In this document: positions 1-64,000 of the stretch, piece after piece
Numbering within the stretch: position 1 is the first letter of the stretch
Layout of the letters: each line of letters opens with the position of its first letter
Origin: Trichosphaerium sp. ATCC 40318
Taxonomy: Eukaryota > Protista > Tubulinea
NCBI GenBank assembly: GCA_038496445.1
Contig: JALMLS010000505.1
Location: 82,500 to 146,499, forward strand
Length of the DNA stretch: 64,000 bases
Direction of reading: 5' to 3'
Notes under the pieces: model-generated
Databases searched by the model: none
Seen by the model: the letters and a program-made list of their open reading frames with translations, nothing else
What the model was told of the DNA's origin: nothing
Program-made: the position numbers and the translations under genes

Positions 1-1248
1 TTTAAACCGTTTGTAAATATTTTCAACTGATTGCAAACGTATTAGTCTCCAATGTCGCTGGATGGAGCGGTGGCCTTGTCAGTACCATTTACATGTACAG
101 AGAGATACCAACAATTCACGCTGAATTGTAACCAAATACACAATACATTCTCACAATTAAATCACTTGTTGATGAAGCGTTGGCACTATATTTAGTGTCA
201 TAGCAGTCATGACCCATCACTCGCTTTTTAGTCACTGTGTTTTATCTCTAGTGGCGTGTTTTACAAACTGTCAAAGAGGAGAGCAAGGGCAGTGATAGCG
301 ACAGATTAAGATGAGACCTGTTGAATGAGGCTTTAGTATGAGAAATTTCGAAACAAAAGAAATCGCCATCATCCCAATGCCTTTAGTGATATCTAAACAA
401 GAGGGTGTTGTTCAGACAACTCTTGATAATTATAAGGGTAGGTTGCCTCAAACTAGAACATAAAAAGCACCAAACCAGTTGTTCGAGAAGCACTTAGGTA
501 TTCGTTTTTGTTGGTACAGTAATACTAACATTTAGTGATCACGTAGCATTTTAATACCCCCTAACAGTACTTTCTCCTCCTTGGTCTTGTAGGCACTTTG
601 CTGGGTTTTGAAGACATACGTTATAACTTGATGGAACAACACCTAAACGTACAGGTTTGGAAAAATGGAAGAATGCCGATAACTAAAAAGTGGCAAAAAC
701 CAACAATAGTTTTTAACTAAAAACTGCGTGACTAAATGGCACTACAGTACGACCACGTCGAAACCAACATTGTCGGATTTCTTTGTATAACGTCATATAT
801 AATGCACTAGTGACAAGGCACGCAGACTAGGCATGCGCTAGTTACAGTACGTCTGTTTATGTTCTACTATGCACTACCAGGCTTAGTCCGTCTTTGGGTG
901 CGTATTCGTTTGTTGGGTAATTAAGGAAACATTACTAGCGCCGCACATGTGAGTATTTAAAGAACGCTTAGTAGTCTGTTATGGTACACCATACCTGTTG
1001 GTAACATGTGACAGATGGGTTTTCTTTGTGTATTCAGTGCAGAATTTCTGTTCGCGTTATTTTAATTTAAACTCAACTCATTGCGTTCTAGATTACCAGA
1101 GTAAAAAGAAGACCATATAAATGACACGGAGCATACATTTAGTTTGGGTAAAAAGTAGCTAGTTTTCAGCATTCGGCTCACATAAAATTTGTGTTCAGCT
1201 TTTGTTACTCTCAGCACCGCAACACATCCTCTTCCCACAAACACAAAC

Positions 1249-2200
1249 ATGTCCCTCCAAACCTTTAAAATTACTTTCCTTGAATACCGCGGCGCTAGTT
1301 TAGCAGACGATGCCCAACTGAACCTAACGCTTCAGGGTACGTTTAGTAATTTTGATAAAAGACGTATCTAACACGTGATTAAAGGCAAGCTATACCAAAG
1401 CCAGCGTATTAACTTACCAAAGTATGCTGGAACTGCTAAATGCCACTTTGTATTTAGAAACGTGTTATGGGGCAAGCATGATGTAGCTATGTTCACATTA
1501 ACTACAACAGTACGTTTATATCTTCTAAACAATAAGATTTGTTTTGCGCGCTAGGTTTTTTTTTTTTTCAAAACTGCACGCGAGTAAAAAAAATCTCTTT
1601 GCGCTCTGGGTTATATCTTCCGCTCCGCTTTTAGTGCTCTTTTCTATTTGGTTTTGCTACATAAACCCTAATTTTGTTTTTGGTTTAATTTATCGAAAAA
1701 CGTGACTGAGAGAGCACCGCAGTCGCAACAAAGTTGATTCGAAGCATTCTTTATTCAGAAAAAAAAAAAGCAGTTTTTGTGTGATTTGATATCAATCCGA
1801 CCTTACACCTTTCTAGACGGGTCAGGTGGTCATGAAAGTAGAGCGACCAAAGTTTTTTATGTTATACCGTAAGCACTGGCTCAAAATGATAACACGAGGC
1901 ACAACACAGACGATGTTCGTTCGCGTTAAATTCACGCGTTGTAAAAAGTCCTCTGCTAGTCCCCACGTGGTATCTCTTGCGACGAATATGATAAACAACA
2001 ATATCACATACGCTGTATAAATATGATCAACAACACCAACGGTTACCCGACTTGAAACCCAAATACTCAATAACTGCCTGTACGATACATTGTAAAAAGA
2101 AAAGAACTACGCTGTAAGAATAAAAGAAAAACCAATCAACCAATAATTCGAACAAGGCAACTGTTCGCCTGGAGTTCCACGCGAAGACAAGTTTTTAAAT
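1249..2200 (+). CDS. Small spliced hypothetical protein (possibly C2-like); 3' end unresolved
   Basis: ATG at 1249 and GTACGT donors at 1337 and ~1510 with matching AG acceptors join MSLQTFKITFLEYRGASLADDAQLNLTLQG-KLYQSQRINLPKYAG...FTLTTT-TGQVVMKVERPKF in frame. The last exon is ambiguous. Confidence 0.35.
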
Positions 2201-2363
2201 CACAAACACTGCGTATTTTGATACCTGATAGCGTTTGTACTTGCATTTTGAAGCACGTGATTTATTTTAAGTCATAGCGTTAAGTCAGAAGAAAAGCGTA
2301 TTGTTCCCTTACAATGCCCAGTTGTCATTTATAAATAGTAATGTCGCACTAAAAGAAACGTAA

Positions 2364-5300
2364 ATGAAGCACTCGTGGGAATCTAAGCTTCTAAAACGGT
2401 CAGTAAAGTGCGTATTATGGAATTTAACGCATTTTGTAGGCCCAAAACATGTAATTGGTGCTCACAAGGTATTTGGAGTCCAGTAAAGAAGGTAGCGTTT
2501 GTTTGTTCCCGTACGTATTTTATAAATCTTTCTATTCAATATTGGTCACTTATAGAGTGACCTACAACTTAAAAACAGCGAGTTTTTTTTATTTACATTT
2601 GTCTTCTTTTTGTTTTGGGTTAAAAATATTTTTGGACTAGGTTGTGGCTATGTGACTCATAAAAAATGCGAACCGAATGTACCTCACACGTGCAGGACAA
2701 AAACTGAGATACAGAAAATAGTAGGGTTATTATTGATTACTATTGTTCGCGGTGATGCCTTTGAACCTGGTACGGCAAAAATTGGTTGGTTTTTTTTTAG
2801 TTTTTTTCACATGCTCGCGATTTACTTTGTTGACACATGCTAAAATACAGTTAAATCTCCAGTTTGAACAAATAGGGCTTATTTTTTTGACGTTGTTGCT
2901 AGACTTAGACGTATACTGCCAAATGTCATTTGATTCCCAAACCAAAATACGCACTAAAGTGAGTCAATCTCCTCCGGAGTGGAACCAATCGTTTTCTTTT
3001 TTCGTCGAGGATACAAGGTACATACAAACAAACCAATCAAAACCAATGGTTTGGTGTTTGGTTGTTCTGTGTTTAACCTCTTTGTTTTAGAGCTAATAAC
3101 TTGGTGCTTGAATGCTATGATAAGGAATACAGGAAAGATACGTATCTGGGAACAACTATGATACAAAATATTCGTGATTACGCTGTTGATAAGGATGCCA
3201 TTATGCACCTCTACCGTGATGGCACGTCAAATTACCTTAAAATTTATGCAAAGTCAAAAATATCCAATAATAGCAGCGTCAAGCATTCATTTGTCCAACC
3301 CGAAGGCGTACCTCGTTGAAGAAAATTATTGTTTTGTTTTTAAGTTCTATACGTTCACAAAGCATGAAGTATCTCAACGTTTCTTCAGGTCAACAAACAT
3401 CAACATCTGTTGTTATGAATGTCGAATACAAGCCTTTTGTAGCTCCAGACAGCAAGCAAAAATTGTATGTGATGGAGTTTGATTATTATTTACTTACCTT
3501 GACTTAGTGGCGATAAACGACCGCGTGATCATTTGGGATTTGTAGTGGACGAAGAATACTACGATAGCTACACATCATCTTGGGAATGGTACGTGAGTTT
3601 GTAGGGTTTTTGTTTGATTTCTTCTTTTTGTTTTTAACAACCCTGCGTTATAGGTACTTTGACAAAAGGCTCCCACAACAACATAATTATTGGAACGCTC
3701 ACTTTCATAACCATATATTTTGTCAGCCAAACGTTATTGTTACCAAGCGTAAGTACTCATAGAAAACACAACTCAAGCATCATTGTCTTTTTTTGACGTT
3801 TTTTGTTTCAGAGCTCAAAGGATTTGTCCGTGAAGGTATTCCTCACTCCTTCAGAGGAGAGCTATGGCAGCTTTTAACAGGATCAAAGAAAGCTATGAAG
3901 GAGAGTAAGGACCTATACAAGAGGCTTCTAAGAGAAAACATGGGAAAAATAACAGCCGCAACAAAACAGATAGATAAGGATGTTCATAGGACTTTTACAG
4001 AGCATCCAATATTAACAACAAAACGCTCTGAGGAATCCTTAAGGCGTATTCTAATAGCTTATTCGTGGAAAAATAGAGTTGTACGTTATCAGAGCATGCT
4101 TGAGGTCAAAATTTTGTGTACACAGAAAACTTAGTCGCAAAATTGTTTTGCGATTTTGGAAGCTACCTAACTTATTTGTTTATCTCAAATATTATGTTCT
4201 TTTTACAAGCACAATTAATCGCTCTGGATTTGGTTGTATTCGTTGCTAATTTTATGTAGGTAGGATACTGTCAGTCAATGAACTTCCTTGCAGCTTTTTT
4301 CTTACTTGTGATGAGTGAAGAAGAAGCATTTTGGCTCCTGTGTACATTTGTAGAGGAAGTGCTTCCTTCTTACTACGACTCAGACTTAATTGGGTCTCAG
4401 GTATGCGAAAACGGTCCATTATCACGTGATAGAAATCCAGAGCTAAAGCAGCTTTTTGTTAATGTTGCTTCGTAGGCTGATTTACAAATGTTTGAAGATA
4501 TGCTAATGACGCACTTTCCTGAGATTCAATCACATTTATTTAACTTGGGAATGCCTGTGAGTCTCAAGATTACAAGTTGGTTTCTTTCTTGTTATTGTAC
4601 AATTCTACCAACTGAAGTACGTGGTCAAAACAAACGAGACACGTGCTTTGGTTCTTTTTTAATTTGTTTTTCAGACAGCTCTTCGGATATTCGATTGGAT
4701 GATGGTAGATGGGGTCAATGTATTGTTTAGTATAGGTTTAGCTCTCTTTGATATAAACAAGGATGTCATCCTGGAGAGCGTTGGTATGACAAAGACCATT
4801 ATTGGTTTTTTTTGTACCTTTTGAATTAATGTCGATTTTTTTCTAGATTTTGAGACATGTATTGGAGCCTTTAATTTTATGACACGTTCAGCTTTTAATG
4901 CAGATTTATTGGTAGAAGTACGTTGATATTTTTATGATTTTGCAAACCTTCTATGAAACTTATACACGCTTCGAAAAACTTGGGTTAAAAAAAGATTGAC
5001 TTTCTCTTTAGCTTGCCTTTACCAAGTATAAGTTAAAGCCAAATGAGGCAAAGAAAAAGAGACAAAGATATTTAAGACATGTCAAAAAGAAGAGAACACA
5101 AGATTTGAAGAAACGCACACCATGTACTACAGCTGCAGAAAAACTTGTTTTTTCTGATTTTTTTCTGACTCTTTTTTGTTAGTGGATCAGTGGGAGTTTG
5201 ATGCACTAATGAAAGAATGGCAAAAGCTTGGGTGTGATGTTATATCAGTACCACAATTCCGTGATATTGTCACAAAGATATGTCCTGTATTAGAGAATAT

Positions 5301-6350
5301 AAATACAGCATTATTTCGGGTAAGTCATCTACTCAAAATCACTTTCACGCCGTTTTGGAAAAACACATTTGCATGTAGTATGCATTAGTGTTAACAAAAA
5401 TTTGTGATTTTGAAGTATTGTGAGCGGTATTTATTGTATTTTCCGTTCTTAATTGGTACTGACTCAATCGCTAAATTATGCCCTTTTGGTAGCAGAAACA
5501 CGTGTTTTTTTATCAAATTTTGTGTTTACTTTTCTGACTGATTGTATTTCGAATAGGTTTTATCAAAGAAAAGCGATTGTATGAACTTACAAGAGTTCAT
5601 GATGGGTTTCTCTATTTTCACTAAAGGCACTTATGAGCAGAAGATAAATTGTACGTAATTCATGAATTGGTTGTTTGTCAACGTAGATCTCATTTTACAA
5701 TAGTGTGGTTTGATGTCTTCGATTCTGACTGTGGTACGCAATTAATTAATTGAGACGTTATTTTGAGTTTGATGAAGACTTCTATCAGTGCCTTTTCGTT
5801 TAGTATAAAATACTATCAGTTAGCTATTTTATCACACTACACCAGCTGACTTGTTGGGTTTTAGATGGTTATCTAGAGAACAAAGATCTTGTAAATATGT
5901 TCGTCTTGTTGTGGAAACTATTTAATCATGGAGCAAATATGGATACTGCATGGACATCCAAATTATTTGATGTACGAACTACTATACACGTGATTGTAGC
6001 TTTTAGATGGTTAATAAGCAACGTCGCCAACAAAACTAAAAAAGAAAAATTCCATCTATCTAATAATCTTTTAGATGGTTAATAAGCGTCGCCAAGGTAA
6101 ATGGACTAAAAAAGAGTTCAAGCTTGCATGTAAACATATGCCATTATTCTCAGAGTACTTCTCGTATCAAATTATATCAGAAGATAAAAAACAGATAGTA
6201 CGAGATAGAAGACGTGAAATGACTATCCCTATTCCTTCAAAGAAGAACCCAAATAGAAAAACAATACGCGGTGATTCATCTATTGCAATGAACTTTAGAG
6301 CAAAGTCTGCAAACCCAATGCCAAGACGTTTGTACAGAAGCGAAAAGTAA
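2364..6350 (+). CDS. Rab-GAP TBC-domain protein with N-terminal C1 and C2 domains and C-terminal EF-hands
   Basis: Spliced C1 motif H-SWESKLLKRPKT-C-NW-C-SQGIWSPVKKVAFV-C-SR-C-GYVT-H-KK-C-EPNVPHT-C. C2 motifs DVYCQMSF..KIRTKV..PEWNQSFSF..LECYDKE. TBC motifs GIPHSFRGELWQLL, QIDKDVHRT, GYCQSMNFLAAFFLL. EF-like WFDVFDSDC/DGYLENKDL. Stop at 6350. Confidence 0.85.
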
Positions 6351-6755
6351 GAAAAAAATACGAGAACTAAAAGACGAAAAAAATAGTAACCACCAATGTA
6401 CACATCCATGGCGACAGTAAGCAATATAATAAACTTGTTTGGCAAAAAAAAAACCCGTACCACCAAAATACGGATGTGTTTGTCCAAGACTTTAGGCTCA
6501 TTAGGGGTTAGTTCCCTATGGAGAGTGAATATCTGTTAATTTAAATCCAGTCAACTCCATTGAGAGTGCCCACAAGGTTTTGAAGTTCTGTACGCAACGT
6601 GTGACGCCATCAGACTATCTCATTAATGGCATAGACTTAACAACCAGTTTGTTTATCACATCGTAATACAACCTAAGTATCAGCTGCAGTTGTTTAGTTT
6701 GTACCAATTCCATTGCGTAGCTTTCGTCGTAGCATTCAAGGTTTAATTTGAACTA

Positions 6756-9168
6756 ATGCGTTCTGGAGAAGCACTGCAGAACATGGTAGCGTGTTTGGGT
6801 ACGTAACCGGAAGTTACTACATAAAACAGCCAATCCGCCTCTTATTATTTGTTACGCTATCTTACATTGCCGTTAGTAATTCTCGCATGCTTTTTACCAA
6901 TAATAAGCGGTTTGCACGTTATCGATAAAAATGGGCATTCTACGGTAAGCTATTACGCTAAAAGTACTGGCTAAGCGTAGCTGTTCGTTAAAAAATGCTT
7001 TGGGTCATTTTTTTTTTGTATTTAAACGTTGGCAATGAATACACTTTATATATTACCACTTTAGCAGTGTAAAACTCAAAGCCAATCAAGAGTTTCCTTT
7101 TTTGAACGGTTACGAGCTTTTTCGAAATACTTTTCCTAAAACATCATTTGACGCTATGAATGTCACCTAAACCCCTTTCGTTGGTATCAATTCAGCGTAA
7201 AATCCTATTTTGGATGTGTAGCAAACAATAATGATATTGTAGTACATTAAAGCAATCAAAGTGGATTACATATCACGTGATGTATCATCGACTTTTAAAA
7301 ATGTAACTCTTGTTGCATCAACATCACAAAACATATCTGGAAAGTACGAAAATACAAGGACACGAAACAGAGAACTAACTTGCCTTATTTTTTGTTTTTT
7401 GATGTTAGTCTCGTTCACTCCACTAATTTATCTTTTTTTGTAGTTTTGTCTGTGTTCTCGAGGAAACACTAGTTCGAAATGTGGAGGATATTACAAAATA
7501 CTATAATTTGAATGCAACTGGTCTTATTATTAGAGTGACAAGTACACACAAGAGAAGTTTTTTTATCGGTGTATCTTCATCCACCTGACTTTTCTACCAG
7601 GTCGTATTCCAGGGTCTTTTGTAATTCACAAAGGATTCTTCTCATCAGTTAGTAACCTTGACTTCCATGTATTTCATATTGGCAGCCATGACGGCCCTGT
7701 ACTGCGTGACTTGATAGAAGCTAACAATGGCTCGTTAAAATTATTTATTGATGGAGGAGGTACCACGAATTTGATTGCTTGTTGCCTTTGATACTAAGTC
7801 TTTTGAAGAGCATAATGATTGGGTTGTTGCTTCTAGTGAAGCACTTGTAATACCTCTATTTAATGTATTCTTGGGAGGATTTGCGTTGATCACAACTTTA
7901 TATGCAGCGTACAAGTTCTATGTATATACAAGTAGACATGTGCGTGTTGTTTTACTTTTTTTGTTTTTTTCATAGCTCATCGTTGACAGGGATGGAGCTG
8001 GACAGTATGCCAAGTATGTCTTGGACTAGAAATTGTAGCAAATTTTGGTACGCTCGTTGCAAACACATTGATTATTTTTAGAGTGTTAAAGCCAACGTAA
8101 ACTTATTGAGAACATTCTTGCTAATTGTTTTTTAATAGAGCGTGCTCTTTTTGTAATCATTGATCCATACTTCTTGCGCACAATTTTTCCTAGAGTAATG
8201 GGACATATTTTAGCAACAATATCTATACCATTGACGTTACTCACAACATTACTTATTGCTTTTTACTGGTATGTTTATTACTTACTTAAAAGCTGTTATT
8301 TTGCTAACATTTCGCTTGACAAAAACCCCAGTCTCTTTGTATTTATTCACTTTTTTGCAAACTTTTGTTTACATTATCAGTACTTGTGTTAATGGCGGAT
8401 GTAGGAGAGAACTTAGTTCTCGACAGTCGATAAAAATCTTGTCATTTATTGAAAGGTTAAAGATACCTTTTGTGATTATTGCTTCATTCATGTTTGTCTT
8501 TGAGATAACATCAGCAATTCTCCGTGTTATTCTATCTGATACTTATGCTGTTATCACTACAACCATTACTATAGTAATCTACTTTATACTTACAGTTGCA
8601 GTTGTTATTTTCTTTATAGCAGCAGGCTACGCTGTTCTAAAACGTATATCAAAAGCAACTTCAAACACAAAAGTTCGTAGACTCCGAATGATAACATACT
8701 TGATAATGTCAAGTTCTTTATTCCAAATTACTACCATTATAGTAGTTATAGTGGGCAATCTAACACAGTGGATGTGGTACGTGATAACCAATAAATAGGT
8801 GCAAAAAACAAAATTCTTATTTTTTTCTTTGTTTTAGGGATTATCCAAGTGGATACATTACCACGTGGGCAGTAATGTTCTTCTGTTTAACAATGACAAG
8901 CTTTATACAAATTATTGCTTGGAGTGATGGAAGTAGTAGTAACAGCAAAAGTAGTGCTACAAAAAGGAGGTCATCTGTAGCCCCGTCTATTTCTACCAAT
9001 CCGTATTCTCCAAGAGGAGGTATTAAAACACAACGTGATATGGAACCAAGTATATCTTCTTCAAATGATGCTGATCTTGAAGAGAACCTGGAAATGTCTA
9101 ATGCAGTTGTACAAGAAGATGAGACTAAGTGGAAAGTAGCAAGCCCAGAAAAAAATTATTCTTTGTAA
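6756..9168 (+). CDS. Signal peptide + PA-domain-like ectodomain + 7TM protein, copy A1 (TOM1/GPR137/PRRT3-like TM region)
   Basis: Multi-exon. Hydrophobic N-terminus LLRYLTLPLVILACFLPIISG, about 7 hydrophobic segments, motif RALFVIIDPY..RTIFP..GHILATISIPL...FYW and a Ser-rich C-tail. Start uncertain (6756 or 6783). Confidence 0.7.
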
Positions 9169-9743
9169 TTAGCGTTGGAGTGATAGTGTAACAATAAAAT
9201 CTAATTCGTATCCTTTTACGTAGTGTCACCTGGCCATCTGCTTAACATATAGGATACCCAAATGTACAACGAAGGTTTTGACATTATGGACTAAGTGGTC
9301 GTAATATGAATGGCTCTTGTTGATAAGAAGACCTAATATTGCAACAAAATCTAAGCCAGGTTAGAGTGTCACGTTGACTTGTACCTAGTTGAATTGAACT
9401 GACGTAGTAAGTCTTCGAAATGAAAAATTTATCTTTTGGCTAGACTCCCAACACTTGTTTATTGCAACAAGCAAAAAAATGTCAAAAAAGTTATTTTTAG
9501 ACAAACATCTTCTAGAAGCACCTGAAAGGAAACTATCATTCAGAAACGGATAAAACGATTGATTGGAAGTGTTTTAACACCACACAACCTACTTGCATAC
9601 GTTTATGTGCTCTTTGCAATAAATTTGGGCGGGATGAGGCCAAATGAAGCGTATTTGTACAAAAACGCTTATACAGTGTATTTTGGTGCGTAAAACGAAG
9701 CTGTATTTTAATCTTCTTGAAACACTGTTCAATTTCACGTTAA

Positions 9744-11777
9744 ATGAATTCTATGCGCTATCTCACATCATATTAGTACTTGTCATAAGCTTTTTACAAC
9801 CAATAGCCAGTTTAAATGTTGTTGATAGAAACGGGCAGTCAACGGTACGTGCATTCGAATACTTAGTAAAAATACGTCCCAGCAGACCATTCAAATAAAC
9901 CGATTCTACCAAGCGACATTTTTGGACGTAAATCAACCCTTTCAGAAGCTAGCTGCTTACTTGTCCAACTAACAAGCAACATAATACTCACGCTTTGTAT
10001 TGTAGTACATTAAAGCAATCAAAGTGGATTACATATCACGTGATGTATCATCGACTTTTAAAAATGTAACTCTTGTTGCATCAACATCACAAAACATATC
10101 TGGAAAGTACGTCATTTCTCTTTCCTTTTTTTGTTTGTTTGTATAATTTCGACCTTTCTAAAAGTATTTTTTTAGCTTTGTTTATGTGAATGAAGCTAAA
10201 CAAGTATGGGACATAGATGTTATAACAGAATACTACAATTTGAATGCAACTGGTATTATAATCAGAGTAAAAAGTACTAACATTTAAACACTTTTTTTTA
10301 CAAATTAACTCGTATACCAGGTCATACTCCTGGAGGTTATATACTCCATAGACAAACTTACACTCCAGTACAAGCTCTAGACTTCCGGGTATTTCATATT
10401 GGTAACAGTGATGGACCTGTACTTTTTGACTTGATAGAAGCAAACAATGACTCTTTACAATTATTTATTGTTAATGAAGGTACCAAAGTGACATTTTTAA
10501 TGACCCACGTGACTTGTAGAGTGTGCTCAGATAAAACTCTGACTTTCCATTGTAATTTATTTGTTTTTCAGCTATAACATTGTACTTATTTTAGAGCACA
10601 ATGATTGGGATGTGGTTGTTAGTGAATATCTAATAGTTCCTCTTTTTAATATATTCTTGGGAGGATTTGCACTTATTACAACATTGTATGCATCCTATAA
10701 GTTTTATGGGTACACCACTCATAATGTACGTACAGGTCTTTTTTTTCCCATGAAACAACAATTCTTATAGTTTAATGACAGGGATGGAAGTGGACTGTAT
10801 GTCAAGTATGCCTTGGACTGGAAATCATAGCAAATTTAGGTGCGTACGCAAAGCAAAGACAAAATTAAAAACTTCTAATTAATTAATACTATATATATAG
10901 AGCGTGCTCTTTTTGTCTCCTTGATCCGTATTTTATGCGTACCATTTTACCTAGAGTAGTAGGACATATATTGGCAACTATATCTTTACCTCTAACGTTA
11001 CTCACAACATTACTCATTTCTTTCTACTGGTACACTTCGATTGACATAAAAAAGCCAGTCTTTTCTTGTTGTATTCATTCACTTTTTTTTGCAAAGTTTT
11101 GTTACTTTTGTGCTAATTGTGACTGTAGGAGAGAACTTAGTTCTCAGCATTCGATAAAAATCTTGTCATTTATTGACAGGTTAAAGATACCTTTTGTGAT
11201 TATGGCTTGTGTATTGTTTATCTTTGAGATTACTACATCCATACTACGTGTTGTAGTACAAGATACTTATGCTATTGTTATCACTGTTATTACAGTTGGA
11301 GTATACTTAATACTTACAATAGCTATTGTTGGCTTTTTTACAGCAACAGGTCACGCTGTGTTGAACAGGCTTTCGCAAGTTCCTTCAAACAACAAAAAAA
11401 TTAGTAAACTTCGAATGATAACCTGCTTGATAATGTCAAGCGCTATTTTCCAAATCGCTACCATTTTAATAGCCATAATCGGTGCTGTGACAAGATGGAC
11501 ATGGTAAGGTTAAACAATGAGAAAGCAAAATTCTTATTTTTTTCTTTGTTTTAGGGATTACCCGAGTGGATACATTACCACGTGGGCAGTAATGTTCTTC
11601 TGTTTAACAATGACAAGCTTTATACAAATTATTGCTTGGAGTGATGGGCGTGGTGATGGTTCTAGACAACATCAAACTTCTGTAGCTCCTTCTGTTGACC
11701 TCCAAACACAAAGGATTGAAACATCCGACGAACAAACTAAGTATCAAGTAGGCACTATTACTGAGGATAACAGTTAA
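9744..11777 (+). CDS. PA-like ectodomain + 7TM protein, tandem paralog A2 (possible -1 frameshift in the signal peptide)
   Basis: Same exon structure and motifs as 6756-9168 (DPYFMRTILPRVVGHILATISLPL, DYPSGYITTWAVMFFCLTMTSFIQIIAW). One base appears missing near 9771 relative to copy A1. Confidence 0.7.
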
Positions 11778-13526
11778 CTTTTACAAATTACACATCTGTG
11801 ATGTATTGCTACAGCTGTATACATTGTCTCCAGGTATTATAGCAAGGTTGTTATGTACCATAAAATAAAAAAGCCTTTCTTAAAGGCTTATGACATTTGC
11901 GAACGTTGTCACTATCAGCAATGTACCCAGCAATAACAATGTAAATAAATACTAATCAGTGAGCTTTCCATGTTGCAAGTAAGTAGTTGTTAAAATAATT
12001 GCATTCGAAACAAATGTACTCTCTTTTTGTAAATGTCTACAATAAAAATGTTAAATATTGCGCTACGTCAAGAAAGTCACTACAGATTACGCAATGTCAA
12101 GTAATTGTGGCACATGACGAGTCTTCCAGCATGCTTGACGAATAATACCAGAGAGTTAGAAGTATTTGATAAACCTCATAGCTGTCTCCGGTAGTTCAGC
12201 TATACATGTAATTAAAGCACGTCGCAATTACATTGACATAAAAAGACAATTTATCCAAAAGAACAAGTCTTGATACACCACTCGTACAATCCTGGGTTAA
12301 TCCACCAACATGTGCTTCGCGGTAAGACAGACCTTCACTGCTTTGGTTATGAGTGTCAGAGTTGATTTGGAGGTTTTTTTTTGCCTTTTTTTTTCTGAGT
12401 TCTTCCATTCTATGCATTGAACTTGTGATATAGGAAACGATCAATACATGAAGAGAAGAAAGAATACAACTTTATGTCATAATTAATTCATGCCCTTCGT
12501 GATTTTACGTTAAATGTTGTTTGGTTTTTTACGTTCACTGAATTACCCACATTACCATAAACATCAAAGTCAATTTGTTTGTCATGTCTCTCAAAATAAA
12601 TTTCATTACAAGCAATAACAACCAGCAATAAACAACGCAAGAATAATGACAACTGTAGGAGAAAGTCAGATACGGTATGAGGAGAGAAAGTTCTGCAGAC
12701 CAAAAAGAAATACTTGCAATCGAAAAGAAGGCTTTTAAAGACAAACAAGCTCAAGCACAAAAGACCTATTGAAAAACAAAAAGTTTCCCTTTCAGCTAAA
12801 CAATGTGATGGTATGTGTCAAAACAATTTGTAATACCTTTGCTGAGTAAAGGGGTGCCGAGACCTCTGAATTGAAGGCATCATTTAATATGATACCACAT
12901 TTTTTTGTGATATCCCTTTTTTTACTAATGTCGCTGTCTGTAGCTATTGTACGAGCAGCATGGAAAAGCAATCAATTAGAGGTCGCCAAAAATGTGCCAA
13001 GTTCTGCTACGAAAGGTAAAGCCGCTTTTGAAAAAGCTATGAAGAGCGCAATGTGGTTGGGGAGTTTGAGAAACTTAAACTAGTATTGGCATAAATTAAT
13101 CGCTCAATATTACCACTGTGTTATCGTAACAATATTCAAAAATAAAAGAAATTGTACCAACAAGGCGAGTGCTCTGATTGCTGCTACAATTGGAAGATCA
13201 GAACAGTCTTTTTATTGTTTGACACAGCTGTTTGTCAATGATATATCCTTGGTCAGTTCTATGTGTCGCACCAACACATTTATCTCTGTATCCAAGGTTT
13301 TTCCTTGCCTGTGTGGGTACTATGTACTGGCTATTGCAAAAAAAAAAAGTGCTGCCTAACTATCCTTTTCTATCAGTCCCTGGCTTTTAGACAAAATCTC
13401 TGAAAGCGATAGTAAAGCAAGCTTCCAGTACAACTAGTTAAAACAGTTCAATGACAAATTACCATAATCTGAGTCAATTCCAAAACGAGTAGATCTATTG
13501 ATAATTTTTTATTTGAAGACACAGCA

Positions 13527-14497
13527 TTACAAAATTATACTTAACAGTGCTACAAAAGAAACACAAAACAAAAGATTGATAGAATTCAATTTTTGTGAAG
13601 ATGAACCTGGTGGAGTTACAGGAGATTGTGTTGGAATGGCAGTTGGATCTGCTGTTGGTGCAATTGTTGGCGTTACTGTTGATAGTGATATTGGAAACAC
13701 AGGAGCCAAGTTTGTAGGTGGCATACTTGGAGACACTGTTGTTGGCGTTAGTGTTGTAGGAGCTAACGTGGTAGGGCTTAGATTTGTGGGAGTTTGTGTT
13801 GTTGGTATCATTGGAGGTTGAGTGGTTGGAGGTAGCGTGGTTGGAGGTAAAGTTGTAGGAGGTAAAGTGGTTGGAGGTAGCGTGGTTGGAGCTAACGTTG
13901 TAGGAGGTAGAGTGGTTGGAGGGAGCGTGGTTGGAGGTAGAGTGGTTGGAGCTAACGTTGTAGGAGGTAAAGTGGTTGGAGGTAGCGTGGTTGGTGCTAA
14001 TGTTGTATCTATGTTATATTTCACTACAAATAAACCTGGAGGATGGACTGTTGGTGGTATGTCGAAACTATCAAAAAGGTAAACGCCGGCGTCAAAATTT
14101 GGTAATTGCGCACCCGAATGTTGTTGCATTGAAGAAAGGATTTATGGGAGCATTGGTGAAATTAGAAGAAACCAAAGAGATACCTAAGTTAAAGCGTTAG
14201 TTTAGTGATACCTGTGTTGCCATGACACAAAACAGAGAAGGTAATAATAAAATCAAACTAAAAATACTTCACATATTTATTCTAAAACAGTTTAATGTGT
14301 ATACCTTCAACTATTGATGCCTCCATAACACATCTAACAATAACCGGCAAGCTTGCACTTTGCGCAATACTGGCAACGTGTATGCAACAAGAGCGAGGGC
14401 CAACTTGAGCACTGTACTCTATTGATGCATCGGAAACAATAAAATCAGGGTTGTTTGGTTCCGAAAGAATAGTTTCGTTAGTACTTACACCACGCAT
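13527..14497 (-). CDS. Secreted or surface mucin-like Thr/Pro-rich glycoprotein with hydrophobic C-terminus (GPI-signal-like)
   Basis: Spliced model MRG-STVLKLALALVAYT-CVMEASIVEG-ISLVSSNFTNAPINPFFNATTFG-FDIPP..., then (PTTL[P/A])n, ending SSSQKLNSINLLFCVSFVALLSIIL*. Confidence 0.7.
13815..14005 (-). repeat. 15-bp coding minisatellite encoding PTTL(P/A), about 12 units
   Basis: Repeated gtggttggaggtagc / gttgtaggaggtaaa units. Confidence 0.9.
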
Positions 14498-14621
14498 GTT
14501 TTAGTTTTAGTGTTACAGTGCTAAAACATATTTTAGTGACATTTAGAAGAAGAGCAAGTGCTTTCATGGTTTTACAGGTAAGAGTTGTGTTATTTTTAGG
14601 TAATTTGCGACTAGTTTCTCC

Positions 14622-14783
14622 GGGGTTTCCTAAAATGGCGACAAAAAAGTAGAACAAATGTCGAAGTGATATTGAACTGTTCGCCACAAAGGAGACAACT
14701 GGGGTATGGCGCTCAGTCGCCGCTAGGCTCTGCCCCCCCGAACCCCCTTTTTAAATAGTTCCTATGGCATAATATAGGATAAA
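14622..14783. repeat. Dispersed ~160-bp GC-rich structured repeat, copy 1
   Basis: Core aacaaatgtcgaagtgatattgaactgttcgccacaaagg...ggcgctcagtcgccgctaggctctgcccccc...aaatagttcctatg.cataatataggataaa is nearly identical to 57301-57444. Confidence 0.85.
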
Positions 14784-14887
14784 TAGTCAATTGTCGGCCG
14801 ACTTTTTTGACTTTTTTTTTTCAAAATTTTCAATTTGGGCTTCCACTTCGAAAGAATTTCGTCAATACAATGACTCGCGGTAATTAA

Positions 14888-15280
14888 CGAGTTTTCAAAT
14901 CGAATAAATACTCATATTCGTATTCGAATATGTGTTTGTTGTAATTAAAAATTGGTTGCAACTGCACTGGTTGTAGCCAGCTAAGAAAAATACGAAGGCT
15001 GGTTCTGTGTTTTTTCCCCCCCGTCATGCGTTCTTACGTAAAAGCTCTAAACAACACTCTCATAGTTTTTTCTACCCGCAGAGATGCAAGAAATAAAGGT
15101 TTTGTGGTGTTTGGTGAGCGAACTATTTGTCCCATAAAGGCAATTGCACCTAATAAAACAATATTTTATGCTGTTGTCAAAACTTTTATTTTAGCGATTT
15201 TCGACTCAAAAATGAACCTATTTTGGTTCATCGATTTTTGAGATCGAATACGAATATGTGTTTATTCGTTTGGAACATCG
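14888..15280. mobile_element. Putative MITE-like element with ~40-bp imperfect terminal inverted repeats
   Basis: 14888-14927 cgagttttcaaatcgaataaatactcatattcgtattcga versus the reverse complement of 15244-15280, cgatgttccaaacgaataaacacatattcgtattcga. No coding capacity; target-site duplication not identified. Confidence 0.45.
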
Positions 15281-15732
15281 GTACTTGTAAGTTCAAGGAA
15301 GGCACAGTAGGGGTCAACGTTACAATTCAACACCCAGGAAGCGCATTCCATATGACATCCCATACGCCAGAAACATACCACAACAAACTGAGAATTTAGT
15401 TGCACGTGTTAAATCCGCTAAACTTGATAGGACTAATTTTTTCAATGAAGCAATTTTTTGTAGTTTCGGCTTTCAGCTGCTAAACAGTCTGAATTCTCTA
15501 TCGGGCGTTAGTTATGCTAAAGAGGTACAGCAAGTATCTAAACGACAGACTTTTTCGGTCAATCTGGAGTTAAGTGTCTTAAAACCCAAACTACGTACAC
15601 CAAACATAGCCCACGCTATTACCGTGACAGTTCAAATAAATTTAGTGAAGTAGAGCGAATCTCCGTACGTGTCGTACCCAGATATCGTGGTTACGCTTAT
15701 TAGTGTTTACAATAAAATTATATAGTACTGTG

Positions 15733-17408
15733 ATGAAGAGTAGCGCTGCCGAGTTAATGAAACGTTACAATACGCTAGCAGAACAGCTAGATGATCTTGG
15801 ACAACGCGTTGTTCGCGTCCAAGGTACGTGAGTTGCAATACCGGCAAGTTAATGCTGTCTAGAGATTGAAATTAAAATGAGCAGCTTTAATATGGCTCTT
15901 AAAGAAGCAAACGATGTTAGTCATCAGCTAAAGCAAGCCGAAGACAAGATAAAAGAAAAGCGACCAATTTTGGTACAATAATATTCTACATCAGTTATTC
16001 CACCTGTGGATATACCCAACGCATTGTTATCGGGCAACTTTTATCCCAAATGTTTTCGTTAAACTGTAACCACCCTATCTTCTTTGAAATTCTATCAAGT
16101 GCTAGTTTATCAAACCGGCGTCCTAGCTTCACTTCTGGCGCACAAATTTTAACTAAGTTATAGATCAAATGTAAGAGGTTGAGAGAACAAAGCACGAAAC
16201 TGAAATCAGCGTATTACGAGCTGCAGCAAACTTATTCGCAGCGTGAGAAACATTTGGTAGAACTTACACATAAGCTGAGAGGCTATTTTATTGCTTCAAG
16301 ATGCTTAGTGGATATGCAACTACCTGCGTCTATTAGAATAGCAAGTGGGATGCAACCGAGAATGCTTCGTAGAGCACGTGTTCGTCAGCTTGTGCCACTT
16401 GCTTGTAAGTAGTATTTCTGTCTTTTTATGTATTTTTTTCTCTTGTGTCTGTATTTCTCGAAAAAAAACCCGTTTATTGTGTCTTTCAAGTTAAACATTA
16501 CCTCTTGATTAGCTTGTGATTACTTTATAATAATTTTTGAATTATCAACTAAGGTGATTTATTTTGAATGACACATGATTGCAAATTGTATTGTTTTATT
16601 TTTCTTAGTTTTTACTGTTTATTTATAGATCGTAAAGTGCGACTAGATGACGTTACAGAACACTTAGAAAAAGACATTGCCGATATGGAAGAACAAAAGG
16701 CAGCATTGCACGTATTGATTATTTTCCAACGGCGAAAATTTATTGACAACAGCTTGTTAACGTTGACGTAGTGAAAACAGTATAGAGGGGTGCAAATTCA
16801 CAGAAGAAGAGGCAGACAAAGCATTGTCGAGAATACCAGAATTAGAAAGACTTACAAGACATCATCATTTGTTGTATGGATCAGCTATAGCTGAGGTAGA
16901 GACATCATATTTACTTCTACAAAAAAAACTGACCAAAAAAAAACTGTTTTAAAAGGGTTCTTCATTAGAGTTATTATTGCGCTCTCAATTTACTTTCTTC
17001 TATCAAATTACCAAGAATGAATCAACTAGCTACCATTTTTGGCAAGAGGAAATATTTTGCGGCTATAGCGCAGCATTTATCATGCCGTTTCATAAATTTT
17101 TTTTTCCAACTCTCAGTGTTTTCCATACTTGCTATTTACTGATGTTCCTTTCTTTAGCTAGACAAAATTAGAGAGGCTGAGCATAACTATGTTGATTTAA
17201 AAGATTATTATGCGCGTATACTGAAATTATACAATGGCCTTGAGCGTAAGCTAGTAAACATTTATTTTTTCATTAAATCCAAATTATACACTAAATTGTA
17301 CTTCTTTTAATAGGTGATCTGATACAAATTAATTCTGATATTGCTTTTCTTGAACAGGATGAGCTCACAAAAAAATACCAAGAGAACCAGCCAATTGTAT
17401 TGAATTAA
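15733..17408 (+). CDS. Hypothetical coiled-coil protein
   Basis: Spliced heptad-rich exons MKSSAAELMKRYNTLAEQLDDLGQRVVRVQ / IEIKMSSFNMALKEANDVSHQLKQAEDKIKEK / LREQSTKLKSAYYELQQ... with canonical splice sites; stop at 17408. Confidence 0.65.
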
Positions 17409-17560
17409 CAGATTACCACATCAGCATATGTTGGAAAACGGAGAATAAAAGATAAGAACTAATAAATAATAAACACAAGTTTTGTGTACATGTGTTTTTA
17501 TTTGATCCATACTTTCAACACATGGCATTGTCACAATGAACAAAAAAAAATGAATTATAG

Positions 17561-20433
17561 CTACAATGCTTTGGCAGGTACTTCAGTAGTGCTATTTTCT
17601 TTTGAGTTCGAAGGCCTAGGTAGATAATTAGGGATACAAAATAATGAAAAAAAATGAAAGAATACGTCAGTTCTATTCGTTCAAATTCTACTGTGTCTTG
17701 TCCCGCAATAAACACCATCATTTTTATTCGCATATATAAAACAGTATATTCAAGGCAACGAGAGAAAATAAAGTGACATGTCGCTTAAATGATTTGTTGA
17801 TGTGTCAAGTTATTTTGACGATTTTTTTTACAAAATGATCAAATTGAAGAAAAAAATGAGAAAGGTAACTGCAGACTTACTCTGGTTCCTCCATATTCCT
17901 CAAACCAATACAAGTAACAGCATGGCAGAAAAAGTATGGTAATAAGAAAGATACAAATGTTAAACATCCAGGACCAAAGAATCCTCTGTATAAAAATGGG
18001 AATATTGTAGGACCATGTTGGATTGCTAGGTTACTTGCTATCAAGCATAAAATATTCATACCAACTACAAACGTTGATGAAAGTGCAGCTACAGGTGATT
18101 TGAGTAGACCAGGGTTCTAAGTAGTGATAAAAATGGTCAGTGAACATGTGCATAAAAAATTAAAGAAGTTTGGAATTTTTGTGTTCATTAAACATTTTTA
18201 ACTGTACCTTTGCAAAGTATGCGGAGATAGGATACTCTATCGAAACAAAGAAACATTGGAAAGCAGACCAAGTGAGCTAGTTTGCCAAAAAAATGAGACG
18301 TGACTTGTTGAGAAATGTAAAGAAAAAGATTACTAACCCATTTCGCATTGAGATCATGCCACACGCCAGCGAAAACAAATGCAACACAAATTGCGAACAG
18401 CTATTAAAATAGATTAATCAACCTGGAATAAATGCATGGTGGCTTTAGAAAGGAAAGAAATTGTTTGAGGAAGAGTTTTAGAAGAAAAAGTTGATAAAAC
18501 AAAACATACAGGATTGTTACGTCCACCAAGAGGAATATACACATATTTCACAATCCATCTATTAAAACTTGCGTGCCAGTTTCTCCAAAATAATCTGAAC
18601 GACATACTGAATGTAATACAACCTTTTAAAAGAATAAATAAGCAACAAGACAAGCACAATTAGGTTGATGGTTTTTCAGTTTTTTGTTCTTTCGAAACTG
18701 AGCGTACTTGTCATATTCTCAGGTACCCAAATACCATCAAGTAAAGCGAATGCGCGTGAGAATCTCCAAATAATAAGGAATTTCATGTACATGAAATGAA
18801 GTGTAAAGTAACATGTCAAAGCTACACCATAACTATCCATTCTGAAATAAAAAAAGTAAATACATTTTTCTTGTTTTTTCAGGCTACATACGCTCTCCAC
18901 ATGCCATGTTCGTTGAATGAATACAAGTAAATATAATGCAACATGACTTCTACAAGAAACATATAAACACTGGTCTAAAGGTACGTGTTACAAGACATGG
19001 AGTTCAACACTTAGTACCTTTACAAACATGAATAAAACAGACATCAATGGTACCTTCGTCTGAGGTTTCTTGACCTTAACAACCATGTTAACATTATGTC
19101 ATGATTACTATCATGGATAAACGTACATTATTTACAAACTCTGGAAACGTGGTAATAGGTCCAGCAAGGTACAACGGAAAATAGAAGCAATAAGCTAAAA
19201 CATAAAAAATATTGAAATCTGATGGCTCAACTTCAAGTAACTTGTTTTCTTTGGGAATACCCTTGGTATCTGGGTTCTTAATACGAAGATTCTGCCACCT
19301 ATACTCCATTGCAAAACTAATAACACGAAGGAATATCATCTTATAATAAACATGCCAAGATCCGTAAAGAAGACCTTTCCAACCCTAAAACGAAAATAAA
19401 CAAAAACCAAGCACAATCTGTTGTCTCAGGCGTCCGAATACATTAAGATTTTACGTACAAATAAAGGAAAGCGCATAGCAAGATGTTGAGGATAGTAATA
19501 TGCAAGGAGTAATGGTATAAGTGAGAAAACCCAGTTCACTGGTGGGTATGTTGTAATTGCTGTAGCCAATATATACGCAGCAACAACAAGAGCAAGGTTA
19601 CAAAAAGCACCAGCTCCAAACAATACAAAGTTTGCCGCAACACCAACAATGACATAGTACTAAATAACGAAGAGAGGGTGTCAGTGAATAATAAAACAGC
19701 GATAGATGAGGAAAACAAGAAAGAAAACTCAAATGGTTACAGTTCAAAGCGTTCAAATTCGTTGGCTTTTTTTTGTTCCCAGCTCACAGAAAATACTGTT
19801 TTATAGCGAAATAAAACGCGAGGACTTTTGAAAGGTGGTGGGTGGAAAAGGTATGATTTGAACGACTTGTGCTGTAGATTTTCTCTTTTTTTTTTGTTGA
19901 CATTTTGACACATTGCTGACAAAATGTTTCAACAAAAAACCGTTGATGGCTGTTCCTGTGAACTACAAAATAAGTTTTACGTGTCACGTACACCTAAGAG
20001 AATATGTCTATTTGTGTATTGACGCAATAATCTACTGACTAACACAAATGCGAGTGTTGCTCCACTGTAAAGCATAAAATGTCCTCTGTAACTTTTGTAT
20101 TGGTGATCAGATAGATCCATTATGCGATTTTCTATTAAACGTTAAAAGATAACGTCCATACACCTTGTATGCGACGTCTTGCGCAGTCACGTACTGAATA
20201 ACCACCCTGCACGAAATCCAGCGCGGTAGCGCAACTCTTCTGGCTGTTCTTTTTAAAAACGTTAACAAGGAGTTGGCAGAGTTTGTTATAATACCTTGGG
20301 ATACTTTGTAGCAGAGATAAAGGAACATTATATTGCAGAACACATCAAACAGCGTCCAATACAACATGGGACCAATAGCGAGTCCAAAAACTCGCGCAGG
20401 TGCCAAGTCCATTACAAGGCGCTTAAAACTCAT
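17561..20433 (-). CDS. MBOAT-family O-acyltransferase (GUP1/HHAT-like)
   Basis: Motifs [69 protein letters not shown] and FAGVWHD (catalytic His). Last exon inferred to end ...EVPAKAL* at 17561. Confidence 0.9.
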
Positions 20434-21277
20434 TTTATGCGTTGCCTTTTGCTAACTATAACGCAAATATGTGTAATGGCGCGGTTTAGATTAGATTTTG
20501 ATTGTTTGAATCCTTTTTTGCACAATTGTTTTACACGGTTGACTTTGTTTGCCATTTGTTAGAGCCGGTTGGCACTTTACCTACTTGAAATCAACGTTTA
20601 ACAAGACTATAAACGAACTTGGCTTCATTTCTTACTCCACTGAGTGTACTTGGTCTTTCATACTGCTCACTATTAGGTCAGTGCGCAAGCGGTTGTTACC
20701 AGAACAAGCCAGCCTAGCATACGCCCACAGTTTTGAATATTTCCAAATTTCTCGTGTATTTGACATTTTTCAAAAAAGGATTCGTAATAACACCCAACGA
20801 ACTGTTCCCAACTTTAAAATCTACAAATAGTGCCGTACGATATTCAAATATGCCACTCGCACTTGTTTGGGATGTATCAGACTCTCTTGTACCTTTTTCA
20901 TTTGATAGGTTCGGACTTGGCGTTAAAACCCTATGTACGGCATGACGGGATCTTAGAGTACGTTTCGTTGGTTTATGTACCGTTTTCTTAGTCTGTAGTT
21001 TTTTTTAAAAGTTGTCTTTTACGGCATCAACAATACCATACGCGCACGTACGCTCTTTGACTTGCTTACTAGCTAGAAGACTTGAAAACCCAACTGACAC
21101 CAACCTTCAGCATTAACAACATTTACCGCATTAATTATTGGCTGTTACGCAACAACAAGCACTGGAGCGCACAAGGAGCGAACGCGCCTTAAAACCGACC
21201 GTTAAGGACGATAAGCGCTCATTTGTTCACCAAAAGCGTCATTAAACGCACTTTATCAAAACTACCTTTAAAACATC

Positions 21278-24290
<3,013 letters not shown>

Positions 24291-24558
24291 AAAAAAGTTG
24301 AAAAAGAAATAAATCTCCAGTTGTACAAACTATGGCGCAAAGTTATCTGTCGCTTTCTACCTATGAGTGTTGTATTCCCTTCTTTTGTAGGTCACCCGAA
24401 CCTGCGTGTAAGGGAGAACGTTTTGGAAGTGACTTGTCATATGACGTGACTCTTCATTCTATGAGTAGTGACATAACGGTTTATTTAGTCACGTGTTTTC
24501 TTATATTTTACGCTTTTAATATTACTAAACGCATCATACGATCAACACATCAACTTAT

Positions 24559-25523
24559 ATGGAACCACACGCTAATGGGATAATTGATGGTGATCACATT
24601 CCAATCGAGATATGGGTTACGGTCCTTAATTTTGTACCTGACAAGTACCTACTACGTGTCGAGCTTGTGTGTACTTTATTTTTGTGTATTTTGAGAGATT
24701 ATTTTGGCTGTAAACCGCCTACTGTTGTTAAAAGAATCAACAGCAAGAAACAGTTGAAAAAACTTCATAAACGAAAGAGTTTTTTTCATTTAAACATATG
24801 CCAAGTTGAGATTAATTACGAAATGAAGGCAAAACACTTTAAGAAATATCTGATTGGAGTGTTTTCTATTCGTTGCATTTATAAATGTGTGAATGAGAAC
24901 TTCGTCAAAGCATTGGCTGGAGTTCATACAATTAACCTTTCTGGTACTAGTGTGACAGATGAAGGTGTCAAAGCACTGGCTGGCGTTCATACTATTGATC
25001 TTTCAAGTGCAAGATATGTTACAGATGAAGGTATCAAAGCATTATCAGGTGTTCATACTATTAATCTGTTTTGTACCAAAGTAAAAGATAGAGGTGTCAT
25101 AGCATTGGCCGGAGTTCATACAATTAATCTTTGTTATACTGCTGTTACAGATACAGGTGTCAAAGTATTAGGTGGAGTTCATACAATTAATCTTTTGGCT
25201 ACTAAAGTTACAGATGAAGGGTCAAAGCATTATCAGGTGTTCATACAATTAATCTCTGTAAAACTGGCGTGACAGACGAAGGTATCATAGCATTGGCTGG
25301 AGTTCATTCAATTAATTTGTCCCAAACAGCAGTGACAAATAGAGGTGTCAGAGCATTATCAGGTGTTCATACAATTATTCTTTCTGGTACTAGTGTGACA
25401 CGTGACGGTATTGAAGCATTGGCTGGAGTACGTAAAGTTGACTTTTCTTATACTCCCTTTTATTATTATGATGGTTTCATTAAGTTAACAAATATTACTC
25501 ATGAATTTCTTTACGAACAATGA
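24559..25523 (+). pseudogene. Intronless F-box + 21/22-aa leucine-rich-repeat gene with a 1-nt frameshift
   Basis: F-box DHIPIEIWVTVLNFVPDKYLLRVELVCTLF and ~9 repeats of VHTINLSGTSVTDEGVKALAG. At 25220, gatgaagg-gtcaaagca lacks the T of the repeat consensus gatgaaggtgtcaaagca, splitting ORFs 24559-25272 and 25269-25523. Confidence 0.8.
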
Positions 25524-25799
25524 AGTCTATTGCTTTGTTGGCTTGAACCTAACATGGCGTGTATGATTCATGAGCTAATAGTGCAACAGTATGTTTATTG
25601 TAATATAAAACCACATTTTGTAATCGGACTAGAAAAAAGGTGTGTAAGTTTTCAATCATTGGGTACTGGCTGTTTCGAAAAAAGTGTTGCACTTTCTTGT
25701 TAACTGTGTAGCACAAATATTGCAATATTTGTTTCGATAGGAGAAGCTATCCTGGGTTTTAAACGATTGGAATGGTTTTATTTATTACAAAATTCTATC

Positions 25800-28066
25800 T
25801 TATTTTAGGTTGTCTAAACATCGATTGACATGTGCGCTGACCTCGTTTGGAGATCCTTTAATACTTGTCATGCACAAAGGACAGGAAACTGCCTTTACAT
25901 TATTGTCTTCCTTTGTCAAATCAAGTATGATTTTGGGCTTCTTTTCAGGTGACAACTTTTGTTTTTTCAACGGACTTTTTCTTTTTAGTTGTACAGTGTC
26001 TGTTGGTCTTGATCTCTTTGTAGCTATAACAGATCATTAAAACAGTTTATCAATATTAGTTATAAAGATAGGTATCGTACATGTCTTTGGAGGAGAATAT
26101 CTAACACCTGAGGTAACACGTGATTTCTCACGAGGTGAAACATAACGTTCTGCTTGTGGTATAAATTCTAAAACTTTTTTTTCATTTAACAAGTTCCAAA
26201 TCACGTGCTCTGCAGTTTTTTTTGTTTTAGGTAATTTCAGTTCTTTTATATACATCTCATACTTCTTTATTTTTTCCCACAAGCTTCGCAATACGTTTGA
26301 TGTTTCTTGTGGGTTATTTGTTGTCAAGAGCTTGAAGTTTTTGTTTGATGAGATGTCAGCGCAGAGTTGTTTGTATTTTTTTCTAGCTTCAATTATATCG
26401 CTGTGTAGGAATCGTATTGAGTCTAAAAAGGTGTCCAATCAGATAACATATTATTTATGATAAGTCATGCTGTTCTCTCTGGACATGAAGAAAGCTTCAA
26501 AGAACGATTCAAAAGTACAATTTAAGTTAGTTTAATTTATAAACGTACTGAACTCTGGGTTACCCTCAAATAAGAAAAATATTTGCACAAGTGGGTTTTT
26601 TTGCTTATAAGATATTAAACGGGCTTTTTGTTTTTCATAACGTCCATCTATTAGTGATGCTTGGATATCTAAACAAAAAAAGAGTTTTAGAATTCATTCT
26701 TTATCCAAAAAATACCTTTAAAGGTCTTTCTCTCAATGACAAAAGGTAGTTTATACACGTCATCTGTACTGTCTTTATATACAATATCGTAATCACCAAT
26801 TGGAAGTAGATATGTTTCATGACTAACGTTTACTTCTACGCCAAAAGTCAAACACCAAAACGAATAATAAAAAACCGCTTTTGAGAACTTAACTCACTCT
26901 TAAGTTTGGCATGTATTTCATACAACTTCTTTCCTTGGCCACCTTCACGTTCATCTACTCTAAGAACAATACCACTTTCATTATTATGTGAATACATTTC
27001 TAAAAATACTTTAGAGCCTGTGATGTGCAAACCAAGTTGGAGGTGTTTGCTACCTTTTCTAATTTTTGGTTTTGAATCTCTAAAACTCAGTATCCTTTTG
27101 GCAGCTTCTTTACCTGCTTCTGATAAACTGTATAACAGCTCATTCGTGGCAAATCTCTCTTTCAATAATTTGCCATAAGAAGGCCAACTTAATTGTACTA
27201 ACGACTTGCGTGCAAAGGACTACTAATTGTAAGTGCAGATTCTTCAATGGAAAAAAAAAGAAATGTAATCGCGTTGAACAAGAGTAAAAGAACTAAGCCT
27301 TCATTAAAAATTGTGACCAGAGCACAAACTGTTTACCATGCGACCATTTAACCCAAAATTGTAAGAAAGAGCATTTTTTCTCTTATTTTATGTGAATTAA
27401 TTAAATGTACCTTTGGGCTAACAATATCTTCTTCACATAACTGATTCGCAGCGTTGATCGCATCTCTACTAGTCATTTCATTATTATCTATGCATAATAA
27501 TTATTACACATGCCAATGGCCTTCGTACCATTATTGTATATAGCAACTATAAAAGCACTTGCTGCTTCCACAAACAACTTTTTCGGTTTTTCTCCAGATA
27601 CATCATCCTTTGTCTTAGCAAGTATCTACTCAACTATTACGTTATCTATACTCCTCAACAAAACTTACGTTAACCATACCACCTGTTAATACACCTCGTA
27701 GATGATTTTGATGTGATATAGATTTGGTACAAAGACCAAGAGAGGTGATCGCTTTTCGATACAAATCTTTTTTCTTTGTATTATTTTCTTTCATCTCTAC
27801 AGTTTAAGTTATTTATCGATGTTGGTAAAGAGATGCTCACCTAGTCTTATAAGCTGTCTCAAATACTTGAAACGTTGCTCTGCTTTTCCTATAAACTTGT
27901 ACGTCTGCCTTACTTTTGCTGTTGCAACAAGTCCCTTTCTTGGTATCGGTTTTTGACCTTCAACCTTTTTGACATTGAACTTGCCTCTTCACGTGACAGA
28001 AAAAAGTTAATTTACTTATTCGTGTCTACTCAAAATTCCAAGTAGATACGTACTTGTAGTATCCAT
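25800..28066 (-). CDS. MUS81: MUS81-like structure-specific endonuclease (winged helix + ERCC4) with C-terminal SIM-like motif and UBZ4-like zinc finger
   Basis: ERCC4 motifs IVLRVDERE, LPIGDYDIV, LPFVIERKT, DIQASLIDGRYEKQKARL, IFFLFEG. Winged-helix end YSLSEAGKEAAKRIL. C-terminus KIILDLTKED..VSCPLCMTSIKGSPNEVSAHVNRCLDNLK*. Confidence 0.75.
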
Positions 28067-28751
28067 ACGTTACATTTTTTTTGTACTTGCTCAAGAACGC
28101 GTACAATTTCCTTTTTTTAAACAGTTAGTAAAACGATTACGTCAAAGTTGCACTTCAACTCGAAACTACTAGCTAAAAATCACGTGTTTTGGCTGGCGCC
28201 TTTTGGACAAAAGTTTAGACACGAAACAGATTATTTTTGTAAAGTCAAACATGCCAATCCATATCGCTCAGAGTAGTGTAAACGTGCTATTTTTTGGGTA
28301 ATGCGTACTGACAATCAGATTTAGCCACGTAAAAACTAATTTGCTTTCTGTCGCTCGCCATGAAGTCTATTACCTTCGAAATGGGTGATGTGTTCGCCTG
28401 TAGAAAATAAAACCGTCAAAAAGTTGCTAATACTGTTTTTTTGTGGTTCCGGACTTGTTTTGGGTTAAATGCGGTACCATTAGGAATGATTGCACGCTTT
28501 CAGGCGTTTTTAACTTGCTAGACACCCAAAACTGATACTAACGTCACAAGAGCTACCACCAACGCATGGGCTGTCGCAAACCGTTGGTTTTAACCTGTAT
28601 TACAGCGAGGTTAAGTCACAAAAGGTGTACGTTATTCTAAGTTCGGTTACAATTCCACAAGGGTAATTTAATTTACATATTTTATTACTTTGCTCCCTTC
28701 GTGAGAGCGTATGTACATTACTTGTTTTAATACATGATCTGGAAAATCGGT

Positions 28752-31700
28752 TTAAGGCATATACTCGCCATCTGGGTCAACAGAAGCTTGTGCTCTAGGT
28801 CTTTTCTTTATCCTAATAACACGCTTCTTCTTTTTCGCAGGTGCCTTCTGCTTTTTAGATCTCGCAGCCTTTGATGCAGTTTTTGTCTTTGAACGCGAAT
28901 TAGCGTAGTCAGAGGCATCGCCTTTCATAAGAGACTTGAACTAAGAATAAAACATGAGTATACGACGTAACACGATAATGACTACAGTTTGCTCCAAACG
29001 CAGTCTTATTTTGTTCAAAGAGAAAAGAAAGGAAAGCTCGTTATAGAAAGATTGGTGTACCTTTTCATAAACAGTTTTCTGCATTGCCTTTGTTTTTTCC
29101 CATCCTTTTTGTTCAAGTTTCATATCAATATGAAGAGCTCTTGAAATATTAACACTTGATATTGGCATTCGTGGATTAAGGGGTCCAGGGTTAGCGTCAT
29201 TTGGCATATAAGCTTTAATCTTGCTAAAATAGGAAACAAATAAGGAACTTATTACCATATTGTAAACAATGTTGTAAACCAAGAGACGTACTTGTCAGAC
29301 AAGCCATAGAAGCTCTTTAAAAACTTTTTGATATCCAGCAGATATGTAAGCGCACGTGCTGATCGTAATAGAGGAACTAAAGGTAAAGATCATAAGCAAA
29401 AACAACTAGACGAAGAAAGAAAATAAAAACTATCGTACTCAAATTTTCGCATGTTTCACCGTTCTTGTAGTGATTACGCAACGTATCCAAAACATCTCCA
29501 CCACGGAATTGTATAATTGTGTTAATAGAGTGTATAAGGTACAGAGGCTCTTCTTGTAGTGTAAACTCGATACTAATCAAAGATACAGCAACATAATAAG
29601 CCATTGCTAGCTTAACCTAAAGAAAACAAATTAGACGAAGATCCACCAAACATTAGCATTGATAAGTTACGTACATTCTCTTGATCAAAAAAGTGAGCAA
29701 CGATCTGCAAGAATGCTCTACGAGATGACTTGAACTCATTGAATAATAAATAGAGCTTCGCGAGGGAAGATTCTCGAACAATAGTCCCGTTAGATTCAGT
29801 TTCTATCACGGCTGAAGAAAAAACGTCAGAAAACAAAACATGACAAAATTTCCTTAAAAAAACCACAAGCGTACGCTTTGCTGATCCATAACACTCAATC
29901 TGAAAATTGTAAGCCATTTCTACGCCATCTCTCAACCTTTATAAAGAAGTAAGCCACGTGAACATTACAACTTGAAGAAAAAAACCGAACCTATTTTGAA
30001 TAGAGCCTGAGTCAGCTGAGTGAATATCTTCAAGAAGAGAAGCGCCCCTAAACAAGAAACAATAAGTAAACATTATTCTTTTGTAATCTAACTAGCTATA
30101 GAAATACGTACTTATCAGCTAGGATTCCTCTATGATCCGTTGATAACGCAATAAAGTATGGAGTGCATTGAATAGGATGAACAAGTCCACGTCTTATAAC
30201 AAGAGCCATTAATTCAGCTGCTTGATTTCTAATCAATGGATCCTTATCCAATACATGCTTAAGGATCCCTTTAAGCGCATTTTGAAGTGCCCATCCAGCT
30301 ACACCCTGCAATCAAAAGTGTTAGTTGCAAAACATAAATATTCGTCTCAAAGTCCACGAAAAACACGGCACGTACAGATTCAGCGAAGCCATTATCATCC
30401 TCGTCCTTCACAGCGTTGAATACTTTAGTTTGCATTTTTTCCAACTCAAACTGAAGAAAGTCCAGGAAAGTTTTTAGAGTCTGGTTTTTAATCTTCAAGT
30501 TATTAGACTTGAGAGCTTCCCTTAAAAAAAAGTTTTAGTTTTTATACTATAACACAACACCGAGACTTACTGTACTATTTTTTGATAGCGTATAACTACG
30601 GCAGGGTAGCTACAGAATAAGAAACCAAGACCACGTAATGCTGTTGATTTGATATCAATATCTTTGCTTTGCCAAAAAGCGGTGTAAAGAGTACACATGG
30701 ACTCAACATGGTCGCCCTTTAAAATAGAGATTAGACGATTTCTTTTTGTACAAAATCGACTTTCTTATACACGTACATAACGAGCATCTTTCATCTTGTT
30801 AATGCGCTGTGTTACAATAGTGTCTTGATAGAGGGTTAGAAGGTTCTTCAAAAAAAAAAGCAAAAAAAAACCAACAAAAAACGTTGCTGTACCATTATCA
30901 AAATTGTAGTGCTTGCAAAGTAGCCCGTTACCAAATAGAGCGCGAAGGATACTCAATCTGACTTTATGAGGTTGTGCTCTAGATTTGTATTGTACACCAG
31001 CGAGGTACTTTTTGAATGCATTATACAACGTTCGTAAATGTGTATCATCGTGTGTTACTTTTGTCACAATAGTACACATACATTTAATACAACTCCGCAT
31101 GACCTTGAAAAAGAAAATTAGTAATTCAACAGACCATATAGTGTTAAAAAAAGCCAGTCAGTTTGAAACTAGAGAACATACCATCATGCCTTGCTGGTAA
31201 ACTAATGAGCATAGATCTGATTGAAGTGATTGTAGCCAAAGAGTGTTTGGTTGTGGTATTAGAGGAATAGTACGTTCTAATATTTCAGCAACTGCCTGCT
31301 TTATCTTGTCTTCTTCTTTTGACTTTTTCTACAAAACAAGCGTTAGACCTCAGAAATAGTTTTCAAAAGTAGGATTACCTTTGACTTTAAGTAAGGTTGT
31401 AAAGTCTCAACGTGAGGAATAAGAAACTCAGCGTTTGCTGAAGATAACATATTCAAAGTTAGAATAATCACAGCGACTTTCTCAACAAGCTTTGGGCCAC
31501 TCTAAATTAGCGTAAGAACGACAATATCCCACGTAAAAATACTCAAAAAACCAACGAAAAAAAGTACTTACCGTAGAAGAGTTCATTGCATCTTCTTCCT
31601 CAAGTGTAAGCGTACGCTCAACGAGAGCGTCACATATTTTTTGACATATAGTATGAACGACTTGTCTTTCCTTCTTAACACGTGTAGTATCATCATCGTC

Positions 31701-34700
31701 ATGAGTCAAAAGCTAAAGAGATAGGAACATTAGCTTCTCTTCAAGAACTTCATTTAAAGAAACAAACAAAATAGTCACGTACACTTTTAATAAGAGATTT
31801 AAGCCAAGAAAAAGCAGAAGGATTACTGCCCAAGACTTCAGTTATTTGTTCAATCTTCTGTGTAATACCAAACGTTGTCTTTTTACCAGTGCGTTCATCA
31901 ACGAATGTTTTTTCAATTTGTTTAAACCATAAAGCCTTGAAAGTGCCTATTACAAGCTCTTTTATGGACTCTTCCAAATCATCAAGACAGCTAGCCATTT
32001 TTACGCAAATAAAGGGTACAATAGGGTTGAATGGTTGGCTTAGACAAACATTCTTTGATATTTTAATAACACGTTTCCTACAAACTTGTTAGACTATTTG
32101 TAGTTGGAGAAGTTGCTTGGCGCGTACCTGACACTAAGACCCTTATCCCTGATGCGCTCTGCAATCATCATGTAGTAATGCTTTGCGAACTCTGGTCTAT
32201 ACAAGATATACCGTCCTACCATATCAACAGCAGCTTCTCTAACAGCAATAGATGCATCTTTGAAACGTGCATTCACAGCTGATTGTACTAACGACTAAAA
32301 GTAGATTGAATAAATATTCAAGCATCTTGAAAGATGAATAAACAACAAGATAAACGTACATCAGCAAGAATAGTTGGATCGCTTTCTACAATAGTTATTA
32401 AGGACTTCATGGCCTAGGAAGTGTTAGTGAGAGGAAGATGTTGGCATTAAAAGTGTACTTTTGCACGAAATTTAGTTTGTGAGTCATTCATTACAGCAAT
32501 GATACATTTCAATAAAGCAGACCATTTTTTAATAAGAGGTCGCTCAATTGAAAGACTTCTAGTGATTGTTTCAGTCCCAGAAAGAGTCAAGGAAGGGTAT
32601 TTTCCTGGATCTATGACACAATCTTCAGGCATCTTCCATTGTGCTCTAGAGTTCAAAAACTGGTTAGCAAGTCAAAAGAGTAAACTCAATACAAATCTGC
32701 TTGATTAAGTACCTATAGTAGTCTATATTTTCGTTGTGATCTTCGTAGTTCCACTGGCTAATGTGAAATTTCCTAGCAAAGGCATGGCTTACATCACCAG
32801 GTTCAGCACAAGCGAGGTAGTTCAAAATGAATTGCTTTGAAACTTGATCTTGTAGATCAGTATCTTGAGAACGCTGTGGTGTATTATCGCTTAACAAATC
32901 ATCGTTTGATTCCTCTACGCTATCATCTTCACCGAAATTCTGCAAAAAGAAATTAAGCATTGAATTGTATGTCTATATTTTGAAAAGAAGAACGTACCAC
33001 AGTTTTTTTCTTGCGTGGCGAGAAAAGGCCTTTTTCGGATGTTTTCTTCATGGAACGAATTTGACGCTTGATTCTACAAGCATCGCAGAACCAAGAAGAA
33101 GGTACACATTGTGAATCGACTTGAACACATTCTCCATGAAACCATTGATGACATTCATCACAATCTAACATAAATCGCTGTACAAAGAATAAGCACATTG
33201 GAAACCTGTAAACCAAGTTCATTTGAGGACGTACTTGACCCCATCCGGAGTTACACGTAGGACAAGTAGCACTTGAGTCTTTTCCTTCTTTTGTTGGCGT
33301 TTGTTGTGGAGAAGGTGAGGATGATATAATATTTTGAGTGTTATCAATGAACAATGCAACTCTAGCGCGAGCGCAAATGACACCCAATAACTCCACACTC
33401 AAGATACGTAGAATATCAGGTACTTCAGATTTCTTCTTTGTTATATTCTGAGCTAGGTTTCTGCTGAGAGTTTGAAGAAGTAACTCAGATACAGGCCACA
33501 TAGGTCGATTTAATGTAATCAATAAATCTTCAGCAAAATTTTTGAGTATAGGTCTATAATCGTTTTCTTTTGTACGACTAAAAACAATTGTAAACAAAAA
33601 TCAGTTATTCAAAAATTCGTGTTTATCACGGTGGCTAAGGCACGTACTTTTTACAATAAGATAATAATGTCTGGACGTAATAAGAAGCACAACCAATAGC
33701 TGCTTGGTAAGTGTTGTTGAGGTTACCTTCGTTTTCACCCTACGCATTAACTTGTAAGCTACAGTCAAAAAATGTTTTAACATACAGAACTTGGTAAACC
33801 AGTACAACTTTGGAGTAGTTGCATGACGAGAGCTGATACCATTTGTATTGATTTTTTTGTACCATTGACTTTATAAGCACGAGTACAACGTTTTTTCCCA
33901 GCGAGTTTCTTCAAGTTTATAATTGTATCTTCCAAAATAATAGAACGTTGTCCGTGGTATCTAGAAAATACCTAAACAAAAAAAAGTCAGAATCGAACTA
34001 AATCCAATACAACAAAAATCTATACTTACACCACGAAGTACAGCCATAGCACTTAACTGAAGGGCATTACCAGCATCAATATAGAAAGCAGGGAGCGATA
34101 AGTCAACAATGTCAGAGACAATAGAATCTATCAATTGACCAGCACCAAGTAACTCATATATTTTGTCCAAAATCTCTATTATTTTGTTTCGCAAAGCTCC
34201 GCTAGAAAAAATATTCGATTAGCCAAAAAAAAGGGGATGAGAATAACTTACGGGCTGTTGACATTACTGTCATGTTTTCTCTTTCTTCGCCTTTTTTTAG
34301 GCTTTGGTTTTTCTCCTTCTTTCATTTCTGTATCATCTTCAATAGGTTGATCATACGTAGGGTCATAGTGTGGTACTAGATAGTGGCGCATTTGAAATTT
34401 ACATAGTCGCAAGGAAGAGTCAATAAGCTTAATGGAGTTAATAGAATGCATTGAGGAAGAATACGAATTACCTCTTCAGAAATAAGGCCTTTTGAGATGC
34501 CCTCGGTAGTCAAGATATGAAAAGCAATCAATACGGACTCTAAACCGCTCATAACAACCAAGTAATCGTTAGACATATTCAAGTCTTCCTGTAGTAACAA
34601 GTTAACACAAGAGACATTCTGAGAATTCCTCGTACCTTTGCGTGAGGCTCTAATTTTACACCAACGCATTGGTTTATTTGTTCTTGCAAGCAAGTTGTGA

Positions 34701-35794
34701 TTTGTTTCAGCGTCTCTTCTGAAATCTTATCAAAGTTACCCATTTCCTTCAGATTTACAAACTCAGAGCAGAATTGGCTAAGAAGAATATCTGGGATAGG
34801 ACTCTTGACGTCTTGATCTTGTTTTTGTTCTTCTGGCTCATCAGTTTCCATACGATCCTAGAACGAAAGCAATTAGTTCTTCATGTATGTAATTGGAGTC
34901 ATTAAACCACGTACTGTTTTGGTACTGGCGTGCCAATTTTGTATTTGGTCTACAAAATCGTTAAACCGCCAAAGAGGATCTTTTGGTTCCTCTAAATAGG
35001 TGTTTAGTAGATTGAAAGAAGTTTTTGGTACCTTTAACTTGTGCAGTCTGCTTGCGCGTTCGTTTCTTTGGTCTCAAGTCATCAGAATCTCCAGACTTAC
35101 GCTTTTTTGGTAATTTATTTGGCGTCACTTTGGTAATGACCATCTCATTTACCTTTACAGAATTAACTACTCGTAGCCTCAAACTATCAAAAAAATTACG
35201 TTGAACTCCTTGAATGGACTTGGTGGCATAGCAGTTGGCATGTGTTTTTTTGAAATAGGCGTTAAAGGTGGAGATTTTAGTACGTAAACAGGCGCGTTTT
35301 CTAGGCGTTAGGTTAACAACACATGACATCTTGATGTTATTTTTTTTGTAGAATTGACTTTTGTTAATTCAAACAATGCGTCAAAAATGGGTATATTTCG
35401 TACCTCTGCGCTCTGCTAGAAGCATAGGGTTAACTTGATGTAACCGCGTAAGCAAAGTATTTGAAACTTGATTGCGTTGCGTTGTGACACCAGGTTTTAT
35501 ACGGCTGTGTATTAACGGTTAGGCTGTACTGGTATTTTAGCTGAGCGGTTACAATGCTCAGCTCTCTACAAGTTTTACGTACATATAATCTACGTTCGTA
35601 GCTGAAATTGCAGCGTTTAGAGACTCAACTAGGTTTATTGATGGCCTTTGGCATTGATCAATTGTTTCTGCGTAATCTGACTCGCTCAGTACTAGCGGTG
35701 CGATTGTAGGTGGTGTTACGCGCGGAAACGGTAGATCTGACGAGAGCGATGGAAAAGTGCCCGCGTTTGGCAAAAAGTGGGCGTTAGCGTGCAT
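28752..35794 (-). CDS. NIPBL: Cohesin loader Nipped-B-like / Scc2 with PHD finger
   Basis: N-terminal LPNAGTFPSLSSDLPFP; ENDYRPILKNFAEDLLITLNRPMWPVSELLL; HEAT-region motifs RFKDASIAVREAAVDMVGRY, ERIRDKGLSVR, GLVHPIQCTPYFIALSTD; PHD CPTC...MLDCDECHQWFHGEC...WFCDAC. Confidence 0.92.
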
Positions 35795-36749
35795 GTGTTA
35801 TATTGCCGCCACCTCAAAGTGGTTGATGACGTCTCGGCGGGAACAAATGAAAAAAAATGAAATTTCTGAAGATGAGGCGGGAAAATTTGGCGCAAACTTC
35901 GAAAAATGATACCTTTGTTCAAAACTGTATTTTAGTACAGCATGATAGCAAGCAAATTAGAAGATAACAATATAGCGCGACTTTTTTGGTTCTAAGACCG
36001 CCAAATGTTGGTAGTGATAGGTTTTGTTGTACCTTTTCGACAGCCTACTCGATTTCAAAAATTTCGGAATTTCTGAAACTGTCTCAAAGCGATGCTGCCC
36101 TACAACTTATTTGCTTTTTCCACAAACATCAATTGACTGTTGGATCTTCGTTGTGAGATTCAAGCATACATTTGTTCTTTTGATATAGAAGCATTTACTA
36201 AATTCCAACACTATGAAAGAGCAGGAGTCAATACACATTTTGATGAAGCGTTTGAACAAAAGATGTTACAACAGTGGTTTGAACGTGGACAACTTGCTAC
36301 AAATTGTGTTTTGTTGTCGACAACTTGTGAACATACCAAAAAAATAATAATCTATTTGTAAAAAACAAAAAACCCCAAAGTTACAATCATTAAACACGTG
36401 GTTGCACACATGCTTGAAAAACTGGTCTATGGATGGCTTAGGTACTTTTCAACAGCGTTTATTTATCCATATCATATTGGTGGAAATAAACAGGACAATA
36501 TGAGATTGTTTCTTGAGCTTTGGGCCCAACTTTAGTTTATCCCATTTTCCACTTTTGGTTGGCAGCCGCTCCTCTTTCTCTACAACGTTTCAAATGAAGA
36601 ATAGCCCGCTTCTACGGCTACGTTAGAGCCACCAAAGACTGAACATCCTTCCTCCAGGAGCGGTTCTTGATGGTATTGTCAATAGCAGTCCGACCAAAAT
36701 TCGTTGAATAAGTTGAGTTAATTTGTGCTTTTAACGAAGAGAACCAGTA

Positions 36750-37389
36750 ATGGGCAATAAACAAGGACCAGCAAAACCTGATAAAAGCAACACAGCGTAT
36801 TTTAATAGTTTTGAACTGCTTGATGGCATGATTATACCTGGGCGTAGCGACAAGCTACACGATAGCCTATTTGTAATATTTAAACACCACTCTGGTTACA
36901 GGTAAGCCAAAAACTTCAAAACAAAGGCTAGAACGTACTGTCGCACGTTAAACGCTCTCGTAGCGTTAATTTACGTAAAATTCACTCAACTTCAGAGGTC
37001 AGGTGAATATACGTCGTCTGGTTGTATGGAACAAAGGCTGGGAAGTCGTTGAGGGTGAAAACGAAATTGTAGTTGCCAAAGGAGTCTTAGAGCCTAGTAT
37101 TTTGGCAAACATTTTGAGCTTAGTCGAAAATGATGACAATGTGAAAAAAGCATCAGGAAAGAACTTTGATGAATACAATTTACCTACAATCCACATAAAA
37201 AAGAAACTAGAAGAGAAAGGTTGTAAGTGTCTGTTTCGTTATGATGCACCTGCTGATTGTTCTGGTGGTGCTTCTCCATGGATAGATGTGGCATCTAAGG
37301 ATGAATACGATCATTTACTTTCTATCATACAACCATTTGTTACAGAGATATTGGGTGCTGAACACAAGTATGACTTTGGATTACCTTAA
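36750..37389 (+). CDS. Hypothetical protein with N-myristoylation-like start (MGNKQG)
   Basis: Two exons joined in frame: MGNKQGPAKPDKSNTAYFNSFELLDG...HSGYR / GQVNIRRLVVWNKGWEVVEG...YDFGLP*. Confidence 0.6.
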
Positions 37390-37861
37390 ACTTTGTGCAG
37401 TCAATTTAATAGCAATCGCATGTCTCTGGAATACTTGTTACTTGAAATCAACTGACCATAAAGCAACGCTTACAGCCGAATTATTATTTCTTTGCTTGTA
37501 ACTGTTAGAGGTTAGATTGCGTGCCCTGAAAAATCTTGTGAGTGCTAGGTGCTAGTTGCCATTGAAGCTGCATATTCGATGCGTTTTGATAGCGTATTAG
37601 AGCATCTGAGTCACTTTCTAGCATTTGCGACCTGTTTTAGATTTCTTGTCAAATCCACGTGACTTCATAAAAATAACAAAATAGTTAGACCTAGTTTAAC
37701 CGTTACGACATCAAGTGAGAGGTTTCTTGCCATAGCTGTCAAGCTTTTCAAAAGGCTCAAATAACGTTCACAACATACAACTACCGACGATTCAATGAGA
37801 GGTATTCTGTGACAACTCTTTCAATGAACACCTCGTTTCAATTTCTTTAAAATCTCAAACG

Positions 37862-38428
37862 ATGAGTTACAAGGCTCTGGCAAAGGAAAAGGGTTTTGAT
37901 GTAAAGTGGTCCAAGGGACTATTTCCAAAGTATAGGGATGATACTGAGGACTACAAAATAACGCAAGAGAGGCTCGATGATGCAAAAGAAGTTGTTGTAC
38001 TGCTATTAGATCAAAATAAGCTGAAAATCAAAACAGCGTTCAAGAAGTATGCCAAAGGAAAGCACAAGACGCGAGAAAGGAAGAAACGGCGTAAAAACAA
38101 AAGAAAACGTGCCAAGTCGTCGAAAAAGAGAAAATGCGTCGTTACCGTAAACGTAAACGCTGCTAAGCGTAGGGTACGCAATGCAAAGTTTATTAAAGTC
38201 AGTCTCTTCAAGAAATGCAAAAATTACTTCTCAAGCTATGAAACGTACGGAGAAGCGGATGAAACAGCGGTTTGGATTAAAAAAATGCCAATGAGCGATG
38301 AAGATCTTATAGGCGTACTATTGCATGAATCATTGCATGATATCACTTTATTGAATGGTAAAGATCTTTCTGAGAGAGATGATCATCGTGTCATGCAATC
38401 TCTTGGAGAGGAAATTACAAAAGACTGA
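37862..38428 (+). CDS. Intronless 188-aa protein with HExxH zincin-like motif and a basic Lys/Arg tract
   Basis: YGEADETAVWIKKMPMSDEDLIGVLLHESLHD...ERDDH; basic tract KHKTRERKKRRKNKRKRAKSSKKRK. Confidence 0.7.
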   Translation: MSYKALAKEKGFDVKWSKGLFPKYRDDTEDYKITQERLDDAKEVVVLLLDQNKLKIKTAFKKYAKGKHKTRERKKRRKNKRKRAKSSKKRKCVVTVNVNAAKRRVRNAKFIKVSLFKKCKNYFSSYETYGEADETAVWIKKMPMSDEDLIGVLLHESLHDITLLNGKDLSERDDHRVMQSLGEEITKD

Positions 38429-38746
38429 CAAAAAAAAGTGACTTCACAAAGTAAGATTCATAACGAAGAAATGCGCTGGAAGTCATCCGATAGGTAGTGT
38501 TGAAGAATCGATTACAACAACTACAATAAGAAACTGAACAACAATCTGTAAATATTTGTAAAAGTAAATTAAAATATTTTGTAATGAACTCACTAGTGCT
38601 TTAACTTTTGGACTGAGAAAAAGTGAGAACACATTCTATGTTTTAAGGTTCCCTGCGATAAAAAGTCAACAATATCAAGTTGTGCAGAAAGTGTTTTGTT
38701 TATTACTAGTGTATTATTTTACTTATTCTGTCTCATATTATTATCG

Positions 38747-41624
38747 TTATACAACAAGCACAGAATCTTGTTTATCATTATCCCTCAGTAACCTCTTTAA
38801 TGTATTAACGTGATCATCTGTAAGGTCATTATTTCTGATATCTAAAATCTCAATACAAGGCAAAGAGATAATATCACAAAGTGTATCAATATTGTCAATA
38901 TCATTATTAGCCAAGTTCAAGTACTTTAGTCTTTGGCAACTTCTCATATCAGGTGCACGTTTTAGATCATTTGTACTCAAATCAAGGCACCTAAAATAAA
39001 ACAATATCAGAGGCATAGCTCCTAGGAGCAAGCAACCAAAGAAATACGGCAAACTTTTTTTTGAAGAAAGTTCAAACGCACTCCAAGTTTGTCGCTGTGT
39101 TTAAGCCTTGTATGTCTATAATATCGTTATTGTGCGCATCTAACCATCTGGTTTACACGTGTTAGTAATAAACATAAGTAAGATAAAAATAGGCAGAACA
39201 CAACGCACGTGAGAGAAGGAATACCGCTGACATTCAACGAACGAATATCATTGCTTGCAATATTCAAGAATCGTAATCTTCTACACTGTTCAAAAGAGTT
39301 ATCATCAATCTCTTCAATGTCATTATCAGATAAATTAAGCCACCTAACATAACAGTAGATAAGCATCAACACTCTCATGTGATAAAGCATAAAATTATTT
39401 CTCTTTTGACGTACTCAAGGTATGGCATTTTGTTACTACTTACAAACGCAGAAATATCGTTTGTTGCAGCATTTATCCACCGTAATGTTGGATGACTCAA
39501 TTTTAGTTCTTTTAAGTCATTGTTACGAACGTTAAGTCTTAAGAGACGTGTGAAACCCTTTAATTGTATGCGGAGAAGATCTATAATATAAACAGTTACT
39601 AAACTAGCAATACAAAATCAAGAATCAAAAGGGAAACTCAAAAATAGACAACTTTTTTCCTTCCTTGTTAAATGAAAAACGTACCATTTGATTCGTATGT
39701 TAAATGCGTAATAGAAGATTTATCAGATTCAGGCGCGTTAGTACTTTTAAAGCTTTTATTTCTATGACTTGAAGTAACTTCATCTCGTCCAAAGCCTGTG
39801 GAAAACGATAGAGATAAAACCAAAAAAAAAAAACCAAAATCGAAGAGAGTACAAAAACAGCGTGTTATTACCTGGTATTGTTGATGGAAAAGGTTTCCTA
39901 TAATTATTCCTGTATTTTGTAACGTCATTTGGTATTAGACCGGGGTTGAGAATAAGTGCAACAGCAGCAACCTTGCGAAAAAATAAGATAAAAAAAACTC
40001 AAGAACTTTAAGTGAACTACACTTCTATTCGTTACTTATTAATGTCATATGTGACTAACATACCATTAAAGCCATTCCTATAAACCATCCAAATCGAATA
40101 AATCCGATTTTAACAGAAGGTGTATAATGTGTTGCAAATGTTACGAATACTTCTGGATCTTTAGGAAGCATTTTTTGAGAAAGGCCAAAAAAACTCGCAA
40201 GACCATTGTTTGTTTCCATCTTTTCCGTGAAAGTAACAGTTGCATATTGCACACGTAGAGTATAGTAAGTTGGAGCGACAGACTAAGAAATAAGTAAACT
40301 ATAAGATAACGTACACGCTTTTTTTTTCATTAAAACTAAGAATAAAACAAGAAAGGCAAAAGGTCTTTATCGTACTTGGCTGGGTGTGAGAAATTCGCTA
40401 TTTTCAAATTCATCTCTAGCCATTTCATTTAGAAGTTGGTGAGGGCAACCTTTGTCATTAGCACACTGTAAAATGATGTCAGCTTCAAAAAAAAACTAAG
40501 TTGATGCACGTGAAAATTTTCAAGGCACAAAACTCCAGATACAGAAGGGTTATCCGAATACAAAAAATAGAATACTTACCATTGGACCCATATCATACGA
40601 AATAGGACCGCTGTGATAAGCTTGAATTTCAATACCCGGAGGTACAGCCCCTTTGCCAGTCCAGCCTATAAGAAACCACAAAAGTCAATAAACTAAATGA
40701 AACTGTTGCTGTTGTACCAAATACTGTTCTGCGAGCTCTTGTGCGTCCGTACCTTGAATAACGTCCTATAAATAATTAACTGCGTTTTTAGTAAAAGGAG
40801 GTCACTCAGTGACTTGGTGAGGGTGTTTTCATGAAAGTTTTCACAAAAAAAAGAAACTCGAATTAATAGTCACTTACCATAGCGGTATCTCCCAATAGAG
40901 GAACCTGCCTTTAATAGCTTCCTTTGTCCTACCACATATGCATCGTCTAGATTATAAGAAAATTATTTTTAGACAAAACCACGTGTAAATAATCAATCCG
41001 TACCAAAAACATTGTTATTGTTTTCATCATAAACATAAAAATTTTGTTTTAGAGCTGCTGACTCATCACCCAAATATTTCTGCTCTATATCAAAGTACTG
41101 TCCCTTCTCATCAAGTAAACTGATAGATATATTCAGGGCAGCTTTTTTAAAGGGCGTTAGAGGTTTTTTGGGGTTTTGTGTACATTTCTAAACGTTTACG
41201 TACATCTACTTGGGCGAAAGACGATTGCTCTGTATGCTGTTTCTGCCTGAAACAGGTTTGAAGGTATTTTAAATTCTACAACCGCTTCGTCATTTTCTAC
41301 AGCTTCTGGAAGCTGTAGCTGCGAAGGACAGGCGGCTAAATGGTGTATTTGCCTTAAAACCAGTTAAAAACGTTTTTTATTTCACATGAATGTTTGCCTA
41401 ATGCTTACCTGGATACGTAGTGCTTGATGGGGTCATTACTATTTGTGTTTCGCACTAGTCTGCACAAATTTATGTTATACCTACAAATGTAAATCAGCTA
41501 AAAATACGTAATGGACGCGTCACCATATGGCTATCTCTTGGTTAGGCAACATTACATTCGATATCGTGGAAATGGCAAGAAACACCATGCTGCCAGCCAA
41601 TAACCATACTACAATTGGCTTCAT
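38747..41624 (-). CDS. Membrane protein: N-terminal signal/TM, large ectodomain, TM, then C-terminal leucine-rich repeats
   Basis: Spliced model MKPIVVWLLAGSMVFLAISTIS... to IGFIRFGWFIGMALMV/VAAVALILNPG, then LRRs LLRLNVRNNDLKEL, WLNLSDNDIEEI, LRFLNIASNDIRSL, CLDLSTNDLKRAP, LKYLNLANNDIDNI, IEILDIRNNDLTD. Confidence 0.7.
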
Positions 41625-41711
41625 TATGTCTAGGTCGTATTATGGTCGCTTCATGCATGACTTAGGAGCCTAGCTTAAAACCATGCCGCTTCGCTCGGAG
41701 AAATGCACATC

Positions 41712-43816
41712 ATGACAAAGGGAAACGTGAAACTTCTAATCACTATGGTATGCTATCAATTAGTCCATAGGAGATGCTAAACACATCTTGCAAGGCTTTC
41801 TTTTTTCAACAAACTTCCTAAACTAACTTAGATCCTCATTATACTTGTATACAAGTCTAAAGCGACATTGACCTGCGGCAACTTAACATTTTCGTCAATA
41901 ACATACCCGTAAGTTGCCATTTACTTCAAAAATCATTTCTTCAATCCCCATAAGCGCGTCAGGACGCATTCTTTTTTTGAACAAGTTCGTATTAAAAAAG
42001 AACTATTTCGGAGTGACTTCTACTAATACACATTTTAGATTCTCTGCATCTATGCCTTGGATAGAAGTGAATGGTTTCGTTTCTGTGTATAATACGAACG
42101 TTACTGAGTTTCTCCGGCCTACTATTTTACTTGTTAATCGTGGAGACGAGTTTGCAATAGAAGACGCACTCAGGTACTATTTTTGAATTGTTTCAACAAA
42201 TAACTTGGCATAATTTTATTAAGCCCAAAAAAACTTGGGACGACTTCTTTAAATCAACTAATAACACCATTCGTCCGCGATTTATGAAAAGTACCGCCGG
42301 GCTTCTTTCCGGCTTTTGTTTTTCTTTATTGGATTACCAATTTTGTCATCAACAGTACAAATTGTACTTTTTTTTTGAAATACCATGTTGCTCAATACTC
42401 TAGGCCGTATCATCAAATTAAAGGAGTAGTTGGATTAGTTATTGGGTGTGATTCTAATGGTGGAGGTATAACGTCGATGGTGTAAATGCTGTTAAATAGA
42501 GTGAATAGATTTTATGTTTACAAATGGACAATCAAACGATGACTTGAAGACACCCACTGTTGAGACAACAAGTACACTATCACTTAGCAATGTTTCACTT
42601 ATTTTTTGTAGTGCAATCGTTTGATGCGATCAAACTTGCTATTAGTAATGCGACTTGTTACAATATGACGATGACTCCTGGTACTCTTTATTCGACAAAT
42701 GTTTGTACTAACTTTCACACTTAGAAGCCAATCCATATTTATTGGCGTTCGAAGGCCTAGGCTTTTTCTTGAGCACACAAATAGTAGTATGCATATGGTC
42801 CTCTTTGAATGTTGTACGTAGGATTGGATATTAAAAGTAGCACTTATTTTCTTTGAACAGGCCTATGCGATACGAAAGTTATGCGTCGGGTGTAAAGCTA
42901 AAAAGAAGGCTAAAACTGTACCAATAACTGTTCTTATAATGGAGTTAATAGCAAACACAGGTAAAGTCAAGACGTTCTTTGTTTTTTTTGGAAGCAGTTT
43001 TTTTTCTGATTCTGTTTTTATTCTTAGTGCGTATTGTTTTATTCTCTGTTGATCCTTGGAGCACTCAAAGAATACTTCCTTCTACTATTTCAAGAAGTTT
43101 GCTTTATATAACCTTTGCTTTTTCAATTGGAGCATTAATGATTGTATCGATGTACTGGCAGAAACTTTTCTCCAACAACTCGGTTACTGTCAATATGTTC
43201 ATGAAAAAGTACAAGATTGCCGTAACTATTTGCTTTGCACTACTCTTTTCGTTGCTGTTGTCCGCAGCATTAATTGCTACATTGGTAAGCAGGAGATAAA
43301 AATACTTGGAATCTTACTTTCTACTTTTTGTAGGCATCAATATCTGCAGTCAATACAATCGTTCATGTTGCGGTTTTTATATCTTTAGTTATTATTGTTT
43401 CCACCTTTTCCATTACAGCAATACGTGTACTAAGGAGAACAAGCCGAATGGCTGCAACTGAAGCCGTTAAGAAGCTTAAAATAGTACTCGTTTAAATCAA
43501 AAATCAAGATATTCTTTTTTTCTTACGCCGTTTAATGTAGATCATGTACAAGTCTTTGATAATATCTGGATGTATGATAGTGTTTATAGTAGTGTACGTT
43601 GGATTCTCATCAGACTCTGCGAGACGTTCACCAATCGCAAAAGTTGTAACATTATGTGTAACGTCCTACGCTCTACTTCTTACAAGCACTCTTCATATTT
43701 CAACATTGTATCAAAAAACAAAAAAAGAAAACAGTAACCGCGAGAGTGCTTCAACTATGAGCTGTAGTAGTAAAACCCCAGCAAAGTTTACTGACATGTC
43801 CACCGTATGTAAATAA
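41712..43816 (+). CDS. Signal peptide + PA domain + 7TM protein, copy B1
   Basis: MTKGNVKLLITM/ILIILVYKSKA; PA-like TILLVNRGDEFAIEDALR..GVVGLVIGCD; TM motif RIVLFSVDPWSTQRILPSTISRSLLYITF...MYWQKL. Confidence 0.7.
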
Positions 43817-43947
43817 ATAACCTGTAGAACTATGTATACGTTACTTGTCACATGTGTCGTTTCGAAAGTTGCCTTAAATAGCCGTTAAGTTGTTTGATCT
43901 AAAAGCAATTGGGAACGCCATTATTGTTTTTTGCCGACGTTCTAAAA

Positions 43948-46421
43948 ATGATATGGCGGCTAACGCATACCTTAATACATAGCGTTTTGATTGCAAGTGC
44001 TTTTGACCTTTTATACTTTAATGTGACCTAATACTTCTCTAGGTAATTTTAATATACACCACAGCATGCCTAGGCGCCGTTGAGTGTAATTTAGTCAGTG
44101 TTCCTTCTGTGGTGTACCCGTACGCCGTTCTTTGCTGTTTTTCGCTTGTCAAAACACTGTCCTCACTGTATATGATGTTCTAGTTCTTACGCCGAAATAG
44201 TTTTTCGGGAGTTGCTGAATGGTCTACGCACCAAGGTCTCTTGACGCTAAACAGCTCTGCAAGTGCTGTCCAAGGTAAAATACTCCTTACAGAGCGAAAG
44301 GATCAATTCACAATAGAAGATGCGCTTGGGTACGAACAACTAGCCTATACCAAAGCCAAAGGCAATTTATAATGACGCTAGTTGTCGATTTTCGCTTAAT
44401 TTATTGTCAACAGGCCCTTTCAAGATCTAGATGGTCTCATTTTATTAATCATCGCTGGGGATTCTGAGGGAGGAGGTATTCCCGACAATCTAGATTCCAG
44501 TTTTTTTTTTTGACAAAAACTGATTTCGGGTTAACGTTGTTCTTGTTTTAGACTTCTTTGTAACTACAGGAGCATCTGGAGAACAGTTTAAAGTACCAAC
44601 TGTAGAGATAAAACGTAAGCTAAAGCATCACTTTCCTTTTTACCTCTTTGGTAATATTTTCTGAACTTGTTTCCAGTTTATCAAAATAAATTGAAGGTAA
44701 ACGTAATTGGAATCTTTTTGGGTCCATCACGACGTAAAAATGATAAAAATTGTTTTCATGTCGTTTAGACTTTCATCTAAAACTGTGACATATAGTCCTT
44801 TGATACCCTGGTCATCTTGTTTTAAATATGCTGCACAGCGCCATTTTATTTCAAATACTTATTATTTTTTTTGAAGGTGATGATTTTGACATTTTAACCG
44901 ATGCAATGGGAAATAATGCTTGTACAGCAACTGTGACATGGGGTACAAAAATTTTTCTAAATTGGTACAACAAAACTAAAAATTTCGCTTAGAACCAAAC
45001 CCATCTCTAGGTGTGTTTTCAAGTGTTACATTTTTAGTATCTGTTAGAGTTGTTATACCATTTTGGTCCATAATGAACATGGTACAATAACTTTTATTCC
45101 ATTTTTTCAGGTACCATTCTCATTTTTTTTACAACGGCAGGTATTTTGTATTTACAAGTTTCGTATGGCGTATAAACTCAATGTCAAATTTGCAAGTATT
45201 GCTGTTGTAGTTTTAATAATGGAATTTTTAACAACTTTGCGTACGTATCTCTTTCATACCTTTTAGAATACTGTTGAGCTCAAAGAGGCACAAGAAACGT
45301 GATTGTTTTTGGCAAGTAAAACAAGTTTCATTCACTAGCCACAGTCTTGTTAGACGCCTATCACGTATTCCGTATCGCTCATGTAGTTATTCGTCTCTTT
45401 AAAAACTGGGGATTGTTTTTCTTCTTTAGATTGTCACGTGCTAATCTTAGATGGCTAATTGTTTGTACTAGTTCGTTGTATTTTATTTGCTACTGATCCT
45501 TGGAGTACTCAGAGAATTCTACCTACAGTAGTGTCTAGAAGTATTCTTTTTTTATCTTTTTCTTTTTCATTTGGTGCTTTAATGATTGTTACCCTGTATT
45601 GGCACAAACTTTTAAAAAAGAGTAGAGTTAATGTCAATGCATTTATGAACAAGTATAAGATTACGATTTTTATTGGTTTTTCAGCATTTTTTTGCTTAAT
45701 GCTCTTCACAGCGTTATCTTCATTATATGTACGTTTAACTAGACTTATTTTACTTTGCTATACCCAACGTCGAGGGAATTTTCTTTGACACTAGTGTTGC
45801 TAGCAACAATGTAGCTTTTTTTTTGCTTTTTTTTTTTACCTTTGTTTGAAAACTAACAGCATTGTTAGCCCATAGAGATAATGACTTCAGTATTGTACAC
45901 CTTAGTTACTATTGCATTAATTATTGTTGCACTGATGTTCTCCATGACAGCTATACGTGTACTACACAGAACAAGTCATCTTGCACCAACTGCAACAGTC
46001 AAGGCACTTAAGAACGTACGCATAAATTTTTTTTAACGTTGACAACAACCTTTAACTGCATCGTATTTGATTGTGCTGTAAAAAGCAGATTTGCTACTAA
46101 GCCACAATTTCGTTCTGAAACTAAGTCCTTACGTAGATCATGTACAAAGCTTTAGTAATGTCTTTGTGCCTAGTAATATTTTTGGTGGCAAGTGTAGCTT
46201 TTTCTGTTGTACCCAAAGAGCGTAGAGGACCTCAACTAAGAACAATTGCATTATGTTTATCAGCCTACAGTCTTCTTATTGTTAGCACACTACATATTTC
46301 TACACTATTCAATGAAAGAAGAAAAGACACGAATAGTAGTATTGTAGTATCTAAAAAAGGTTCTATTGGATCAGTTGCGGTATCGAAAACCCAAAGATCT
46401 ACCTCTGTACCAGTAGTATGA
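43948..46421 (+). CDS. Signal peptide + PA domain + 7TM protein, tandem paralog B2
   Basis: PA-like AVQGKILLTERKDQFTIEDAL..GLILLIIAGDSEGG..KVPTVEI; TM motif RCILFATDPWSTQRILPTVVSRSILFLSF...LYWHKL. Start approximate. Confidence 0.7.
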
Positions 46422-47479
46422 AAAACAACGGATGATAATGTAAGAAAAAAGAGAATAAAAAACCAACTTGTATTTTTGGTTATTGTACGTTTCGTTTTCA
46501 GCGGTGCTGACTTTTAGCAAAAAAAATCCAGTTTCTGCCTTGTCTGTCAGATCTGACGGATTTAACACTGTTGACAAAACTTGCTAACCTCACTTTTTAA
46601 AATTTAATGCCCTCACAATGTTTGCAACTAAAGTGTAGTTCAGTGATACATGCTGCTCGGAACACTATTTCGTTTCTCCTATGTATTTTTGCATGGATCA
46701 AACGTTAACATATTACAAAAGAATATAAAGTGTGCACAAAGTGATACTTTTTTTGTTTAGAAATTGTACAGCACTATACGTTCCTGCATGTAAGAATATA
46801 TATTTCTGTATCTAAACATCACAGTGTCTATTTTTTATAACATCTAAAAAAATTGGCTCCAGAAATAAATGTTTTGCGTTTATTTGAAAAAGAAAAGAGT
46901 GGACCGATCAGTCACTTTCGTTTTCAACATCGTACACAACTCTTGTACTATCCGCACAAACCAAACCAATAAAGCTGTTATACCGAATAGCCCACCACAT
47001 CTCCTTTTCTTTAGTTCTTACGGGTAGATAGTCTGGCTCTGGTTCTTCTTGGTGTGTACCAATTCTAGGCCAAATACGTCCACGTTAGATCACATGTATC
47101 AAGTCATCTTCATCTCTAGGGTAACGACTAGCTGGTTTCCGTCAACATTTTGTTACACTGAGGAATTTTTTGCCCAGGAATATGTCAACTGCTAAAATGT
47201 TGAGATCAAATCTGAAACTATTTGCCGTGAAGCCTTTTTAGGACAATCAATTTAGTTACTTATTGTTAGATAAGTACCTTGCGACAGTGGTAACCAGTAC
47301 GCTATGCTTGCAAAATTTGCCAGCACTAGATCTGTTGCAAATCGTCATGATCCGTTCTAAGCCTTGAAAAACGTATTGACTTTGGATGAGAAACTAATCT
47401 ATCGAGGCAGCTTGTCTATGAAACATGTATACTCCTGATCAAAAATTTGTCAGGTAAGTGATTCAAGTTTTGAAGTGTA

Positions 47480-47830
47480 GATTTTTAAAAACAATCTCTG
47501 ACTTGTACTGTTCACTTAACGCGGAGCAATTTTGTTTTGGTAGTTTTATCTGCACACATACATGTATTTTCACAGACTTATTGTGCAAAAACTCAGGTAA
47601 AAAATCGATTTTTCAAGCCAGATATTATGACTTCTTTGTGGTTTTTAGAGTCTAAAAACAAGGAAGTATTTCAACTGTTTCAATCTTGTGTCAGTTTGAA
47701 AATACAAAATACGCGTATTGACATGTAGATCTGTTGTGTAAGAAATCAGAACTGAACTCGACAGTGTTTGCCATAATGTTACAATTCTTATTTTTTTCTG
47801 TATTTTCCACCGCGAAAACTTGTACTGTTA
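47480..47830. repeat. Diverged copy of the repeat family that forms the foldback element at 55.7-56.3 kb
   Basis: aaaatacgcgtattgacatgtagatctgttgtgtaagaaatcagaactgaactc...gccataatgttacaattcttatttttttctg aligns by eye with 55982-56080; tgtgcaaaaactcagg...aagccagatattatgactt aligns with ~55878-55930. Confidence 0.6.
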
Positions 47831-48092
47831 CATGTGCACATACATATTGGATTTGTGTAAAGAACCAGGGTCGAAGCTGGATTGATGACTTCTCTTTTGA
47901 GCCATAAACAAAGAACTACAATCTCGCGTTCATATCAGCAATTAAAAGACTAAACCGATGTTTTAGTGTATCTTCAGTGCGCCAAAACAAGTTATTGGCT
48001 ATGAATTTTCAACAAGTACACTATATGAGGAAAACTAAACTATGGTTGTTTATTGATAATGATATTGCTTGCTTACAACAAACACATTAGAA

Positions 48093-51000
48093 TTACTTTG
48101 TACTTTCAAGAAGAGCTATTTTTGCCAGTAGAATAGTATTCCTCTCCTTTAGGTTAGTGTTGTCTTGCTTTAGATCTTGGACACTTTCCTTGAGGTTAAC
48201 ATTGTCTTGCTTTAGATCCTGGACACTTTCTTTGAGGTTAGCATTGGCTTGCTTTAGATCCTGGACACTTTCGGTGAGGTTAACATTGGCTTGCTTTAGA
48301 TCTTGGACACTTTCCTTGAGGTTGATATTGTCTAGCTTCAGGGTGTTGTTGCTTCCTGTGAGGTCTTTGACACTTTCTGTTAAGTTGGCTTTGTCTTGTT
48401 TTAGGTTATTGATGCTTTCAGTCAATTCAGTAATGTGCTGTTCTCTATTTGCGTTGGCTTTCTGTGAATTCTGATGAAGTTCAGCCAGGCTCTTCTTTAA
48501 TTTCTCTACCTCACTGTTTGATTGTTGTAATTCCAGTTCGGGATTGACATAATTATAACTTGGTTGTTCATCAGTTGAATCATCATGGGCCGCCCACAGT
48601 TTTCTAGTGCAAAGCCTAAGTTTAAAAGAAAGAGACTATGAAATTATACCGGTTAGAAATAAAAGTGTCATCATCAGAATCAGATAGTTCATCATCAGAT
48701 AGCTCACCAGCGGAACCATCAGTATCTGCTTCTGAAGCTTTGTCCTCAATTTGTTCGTTATCGCCTTTCTCTTTCTTTGTCATTTTATCGTCTTTCTTGG
48801 CTTTTTTAGTTTTACGTCTTTTTTTTGTACATTGTTTCTTTGTAACTTTGATGATGTACCGAGCAACAGCTTGAGTATCTAAAACAGTGTTTGAGTACTT
48901 AATCACAATTTTCTAATGTAATGTTGAGTGTACCTTGTGCCACTACCAGCTCATCGTATACTGCATCTTCAAGTTTATCTGGTTTCAGAAGTTTACCCTT
49001 TCGATCTACCAATGCATAGTGACTTTGGTAGCCTGGTTTTATTGGCCTTCCATGCAAACTTTCATTGATGTTTTTGATACCATCCTTACATACGAGGGGA
49101 TCATGCTTTTTATCAAGTAAGTAAAGAATATTCACATCAATATTATTGTTTGCTTACTGGATAAACGTTGCCAGGAGTAACAAGACTTAAAACAAGTGTT
49201 TTTGCGGTTCTTCCTTTCAAATCATATGAAGCAGCATACTTTATGCTTCTCTATCGGCGACAATGAATATTGACCACCTGCAAAAATTGGCTAGTAACGC
49301 ACAGTGAAGTATATCCCTTGACCATAGTAACCAGCATCTAAAGAACTCACAGTTCCAAAACCAGCCTTTACAATACTGTAAGCTGCATCGTTGTTCGTAC
49401 CATGGACCATTAATATCACTGGTAACTAAATAAAACGTTTGTTAATGCAAGAGTACCAAGTAGCATTACCTTATCTTTCTTGGTAGTACGACAATCATTA
49501 AAGGCAGTGAGGGTGTTGTACTTTTGGTACACAGTCTCTTTGTGTTCCTTGTAGATACTTTTTTTCCACTCTTGTTTTTTAAACAACTCGGGCAGTTCTC
49601 TAATATGTGCATGTTAGAATCAAGAAACATCTACGTGGGATAAACGTACTGGTGTCTGTGTTTTAGTATTTCATTGACCCGACCAAAGTTATCTGTCAAG
49701 ATGTCATTGTAAACAAGACTCGCTTCAACGATATTGTATTTGTCATAGCCGTGTAGCTTTGACATCTCCTGTTTGAGAATGTTGAATTCTCTGACAGCCA
49801 CTTTGTCGTTTTTGTCAAGAAGGTTCAGTATTTTGTAGTGTGTCGCCTTTGCAACAATACCTCTTTTTATAATATAAGAATTAATTAAAAAGGCATTGCC
49901 CATACGTGTTGGAGCTATCCCAATTATTTGCAAAATACAATCGCGGATTCAAACTCCATGCGTTTTCGCCTTGTAATCCTTTTGAAACTGTTTTAGTATT
50001 TTATCACATACACACCTTACCTCCAGTACGCTCTTCTTGTAAGTATTCAACATGTTTGTTATTAACCCACGCATCATTGGGCATATCATACAGAATACCT
50101 TGCATTAATTTCCCATCTTGTTTCCAGAAGTCCTGTAGAAAAAAAGTTGTTTGTAGTGTTGAGTTACCGGTGGATATCGTACTGGAGACAATACAACTTT
50201 GGGATCGCATGTAGAACAAATTAAATAACAAATACCTTTATCCATTGCCAGTTTGAAATAATACCGTGTTGGCTGAAGGTTGTGTGATTAGTTTAAGGTA
50301 TTGGCATTCAATAAAGTGTACCAAACGGCAAAGCCATTCTTCAAACTGTTTTCTCTCTTCTACGTTGACATTTTGTGAATAGTGCTTTATACAGTATCTC
50401 CACAGTGCATGGCATTGTTTACCACCTGGACAGTATTTTAAGAAAGTTATGAATTTTTCAACAGCTGAAGGTGTATTTGATATCACTTTTCTAATTAAAA
50501 TGAACATAAAGTCTTGCCATCTTCTTTTGTCCGGAACTACTGCTAACAGTGTTAGCTATTATTTTACCAAATTGTTTTGTAATGTGCCCAATACCTGAAT
50601 CCTTGCTGGTTCCACCATCAATATCAATATTATTTGTGTTAGGTTTGATTAATTTCAACATTTGCATTGAGATATAGTTAAAATCTCAAAACGATAGTGA
50701 GTAAACACAGGTTTTATCTCTTTTGTTATATTACCTGTAGCATAAATCAAAGCTGTATTTCCATATTCATCAACAGCATCAATATTGGCTTTGGCATTGA
50801 TTAACATTGATACAACTTTATTGTGTCCATTTTTTGCTTTAAATAATAATGTGAGTTTGCACTTGTTACTGTATTTCATCATGATTACCTGCATAAATCA
50901 AAGCTGTACTTCCATAGTTATCAACAGCATCAATATTGGCGTTGGCATTGATTAACATTGATACAAATTCATTGTGTCCATTTTTTGCTTTAAATAATAA

Positions 51001-53629
51001 TGTGAGTATGCATACGTTACTGTATTTCATCATAGTTACCTGCATAAATCAAAACTGTATTTCCATATTTATCAACAGCATCAATATTGGTGTTGGCATT
51101 GATTAACATTGATACAATTGCATTGTGTCTATTTTTTGCTTTAAATAATAATGTGAGTATGCATACGTTACTGTATCTCATCATGATTACCTGCATAAAT
51201 CAAAGCTGTCCTTCTATTTTCATCAACAGCCTTAATATTGGTGTTGGCATTGATTAATGTTGATACAACTTCATTGTGTCCATTTTGTGCTTTAAATAAT
51301 AATGTGAGTATGCACATGTATTTGTATCTCATCACGATTACCTGCATAAATCAAAGCTGTATTTCCATATTTATCAACAGCATCAATATTGGCGTTGGCA
51401 TTGATTAACATTGATACAATTTTATTGTGTCCTTCTTGTGCTTTAAATAATAATGTGAGTATGCACTTGTTACTGTATCTCATCATGATTACCTGCATAA
51501 ATCAAAGCTGTCTTTCTATTTTCATTAGCAGCCTCAATATTGGTGTTGGCATTGATTAACATTGATACAACTTTATTGTGTCCATTTTGTGCTTTAAATA
51601 ATAATGTGAGTATGCACTTGTTACTGTATCTCATCATGATTACCTGCATAAATCAAAGCTGTCCTTCCATATTCATCAACAGCATCAATATTGGCGTTGG
51701 CATTGATTAACATTGATACAACTGCATTGTGTCCTTCCTGCGCTTTAAATAATAATGTGAGTATGCATACGTTACTGTATCTCATCATGATTACCTGCAT
51801 AAATCAAAGCTGTACTTCCATAGTTATCAACAGTATCAATATTGGCGTTGGCATTGATTAACATTGATACAACTTTATTGTGTCCATTTTGTGCTTTAAA
51901 TAATAATGTGAGTATGCACTTGTTACTGTATCTCATCACGATTACCTGCATAAATCAAAGCTGTACTTCCATAGTTATCAACAGTATCAATATTGGCGTT
52001 GGCATTGATTAACATTGATACAACTTTATTGTGTCCATTTTGTGCTTTAAATAATAATGTGAGTATGCACTTGTTACTGTATTTCATCACGATTACCTGC
52101 ATAAATCAAAGCTGTCCTTTTATAGTAATCAACAGCCTCAATATTGGCGTTGGCATTGATTAACATTGATACAAATTCATTGTGTCCATTTTTTGCTTTA
52201 AATAATAATGTGAGTATGCACATGTTATTGTATCTCATCATAGTTACCTGCATAAATTAAAATTGTATTTTTATCTTCATCAATATTGGCTTTGGCATTG
52301 ATTAACATTGATACAACTTCATTATGTCCTTTTTGTGCTTTAAATAATAATGTGAGTTTGCACTTGTTACTGTATTTCATCACGATTACCTGCATAAATC
52401 AAAGCTGTACTTCCATCTTCATCAACAGCATCAATATTGGCGTTGGCATTGATTAACATTGATACAATTTTATTGTGTCCATTTTTTGCTTTAAATAATA
52501 ATGTGAGTATGCACATGTTATCGTATCTCATCACGATTACCTGCATAAATCAAAGCTGTCTTTCTATTTTCATCAACAGCATCAATATTGGCGTTGGCAT
52601 TGATTAACATTGATACAATTTTATTGTATCCATTTTTTGCTTTAAATAATGTGAGTATGCACTTGTTATTGTATCTCATCACGATTACCTGCATAAATCA
52701 AAGCTGTCCTTCCATATTCACCAACAGCATCAATATTGGCGTTGGCATTGATTAACATTGATACAATTTTATTGTGTCCTTTTTTTGCTTTAAATAATAA
52801 TGTGAGTATGCACATGTTATTGTATCTCAACTATTACCTGCATAAATCAAAGCTGTACTTCCATATTCACCAACAGCATCAATATTGGCGTTGGCATTGA
52901 TTAACATTGATACAATTTTATTGTGTCCATTTTTTGCTTTAAATAATAATGTGAGTATGCACATGTTATCGTATCTCATCACGATTACCTGCATAAATCA
53001 AAGCTGTATTACCATATTTGTCAACAGCATCAATATTGGCGTTGGCATTGATTAACATTGATACAATCTCATTGTGCCCATAACGTGCTATAAATAATAG
53101 TGTGAGTATGCACTTGTTACTGTATCTCATCATTATTACCTGCATAAATCAAAGCTGTACTTCCATATTTATCAACAGCATCAATATTGGCGTTGGCATT
53201 GATTAACATTGATACAACTTTATTGTGTCCATTTTTTGCTTTAAATAATAATGTGAGTATGCACATGTTATCGTATCTCATCACGATTACCTGCATAAAT
53301 CAAAGCTGTATTTCCATAGTTACCAACAGCATCAATATTGGCGTTGGCATTGATTAACATTGATACAATTTTATTATCTCCTTTTTGTGCTTTAAATAAT
53401 GTGAGTATGCACTTGTTACCGTATTTCATCATGATTACCTGCATAAATCAAAGCTGTATTTCCATAGTTATCAACAGCATCAATATTGGTGTTGGCATTG
53501 ATTAACATTGATACAACTTTATTGTCTCTATTTTTTGCTTTAAATAATAATGTGAGTATGCACATGTTATTGTATCTCATCATAATTACCTGCATAAATC
53601 AAAGTTACTTCACTTTGTGATTCTGTCAT
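48093..53629 (-). CDS. Ankyrin-array (19 repeats) + PARP-type ADP-ribosyltransferase domain + Lys/acidic linker + C-terminal coiled coil
   Basis: Continuous in-frame splicing traced by eye from ATG 53629 (MTESQSEVTLIYA) through 19 ankyrin exons and linker exons to LPVILMVHGTNNDAAYSIVKAGFGTVSSLDAGYYGQGIYFT/RSIKYAASY..LVLSLVTPGNVYP..GYQSHY..VYDELVVAQ/DTQAVARYII, then (KESVQDLKQDNVNL)n and the stop at 48093. Confidence 0.85.
48140..48420 (-). repeat. 42-bp coding tandem repeat (14-aa, double-heptad coiled coil)
   Basis: About 4 near-identical units tgctttagatc[ct]tggacacttt..gaggtt plus degenerate flanking units, encoding (K/T)ESVQDLKQ(D/A)NxNL. Confidence 0.9.
50735..53604 (-). repeat. Tandem array of ~151-bp units (99-nt ankyrin exon + 52-nt intron): 19 complete units plus 1 partial
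   Basis: acctgcataaatcaaagc recurs at ~50887, 51038, 51189, 51340, 51491, 51642, 51793, 51944, 52095, 52246, 52388, 52539, 52687, 52836, 52987, 53138, 53289, 53437 and 53588. Minus-strand intron consensus gtaatcatgatgagatacagtaacaagtgcatactcacattattatttaaag. Confidence 0.95.
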
Positions 53630-54969
53630 GACGTGTTGTCACTCTTGGGGTTACCACGAAGCAGTATTAAGTCGTTACTTGACACGAGATATTTTTCGGT
53701 GAAGTGTTATTGTAATGTGCGTTTCGGTTCTGGTTCTGTGTTTTTACTATTTGCGGTTCACAGAGTGTTTTTGAAGCCCTAGGAACTGGAATGTACCTCC
53801 GGTCATGTAATAAGGCGATATGGGGACATAGTGAAGATAAACCGGTAACCCGGCAAAACCGTCGGTAGTTTATTTTTTGGGTAGTTTTTTGCCGTATTCA
53901 CAGTTCCACCTGTAGCGCTATCACTCTTTAGAGATTTACCCATTCCATTTACCAGTCCGTGTATATTTACGAAAGACGCGCCACGTACATAAATGAGTTA
54001 AGGAGACACAAACAACTACAAAACTGCATAAGAGATTCAGATACCTTTCGAAAAAAAAGCAGATAATCCAGATTTATTTTTTCTAACCGCGAAAATATCT
54101 GTAACTGAGCCGCTAACCACGTGTTTCATGAAAAAATGTAAAAAACACAATACTATCTTGAATACATGATTCCGATCATTTTAGAGTCCAGAATAGCTAC
54201 TGTACTATATTTTCAACTTTTTTATAGTAGCGGGCTTCTCATCACCTTCTTGCGTTCATTATAGGCGTCAGTAACCATCAAAGCGGTAGTTAATAGACTA
54301 TAAATATACATACCATTGAATAGGTTGATAAAAGCTCTAATACAGCGTAGTAACACTCTTTAACACTAAAAATCGCGAAAGAAGTGCTCATACAGCAAAG
54401 TGCGTATCGAGGGAACCAAATAAAATTGTGGTTATCACATCACATCATTAAACTACCAACACACCACAACAACCAAGCTAAATGTCAAATAAACATTAAC
54501 CAACAACAAAACAAAGAAACGTGTCACTCAAAAGAAGAAACCTGCAAAACCAAAGCCAACGGAGAAACAACTTCGAATGAGAGGAGGATAAAGCCTTGAC
54601 TAAACACCATCTACCTCACTCCGATAGAGACTTGGGAATACAAAAAAGTGTGTAAGAATACAGAAAGAATGATCCTTTATCACAACTTTGCCATTCTTCT
54701 TTAAATCCATCCTGTAAAGTCTCGCACCTGACCAAATATTTTAATAAGATTCTTCTAACGGCAGAGAGATCAGTTGTAGTGTGGGAAGACTAGTAATGGA
54801 GACGACAGGATTTGTAAGCAGCTATTTTTGGTTTCAAATTTAATTTCAAACGAACAACAATGAACAAAGTACACTGGCTATCAAGCATCGCCGGTGCGCT
54901 AGTAGTAGGTGGTGTAGTTGGAGGCATAGTAGTTAGTCTCACCACTTGTTTTTTTACCCTGTGATATAA

Positions 54970-55312
54970 CTAAAGCAGCTTAGAAAGGCCCTTAATAGTC
55001 ACTGCTGTATTGTTTTCACTATTTAAATGTGCTTTAATTAATATTGATATAATCGCACTATTTAGTTTTTGCTGAATAGTAGGTAACCTGTTAGAATTAC
55101 GTTGTGATGTACCTGCACAAAATAAAGCTGTGGTTCCATCTTTATCAACAACATCAATATTTGCATTTGCTTCAATTAGTGTAGACACAGTCACATTTTC
55201 CATGTTTTGCTACAAAATAGTGTAAGCCATAGTGTTACCTGCACAAATTAAAGCTGTATTTCCATCTTGATCAACAGCCTCAACATTGGCATTTGCATCG
55301 AGTAACGTTGAC
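54970..55312 (-). pseudogene. Degenerate one-repeat-per-exon ankyrin exons (relic of a related array)
   Basis: LLDANANVEAVDQDGNTALICA and TVSTLIEANANIDVVDKDGTTALFCA, with the same GCAG|GT phase-1 donors. The second exon is 2 nt short and the third has an early stop. Confidence 0.7.
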
Positions 55313-55739
55313 AACGTGGCGAAAAAACTGATGCGCAAAACAGAAAGTGTTCACTTGTTCATAGTCTTTGACGTTTTCACAATTCCATGTAACGCTTCAA
55401 AGAATTATCCCCTCCATCACTAGCCTCTGTATTTAGAAGTATATGAAGTACATATATAAGAAAAAGGAGAACCAAAAAGAATGAAAGAAGGTACTAGCTG
55501 CTTTCTCAATTGCCGCTATCTGACATTGGTTGGCTAGCCAAAACTGAAATTAGGTGAATAACGAGAATAGTGTATTAGGAATAGACAGGTTTTTTGATAT
55601 AAGCGTGCTCGTTAATTCACGCCATCTACTTATTTTGTATTATCTGGTTGCACCAAAAGTAAGTACTTGTACTGAAAGTAATTTTTTCCTGTGTTAATCC
55701 AGTCGTTCACAATTCTTTGGGCCAAGTATACAAGTGGCG

Positions 55740-56337
55740 AGGAACTAACATGTGTTAAAAAGCCAGAAATTGTATATTGTGTAGATTTTTTGATTTCAAA
55801 AAACACATAAAATGAAAACCTGTGTGGAGAAATTATTTTATTGTCGGATTCTATGCACTCATACAGGTGGCATTAGTGTGCAAAGAATCAGCATCAAAAT
55901 CGGTCCGGTAAGCCAGAAATTTTGACTTTTTTGTCGATTTTTTGCTTCAAAAACGAAGACTTTTTCACCTTCAAAAAAATTGAAAATACACGTATTGACA
56001 TGTTGGTGTACTGTGTAAAAATTCAGAGCTGAACTTGTCCGTGGTTGCCATAAATGTTACCTTTCTTATTTTTTTCTGGAATTTTTTTTGAAGGTGAAAA
56101 AGTCTTCGTTTTTGAAGCAAAAAATCGACAAAAAAGTCAAAATTTCTGGCTTACCGGACCGATTTTGATGCTGATTCTTTGCACACTAATGCCACCTGTA
56201 TGAGTGCATAGAATCCGACAATAAAAATAATTCCTCCGTGCAGATTTTCATAAACACACGTGCGTTTTTTGAGCACTAAAAAAAACTACTGTTGCTTGTG
56301 GAGTAAGTTGGAGTCGCCTTGGTACATGTAAGATCCT
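55740..56337. mobile_element. Foldback / MITE-like non-autonomous element with ~150-bp near-perfect inverted arms
   Basis: Arm ~55831-55981 (aattattttattgtcggattctatgcactcatacaggtggc...ttcaccttcaaaaaaatt) is the reverse complement of ~56080-56232 around a ~98-bp spacer. Weaker symmetry extends to ggaactaacatgt / acatgtaagatcc. Confidence 0.75.
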
Positions 56338-57269
56338 AAAACTAAACCGTGAGCGGGCTTTAAGACGCTTTACAAGTAGAAAAATAACCTTGTACATTTT
56401 GTTTTGTGGTGCTTCTTAAATAAAAAAGACAGGAATGGATTTTACAGCCAAGTAGAAACAAAGCTAATAAGAGGAGAAAACAACTTTGACTTACAGATTA
56501 ATTAATTTGTTAGAAGCAAATGTATTTTGATGGGAGTTGTGTCATTGCACAAGTTAATCTCAGAACATGCTTTGTACACACAGTCAAAACAATCATTGAT
56601 TTGTGAACATTTCCTTTCGAGTACCGTGCATTGGTACTTACTATTGGCATCCACAGGAGGTAAGGCTTTTCACTTGGTATCTTACATAGATTCATTGCTC
56701 TACACTTTTGCAAAGGTGGTGGAATTCTGGTGTAAAAAGCATTCATCTTATGTGCAAGGGTATTGTGTCTTATATCATGTAGTAAATAGCGTCCCTACGT
56801 CTTTTCCATTTTAAAAACAGTCAGTGCAACTCTGATGTAAGCCCTTGGCAGGCACCCATGTATGTCCGTCTCAGAATGAGCCATAGCAATGTAGACAAAG
56901 TAAAAGTAAAGTAAACATGGACCAATTCCTAGCTGGTTGCTAATACCATGAACACTAGTGTAGATGGCCACCTTTTCAAGAGTGTAGAGCTGATGAATCT
57001 ATGTTCAATAAACGAAATAAAAGCATGCTACATAAAAATGAAAAAGTGCTAAAAAAACCATACAGCACCAAGTGATCTTTCTTTTAAGGCTCTCGCTAAA
57101 AACCACTTATTTTTGTGAGTTGTTTCTTTTTTGAGGTTGCACTGCACTACGCTAGCGTGTGTACCTGTTGCTAGCCGGTTATTAGAGGAAAAGAACCAAA
57201 ACTTATAACACGCATTTGTCTCCAAGACTTGAATTCGTGTGTTTAGGTGCCTAGGTAATACTTCAAAAT

Positions 57270-57444
57270 GGGTTATACTAATATGTCGAAAAAAAAGTCA
57301 AACAAATGTCGAAGTGATATTGAACTGTTCGCCACAAAGGGAGACAACTGGGTTATGGCGCTCAGTCGCCGCTAGGCTCTGCCCCCCAAACCCCCTGAAA
57401 GGGGGGGCTTTCTAAATAGTTCCTATGACATAATATAGGATAAA
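57270..57444. repeat. Dispersed ~170-bp GC-rich structured repeat, copy 2
   Basis: Matches 14622-14783 and carries an extra ccccctgaaaggggg hairpin. Confidence 0.85.
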
Positions 57445-59038
57445 CATATTTGTGTTACCGTTCAAAATGCATATTTGCTGTGCTCAGGTTATTATTTGCC
57501 GTGCTTCACGTGTTTGCAGTAATTTTGAAAAGAGAGACTTGTTCGAACGCTTTTCATGCGTAAGCAGATTGTTTGATCACTTTTTAAAACTGTTTTGGTC
57601 GAGAAAAAAACACTAAAGGACATTCAAGTGCTTTAAATACTTCAATTCATTACGTTGTGAGCCCTTGCTGCAGTTAATGCGTTAGTCTTGTTACAAACTT
57701 GTTGCCACCTCCACTGCGAGTTGCTCAATGTACGATAGCTGTACGTGACATCTAAAAATCGTAGATGAAACCAGCATAGAAACAAAATAAAGAATAAAAT
57801 CTCCACCGCTGATGAACAGATACACAGCACAACGTTCTTGTATTTTGGCGTCCGGTTCTCGTTATAATTCTGTCTGGTTTCAATAACGACATTATGATAA
57901 CACCCTTTGTGTTCGCTGGGCGGGGTAAAAAATAGCCCGCAAAACGCCACTATCAAGCAACAAAGTTGAGTGAGGTATTCGCTACTATTTGGTGAAATAT
58001 TTGAAAAACCTTTTCGAACTACACTTTTTTTCTGCCCGTGTGACGGTTATATAGTCGCGTAAGGTTACCACCTCACTCCGTTAGTGACTGTTATTTACGC
58101 TTTTGGCGTAGTGGTTTAGTATGCGTATTTATAAATGGTCGTATTTTTACAGTGCTTGTGGTTGGTAAATGTCGTGAAAAATGCGGCCTAGATAGGCTCT
58201 GTGGCTGTACAAATCAGATATGCGTACAGTGCAATGCAGCCGAACTCAGTATTGCTTCTATGGAGACTGCAAGCAAGTTTTGTAGAGCATTTCACGTTGA
58301 TACCTGCTTCTTACCTTGCAGGATGTTTACTTTACCCTGTGGTACTACAACCATAGGATGACTCAAAGACTCGTAATCAACAGTACTGTCACCTGTAAGT
58401 AATATCAGTTAATTTAATTGATAACTGGTATCGTTTCTACTACTTGTACATCAGAGGAATAGCGTGATTCTGTAATATACACATCTTAAAACACGTTTCT
58501 CAGATAAAATATAGATTTGCAATTGGCCTTGTTTCATATGTCAACTGCATTGAGCTTAGAAGTTGCACAAAGGTGGATATCAATGTATGCTGATAGTACT
58601 CAAATTACTAATGTTCACTTGTCTAACGCACAAGTTCAATTATCTCAACTAAACACATTAACGTATGATGAAACTATCAGAAACAGTCACATGTATCGCT
58701 GGAGCACTCTGTGAAGGTACTTACATACTTAGCGTATAAGACTTCAATCCAAACAAACAGCATAGCTCAGTGCTTGTTCTATTTCCATCAGTGGTGGCGC
58801 GCTTAAGTACTTGTGAGAAATCCAGAAAAGATTGACAATGAAATATTGTATTGAAACCAAGTCTGTGTTATGATGCGCTACGAAGAGAACAATGAGTAAG
58901 TAAAATGCTTTATTTGTGCGAATGAATATTGGCAACGTGTTGCTGATAGTGGAGCCTACTTGTTTCTTTACGCAAGTAGAGTGGCATGTCTCTCTTGTAG
59001 GCCAGGTAGGCTTTTCCTTTCGGTAATATTATCTTGCT

Positions 59039-59665
59039 TTAGGTGGCATTGCTTTTGGATAAGTTGACAATATCTTTCTTCAGGTTTTTGATGCTTTCTT
59101 TAATGATGGTATTGCTTTCTGTTAATTTGACATTGTCGTCCTTCAAGTCATTGACACATTCTGTCAACTTGATATTGTCTTGCTGTAGGTTGTTGCCACT
59201 TTCTGTTAGGCTGGCATTGTCTCGCTTCAGGTCGGCATTGTTTTCTGCTACTTTTGCTTTCTGTAATTGTATGTCGAGATATACATCATTGCTAGTTGAT
59301 TGCTGGTCATCAGTTGAATCCACATGGGCATCCCATAGTTTTCTAGTACAACAGCGTAAGTTTAAATAAGCAAAAGATGTGACTTCTTACCGGTTGCTAG
59401 TAAACTTGTCATTAGAGTCGGAGAGGTCATCTGTCTTCGGGTTTATTTGTATTTTTTGTTTTTTTCGTTTGGGAATCTTTTGGTACAACTTTAATGATGC
59501 AACGAGCAACAGCTTGATTATCTAAAAGGCGAGTTATAATACAATTTTTGTAATTTCTAGTACCTTGAGCAACAACAAGCTCATCGTACACCGCATGAGA
59601 TACTCTATTTTCTTTGAGAGGTCTACCTAAGCGATCTACCAATATGACTTTGGTAGCCTGTTGTC
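59039..59665 (-). pseudogene. 5'-truncated paralog of the PARP/coiled-coil gene at 48093-53629
   Basis: GYQSH(frameshift)LVDRLGRPLKENRVSHAVYDELVVAQ, NQAVARCIIKV, TRKLWDAHVDSTDDQQ and degenerate 14-aa heptads. Intron positions match the intact copy; no HGT/GIYF part upstream. Confidence 0.8.
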
Positions 59666-59697
59666 CTCTTAACTTCTTTTCTCTTTCTTTACTCCCG

Positions 59698-59792
59698 TAT
59701 CACAACAACAAATTGCCACATTAACAGAAATCGTCACCAGCCTACAATACATTGAGACCAAACTAGCTCAACTTGAAAGTACAAGCAAGTAG
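59698..59792 (+). pseudogene. Inverted C-terminal fragment possibly of the same family
   Basis: Translates SQQQIATLTEIVTSLQYIETKLAQLESTSK*, resembling EQHITELTESINNL...LLAKIALLESTK* of the intact gene. Confidence 0.4.
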
Positions 59793-60288
59793 ATCCATGT
59801 AAGCCAATATTCTCTCACCAATAAACAATCAGTTAGCTTAACTTACTATACTCTTGTTTACACCTCAATATAAACTTGTCGTGGCCACACAAGGGCAAAA
59901 CATACACTAGAAAAACAAGGCTCACCACAGGCTAGATGATTTTACTGTCAAATCAAAAAGGAATAGTGAAACACGTGATTGCTACAGTTTAACATTGACA
60001 TCTGATTATTGAGCGCATCACTTGCGAATTTGTTCAACTGAAATTCCAGTATGATCACTTCCTTTACCTACCCACTTGTAATATACGTTCACTTTTTAAG
60101 TTGTTGTATACAGTACTGTATCATAGTCAGTGTGTCGCCCTTAACGTTTCGTAGAAAATATATAGGGAAAGCAACGTACAAATGAACTAGGAAGAAGACT
60201 TTCGTAAATCTTGAAGTAGCAAACCTCACGATTACACTCCGCCTAGTGATGTCTTCCTCACTTTGAAAGCACTCATTGCAACTACGGT

Positions 60289-60654
60289 ATGTACGTCTGT
60301 CTTAGAATGAGGCGTTTTAAGCAATGCAGACAAAAGTATGTAGAAGTAGCACATTGTGAAAATGCTTCTAAACTCAGTGCTATTGATATTGTAGAAAGGC
60401 GTATAGAACGTAATAAGGGCTTTATTACATATAGCATGTTGCTAGATGATAGCAACCACAAAACAAAAGTGATCATTCTCCGCAAGTTTTTCAACTTTCG
60501 CGTGGTTGTTGATTCCGTCAACGAACGCGTGCTTGCAGTGCTCAATGCCTGGGCCTACGATTTCGGTAGAAGCAGCATTACCGAACTTAAGCGTTTCGAA
60601 CAAGCAGAAAAAAATTGCAAAACGTTCGAACGAAAAGGTTTTTCAACTATTTAA
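60289..60654 (+). other. Isolated 121-aa ORF or exon of unknown origin
   Basis: Open frame with protein-like composition; no recognised motif and no clean upstream exon chain. Confidence 0.25.
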
Positions 60655-62363
60655 CCTTTATAACCAAAAAATAGCGAATACCTTGCAGTGCTAATGCCTT
60701 TCTTCAAGCGATCGATTATCCTGGTTTTTGTACCAGGGACTGAGTATTGTACGCGTATAAACATAACACCTGACAGTGAAACAAGCTAATGCCCGAATGA
60801 TGTAATACTGCAGTTGGTTTCGGGTACGTGACCAGGTGCATGCGTAAAGCAACTTGCGACTTGCAACAAAACGCCTTTGAGCTTTTGTGCTCAATTAACA
60901 CCGTAGCAACCCTCAGCACGCGTGTGTGACTATTAGGCGCAAAAAAAAACAACTAGTTCTGCAATACCACTCAACGCAACGCCAGCACTGTATATGCGTG
61001 CACCGTGAGCGTTGTAGCCTCAAAACAAAATAGGACATAATAACAAGTGGTTTTGAGCAAGAGCCTCAAAAGAAGGATCACTAGGTGCTGTAAAGTAATG
61101 AGCGCTGTGCTACTGACAAAGATGAGAAGTTGCACAAGAAATTTAATAAAGGTTACTTATGTTGTTTGGAACGCCAGGTAGAGTATTGAGAGTACCGGAG
61201 ATGGAGAAAAGACTAAAAACCACAACGGAGCTGCACGAGGTAACAGTAAACCCTTATCACCTACGAATGGGATACCTCTACAATAAAAGCCAAACAGAGT
61301 TCAAGCTAATACTCCTGTGTTGTTGCAGCTTTAGGTCTTCCTCCACAAGGCGCAAAGTCATGACTTTTCTTTAACGGTAGTTTTTTTTGGTTTCGACCTT
61401 GGTTTCGTTCATTGTTATCTGCAGTTATGTACACGTTGCATTAGTGGTATCATCATAGTATTATCATAATACAGATTGTGTGGCGTTTAACCTTGGACAA
61501 ACAAGTTACGTATACTTGAGTTGCAGAGAGATCAAAAGCTTTAGTGTTTACTCGACTGTGACGTAATTGTATAGTCCGTATTGTTATCCCTTGCTCTTTG
61601 TTGCAAAAAGAAAATAATGCTATAGTAGCATCACCTACGCACGGCGATGCCAAAAATAAAGTTTTTGTACTGTTTTTTTGAGCAAGCGATCTTTGGTAGA
61701 TTATACTTTTTGCCGATTACGCTTGAGTTAGCATTTGGAGTGACAACAGTCTTGTGCTTCCAAACTTCGAGATTTGTACAAAATGCTTACAAGTCGTGTT
61801 CCTTGCTTTATCAGTCAGTGAGCTTGATACCAAGGTTAAGGTGCGTCTTTGAATCGTAATGATCCAGGCTGTAGACTAATACAGGTTTACCTTTCTTTCT
61901 TTTTAAGTGATGGTTCCAACCACAGTTTACAATAGTTCCTGCGCAAACGTAAGGAAGCGTCAGATAATGTCACATGTGATATCTTTACACGTACTGAAAA
62001 CAAGTAATAAGGCACAGAAAATGATGAATATTATTCAATACTCCGTAGATGAACCTGTGCTACATTAAGAAAACAAAGCAATCAAACGACACTTTTTATA
62101 TTTGCTTGTTGTAACATCTTTGAGTACGAGGGTTGAAGCATTCACCTTCGTCAGTAATACCTAATAAAGGAGGTAGACGAGCTTAAATCAATGTATACCT
62201 GGACAGTACTTGAGACCAAGAGCGCAGATTGCGCCTCTAAAACAGGCCATAGTGTCATTGATACAACATAGACTCAAAACATATTGATACAAAGTGTTCA
62301 TCAACGATATTGTATTTACGACTATATTAAGTTTTTGTGTACAGAAGTGACTATTCTCAGAAG

Positions 62364-63879
62364 TTAAGGTATCGATTGCTCAAACGCAAAGAAGTTTGTG
62401 GGATCATACAACCTACGTATGCGCTGTAAGCGATCCAAGTTTTCTCCATAGTATGCCTGTGGCCAATCAGGGAAGTTAGGATCAATATAATTAACATAAG
62501 AACCGCTCAAATATGGTACCAGTAGTGTACGCATTTTGTTGACCCAATCAATGTTAGCTTGTTCATCTTGTGGATCATCCCAAATTGCCTTGATCTGGAT
62601 AAGCAATACGCTGTCTCTATGATAAAATGCTGTTGCGTTTGAAGAGATTCTAGATATTGCTCCACCTCCCACGTGAAACAGCACAAGATTTCTAGGATTA
62701 GGAAAAGATTCAAGCGAATTCATTAGCATGTCTACTAGATCAAGATTGAATGCTCCAGGTTTGAGGAAACCAGAAGTCAAGTATAAATAACCTCTTTGAG
62801 CAGACGTTACATTTGTGTTTTTAACTGACCAGTCATTGAACCTTTGAGGTTTTAATGTATTCAGTTCGAGATCATCACTGAGGTCAATGAGTGATTTAAG
62901 CACATTGTTTTCAGAGCACGTGGATGGATTGTTATTGCATATAACAGTCACACAGAATAGCCTCGCCTTGTTTTTACCAAAAGGAAGCCAAACTGGATCT
63001 ATATCTATCCAATCCGGCAATGTATCTATACCTTCTAACCATATACTCCATGCTTGTCTTACAACAGAAGAAAATGGTTGCCAGCATACTTCTCCCATTA
63101 GCATTTGGTCGGTATATTCATTATCGTTTGAGCCACTACTGACTGCGGTTGGTACATTGTACGGCTTGTGAAGCTGTAAAACAAAGGATAAAGCAATACC
63201 AAAAAGTATAATCTCCTCCGCCTCTTGACGCCCAAAACAATTCAACATTTTCATTTTATGATGCTTTTACTACAGTTCCATTTGCAAGCATAAACGTGAC
63301 CTAAGCACATTGTCAGATCCAAGTCCATAACTGCGCGATAGAAAAGACCATCCGCCACCTAGCAGAAACCCAGCCACACCAACTAAAGGGCATCCACCGC
63401 CAAGAGCTACCCAAGTATTTTGAAGACGACGATAAATGTCGTTCCAACGAACACCAGCGCCCACGCGCATCGTACCGTTTTCGTAAAGCACTATATCGTT
63501 AAAGTATGTACGAAGTTGTAGGACTACGCCACCATCATTTAAACTGTATCTACGGCTTGTTAACATTTGAAGAACGGTGTTTTCTCACTAACCCTTCTGC
63601 GGAATGACCTCCACTTAGCGTTGAGAACGTAGTGTTACAATATTGTACAGCGCTTAGCACTGCGGATACCGCATCAAAGTCCTCTGGAGATATAACTAAT
63701 GCTGGTGCCTTTTGCGCGAGCGCATTGTCTATTTGAACGGCGTTTTTATAAATGACAGTACCAGGGTACGAAATTGCGCCTGTCCAATCATCATTCGCGT
63801 TCAGTTGATCAGTAACACAACTGCACGTGACCTTATATGAGTATAGTAATAGTAGGGATAAGAGCAACCCTTTTAGCAT
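62364..63879 (-). pseudogene. Secreted FAD-linked oxidase (berberine bridge enzyme-like; FAD_binding_4 + BBE), disrupted
   Basis: Signal peptide, SGGHSAEG/Y (one intron), [43 protein letters not shown] and YVNYIDP..WPQAYYGENLDRLQRIRRLYDPTNFF. Frameshift at ~63303, in-frame TAA at ~63257 and a second frameshift at ~63203. Confidence 0.85.
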
Positions 63880-64000
63880 ACGAGAATTGTATTATTTGGC
63901 TAAACAGGAAAGAACAAATTCAGACAAAACTTTTCGGTATTTGGGTACAAAAAGCCGGCATTTGCTTCGATAGATTTTAAATATTGCTCTTATAACGTGT

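Follow-up and report, generated by a model that had tools for sequence, protein, structure and literature searches.

An intact spliced protist gene fusing an ankyrin array, a PARP-type ADP-ribosyltransferase domain and a leucine zipper

An intact, spliced protist gene on the minus strand of the window (the whole 64,000-nucleotide stretch of Trichosphaerium sp. DNA that we analysed) fuses an ankyrin array to a PARP-type ADP-ribosyltransferase (ART) domain and a C-terminal leucine zipper. The coding sequence runs from an ATG at 53629 to a TAA at 48095-48093 and consists of 32 exons, with 31 GT-AG introns of 33-55 nt between them, resulting in an open frame of 1,324 amino acids. A TGA lies in frame 12 nt 5′ of the ATG.

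Gene structure and transcripts

The fusion of ankyrin repeats, PARP domain and coiled coil in one open spliced frame had been proposed in an earlier, sequence-only reading of this DNA, and it is borne out by the 1,324-aa model and its homologs. Residues 676-1324 of the model are colinear with P0001, an intron-free transcript ORF (E = 0, 50.5% identity), and a second homolog, P0002, aligns to the model with E = 4e-150. Contig L001, from which P0001 derives, also has ankyrin repeats (Ank_2, 3e-38); they lie immediately 5′ of the P0001 ORF, with only a 10-N scaffold gap in between. In P0008 and P0014, ankyrin repeats and an ART domain of the same clade (the PGYQSHY clade described below) occur within single ORFs. 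The 82-nt exon 49987-49906 was put into the model because the homologs contain it; the frame of the sequence-only reading was open without it. The gene comprises the following features:

48093..53629, minus strand: whole ankyrin-PARP-zipper coding sequence (spliced open frame; residues 676-1324 colinear with P0001)
53590..53629, minus strand: exon 1, with the start codon and an N-terminal cap, and half an ankyrin repeat (..TLIYA) at its end
50735..53537, minus strand: ankyrin array of 19 exons (99 nt in 17 of them, 90 and 102 nt in the other two), each followed by an intron of 49-52 nt
50595..50684, minus strand: short linker exon 3′ of the array (frame-preserving GT-AG model; covered by no homolog)
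49906..50539, minus strand: middle region, four exons, about 190 aa, predicted helical (colinear with P0001:1-170)
48840..49862, minus strand: PARP-type ART domain, six exons (Pfam, homologs, family profile against the PDB, AF2 and Foldseek on P0001:150-425)
49862-49650, 49599-49470 and 49425-49303 (His and Tyr motifs), minus strand: first three ART exons
49250-49158, 49105-48934 (Glu motif) and the start of 48878-48650, minus strand: remaining ART exons
48650..48840, minus strand: Lys/Arg-rich (NLS-like), then Asp/Ser-rich tract (translation; layout common to homologs)
48096..48603, minus strand: last exon, leucine-zipper coiled coil including a 14-aa repeat at 48145-48338 (TRF, coiled-coil Pfam matches, heptads)
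48049..48054, minus strand: AATAAA, 39 nt 3′ of the stop

By TRF, the array is a 151-bp unit in 19.1 copies (50740-53611, 89% matches). Each unit is made of a phase-1/phase-1 exon of 99 bp, encoding one 33-aa ankyrin repeat, and a GT..AG intron of 49-52 nt. Single exons matched Pfam Ank_4, Ank and Ank_2 with E from 8e-7 to 2e-4, and the 19 tandem 33-aa units fit the ankyrin profiles. The one-exon units are 91% identical, in agreement with the earlier description of the repeats as young and near-identical.

Part of the splicing was observed directly in RNA, in low-depth Logan contigs from one run. Ankyrin exons were joined at the model boundaries 52989/50836 and 51644/53087, the intron 50182-50133 in the middle region was spliced, and the acceptor at 49105 was used. 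Further contigs covered the H exon region (bin 49182-49378) and positions 48261-48058, and a contig ending in sequencing adapter at 53647 marks a possible 5′ end. In a mismatch-free contig, 49650 was spliced straight to 49105; the three exons with the His and Tyr motifs were skipped and the frame was shifted. Therefore, at least some transcripts are non-catalytic. No RNA record joining ankyrin to PARP exons was found among these low-depth contigs of a single run.

The catalytic domain, its flanking regions and a proposed mechanism

The catalytic domain belongs to the PARP/ARTD superfamily, with an ART fold predicted through a homolog. Translation placed the PARP signature motifs where they had first been read: VHGT at 49407-49396, GYYGQGIYFT downstream within the same exon, KYAASY within exon 49250-49158, and YDELVV at 48961-48944. 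When aligned with PARP12/PARP13, VHGT, GIYF and DELVV fall in the H, Y and E columns. The family alignment preserves this His-Tyr-Glu triad, apart from a subgroup of other relatives with Q in place of H. H-Y-E alone neither proves activity nor separates mono- from poly-ADP-ribosylation. The window H exon by itself scored 18.5 bits (E = 0.0015) against Pfam PARP (PF00644; cut-off 26.7), and the full homologs exceeded the cut-off (P0001 30.9 bits, P0002 36.5 bits). Searched against the PDB, the family profile matched PARP13 (1e-12), PARP12 (7e-11), PARP10 (6e-10), tankyrase (1.5e-6) and PARP1 (about 1e-5). The AlphaFold check was run on P0001:150-425, from a homolog 50% identical overall, with catalytic exons 58-90% identical to those of the window, and gave a model with pLDDT 86 and pTM 0.86. 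In Foldseek, this model had at least 380 PDB matches at E <= 1e-3, and the best 50 listed were all PARP ART domains, which supports the fold proposed at the outset. Tankyrase ranked first among the structures by a negligible margin; the sequence profile ranks PARP13/12/10 first.

The exons of the middle region are 44-63% identical to P0001:1-170, exon by exon. No Pfam family matched this region (49906..50539), and its AF2 model (pLDDT 48) was not interpretable as a fold. A UBR-box or zinc-finger reading was rejected, since most of the window Cys and His residues are not conserved in P0001 and Pfam gave no match. On the other side of the ART domain, a conserved R-x-L-W motif lies across the next intron from the basic/acidic tract, a layout also found in P0001, P0002, P0026, P0028 and P0018. 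In the last exon, about 14 heptads make up a leucine zipper: Leu recurs every seven residues and occupies all d positions, and Val and Asn alternate at the a positions. A 42-bp (14-aa) repeat in 4.6 copies lies inside it. The C-terminal ..ILLAKIA.LE.. end is kept in P0001, P0002 and P0028. A coiled coil with a 14-aa repeat had been noted after the catalytic domain, and TRF, the heptads and Pfam coiled-coil matches agree with it.

From these parts we infer how the protein may work; this applies to catalysis, to the recruitment of targets, to oligomerisation and localisation, and to any biological function. The intact gene probably encodes a cytosolic or nuclear enzyme that is not a tankyrase ortholog and follows a tankyrase-like logic. 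As a long solenoid, the 19 repeats would offer a concave surface that binds one or more protein partners, and a helical linker region would join the array to the ART domain with its full His-Tyr-Glu set. The basic tract probably directs nuclear import, and the zipper would pair or bundle molecules. Most likely, a target captured by the array is ADP-ribosylated by the ART domain with NAD+ as substrate, or the domain modifies itself, in either case within a zipper-held oligomer.

Known ankyrin-PARP proteins and the PGYQSHY clade

Tankyrase 1/2 (PARP5a/b, PARP clade 4) likewise have N-terminal ankyrins, a C-terminal H-Y-E PARP domain and a self-association module, and the order of events, with ankyrins recruiting a substrate that is then ADP-ribosylated, may be alike. 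However, tankyrase carries a SAM domain between ankyrins and PARP, whereas the window gene would self-associate through its C-terminal leucine zipper, and tankyrase repeats form five ancient ARC clusters instead of one uniform, near-identical array. Pfam gave no match to SAM, WGR or PRD (PARP_reg) in any window exon or in P0001/P0002, so the earlier view of the gene as unlike tankyrase and without SAM holds for every exon and for the full-length homologs. Tankyrase orthology was rejected on the lack of SAM and on the profile, which favours PARP13/12/10 (1e-12 to 6e-10) over tankyrase (1.5e-6).

On at least two independent occasions, PARPs gained ankyrin repeats (Citarelli et al. 2010, PMC2964712). 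The ankyrin-WGR-PRD-PARPs of clade 1A, found in Dictyostelium, fungi and ciliates, likewise represent a tankyrase-independent ankyrin gain in protists (PMC2964712), but they have WGR, PRD (helical regulatory) and a PARP1-like catalytic domain, whereas the window gene is without WGR and PRD. Membership in clade 1A was rejected, as WGR and PARP_reg gave no match and the family profile matches PARP1 weakly (about 1e-5). Judged by its domains, the window gene would represent a further independent ankyrin-PARP fusion. The arrangement had been thought undescribed; this does not hold for the ankyrin-PARP pairing, which is known (PMC2964712), and does hold for the clade of the ART domain and for the zipper tail, which are new. 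The nearest solved relatives by profile, and also among the top structural matches, are the vertebrate mono-ARTs PARP12, PARP13 (ZAP), PARP10 and PARP7. At an identity of about 15-20%, the vertebrate PARP12 group differs in carrying CCCH zinc fingers, WWE or macro domains, which the window gene does not have. Moreover, the window family keeps H-Y-E, whereas PARP12/10 have H-Y-I/L and PARP13 is inactive.

The window ART domain falls in a eukaryotic PARP clade that has no name and is widespread in the environment; the motifs of the clade are (H/Q)GT, GYYGQGIYFT, PGN.FPV, PGYQSHY and DELVV, with PGYQSHY as the hallmark. Both the modular relatives and a tree support this family context. The nearest named relative is P0028, from Trichosphaerium. 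No orthologs in model amoebozoan proteomes were found among the database matches, all of which came from metagenomes or transcriptomes. In environmental eukaryotes, the ART domain of this clade follows ankyrins, LRR, Roc-COR, or an EGF/CUB ectodomain with a transmembrane segment. Of 80 metagenome loci, 22 had ankyrin-like HSPs; in 20 of these, the HSPs shared the strand of the ART match, and they usually lay upstream of it. Long arrays of 102-bp period were confirmed in three of the loci with such HSPs. More than 12 loci with an ankyrin array and ART domain lie on metagenome contigs of a second organism. As judged from domain order, the clade may serve as a C-terminal output behind interchangeable N-terminal modules, which fits a generic sensor-plus-output layout. 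A bolder proposal is that the clade is an unrecognised receptor-output domain, with the ankyrin-array subfamily as its intracellular pathogen-recognition arm in amoeboid protists; we consider this improbable. If true, a cytoplasmic ADP-ribosyltransferase would be the common signalling output of single-pass receptors with EGF/CUB/LRR ectodomains, of Roc-COR proteins and of long ankyrin arrays, and the clustered, gene-converting ankyrin-array subfamily would be the PARP-based equivalent of NLR or TIR systems.

Array variation, paralog remnants and possible roles

Two pieces of related sequence lie near the gene:

59040..59700, minus strand: decayed 3′ paralog fragment with Glu-motif exon, tail and coiled coil (tblastn 36-49% identity, ORF view)
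54970..55338, minus strand: two divergent ankyrin exon remnants, mutually out of frame (tblastn 41-49% identity)

In the first, PGYQSHY is replaced, and no intact H/Y exons or ankyrin array lie upstream; the remnants are frameshifted and have weak Pfam Ank_4 matches. Thus, of the dead paralogs described earlier, this one 3′ fragment and these two remnants were confirmed.

The gene could belong to a fast-diversifying innate-immunity or conflict receptor family, in which the ankyrin face is selected against viral or bacterial ligands and the output is ADP-ribosylating or NAD+-consuming, a role we regard as doubtful. Amino acid differences between repeats cluster at codons 2, 3, 7, 8 and 23-27, on the face through which ankyrins canonically bind. 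Pairwise pN/pS among repeats is 2.4 overall, and in this comparison of paralogous repeats pN reaches 0.27 at the 9 variable codons, against an intron diversity of 0.084. Variants also appear shuffled between units: these differ at 4-23 of 151 nt, adjacent units are no closer than non-adjacent ones, and differences in the exons do not correlate with those in the introns (r = -0.15). The array may have grown and been reshuffled through unit duplication and short-tract gene conversion. The adjoining decayed paralogs, the multiple loci in the second organism, the occurrence of the same ART clade behind LRR, Roc-COR and receptor ectodomains, and the antiviral PARP13/12 group as nearest solved PARPs by sequence point in the same direction. 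However, no excess of distinct nonsynonymous variants was found across the repeats (32 on 78 N sites, 0.41/site, vs 7 synonymous on 21 S sites, 0.34/site; binomial p = 0.41), and the most variable quarter of intron sites equals the 'variable' codons in diversity. With introns equally patchy and units this similar, the term hypervariable, used in the sequence-only reading, was too strong. The surface-codon variation is what would be expected of any constrained ankyrin array, and purifying selection on the framework would suffice to produce it. Moreover, each variable position holds only 2-5 residue types, and a nuclear regulator would fit the basic tract and the zipper equally well. Plant and animal NLRs and lamprey VLRs offer an analogy, as they too may be described as a solenoid with a variable face, an output, family expansion and pseudogene clusters; unlike the window gene, they have a STAND NTPase or somatic assembly, and the window array is without demonstrated positive selection. 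No NACHT/NB-ARC NTPase (STAND) was found by Pfam in any window exon or homolog.

A tankyrase analogue without a conflict role, that is, a housekeeping or regulatory scaffold enzyme with endogenous partners and repeats that look young only through continued homogenisation by unequal crossing-over and gene conversion, is a possibility that we hold tentatively. It would account for the tankyrase layout of ankyrins, PARP and self-association, with the zipper replacing SAM, and for the constrained framework codons (pN 0.036); in homolog L001, repeats of this type are older and have diverged further. The NLS-like tract, R-x-L-W and zipper end are conserved among paralogs that are about 50% identical, and constraint on a common cellular function is therefore indicated. 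Nevertheless, an apparent multi-copy family with tandem clustering and pseudogene debris would be unusual for a housekeeping regulator, and the restriction of database matches to metagenomes and transcriptomes also counts against this reading. That the gene is instead a decaying or non-functional recent amplification, its open frame a young relic and its transcripts unproductive, is very unlikely. Although the sole cleanly resolved splice joint in the PARP region skips catalytic exons and shifts the frame, the adjoining copies are dead and RNA depth is very low, all 32 exons are open, the 31 GT-AG introns are intact and every catalytic and family-invariant residue is retained; the framework codons are constrained, and the H exon region, too, is represented among the RNA contigs. 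Recent acquisition from a giant virus appears least plausible, to the point of being hardly credible. Giant viruses encode many ankyrin-repeat proteins, and the nearest named relative comes from Trichosphaerium, the genome of which is reported to contain about 1,581 gene models derived from giant viruses (PMC10521059). The 31 spliceosomal introns, however, are host-like in size and branch-site motif, the family motifs, searched against 2.9 million viral contigs, returned one weak, partial, generic PARP match, and the clade is found broadly on contigs of environmental eukaryotes.

Structure of the gene and support for its exon joins

Tandem Repeats Finder identified a 151-bp unit repeated 19.1 times at window positions 50740-53611 (89% matches), within a gene on the minus strand. 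When the units are read in register, each consists of a 99-bp exon followed by an intron of 49-52 nt that begins with GTAA, has the conserved sequence ACTCAC toward its 3′ end and closes with a TTAAAG acceptor. All of these exons are phase 1 at both start and end, and each encodes one 33-aa ankyrin repeat, except for one repeat of 30 aa and the last one of 34 aa. Pfam ankyrin models match single exons with E values of 8e-7 to 2e-4. With symmetric exons of one repeat each, the array can gain, lose or convert units and still keep its reading frame.

The model was extended downstream by demanding GT-AG introns and an open frame. The resulting gene of 32 exons and 31 introns (33-55 nt each) encodes a product of 1,324 aa. 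A model of 31 exons with a 160-nt intron was dropped, since comparison with homologs revealed an additional small exon at 49987-49906. The ends of the gene are as follows.

Ends of the gene model
53629, minus strand: start codon ATG, with an in-frame TGA 12 nt upstream
48095-48093, minus strand: stop codon TAA, closing the complete spliced frame
39 nt after the stop codon, minus strand: AATAAA, found in the sequence

A search of 1.84 billion representative proteins with a 69-aa exon from the presumed catalytic domain returned only three matches, two of them specific: the homologous proteins P0001 (590 aa) and P0002 (450 aa). The spliced model aligns with P0001 over 663 columns, starting at residue 676 and reaching its C-terminal end (50.5% identity, E = 0), and its identity to P0002 is 53%. 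The four exons between the ankyrin array and the catalytic domain (50539-49906, hereafter the middle region) match in order along residues 1-170 of P0001 with 44-63% identity. P0001 is encoded without interruption on L001, a JGI contig of 2.6 kb, so this colinearity validates the exon joins along the whole stretch between the middle region and the coiled coil, PARP domain included. The fusion of ankyrin repeats, PARP domain and coiled coil in one spliced frame, as proposed by the sequence-only reading, is borne out by a complete frame that is colinear with P0001 from residue 676 onward. Directly upstream of P0001, contig L001 carries an ORF of ankyrin repeats of the same type as in our gene (Ank_2, 3e-38); nothing but a scaffold gap of 10 Ns, which interrupts the frame, lies between the two. 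In P0008 and P0014, which are more distant members, a single ORF contains both ankyrin repeats and a PARP domain of the same clade. The junction between ankyrin repeats and PARP domain is therefore supported in relatives by the layout of L001 and by these two single ORFs.

RNA support for the gene itself is thin. The data are assembled contigs of one run, which contained 18% of the sampled words, and none of these contigs spans both ankyrin and PARP exons. The contigs show the intron at 50182-50133 spliced exactly as modeled and the acceptor at 49105 in use, and their ends bracket the model, with one ending in adapter at 53647 and another covering 48261-48058. Exon-exon joints also occur at the ankyrin exon boundaries, where the partner exons are ambiguous and the junction k-mers are common to several units. 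Two such joints, 52989 to 50836 and 51644 to 53087, could be taken for combinatorial exon skipping or back-splicing. We rejected this reading, as their junction 31-mers are common to near-identical units, between which a de Bruijn assembler can hop; these joints show solely that ankyrin exons are spliced. One zero-mismatch contig joins donor 49650 directly to acceptor 49105 on the minus strand. This joint is a real splice product; it omits three exons (346 nt) with the His and Tyr motifs of the catalytic triad and shifts the frame, and it could represent an unproductive or regulatory isoform. Another RNA contig matches the 5′ end of the gene down to 53616 and then runs into unrelated sequence, suggesting a paralog whose promoter and first exon are nearly identical.

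Catalytic domain, middle region and tail

The PARP signatures VHGT, GYYGQGIYFT..KYAASY and YDELVV were found where the sequence-only reading had placed them. The exon with the His motif alone scores E = 0.0015 against Pfam PARP, below the cut-off, and P0001 and P0002 exceed it. We then ran a family profile of 42 sequences, window exons among them, against solved structures. The best scores were obtained for PARP13/ZAP (1.2e-12), PARP12 (7e-11) and PARP10 (6e-10), with weaker matches to tankyrase (1.5e-6), PARP4 (3e-6) and PARP1 (about 1e-5). In the profile alignment the HGT, GIYF and ELVV motifs of the family fall on the canonical triad columns. AlphaFold2 modeling of P0001 residues 150-425 with the family alignment gave a pLDDT of 86 and a pTM of 0.86, and the Foldseek matches listed for this model (PDB, Swiss-Prot models, AFDB clusters and ESM Atlas) were solely PARP ADP-ribosyltransferase (ART) domains. 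The ART fold predicted for the gene product is therefore supported through its close homolog. The proposed Pfam and AlphaFold checks thus came out in favor of a PARP domain when run on homologs. A PDB sequence search with the 41-aa His-motif exon matched a TAL effector and UHRF1; both were discarded as spurious and repeat-driven.

Pfam searches of the window exons, P0001 and P0002 detected no SAM, WGR, PRD, WWE, macro or zinc-finger domains. The middle region, roughly 190 aa, matches no Pfam family; its ESM Atlas features score at most 0.66, and its AlphaFold2 model is helical and unreliable (pLDDT 48). A UBR-box or zinc finger was considered for this region and rejected because the cysteines are not conserved.

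Past the last ART strand, the tail consists of a Lys/Arg-rich tract, an Asp/Ser-rich tract, a conserved R-x-L-W motif and a leucine zipper, a layout common to P0001, P0002, P0026, P0028 and P0018. In the zipper, which ends in ILLAKIA.LE, every d position of the roughly 14 heptads is Leu, and Val and Asn alternate at the a positions. The coiled coil of 14-aa (42-bp) repeats noticed earlier after the catalytic domain is present as part of this zipper. From the composition of the tail, we reasonably infer that the zipper may mediate self-association and that the Lys/Arg-rich tract may direct nuclear import.

Ankyrin-PARP fusions are already known from tankyrases and clade 1A (PMC2964712), and our gene would be a further independent one. 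The encoded protein resembles tankyrase in overall layout but is not a member, as it lacks the defining SAM and has a leucine zipper in its place. It also lacks the WGR/PRD of clade 1A (Citarelli et al.), and by sequence profile its catalytic domain comes closest to the PARP12/13/10 group. The novelty lies in this zipper, in the array of symmetric single-repeat exons, and in a catalytic domain from a clade without a named or characterized member among the database matches. PARP and ankyrin families go unmentioned in the published account of the Trichosphaerium genome (PMC10521059), a genome with which the GC content of the window (about 36%) and its short introns are compatible.

Variation within the ankyrin array

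The repeats vary in amino acid mainly at codons 2, 3, 7, 8 and 23-27, with 2-5 residue types each, and the other 24 codons are nearly fixed. The variable codons correspond to the ankyrin binding face, as established for designed ankyrin proteins. Our selection statistics compare paralogous repeats of one array. Pairwise Nei-Gojobori values were pN 0.104 and pS 0.044 overall, with pN 0.27 at the nine variable codons versus 0.036 at framework codons and an intron diversity of 0.084. Counting distinct variants gave 32 nonsynonymous on 78.3 sites versus 7 synonymous on 20.7 sites (p = 0.41), and all synonymous variants are singletons. The nonsynonymous excess in the pairwise values is therefore a frequency effect. 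Variation in the introns is equally concentrated, with all 15 variants within about a quarter of the sites. As to the hypervariability ascribed to the array, variation is concentrated at nine codons but distinct nonsynonymous variants are not in excess, and the introns are just as patchy.

Units differ at 4-23 of 151 positions. Neighbors are no more alike than distant units, and exon and intron distances between units are uncorrelated (r = -0.15), which points to conversion of short tracts that reshuffles a small pool of variants. Relaxed and diversifying selection on the binding face, together with a homogenized framework, are both compatible with these data. Hypervariability and an immune-receptor role are hypotheses.

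Relatives of the catalytic domain and neighborhood of the gene

Word-indexed searches for the clade of this ART domain, which we call PGYQSHY after an invariant motif, gave 7 and then 41 relatives. The sources of all 41 are metagenomes, transcriptomes or Logan, and no functional name is attached to any of them; the sole named relative is P0028 from Trichosphaerium sp. MMETSP0405 (54% identity). A motif scan of JGI metagenome contigs added a set of 149 relatives, of which 80 were fetched, and architectures were read from long ORFs among them.

Architectures of metagenome loci with an ART domain of the clade
L017, L028, L023, L024: EGF/CUB/FN2 ectodomains and a single transmembrane (TM) helix located about 170 aa N-terminal to the HGT motif
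L007-L015: shorter TM forms
L018: COR-B of Roc-COR before the ART domain
L032, L052: leucine-rich repeats (LRR) before the ART domain

In a maximum-likelihood tree of 70 domains, the domain from the window groups with P0002, P0001, P0026 and P0028 (support 100/99), and this group is sister to one clade with all TM-receptor forms (97/90). Ankyrin-bearing members appear in three places. Ankyrin repeats in metagenome relatives were searched for with tblastn and Pfam. In metagenome Ga0209960 (L049-L082), more than 12 contigs have ankyrin-like HSPs on the same strand as the ART exon and 2-5 kb upstream of it. Two ART copies are present on some of these contigs (L064, L082). Tandem Repeats Finder detected intron-free ankyrin units of 102 bp, 74-80% identical and up to about 23 in number, on three contigs (L060, L070, L073). 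With an identity to the window of about 35%, these sequences come from a different, AT-rich eukaryote. Judging from these contigs, at least one further lineage has multiple copies of genes that join an ankyrin array to this ART domain.

Given the varied N-terminal architectures before one ART clade, the domain behaves as an output module at the C terminus, and the binding or sensing modules that precede it are interchangeable. The sensor-plus-output character suspected from the window alone thus gains support from a clade that follows ankyrin, LRR, Roc-COR and TM-receptor modules. Its position behind LRR, Roc-COR and TM ectodomains in environmental eukaryotes suggests that protists may use ADP-ribosylation as a receptor output. 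If true, these would be a new class of signaling or defense proteins, and a natural system coupling target recognition by a repeat array to an enzyme. To our knowledge, no receptor with a PARP domain on its cytoplasmic side has been described. A giant-virus origin of the gene was rejected, as viral contigs hold essentially no family members in the motif scan.

Receptor-like single-pass relatives (L007-L009, L011-L013, L015, L017, L023, L024, L027, L028, L032, P0005 and P0021) consist of a signal/TM segment and an ectodomain (EGF, CUB, FN2 or LRR), followed by a single TM helix about 170 aa ahead of the HGT motif and by the ART domain. In L018, L020, L025, L029, L031, L037, L038, P0004, P0006 and P0007, Gln replaces the triad His (QGT); in L018 this variant is joined to the Roc-COR (COR-B) region.

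The window contains further features around the gene.

Other features in the window
About 59700-59040, minus strand: 3′ paralog fragment with Glu-motif exon, tail and coiled coil (36-49% identity)
55829-56233: foldback element, two 151-nt arms 98% complementary with a 103-nt loop, between the ankyrin remnants and the paralog fragment
55338-54970: two ankyrin exon remnants in different frames
24559-25272, plus strand: 237-aa ORF of tandem leucine-rich repeats of the GVHTINL..T.VTDEGVKALAG type
13527-14129, minus strand: 200-aa ORF, mostly TTLPP/TTLAP Pro/Thr repeats, with a hydrophobic C-terminal end
62364-63254, minus strand: long exon of a berberine-bridge-enzyme-like FAD oxidase (PF08031/PF01565 relatives; best database identity 52%)

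The paralog fragment at about 59700-59040 has lost the family-invariant PGYQSHY motif, and neither intact His- and Tyr-motif exons nor an ankyrin array were found upstream of it. The foldback element looks like a MITE or hairpin element, and the Pro/Thr-rich ORF encodes a product resembling a mucin-like surface protein.

Follow-up and report, generated by a model that had tools for sequence, protein, structure and literature searches.

The region between 50735 and 53589 on the minus strand of the window (the whole 64-kb stretch of DNA analysed here) is the N-terminal arm of an ankyrin-PARP gene. Our favoured reading, to which we give a probability of roughly 0.7, is that this arm expanded by tandem duplication of a 151-bp module with ongoing conversion among its copies, that it is constitutively spliced, that its framework has been purified and its surface diversified by selection, and that it acts as the recognition arm of a protein with a PARP output. 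The gene runs from 53629 to 48094 and comprises 32 exons encoding 1323 amino acids with no internal stop; all of its introns are 42-55 nt long. In the encoded protein, some 20 ankyrin repeats are followed by a linker rich in Cys, next by a putative ADP-ribosyltransferase domain of divergent H-Y-E PARP type, and finally by a coiled coil. Two sets of assembler (de Bruijn) contigs bear on its expression: those of the cDNA run X2, which are 99+% identical to the window, and those of a second RNA run, X1. The parts of the gene are as follows.

53647-53657, minus strand: approximate transcription start (cDNA 5' ends of X1 and X2 contigs)
53590-53629, minus strand: exon 0, 40 nt, with the ATG at 53629; N-terminal half repeat ending in ..TLIYA, with a phase 1 end (exon model; exon 0/E1 joint in X2)
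50735-53589, minus strand: array of 19 units, each an intron plus an ankyrin exon, unit 151 bp (repeat finder, reading-frame map, Pfam Ank on single exons)
53088-53139, minus strand: sole array intron with a TAG acceptor, its removal observed in cDNA (X2 record 12)
52248-52337, minus strand: E9, 90 nt, with an in-frame 9-nt deletion within the beta-hairpin part (exon map and repeat alignment)
51795-52044, minus strand: the identical exons E11 and E12, 99 nt each, and intron 11 in between (exon comparison)
50735-50836, minus strand: E19, 102 nt, last full ankyrin exon, with 3 nt added ahead of the donor (exon map)
50595-50684, minus strand: exon of a degenerate C-terminal capping repeat, 90 nt, same phase (frame agrees with the homolog L001)
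50021-50542, minus strand: Cys-rich linker, three exons (aligns to the homolog P0001; X1 joints for introns 50273-50321 and 50133-50182)
48934-49978, minus strand: putative PARP-type ADP-ribosyltransferase domain, six exons, with H (..HGT), Y (..GIYFT) and E (..DELVV) motifs (Pfam and homolog alignment)
48094-48878, minus strand: K/D/E-rich exon and an exon for the coiled coil, the latter containing repeats of 42 nt (14 aa); the stop codon occupies 48096-48094 (gene model; X1 splicing)

Tandem Repeats Finder detects a single array (50740-53611; score 4442) with 19.1 copies at a period of 151 and 89% matches, the 19-unit copy number and order being those of one assembly. Each unit consists of a 52-nt intron and a 99-nt exon encoding one ankyrin repeat. 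Exons E1 to E19 run from 53537 down to 50735, all 19 in phase 1-1, and 17 of them are 99 nt long, the exceptions being E9 and E19. The introns all start with GTAA[TC]; 16 are 52 nt long and the rest 49, 50 and 49 nt, and the acceptor is AAG in 18 of the 19. Mean pairwise identity among units is 90.4% for exons and 91.8% for introns, and at the amino-acid level the 19 repeats align in register with a mean identity of 79.4% (range 64-100%). When single-exon translations are compared with Pfam, E4 scores 27.9 bits against Ank (PF00023, cut-off 21.1 bits) and E12 falls just below the cut-off at 21.0, while scores of 23.5 and 28.5 both exceed the Ank_4 cut-off (PF13637, 22.7 bits); the exon start corresponds to position 11 of the Ank profile. 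E11 (52044-51946) and E12 (51893-51795) are identical at 99 of 99 positions and the introns upstream of them differ at one site, which points to this pair as the most recent duplication in the array. The preliminary description had recognised the composition and phase of the unit, its frame-neutral cassette structure, the 9-nt deletion at ~52246, the 3 nt added in the last unit, the identity of the exons at ~51793 and ~51944 and the prevalence of AAG acceptors, and on all of these points our analysis, which places the array on the minus strand, agrees. The search that it had proposed for the intron at other loci, carried out over the 64-kb window with the intron consensus at up to three mismatches, gave 15 matches, all in the array, where shuffled sequence would give 0. 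No meaningful inverted repeats and no reversed or antisense units were found in the array, and Rfam found nothing on either strand of 47500-56000. Recurring plus-strand ORFs of 54-56 aa along the array were rejected as by-products of the repeat.

The cDNA contigs define both the start of the transcript and the first splices of the array. One X2 contig ends at 53657 and is followed by 21 loose letters, which we take to be the SMART template-switch adapter. In X1, the corresponding contig end lies at 53647, beyond which come Illumina adapter letters. In X2, exon 0 is spliced to E1 (joint 53537/53590, 52 nt skipped), record 12 joins 53140-53201 to 53038-53087 (E3/E4) with 0 mismatches, and junction stubs are seen for E2/E3 and E4/E5, so that the array junctions confirmed by X2 are the 5'-proximal ones. 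Array introns, including those with AAG acceptors, are removed in cDNA contigs exactly at the predicted sites, and the earlier view of them as real, spliced introns is thus upheld. It had been further proposed that AAG acceptors could favour skipping. This was not borne out: the acceptors are not a skipping signal, because AAG is likewise the acceptor in 3 of the 12 introns that this gene has outside the array, and for one of these its use is confirmed by cDNA. The 18 array AAGs are copies of one ancestral site. The claim that introns are as conserved as exons is correct for the averages, but the intron mean hides a free 5' half (pi 0.14-0.15) and a constrained half containing the branch site and acceptor (0.017-0.018), and it is this combination that constitutive splicing predicts.

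Downstream of the array, the intron before the capping exon (50685-50734, 50 nt) has a GAG acceptor that is predicted from the gene model. Pfam gave no match on the capping exon and no credible family on the linker exons; the intron at 48604-48649 is spliced in X1. A TAA at 50240-50238 was rejected as a premature stop, as it lies in an unused frame; in the frame used, the X1/X4 variant at 50240 amounts to D versus E. P0001 aligns end to end with the C-terminal 646 aa of the window's protein at 50% identity, and its transcript from another sample, L001, carries at least seven ankyrin repeats upstream on the same mRNA. The ankyrin-PARP architecture is therefore confirmed by a homologous transcript with the same layout. 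The family is sparsely represented in public protein sets, with 3 matches among 1.84 billion cluster representatives, and no match was found in JGI metagenome contigs scanned for the spliced exon-exon junction and for the invariant exon core. Upstream of the gene, decayed ankyrin exons at 55021-55314 stop at the same point of the repeat (..CAG|GT), from which it follows that the intron is older than the array.

Sequence comparison identifies the C-terminal domain as a divergent, putative H-Y-E PARP-type ADP-ribosyltransferase. The exon at 49303-49425 by itself reaches 19 bits against Pfam PARP (PF00644; E=0.0011), below the 26.7-bit cut-off, which the homologs P0001 (30.9) and P0002 (36.5) both exceed. 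The triad motifs HGT, GIYFT and DELVV are present in the window's gene. In the family alignment the G-T, the tyrosine of GIYFT and the E of ELV are invariant, the triad H is replaced by Q in three members, and the E of DELVV falls at the third triad residue of the PARP12 alignment. A phmmer search of PDB sequences with P0001 gave no match, and a family profile was required, the first matches of which are PARP12, PARP10, ZAP, PARP4 and PARP15, the nearest being PARP12/PARP10/ZAP; no tankyrase chain is among the 52 profile matches listed.

Variability within the unit is graded, pi falling from 0.255 in eight hypervariable codons to 0.154 in the intron 5' part, 0.046 in framework codons and 0.018 in the intron 3' part. 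The hypervariable codons correspond to canonical ankyrin positions 2-5, 13 and 14, on the concave binding surface, and to positions 18 and 19 of helix 2. With the intron 5' part as neutral proxy, the excess at hypervariable codons is only modestly significant (Mann-Whitney p=0.039), and framework codons vary less than the proxy (p=0.0075). Across all codons, comparison of the repeats gives a pN/pS of 2.15; the framework stands at 1.09 and the eight hypervariable codons reach 3.19, values which, among recombining repeats within one gene, do not amount to a formal test of selection.

On the basis of these patterns, we infer that a 151-bp module consisting of a short intron and a 99-nt ankyrin exon was duplicated repeatedly in tandem, probably through replication slippage or unequal homologous recombination, and that gene conversion among the units has probably gone on since. 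The phase-1 intron, fixed between canonical ankyrin positions 11 and 12, would predate the expansion and have been copied along with its exon. All introns are apparently removed constitutively, giving a solenoid of about 20 repeats, of which purifying selection would keep the framework and the splice signals constant, with diversification at the concave-surface residues and the two helix-2 positions. The solenoid may then act as a recognition arm, with the putative ADP-ribosyltransferase as output and the coiled coil presumably serving oligomerisation. The array itself is accounted for by ordinary mechanisms.

The units are mosaic: all four gametes occur at 421 of the 780 informative site pairs (four-gamete test), although some of these failures could reflect recurrent mutation, two variable intron sites lying in CpG contexts and hypervariable codons having perhaps been hit repeatedly. 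This mosaicism fits ongoing unequal recombination or gene conversion, and to that extent the earlier idea that the units recombine is supported; the same description had assigned the role of substrate to the conserved introns, and this part finds no support. Under such strict exon shuffling, introns would be preferred recombination substrates by which whole exons are moved, duplicated or deleted, and alleles and paralogs would come to differ heritably in the number and order of their repeats. In its favour, the 3' half of the intron forms a nearly invariant tract of 25 nt, the exons next to identical introns (I12=I16 and I13=I14) differ from each other at 11-13 sites, the E11/E12 duplicate comprises one intron and one exon, and X1 contigs suggest arrays with other unit orders. 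However, the conservation of the tract is explained by the branch site (ACTCAC) and acceptor within it, and per-unit comparison finds no linkage among three segments, namely the 5' part of the intron and the 5' and 3' parts of the exon (Mantel r about 0); linkage is as absent within an exon, from one half to the other (r=-0.03), as it is between exon and intron. In units 10 and 18 the intron and the 5' half of the exon agree and the 3' half of the exon does not, so the invariant core of the exon (37 nt) contains breakpoints as well. With three unlinked segments and at least one breakpoint inside an exon, it is the whole unit that recombines or converts; the introns appear to have no special role, and we regard strict exon shuffling as unlikely. 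That the near-identical introns are copies of an introner-like mobile element is scarcely credible, as their sequence is confined to the array within the 64 kb, always sits at the same repeat position and phase, and was duplicated together with the exon in the case of E11/E12 and their upstream introns.

A complication comes from X1, whose short contigs join units in orders absent from the window. In one (depth 13.6), the start of E19 directly follows the end of E4, with 2152 nt skipped between canonical ends and 51 letters on the shorter of the joint's two sides; there are also backward joints from E13-like to E4-like and from E19-like to E9-like units. The source of these orders could be paralogs. 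If the X1 contigs stem from this locus, the array or its splicing is not fixed. The forward joint invites the interpretation that symmetric exons are alternatively included, one gene producing solenoids of differing length and composition; all exons share phase 1-1 and structural register, so any skip would keep frame and fold, and a cDNA joint at 49105/49650 omits three PARP exons, so that skipping may occur elsewhere in the gene. Against this, the support consists of de Bruijn contigs rather than reads, the backward joints could not arise from this locus by linear splicing, a simpler explanation of all the joints together is another allele or paralogs, and no part of the unit is as conserved as the intron half that carries the branch site and acceptor. 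Within X2, the run that matches the window, the sole candidate is a 200-nt 'skip', rejected as exon skipping since it rests on 20 letters common to E1 and E2, the last 32 nt of which are identical. Regulated or combinatorial skipping is thus quite improbable. The alternative unit neighbourhoods in X1, together with the 90% likeness of the units, could also indicate an array over-expanded or mis-joined from reads of several paralogous ankyrin arrays, but X2 contigs match E1, E2, E3/E4, E4, E5 and their junctions with 0 mismatches, the 19 units carry individual marker changes within a consistent open frame, and the window contains no N, making an assembly artefact very improbable indeed. A further reading, distinctly unlikely on our estimate, is that the array may be a diversity generator of a protist ankyrin-PARP sensor family, where a repertoire of binding solenoids linked to an ADP-ribosylating effector arises either because cells, clones or alleles frequently come to differ in the number and order of repeats or because the symmetric exons are skipped combinatorially; the differently ordered X1 junctions could be a first glimpse of it.

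The ROCO-LRR and NB-ARC-TPR genes of Ectocarpus, put forward as candidate receptors whose diversity arises from the duplication and shuffling of exons (Zambounis et al. 2012, PMC3341825; brown-algal ROCOs, PMC11378527), were a fair analogy for the preliminary description to draw. They too have constant-length, frame-neutral one-repeat exons and variable ligand-face residues with signs of positive selection. In contrast, the repeats here are ankyrin rather than LRR or TPR, the output is PARP-type rather than Roc-COR or NB-ARC, the introns are near-identical and ~52 nt long, the units are far more homogeneous, and neither orphan nor antisense repeat exons were seen within the array introns. Pfam finds no Roc-COR or NB-ARC core in the window's gene or P0001, with only ankyrin, PARP and coiled-coil matches. 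[quoted passage not shown] 2014, PMC4986451). The present gene shares with them very similar tandem repeats in one gene and hypervariable positions on the concave ankyrin surface, but its mean repeat identity lies under the 85% amino-acid criterion over at least 100 aa (PMC4986451). It also differs in having no NOD (NACHT or NB-ARC) domain, according to Pfam on the window exons and P0001. Fungal NLR repeats are not expected to be split one per exon.

Tankyrase, which combines ankyrin clusters with SAM and PARP domains, likewise has ankyrin repeats N-terminal to an H-Y-E PARP catalytic domain. Here, however, Pfam detects no SAM domain (linker exons and P0001), the catalytic profile lies nearest PARP12, PARP10 and ZAP, the repeats are homogeneous and hypervariable rather than five conserved ARC units, and a C-terminal coiled coil is present. 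In the animal ankyrin genes ANK1-3, many of the 24 repeats each occupy their own 99-bp exon, as in the present array of 33-residue repeats, but those exons and introns are old and divergent, the introns are long, and there is no homogenised unit. A literature search for ankyrin genes with one repeat per exon found nothing useful. Five of the eight hypervariable codons (2, 3, 5, 13 and 14) coincide with positions randomised in DARPin libraries (2, 3, 5, 13, 14 and 33), while in this natural gene 4, 18 and 19 vary too and 33 hardly does. Unlike introners, the near-identical introns occur within the window at one array only, not at unrelated loci.

Homogenised repeats whose binding surface is hypervariable mark fast-evolving recognition proteins time and again, examples being fungal NLRs, brown-algal ROCO/NB-ARC genes and lamprey VLRs. 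The gene described here would follow the same recognition-array logic with ankyrin repeats, one per symmetric exon, and with a putative divergent PARP-type ADP-ribosyltransferase and a coiled coil as output. Should the array prove to be a diversity generator, it would do with ankyrin repeats what exon shuffling is proposed to do with LRRs and TPRs in brown algae. If many such genes exist in the genome, they would make up a candidate sensor-effector family specific to the lineage, and ankyrin-PARP arrays would be well suited as a natural system for measuring the expansion, conversion and diversification of tandem exon arrays.

Tandem Repeats Finder reports one strong tandem array at 50740–53611 (period 151, 19.1 copies, 89% matches, score 4442), and when this array is read on the minus strand each unit consists of an intron and an exon. 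The exons, numbered E1–E19 in transcription order, are 99 nt long in 17 of 19 cases, the exceptions being E9 (90 nt) and E19 (102 nt). Each encodes one ankyrin repeat, with single-exon translations matching Pfam Ank and Ank_4, and starts at position 11 of the Pfam Ank profile. The introns start with GTAA[TC] and in nearly all cases end in TTTAAAG; 16 of them are 52 nt long, while three with small deletions measure 49, 50 and 49 nt. Their acceptors are AAG in 18 cases and TAG in one, and E11 is identical in sequence to E12. The preliminary description of the array is thus borne out in every detail, including unit lengths, phases, AAG acceptors and the E11/E12 identity. Compared pairwise, the exons are on average 90.4% identical and the introns 91.8%. 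The intron consensus has 15 matches in the 64 kb, against 0 expected; all lie within the array, with no match anywhere else in the window.

Downstream of the array, a gene model built from open frames, GT/AG sites and RNA joints extends the locus to 32 exons and 31 introns (53629 to 48094, minus strand), encoding 1323 aa with no internal stop. All the introns are 42–55 nt long. The parts of this gene, in order of transcription, are as follows.

Exon 0: 40 nt, minus strand, ATG at 53629, ending in phase 1
E1–E19: 53537 to 50735, minus strand, ankyrin exons with phase 1 at both ends in 19/19
Capping repeat exon: after E19, 90 nt, degenerate, same phase as the array, predicted GAG acceptor
Cys-rich linker: after the capping repeat
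PARP-type domain: after the linker, six exons with motifs HGT, GIYFT and DELVV
K/D/E-rich exon: after the PARP-type domain
Coiled-coil exon: after the K/D/E-rich exon, 14-aa repeats

The linker has no Pfam family. The spliced C-terminal 646 aa align with residues 2 to 588 of a protein relative, P0001, at 50% identity, which validates the splice model; this alignment also decided one ambiguous stretch in favor of two short introns of 42 and 43 nt that each end in AAG. The mRNA that codes P0001, transcript contig L001, has at least seven ankyrin repeats further 5′, which establishes the ankyrin–linker–PARP–coiled-coil architecture as real. These repeats are mutually far more divergent than those of the window's array, whose homogeneity is, on this comparison, a recent, lineage-specific state. 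In L001 (JGI sample 3300016894), a run of N separates the ankyrin part from the linker/PARP part, and the gene caller consequently predicted two separate proteins. PARP-only models of the family in public sets, P0001 among them, may therefore lack their N-terminal part.

A search of 1.84 billion cluster representatives with a 70-aa exon of the gene gave three matches, of which only P0001 and P0002 are real relatives; both lie on transcript contigs of a single JGI sample and score above the Pfam PARP cut-off. The third match, to a bacterial PAS-domain protein, was spurious. A wider word-based search found only seven relatives, one of them with both ANK and PARP. The family profile is closest to PARP12, PARP10, ZAP, PARP4 and PARP15 rather than to tankyrase, and a SAM domain is absent from the protein; on both counts we rejected identity with tankyrase.

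Transcription was followed by comparing four RNA or cDNA runs, as de Bruijn contigs, with positions 48000–53700 of the window (5,701 letters). X2 is a small set of cDNA data whose contigs agree with the window at 99+% identity; one of them ends at 53657 in adapter-like letters, which we take to belong to the SMART template-switch adapter. In X2, exon 0 is joined to E1 with exactly 52 nt skipped (GT..AG on the minus strand), E3 is joined to E4 across 112 letters with 0 mismatches, and the E2/E3 and E4/E5 boundaries carry 8-letter stubs of the neighboring exon. The array introns are thus truly spliced, as had been proposed, and the AAG acceptors at which they are removed are in use. The ankyrin exon array is real, transcribed and spliced. 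An apparent 200-nt skip from E1 to E3 in X2 was discarded: it covers only 20 letters, and as the last 32 nt of E1 are the same as those of E2, it is equally a normal E2/E3 junction.

The preliminary description took the prevalence of AAG as a signal that could favor skipping. The prevalence stands, at 18 of 19, but the interpretation does not, since AAG also ends three of the 12 non-array introns (the others being six TAG, two CAG and one GAG), and one of these, in the intron at 49106–49157, is seen used in the run X1. AAG is therefore an ordinary, if less frequent, acceptor of this gene, and the 18 array cases count as a single inherited site rather than as 18 separate choices. Where the linker exon begins (50540–50543), TAG and CAG acceptors of the NAGNAG type stand 3 nt apart, both in frame.

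X1 matches unique parts of the gene over 150, 106 and 204 letters with 0–1 mismatches; many of its array contigs are only 90–99% alike to the window. One joins the end of E4 to the start of E19, skipping 2152 nt; others run backward, from an E13-like end to the start of E4 and from an E19-like body to the start of E9, and one exon type is attached to three different upstream exon ends. Such joints could possibly arise by exon skipping or back-splicing at the main gene. Linear splicing cannot reorder exons and the contigs come from de Bruijn assembly, so they are most simply read as transcripts of paralogous or allelic arrays. A further X1 contig joins 49650 to 49105 with 0 mismatches, leaving out 49106–49649; the omission of three PARP exons (346 nt) shifts the frame and removes the H and Y motifs. 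The joint reflects a non-productive isoform or else a copy carrying the deletion. Both X1 and X4, another of the runs, read T at 50240 where the window has A (plus strand), a D/E difference in the coding frame that removes a TAA in an unused frame.

Variation is unevenly distributed within the unit. Column diversity among units (pi) is 0.255 in eight hypervariable codons, 0.154 in intron columns 3–27, 0.046 in framework codons and 0.018 in intron columns 28–50, which run from a branch-like ACTCAC through the acceptor. The claim that introns are conserved like exons thus holds on average, but the 5′ half of the intron is free-running and the 3′ half is under tighter constraint than any other part of the unit, as would be expected of introns that have to be spliced. 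The hypervariable codons are 2, 3, 4, 5, 13, 14, 18 and 19 in canonical ankyrin numbering, and five of the eight are positions randomized in DARPin libraries. Among repeats, pN/pS (Nei–Gojobori proportions) is 2.15 overall, 3.19 in hypervariable codons and 1.09 in the framework. Hypervariable codons are more diverse than the intron 5′ proxy, with only modest significance (Mann–Whitney p=0.039). For this reason, and because the repeats recombine, we regard these patterns as evidence, not proof, of diversifying selection on the binding surface.

E11 and E12, together with their upstream introns, differ at one of 151 sites, as compared with four differences between their downstream introns, which indicates a recent one-unit duplication. 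Beyond this pair, the units are mosaics. All four gametes occur in 421 of 780 informative site pairs, and distances between exons hardly track those between introns (matrix correlation r=0.25 with the upstream and −0.07 with the downstream intron). The variable segments of intron 5′, exon 5′ and exon 3′ are mutually unlinked (Mantel r −0.13 to 0.08), even where two of them belong to the same exon. I12 equals I16 and I13 equals I14, yet their adjacent exons differ at 11–13 sites. Units 10 and 18 agree in their intron, of the GTAACT type, and in the 5′ half of the exon, but not in its 3′ half, so that a breakpoint lies within the invariant core of the exon. The suggestion that the introns act as the recombination substrates finds no support, as nothing singles them out: exon halves are equally unlinked, and a breakpoint falls in the exon core. 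Exchange could be mediated by any of three invariant tracts, namely the exon core (~37 nt), the exon end plus donor (~20 nt) and the intron 3′ half (~25 nt). The mosaic signal may be inflated by recurrent mutation, given that two of the variable intron sites fall in CpG contexts and that repeated hits are possible in the hypervariable codons.

Other repeats and gene fragments occur in the window. Upstream of the gene's transcription start, two divergent ankyrin-like exons (55021–55314, minus strand) both stop at a ..CAG|GT donor placed in the repeat as it is in the array; as one is 97 nt long and the intervening intron only 31 nt, they resemble the decayed remains of a different array. At 59048–59642 (minus strand) lies the truncated 3′ end of a paralog, comprising only the last PARP exon (..AVYDELVVAQ), a K-rich stretch and a coiled coil built of 42-nt repeats; it shares 36–50% identity with the corresponding region of the main gene, and neither PARP nor ankyrin exons were found upstream of it. 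These remnants together show local turnover of the family. An LRR-like array of about eight 63-nt (21-aa) repeats, 71% alike (..ALAGVHTINLS.T.VTDEG..), at 24904–25429 (plus strand) lies, unlike the ankyrin array, within a single 237-aa ORF without introns. A 15-nt repeat at 13811–13994 codes a mucin-like Pro/Thr-rich TTLPP run in a minus-strand ORF (13527–14129, 200 aa) with a hydrophobic C-terminus.

Exon duplication has already been considered one route of repeat expansion in general (PMC1553488). In the ROCO-LRR and NB-ARC-TPR genes of Ectocarpus, each repeat is a frame-neutral exon (72 nt per LRR) and the binding face is under positive selection (PMC3341825). The analogy drawn with these genes is apt, in that the window's array also has one repeat per frame-neutral exon; it differs in repeat type, effector, intron size and intron identity, and, unlike Ectocarpus, the array has no orphan or antisense repeat exons. 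[quoted passage not shown] However, the main gene is without a NOD domain, and its repeats are divided one per exon and 79% identical, below the 85% criterion of that study. The explanation we favor, with a probability of about 0.7, is a tandem exon array that expanded recently, whose units convert and are under selection, and which serves as the variable arm of an ankyrin–PARP protein.

Follow-up and report, generated by a model that had tools for sequence, protein, structure and literature searches.

Near-identical tandem ankyrin repeats that differ at a handful of codons raise the question of whether a binding surface is being diversified by selection and exchange between repeats, or is simply free to vary. 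Such an array lies in a 64,000-nucleotide window of contig JALMLS010000505.1 from Trichosphaerium sp. ATCC 40318. A first, sequence-only reading of the window had proposed that diversifying selection and gene conversion between units act together on the binding surface of the repeats. Our analysis confirmed that the pattern of variable surface codons on near-identical repeats is real. The two proposed processes are both plausible rather than demonstrated.

The array is the recognition domain, with a probable role in ligand binding, of an intact and spliced gene on the minus strand. The gene model comprises 1,312 amino acids in 31 exons, with an intact reading frame and GT-AG boundaries at all 30 introns. 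Nineteen ankyrin exons and a cap are followed by a linker, a PARP-type ADP-ribosyltransferase domain and a coiled coil, arranged as follows.

53590..53629, minus strand: exon 1, predicted start codon and partial repeat MTESQSEVTLIYA (ATG-led open frame into a GT donor)
50735..53537, minus strand: 19-exon ankyrin array (TRF, exon/intron parsing, translation, Pfam Ank, RNA joints)
53537-53439, 53389-53291, 53238-53140, 53087-52989, 52936-52838, minus strand: array exons 1-5
52787-52689, 52639-52541, 52488-52390, 52337-52248, 52195-52097, minus strand: array exons 6-10
52248..52337, minus strand: array exon 9, 90 nt, the sole unit with a 9-nt in-frame deletion
52044-51946, 51893-51795, 51742-51644, 51591-51493, 51440-51342, minus strand: array exons 11-15
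51289-51191, 51138-51040, 50987-50889, 50836-50735, minus strand: array exons 16-19
50595..50684, minus strand: putative degenerate capping repeat exon, 90 nt, phase 1-1 (GT-AG boundaries, open frame)
49650..50542, minus strand: linker, Cys/His-rich and helical, four exons (collinear with transcript protein P0001)
50542-50322, 50272-50183, 50132-50021, 49914-49650, minus strand: linker exons
48934..49599, minus strand: putative PARP-type catalytic exons (motifs and homology to P0001/P0002)
49599-49470, 49425-49303 (HGT, GIYF), 49238-49158, 49105-48934 (YDEL), minus strand: PARP exons
48878-48650, minus strand: Lys/Asp/Glu-rich exon
48603-48093, minus strand: coiled-coil exon with 14-aa repeats, including the stop codon (TRF 42-nt repeat, Pfam coiled-coil matches)
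58971..59675, minus strand: adjacent partial paralogue, last PARP exon and coiled coil (tblastn with the gene's own exons and P0001/P0002)

Nine RNA contigs match the gene at 99% identity or more. Their joints fall exactly at the array exon ends 52989, 50836, 51342, 51644 and 52390, and they back the linker introns 50321-50273 and 50182-50133. A further RNA joint (48650/48603) links the Lys/Asp/Glu-rich exon to the coiled-coil exon. Acceptors between 50.1 and 50.5 kb were set by RNA joints and homology to P0001. Joints within the array include some that skip units or go back, and one contig connects array exon 4 to exon 19 through an ambiguous joint. The adjacent paralogue consists of the C-terminal third only, as tblastn recovered no ankyrin exons there.

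The C-terminal part is assigned to the PARP-type ADP-ribosyltransferases, with predicted catalytic activity, from a profile match of its relative P0001 and an H-Y-E triad. The motifs HGT, GIYF and YDEL are found at model residues 949, 978 and 1059. The exon at 49425-49303 shares 90% identity with both P0001 and P0002. The relatives bear the Pfam PARP family PF00644, which the 58% identical P0001 matches at 30.9 bits (cut-off 26.7). The separate PARP exons of the window do not match Pfam by themselves, and phmmer found no solved structure in PDB for the PARP part at E <= 0.001. An exhaustive phmmer search recovered only two true relatives, both transcript contigs of a single JGI sample. A metagenome scan returned distant PARP domains (35-42% identity), none near enough for a comparison of arrays, and the literature searched held no specific account of an ANK-PARP family from protists.

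TRF reports a single array at 50740-53611 with a period of 151, 19.1 copies and 89% matches. Each 151-nt unit on the minus strand consists of a 99-nt exon and a 49-52-nt GT..AG intron, the introns being near-identical. All exons are phase 1-1, with a single 33-aa ankyrin repeat in each. The deletion in exon 9 takes out positions 32, 33 and 1 of the ankyrin repeat and leaves a shorter hairpin loop; exon 19 (102 nt) has one codon more than the 99-nt units. The units are ankyrin repeats (clan CL0465) by their length of 33 residues and by profile scores above the curated cut-offs, as single exons reach 24.3 and 23.2 bits against Pfam Ank PF00023 (cut-off 21.1) and 29.6 and 24.9 bits against Ank_4 (cut-off 22.7). 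The PF00023 alignment confirms the register, with exon residues 2-22 at profile positions 12-32. A relative's array matches ankyrin-1/2 structures at E = 1e-54. Single-sequence AlphaFold2 folded the relative's seven-repeat array not as the expected L-shaped stack of helix-turn-helix units with beta-hairpins but as an all-beta solenoid, which was judged an artefact contradicting the sequence homology; pLDDT of the five models ran from 79 down to 37.

Among units, pairwise identity is 90% for DNA and on average 79% for amino acids (range 63-100%), and 18 of the 19 exons are distinct. Nearly all variation falls into three short patches per unit. One takes up the 5' half of the intron, another codons 2-8, where helix 1 ends and helix 2 begins, and the third the beta-turn at codons 23-27. 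Diversity per nucleotide is 0.16 at intron positions 5-28, 0.179 in codons 2-8 and 0.246 in codons 23-27, compared to 0.017 at intron positions 29-52 and 0.033 in the scaffold. Scaffold codons, synonymous positions included, and the 3' half of the intron are nearly frozen. Eleven codons carry 30 of the 43 exon nucleotide variants (binomial p = 1e-6 for a codon set chosen post hoc).

The description of variants in the sequence-only reading was accurate. All its turn variants were recovered (DKYGN, DEYGN, DNYGS, DNYGN, DENRK, DENRR, DYYKR, GEYGS, GEYGR, DEYGR, DEDGS, DEDKN and GNYGN), with DKYGS and NENRK in addition, as were its helix ends (AKN, AQE, AQN, AQK, ARY or AKK, then NKV, NKI, NEV, NEF, NAV, NAI or NEI). 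One turn does occur with several helix ends, since DKYGN is combined with ARYGHNEI in exon 4, AQEGHNKI in exon 15 and AKNRHNAI in exon 17. The scaffold is nearly invariant, as 15 of the 33 codons show no amino-acid change. Changes are mostly non-synonymous as claimed (32 versus 11 synonymous, 74%), which equals the expectation under random mutation because 79% of the sites are non-synonymous.

The proposed match to DARPin binding positions holds in part. The list of these positions (2, 3, 5, 13, 14 and 33) reportedly goes back to Binz et al. 2003. The six a-priori codons hold 15 of the 43 variants (p = 0.007), and amino-acid entropy is higher at DARPin x positions than elsewhere (Mann-Whitney p = 0.0008). 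Positions 2, 3, 5, 13 and 14 are among the seven most variable, but position 33 is V in 17 of 18 units, and the variation is not confined to the set, with positions 4, 16, 18, 19 and 28 varying as well. Variable positions are limited to 3-4 residues each, and changes at surface-type positions alter charge and size. From its residues (V/I/F), position 19 looks like a core-packing site rather than a contact. Positions 18, 19 and 28 are not among the known contact positions. The relative's array varies at positions 2, 3, 5, 13 and 14 too (Spearman rho = 0.38, p = 0.03).

The units are mosaics. The four-gamete test is failed by 53% of informative site pairs with an Rmin of 16, the 5' and 3' patches show no linkage (Mantel r = -0.07), and patch variants combine nearly freely among units. 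In units 10 and 18, for example, both the rare CTA at the intron start and the rare helix end NEF are present, but the two units differ at five intron positions that lie between these features. A rare intron base and K at codon 16 are common to units 9 and 19, whose 5' patches nevertheless differ at five nucleotides. The claim of exchange between units is consistent with pervasive reticulation, yet tests separating recombination from recurrent mutation are weak: PHI gives p = 0.05-0.2 and is non-significant at most window sizes, and Sawyer tests give p = 0.021 (SSCF) and p = 0.2 (MCF). Recurrent mutation, for instance at intron CpG sites, could account for part of the incompatibility. Even neighboring nucleotides occur in all four combinations, a pattern that conversion tracts would hardly produce by themselves.

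Proof that the variation is driven by selection and not by relaxed constraint is weak. The data set is a single array of 19 x 33 codons with poorly supported trees. Strong diversifying selection (omega well above 1) combined with gene conversion, making the array an adaptive recognition repertoire, is a possible but doubtful explanation. Omega above 1 is favored in every model fitted (M0: 1.9-2.1), and M2a and M8 place about one third of the codons at an omega of ~5 (2dl 20-23, p ~1e-5). Shared exon variants are non-synonymous except one, and the radical changes at surface-type positions fit selection as well. However, omega drops to 2.0-3.1 once synonymous rates differ by class, with p = 0.08 and 0.015 on two trees. 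Neutral simulations under a dual-rate null (n = 32) were significant for M1a/M2a at the 5% level in 62% of cases, although the observed likelihood ratio exceeds all 32. Because the null simulations lacked recombination, the borderline p-values are if anything optimistic. Synonymous differences between the gene and the transcript relative L001 amount to 0.26 in the ankyrin part compared to 0.525 elsewhere in the gene; the scaffold codons ACA, TTG, ATT, GCA and TTA are identical between the two. Synonymous sites of the scaffold are thus constrained, so that dS is underestimated and omega inflated. Mosaicism, if due to recombination, would inflate tree-based counts in addition. Counting distinct variants gives a dN/dS of 0.78, and exon patches (0.18-0.25 per nt) do not significantly exceed the variable intron half in diversity (0.16; p = 0.13).

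The same numbers lend some credit to a neutral history, in which a small number of diverged founder units underwent recent amplification and the surface is simply unconstrained, with neither ongoing exchange nor selection for diversity. By variant counts, dN/dS lies at about 0.7-0.8 in patch and scaffold alike, patch diversity resembles that of the intron patch, and the frequency spectrum of non-synonymous variants (23 shared, 9 single) equals that of the intron (11 shared, 5 single; p = 1.0). We consider such a history improbable, as mean unit difference is independent of the lag in the array without higher-order blocks or neighbor effects, and recent amplification is hard to reconcile with an almost free assortment of patches across distinct exons and the high Rmin. 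Furthermore, about four shared synonymous variants are expected from the intron density but were counted as absent; the frequency spectrum has 1 shared and 10 single (p = 0.0004 versus non-synonymous). Local hypermutation targeted to the patches would fit their A-richness and the enrichment of synonymous variants in patch codons (7 in 5.5 sites versus 4 in 15.2 sites). It is nonetheless very unlikely, since identical variants turn up repeatedly as multi-nucleotide haplotypes of common descent (e.g., GAAAATAGAAAG), and no template repeat or reverse transcriptase appeared, short of a dedicated search, in the parts of the window examined. Its adenine-directed form, as in diversity-generating retroelements, is disfavored by the lack of base bias (adenine in 14 of 37 variable columns versus 24 of 62; odds ratio 0.96, p = 1.0). 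Equally slim are the chances that repeats were collapsed or mis-joined and the variants are only apparent. Tandem arrays are difficult to assemble and some RNA joints run out of order, but frame and introns are intact over all exons, the RNA contigs match closely, and the variants are structured unlike random errors.

Taken as a whole, we lean towards a concertedly evolving array with a binding surface that is free to vary and exchange between units, in which diversifying selection is likely, though unproven. The array behaves like a tandem repeat that evolves in concert. Five of the six contact positions of DARPins fall within the exon patches, hence the variable residues are most likely ligand-facing, judging by register and literature. 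The occurrence of patch variants in nearly all combinations points to repeated exchange between units, which may proceed through unequal crossover or through conversion of short tracts; some recurrent mutation has probably contributed too. The rate of change in patch codons is close to that of neutral intron sequence or modestly higher (omega ~1-3), which shows a binding surface free to vary on a strongly constrained scaffold. Gene anatomy, splicing, the concentration of variation, mosaicism and the constraint on synonymous scaffold sites are established, whereas ligand binding, shuffling by exchange between units and any adaptive role are inferences.

The closest precedent is the ankyrin repeats of fungal NLRs. 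In Podospora, ANK, TPR and WD repeats of NLR (STAND) proteins are highly conserved internally, with few variable positions on the concave face (PMC4986451). Dyrka et al. 2014 proposed concerted evolution of fungal repeats by reshuffling, and these proteins combine recognition with an effector and show repeat-number polymorphism in Podospora (PMC4986451). The array likewise consists of near-identical tandem ankyrin repeats with a handful of variable positions. However, its mean amino-acid identity of 79% is below the fungal criterion of at least 85% internal identity over at least 100 residues. Its repeats are separate exons, each with a homogenized intron, whereas fungal repeats were analyzed as contiguous coding sequence. 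Positive selection at a few repeat positions, another trait of the fungal type, receives mixed answers here, from positive under M2a and M8 through borderline under the dual-rate model to about neutral by variant counts and intron yardsticks. The gene has a PARP-type effector domain with a coiled coil at its C-terminus and belongs to a marine protist, not a fungus, and Pfam detected no NACHT, NB-ARC or NOD domain in the gene's non-repeat ORFs or P0001.

Engineered ankyrin libraries are diversified in the beta-turn and helix 1, forming a concave binding surface (PMC4308713, PMC8229355). The array resembles DARPin and ANK-N5C designs in its fixed 33-aa scaffold with diversity at positions 2, 3, 5, 13 and 14, but it is natural, keeps position 33 invariable, varies at 4, 16, 18, 19 and 28 in addition, uses 3-4 residues per position and has 19 repeats instead of 2-5. 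The order of an N-terminal ankyrin array and a C-terminal PARP-type domain is also that of tankyrases. Tankyrases (ANK - SAM - PARP) use the array to target an H-Y-E PARP domain. The gene differs in having a coiled coil instead of a SAM domain, which Pfam scans of its non-repeat ORFs and P0001 did not find between array and PARP, in homogenized repeats as opposed to diverged ARC clusters, and in a multi-copy, lineage-specific family. Lamprey VLR LRR cassettes and Dscam alternative exons are modular cassettes combined for binding diversity. The sole hint of somatic assembly or regulated mutually exclusive splicing here is the RNA contig running from exon 4 to 19.

More speculatively, and unlikely on present grounds, the gene may belong to a large protist-specific repertoire of recognition enzymes, in which cassette exchange and selected binding diversity aim an ADP-ribosyltransferase. 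If so, symmetric one-repeat exons with homogenized introns would be exchangeable cassettes. Frequent patch-wise exchange within and between paralogous arrays, possibly with exon skipping at the RNA level, would create and sustain diversity against changing targets such as viruses or other parasites. The family would then represent innate immune receptors with a scaffold, effector and gene architecture unlike NLRs. Non-neutral synonymous sites in the scaffold and mosaic units mean that textbook site models overstate selection in such arrays. Claims on the family should thus use variable-dS and recombination-aware tests with intron yardsticks over many paralogues. Homogenized repeats with few hypervariable surface positions are a hallmark of the fast-diversifying recognition domains of fungal NLRs. 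Here this pattern is combined with single-repeat exons, frozen introns and an effector of the PARP type. Its presence in a marine protist would add both a lineage and an output enzyme that are new to this mode of receptor evolution.

Amino-acid variation in the ankyrin array is clearly concentrated in particular codons, and not by chance. The array forms a single tandem repeat (50740-53611; period 151, 19.1 copies, 89% matches in Tandem Repeats Finder) of 19 minus-strand units, each a 99-nt exon followed by an intron of 49-52 nt. All array exons have phase 1-1 and encode one ankyrin repeat of 33 residues. The introns share the donor GTAA(T/C) and the acceptor TTTA(A/T)AG, with a conserved ACTCAC box upstream of the acceptor. 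Exon 9 stands furthest apart, with 11-17 differences to each of the other units, and exon 19 is one codon longer than the standard.

Features of the array gene and a related locus
ATG at 53629, minus strand: short first exon, which supplies the predicted start codon
52248-52337, minus strand: exon 9, the sole unit with an in-frame 9-nt deletion, by which ankyrin consensus positions 32, 33 and 1 are lost
58971-59675, minus strand: partial paralogue with the last PARP exon and the coiled coil only, and no ankyrin exons upstream within the window

The 19 exons comprise 18 different sequences, and mean identity between units is 79% for protein and 90% for DNA. The beta-turn and helix-end variants listed in a sequence-only reading of this DNA all occur in the translated exons, as do two further turns (DKYGS and NENRK), and the turn DKYGN is indeed combined with three different helix ends (exons 4, 15 and 17). 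The scaffold is nearly invariant as described, with 15 of 33 codons free of any amino-acid change, and a set of 11 codons (exon codons 2-5, 7, 8 and 23-27) accounts for 30 of the 43 nucleotide variants. Pfam aligns the exon residues to the Ank profile in the register that had been assumed, and therefore codons 2 and 3 correspond to positions 13 and 14, and codons 24, 25 and 27 to positions 2, 3 and 5. The randomised positions of DARPins, which we take to be 2, 3, 5, 13, 14 and 33, have higher amino-acid entropy than the rest (p = 0.0008). The most variable positions, in descending order, are 5, 2, 19, 14, 18, 13, 3, 4, 1 and 16. The proposed match to putative binding positions appears largely right, with five of the six covered, but position 33 is nearly invariant across the array, and positions 4, 16, 18, 19 and 28 vary though outside the DARPin set. 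Position 19 alternates between V, I and F, as in a packing residue. L001, a transcript-derived relative with seven repeats in the same register, is variable at 2, 3, 5, 13 and 14 and at several other positions.

Measured against the intron, the array unit consists of one variable half and one frozen half. The two exon patches (codons 2-8 and 23-27) show no significant excess of diversity over the variable intron half (p = 0.13, or p = 0.08 when restricted to first and second codon positions). Averaged over its whole length, the exon has almost the same diversity as the intron (0.096 and 0.082).

Diversity per nucleotide within the array unit
Intron positions 5-28: 0.16
Intron positions 29-52: 0.017
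Exon codons 2-8: 0.179
Exon codons 23-27: 0.246
Exon scaffold: 0.033

Across 50735-53590, the scaffold synonymous sites and the 3' half of each intron are near invariant between units. L001 has the same scaffold codons as the array, though 52% of synonymous sites differ in its remaining domains. The frozen segments reflect nucleotide-level constraint or homogenisation, with splicing signals, codon bias and homology maintenance as candidate causes.

The sequence-only reading had proposed diversifying selection on the variable codons. Between pairs of units, synonymous sites have a diversity of 0.054, non-synonymous sites 0.108 and introns 0.082, and in the 11 variable codons the non-synonymous value rises to 0.245. 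Site models were fitted with a purpose-written codon-likelihood program. M0 gives an omega of 1.9-2.1, and M2a against M1a as well as M8 against M7 and M8a assign an omega of about 5 to one third of codons (2dl 20-23, p ~1e-5). Posterior probabilities under M2a exceed 0.9 on both trees for exon codons 2, 5, 7, 8, 24, 26 and 27, and on one tree only for codons 3 and 17. Taken alone, M2a and M8 would confirm the selection claim, but four observations weaken these results. Synonymous variants are unevenly spread as well, with 7 on the 5.5 synonymous sites of the variable codons and 4 on 15.2 sites elsewhere, and a dual-rate model with a class-specific synonymous rate lowers omega to 2.0 or 3.1 (p = 0.08 or 0.015). 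Among 32 data sets simulated under a neutral dual-rate null, 62% exceed the 5% threshold of the M1a/M2a comparison, with a median omega of 2.2, yet none reaches the observed likelihood-ratio statistic of 20.2. Counts of distinct variants (32 non-synonymous on 77.4 sites, 11 synonymous on 20.7 sites) give a dN/dS of 0.78 overall, and of about 0.7 in patch and scaffold alike. The frequency spectra of non-synonymous variants (23 shared, 9 single) and intron variants (11 shared, 5 single) match, whereas the synonymous spectrum deviates (1 shared, 10 single; p = 0.0004 and 0.005). Comparison of the array gene with L001 yields a synonymous difference of 0.26 for the ankyrin part and 0.525 for the remainder, with identical scaffold codons, and such scaffold synonymous constraint means that exon dS underestimates the neutral rate. 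We place omega at the patch codons in the range from 1 to 3; diversifying selection there is no more than plausible.

Inter-unit gene conversion, also proposed, would fit the mosaic units and the incompatibility of sites. Four-gamete incompatibility affects 53% of pairs among the 32 informative sites, and Rmin, the lower bound on recombination events, is 16. Unit-to-unit distances in the 5' patch show no correlation with those in the 3' patch of that exon (r = -0.07), and turn-patch distances show none with those in the intron 20 nt downstream (r = -0.10). Weak linkage exists only between the 5' patch and the preceding intron (r = 0.27, p = 0.04). Units 10 and 18 have in common a rare intron start and the rare helix end NEF, with five differing intron positions in between. 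Units 9 and 19 likewise agree in a rare intron base and in carrying Lys at codon 16, with five differing nucleotides between them. Multi-nucleotide turn haplotypes, such as the one encoding ENRK, occur on different backgrounds. The spatial-order tests are weak, however (PHI p = 0.05-0.2; Sawyer sum of squared fragments p = 0.021, maximum fragment p = 0.2). Neighbouring units are no more alike than units far apart in the array. All four combinations occur even at adjacent nucleotides, some of them CpG sites, which suggests that recurrent mutation contributes to the incompatibility. Diversifying selection and gene conversion are each reasonable readings, but once rate heterogeneity, constraint on synonymous sites and mosaicism are taken into account, the tests on this one array bear out neither.

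The full gene model comprises 31 exons and a coding sequence of 3,939 nt (1,312 residues) without internal stop, and all 30 introns have GT-AG ends. The ankyrin array is followed by a degenerate cap, a Cys/His-rich helical linker, a PARP-type catalytic domain (HGT at residue 949, GIYF at 978, YDEL at 1059), a Lys/Asp/Glu-rich stretch and a coiled coil. The C-terminal 635 residues align over their whole length with P0001, a transcript-derived relative of 590 aa, at 58% identity. The gene is transcribed and spliced as modelled, because the joints of RNA contigs from a public run coincide exactly with predicted exon ends (49650, 49105, 48650/48603, 52989, 50836 and 51342, among others).

Some RNA contigs make other joints on the minus strand. 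One zero-mismatch contig connects donor 49650 straight to acceptor 49105, omitting the three exons that bear the HGT and GIYF motifs and shifting the frame to a stop about 22 codons on; it may represent a non-productive or regulatory isoform. Another joins the end of exon 4 (52989) to the start of exon 19 (50836), skipping 2,152 nt with canonical ends, and further contigs "go back" inside the array. For the exon 4-19 and "go back" joints, candidate explanations are exon skipping, a shorter allele carried by the RNA source, and paralogue contigs assigned to the array units that they match best.

A second repeat-protein gene of the window has leucine-rich repeats of 63 nt (21 aa), RNI-like and of the LRR_6 type, in tandem at 24559-25429 on the plus strand, within an ORF that adjoins a malic-enzyme fragment. 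At 13811-13994, a 15/30-nt tandem repeat forms part of a minus-strand ORF of 200 aa, whose match to extensin-like (proline-rich) sequences is weak. Run without an alignment, AlphaFold2 turned the L001 ankyrin array (L001:2-694), which matches ankyrin-1/2 at E = 1e-54, into an all-beta solenoid of pLDDT 79, a warning about single-sequence models of homogenised repeats.

The family of the array gene is rare in public protein data, since 1.84 billion representative proteins, searched exhaustively and without a profile, yielded just two true relatives, both of them transcript contigs of a single JGI sample that carry Pfam PARP. The partial paralogue in the window is likely a 3' gene fragment. In engineered ankyrin libraries, the randomised positions lie in the beta-turn and helix 1 and make a concave binding surface (PMC4308713, PMC8229355). 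The nearest published precedent is the repeat domains of fungal NLRs, whose highly conserved ANK repeats have five positively selected concave-face positions and repeat-number polymorphism, and for which concerted evolution has been proposed (Dyrka et al. 2014, PMC4986451). Unlike fungal NLRs, the array gene has no nucleotide-binding domain, has a PARP-type domain as effector, encodes one repeat per exon with homogenised introns, and belongs to another lineage.
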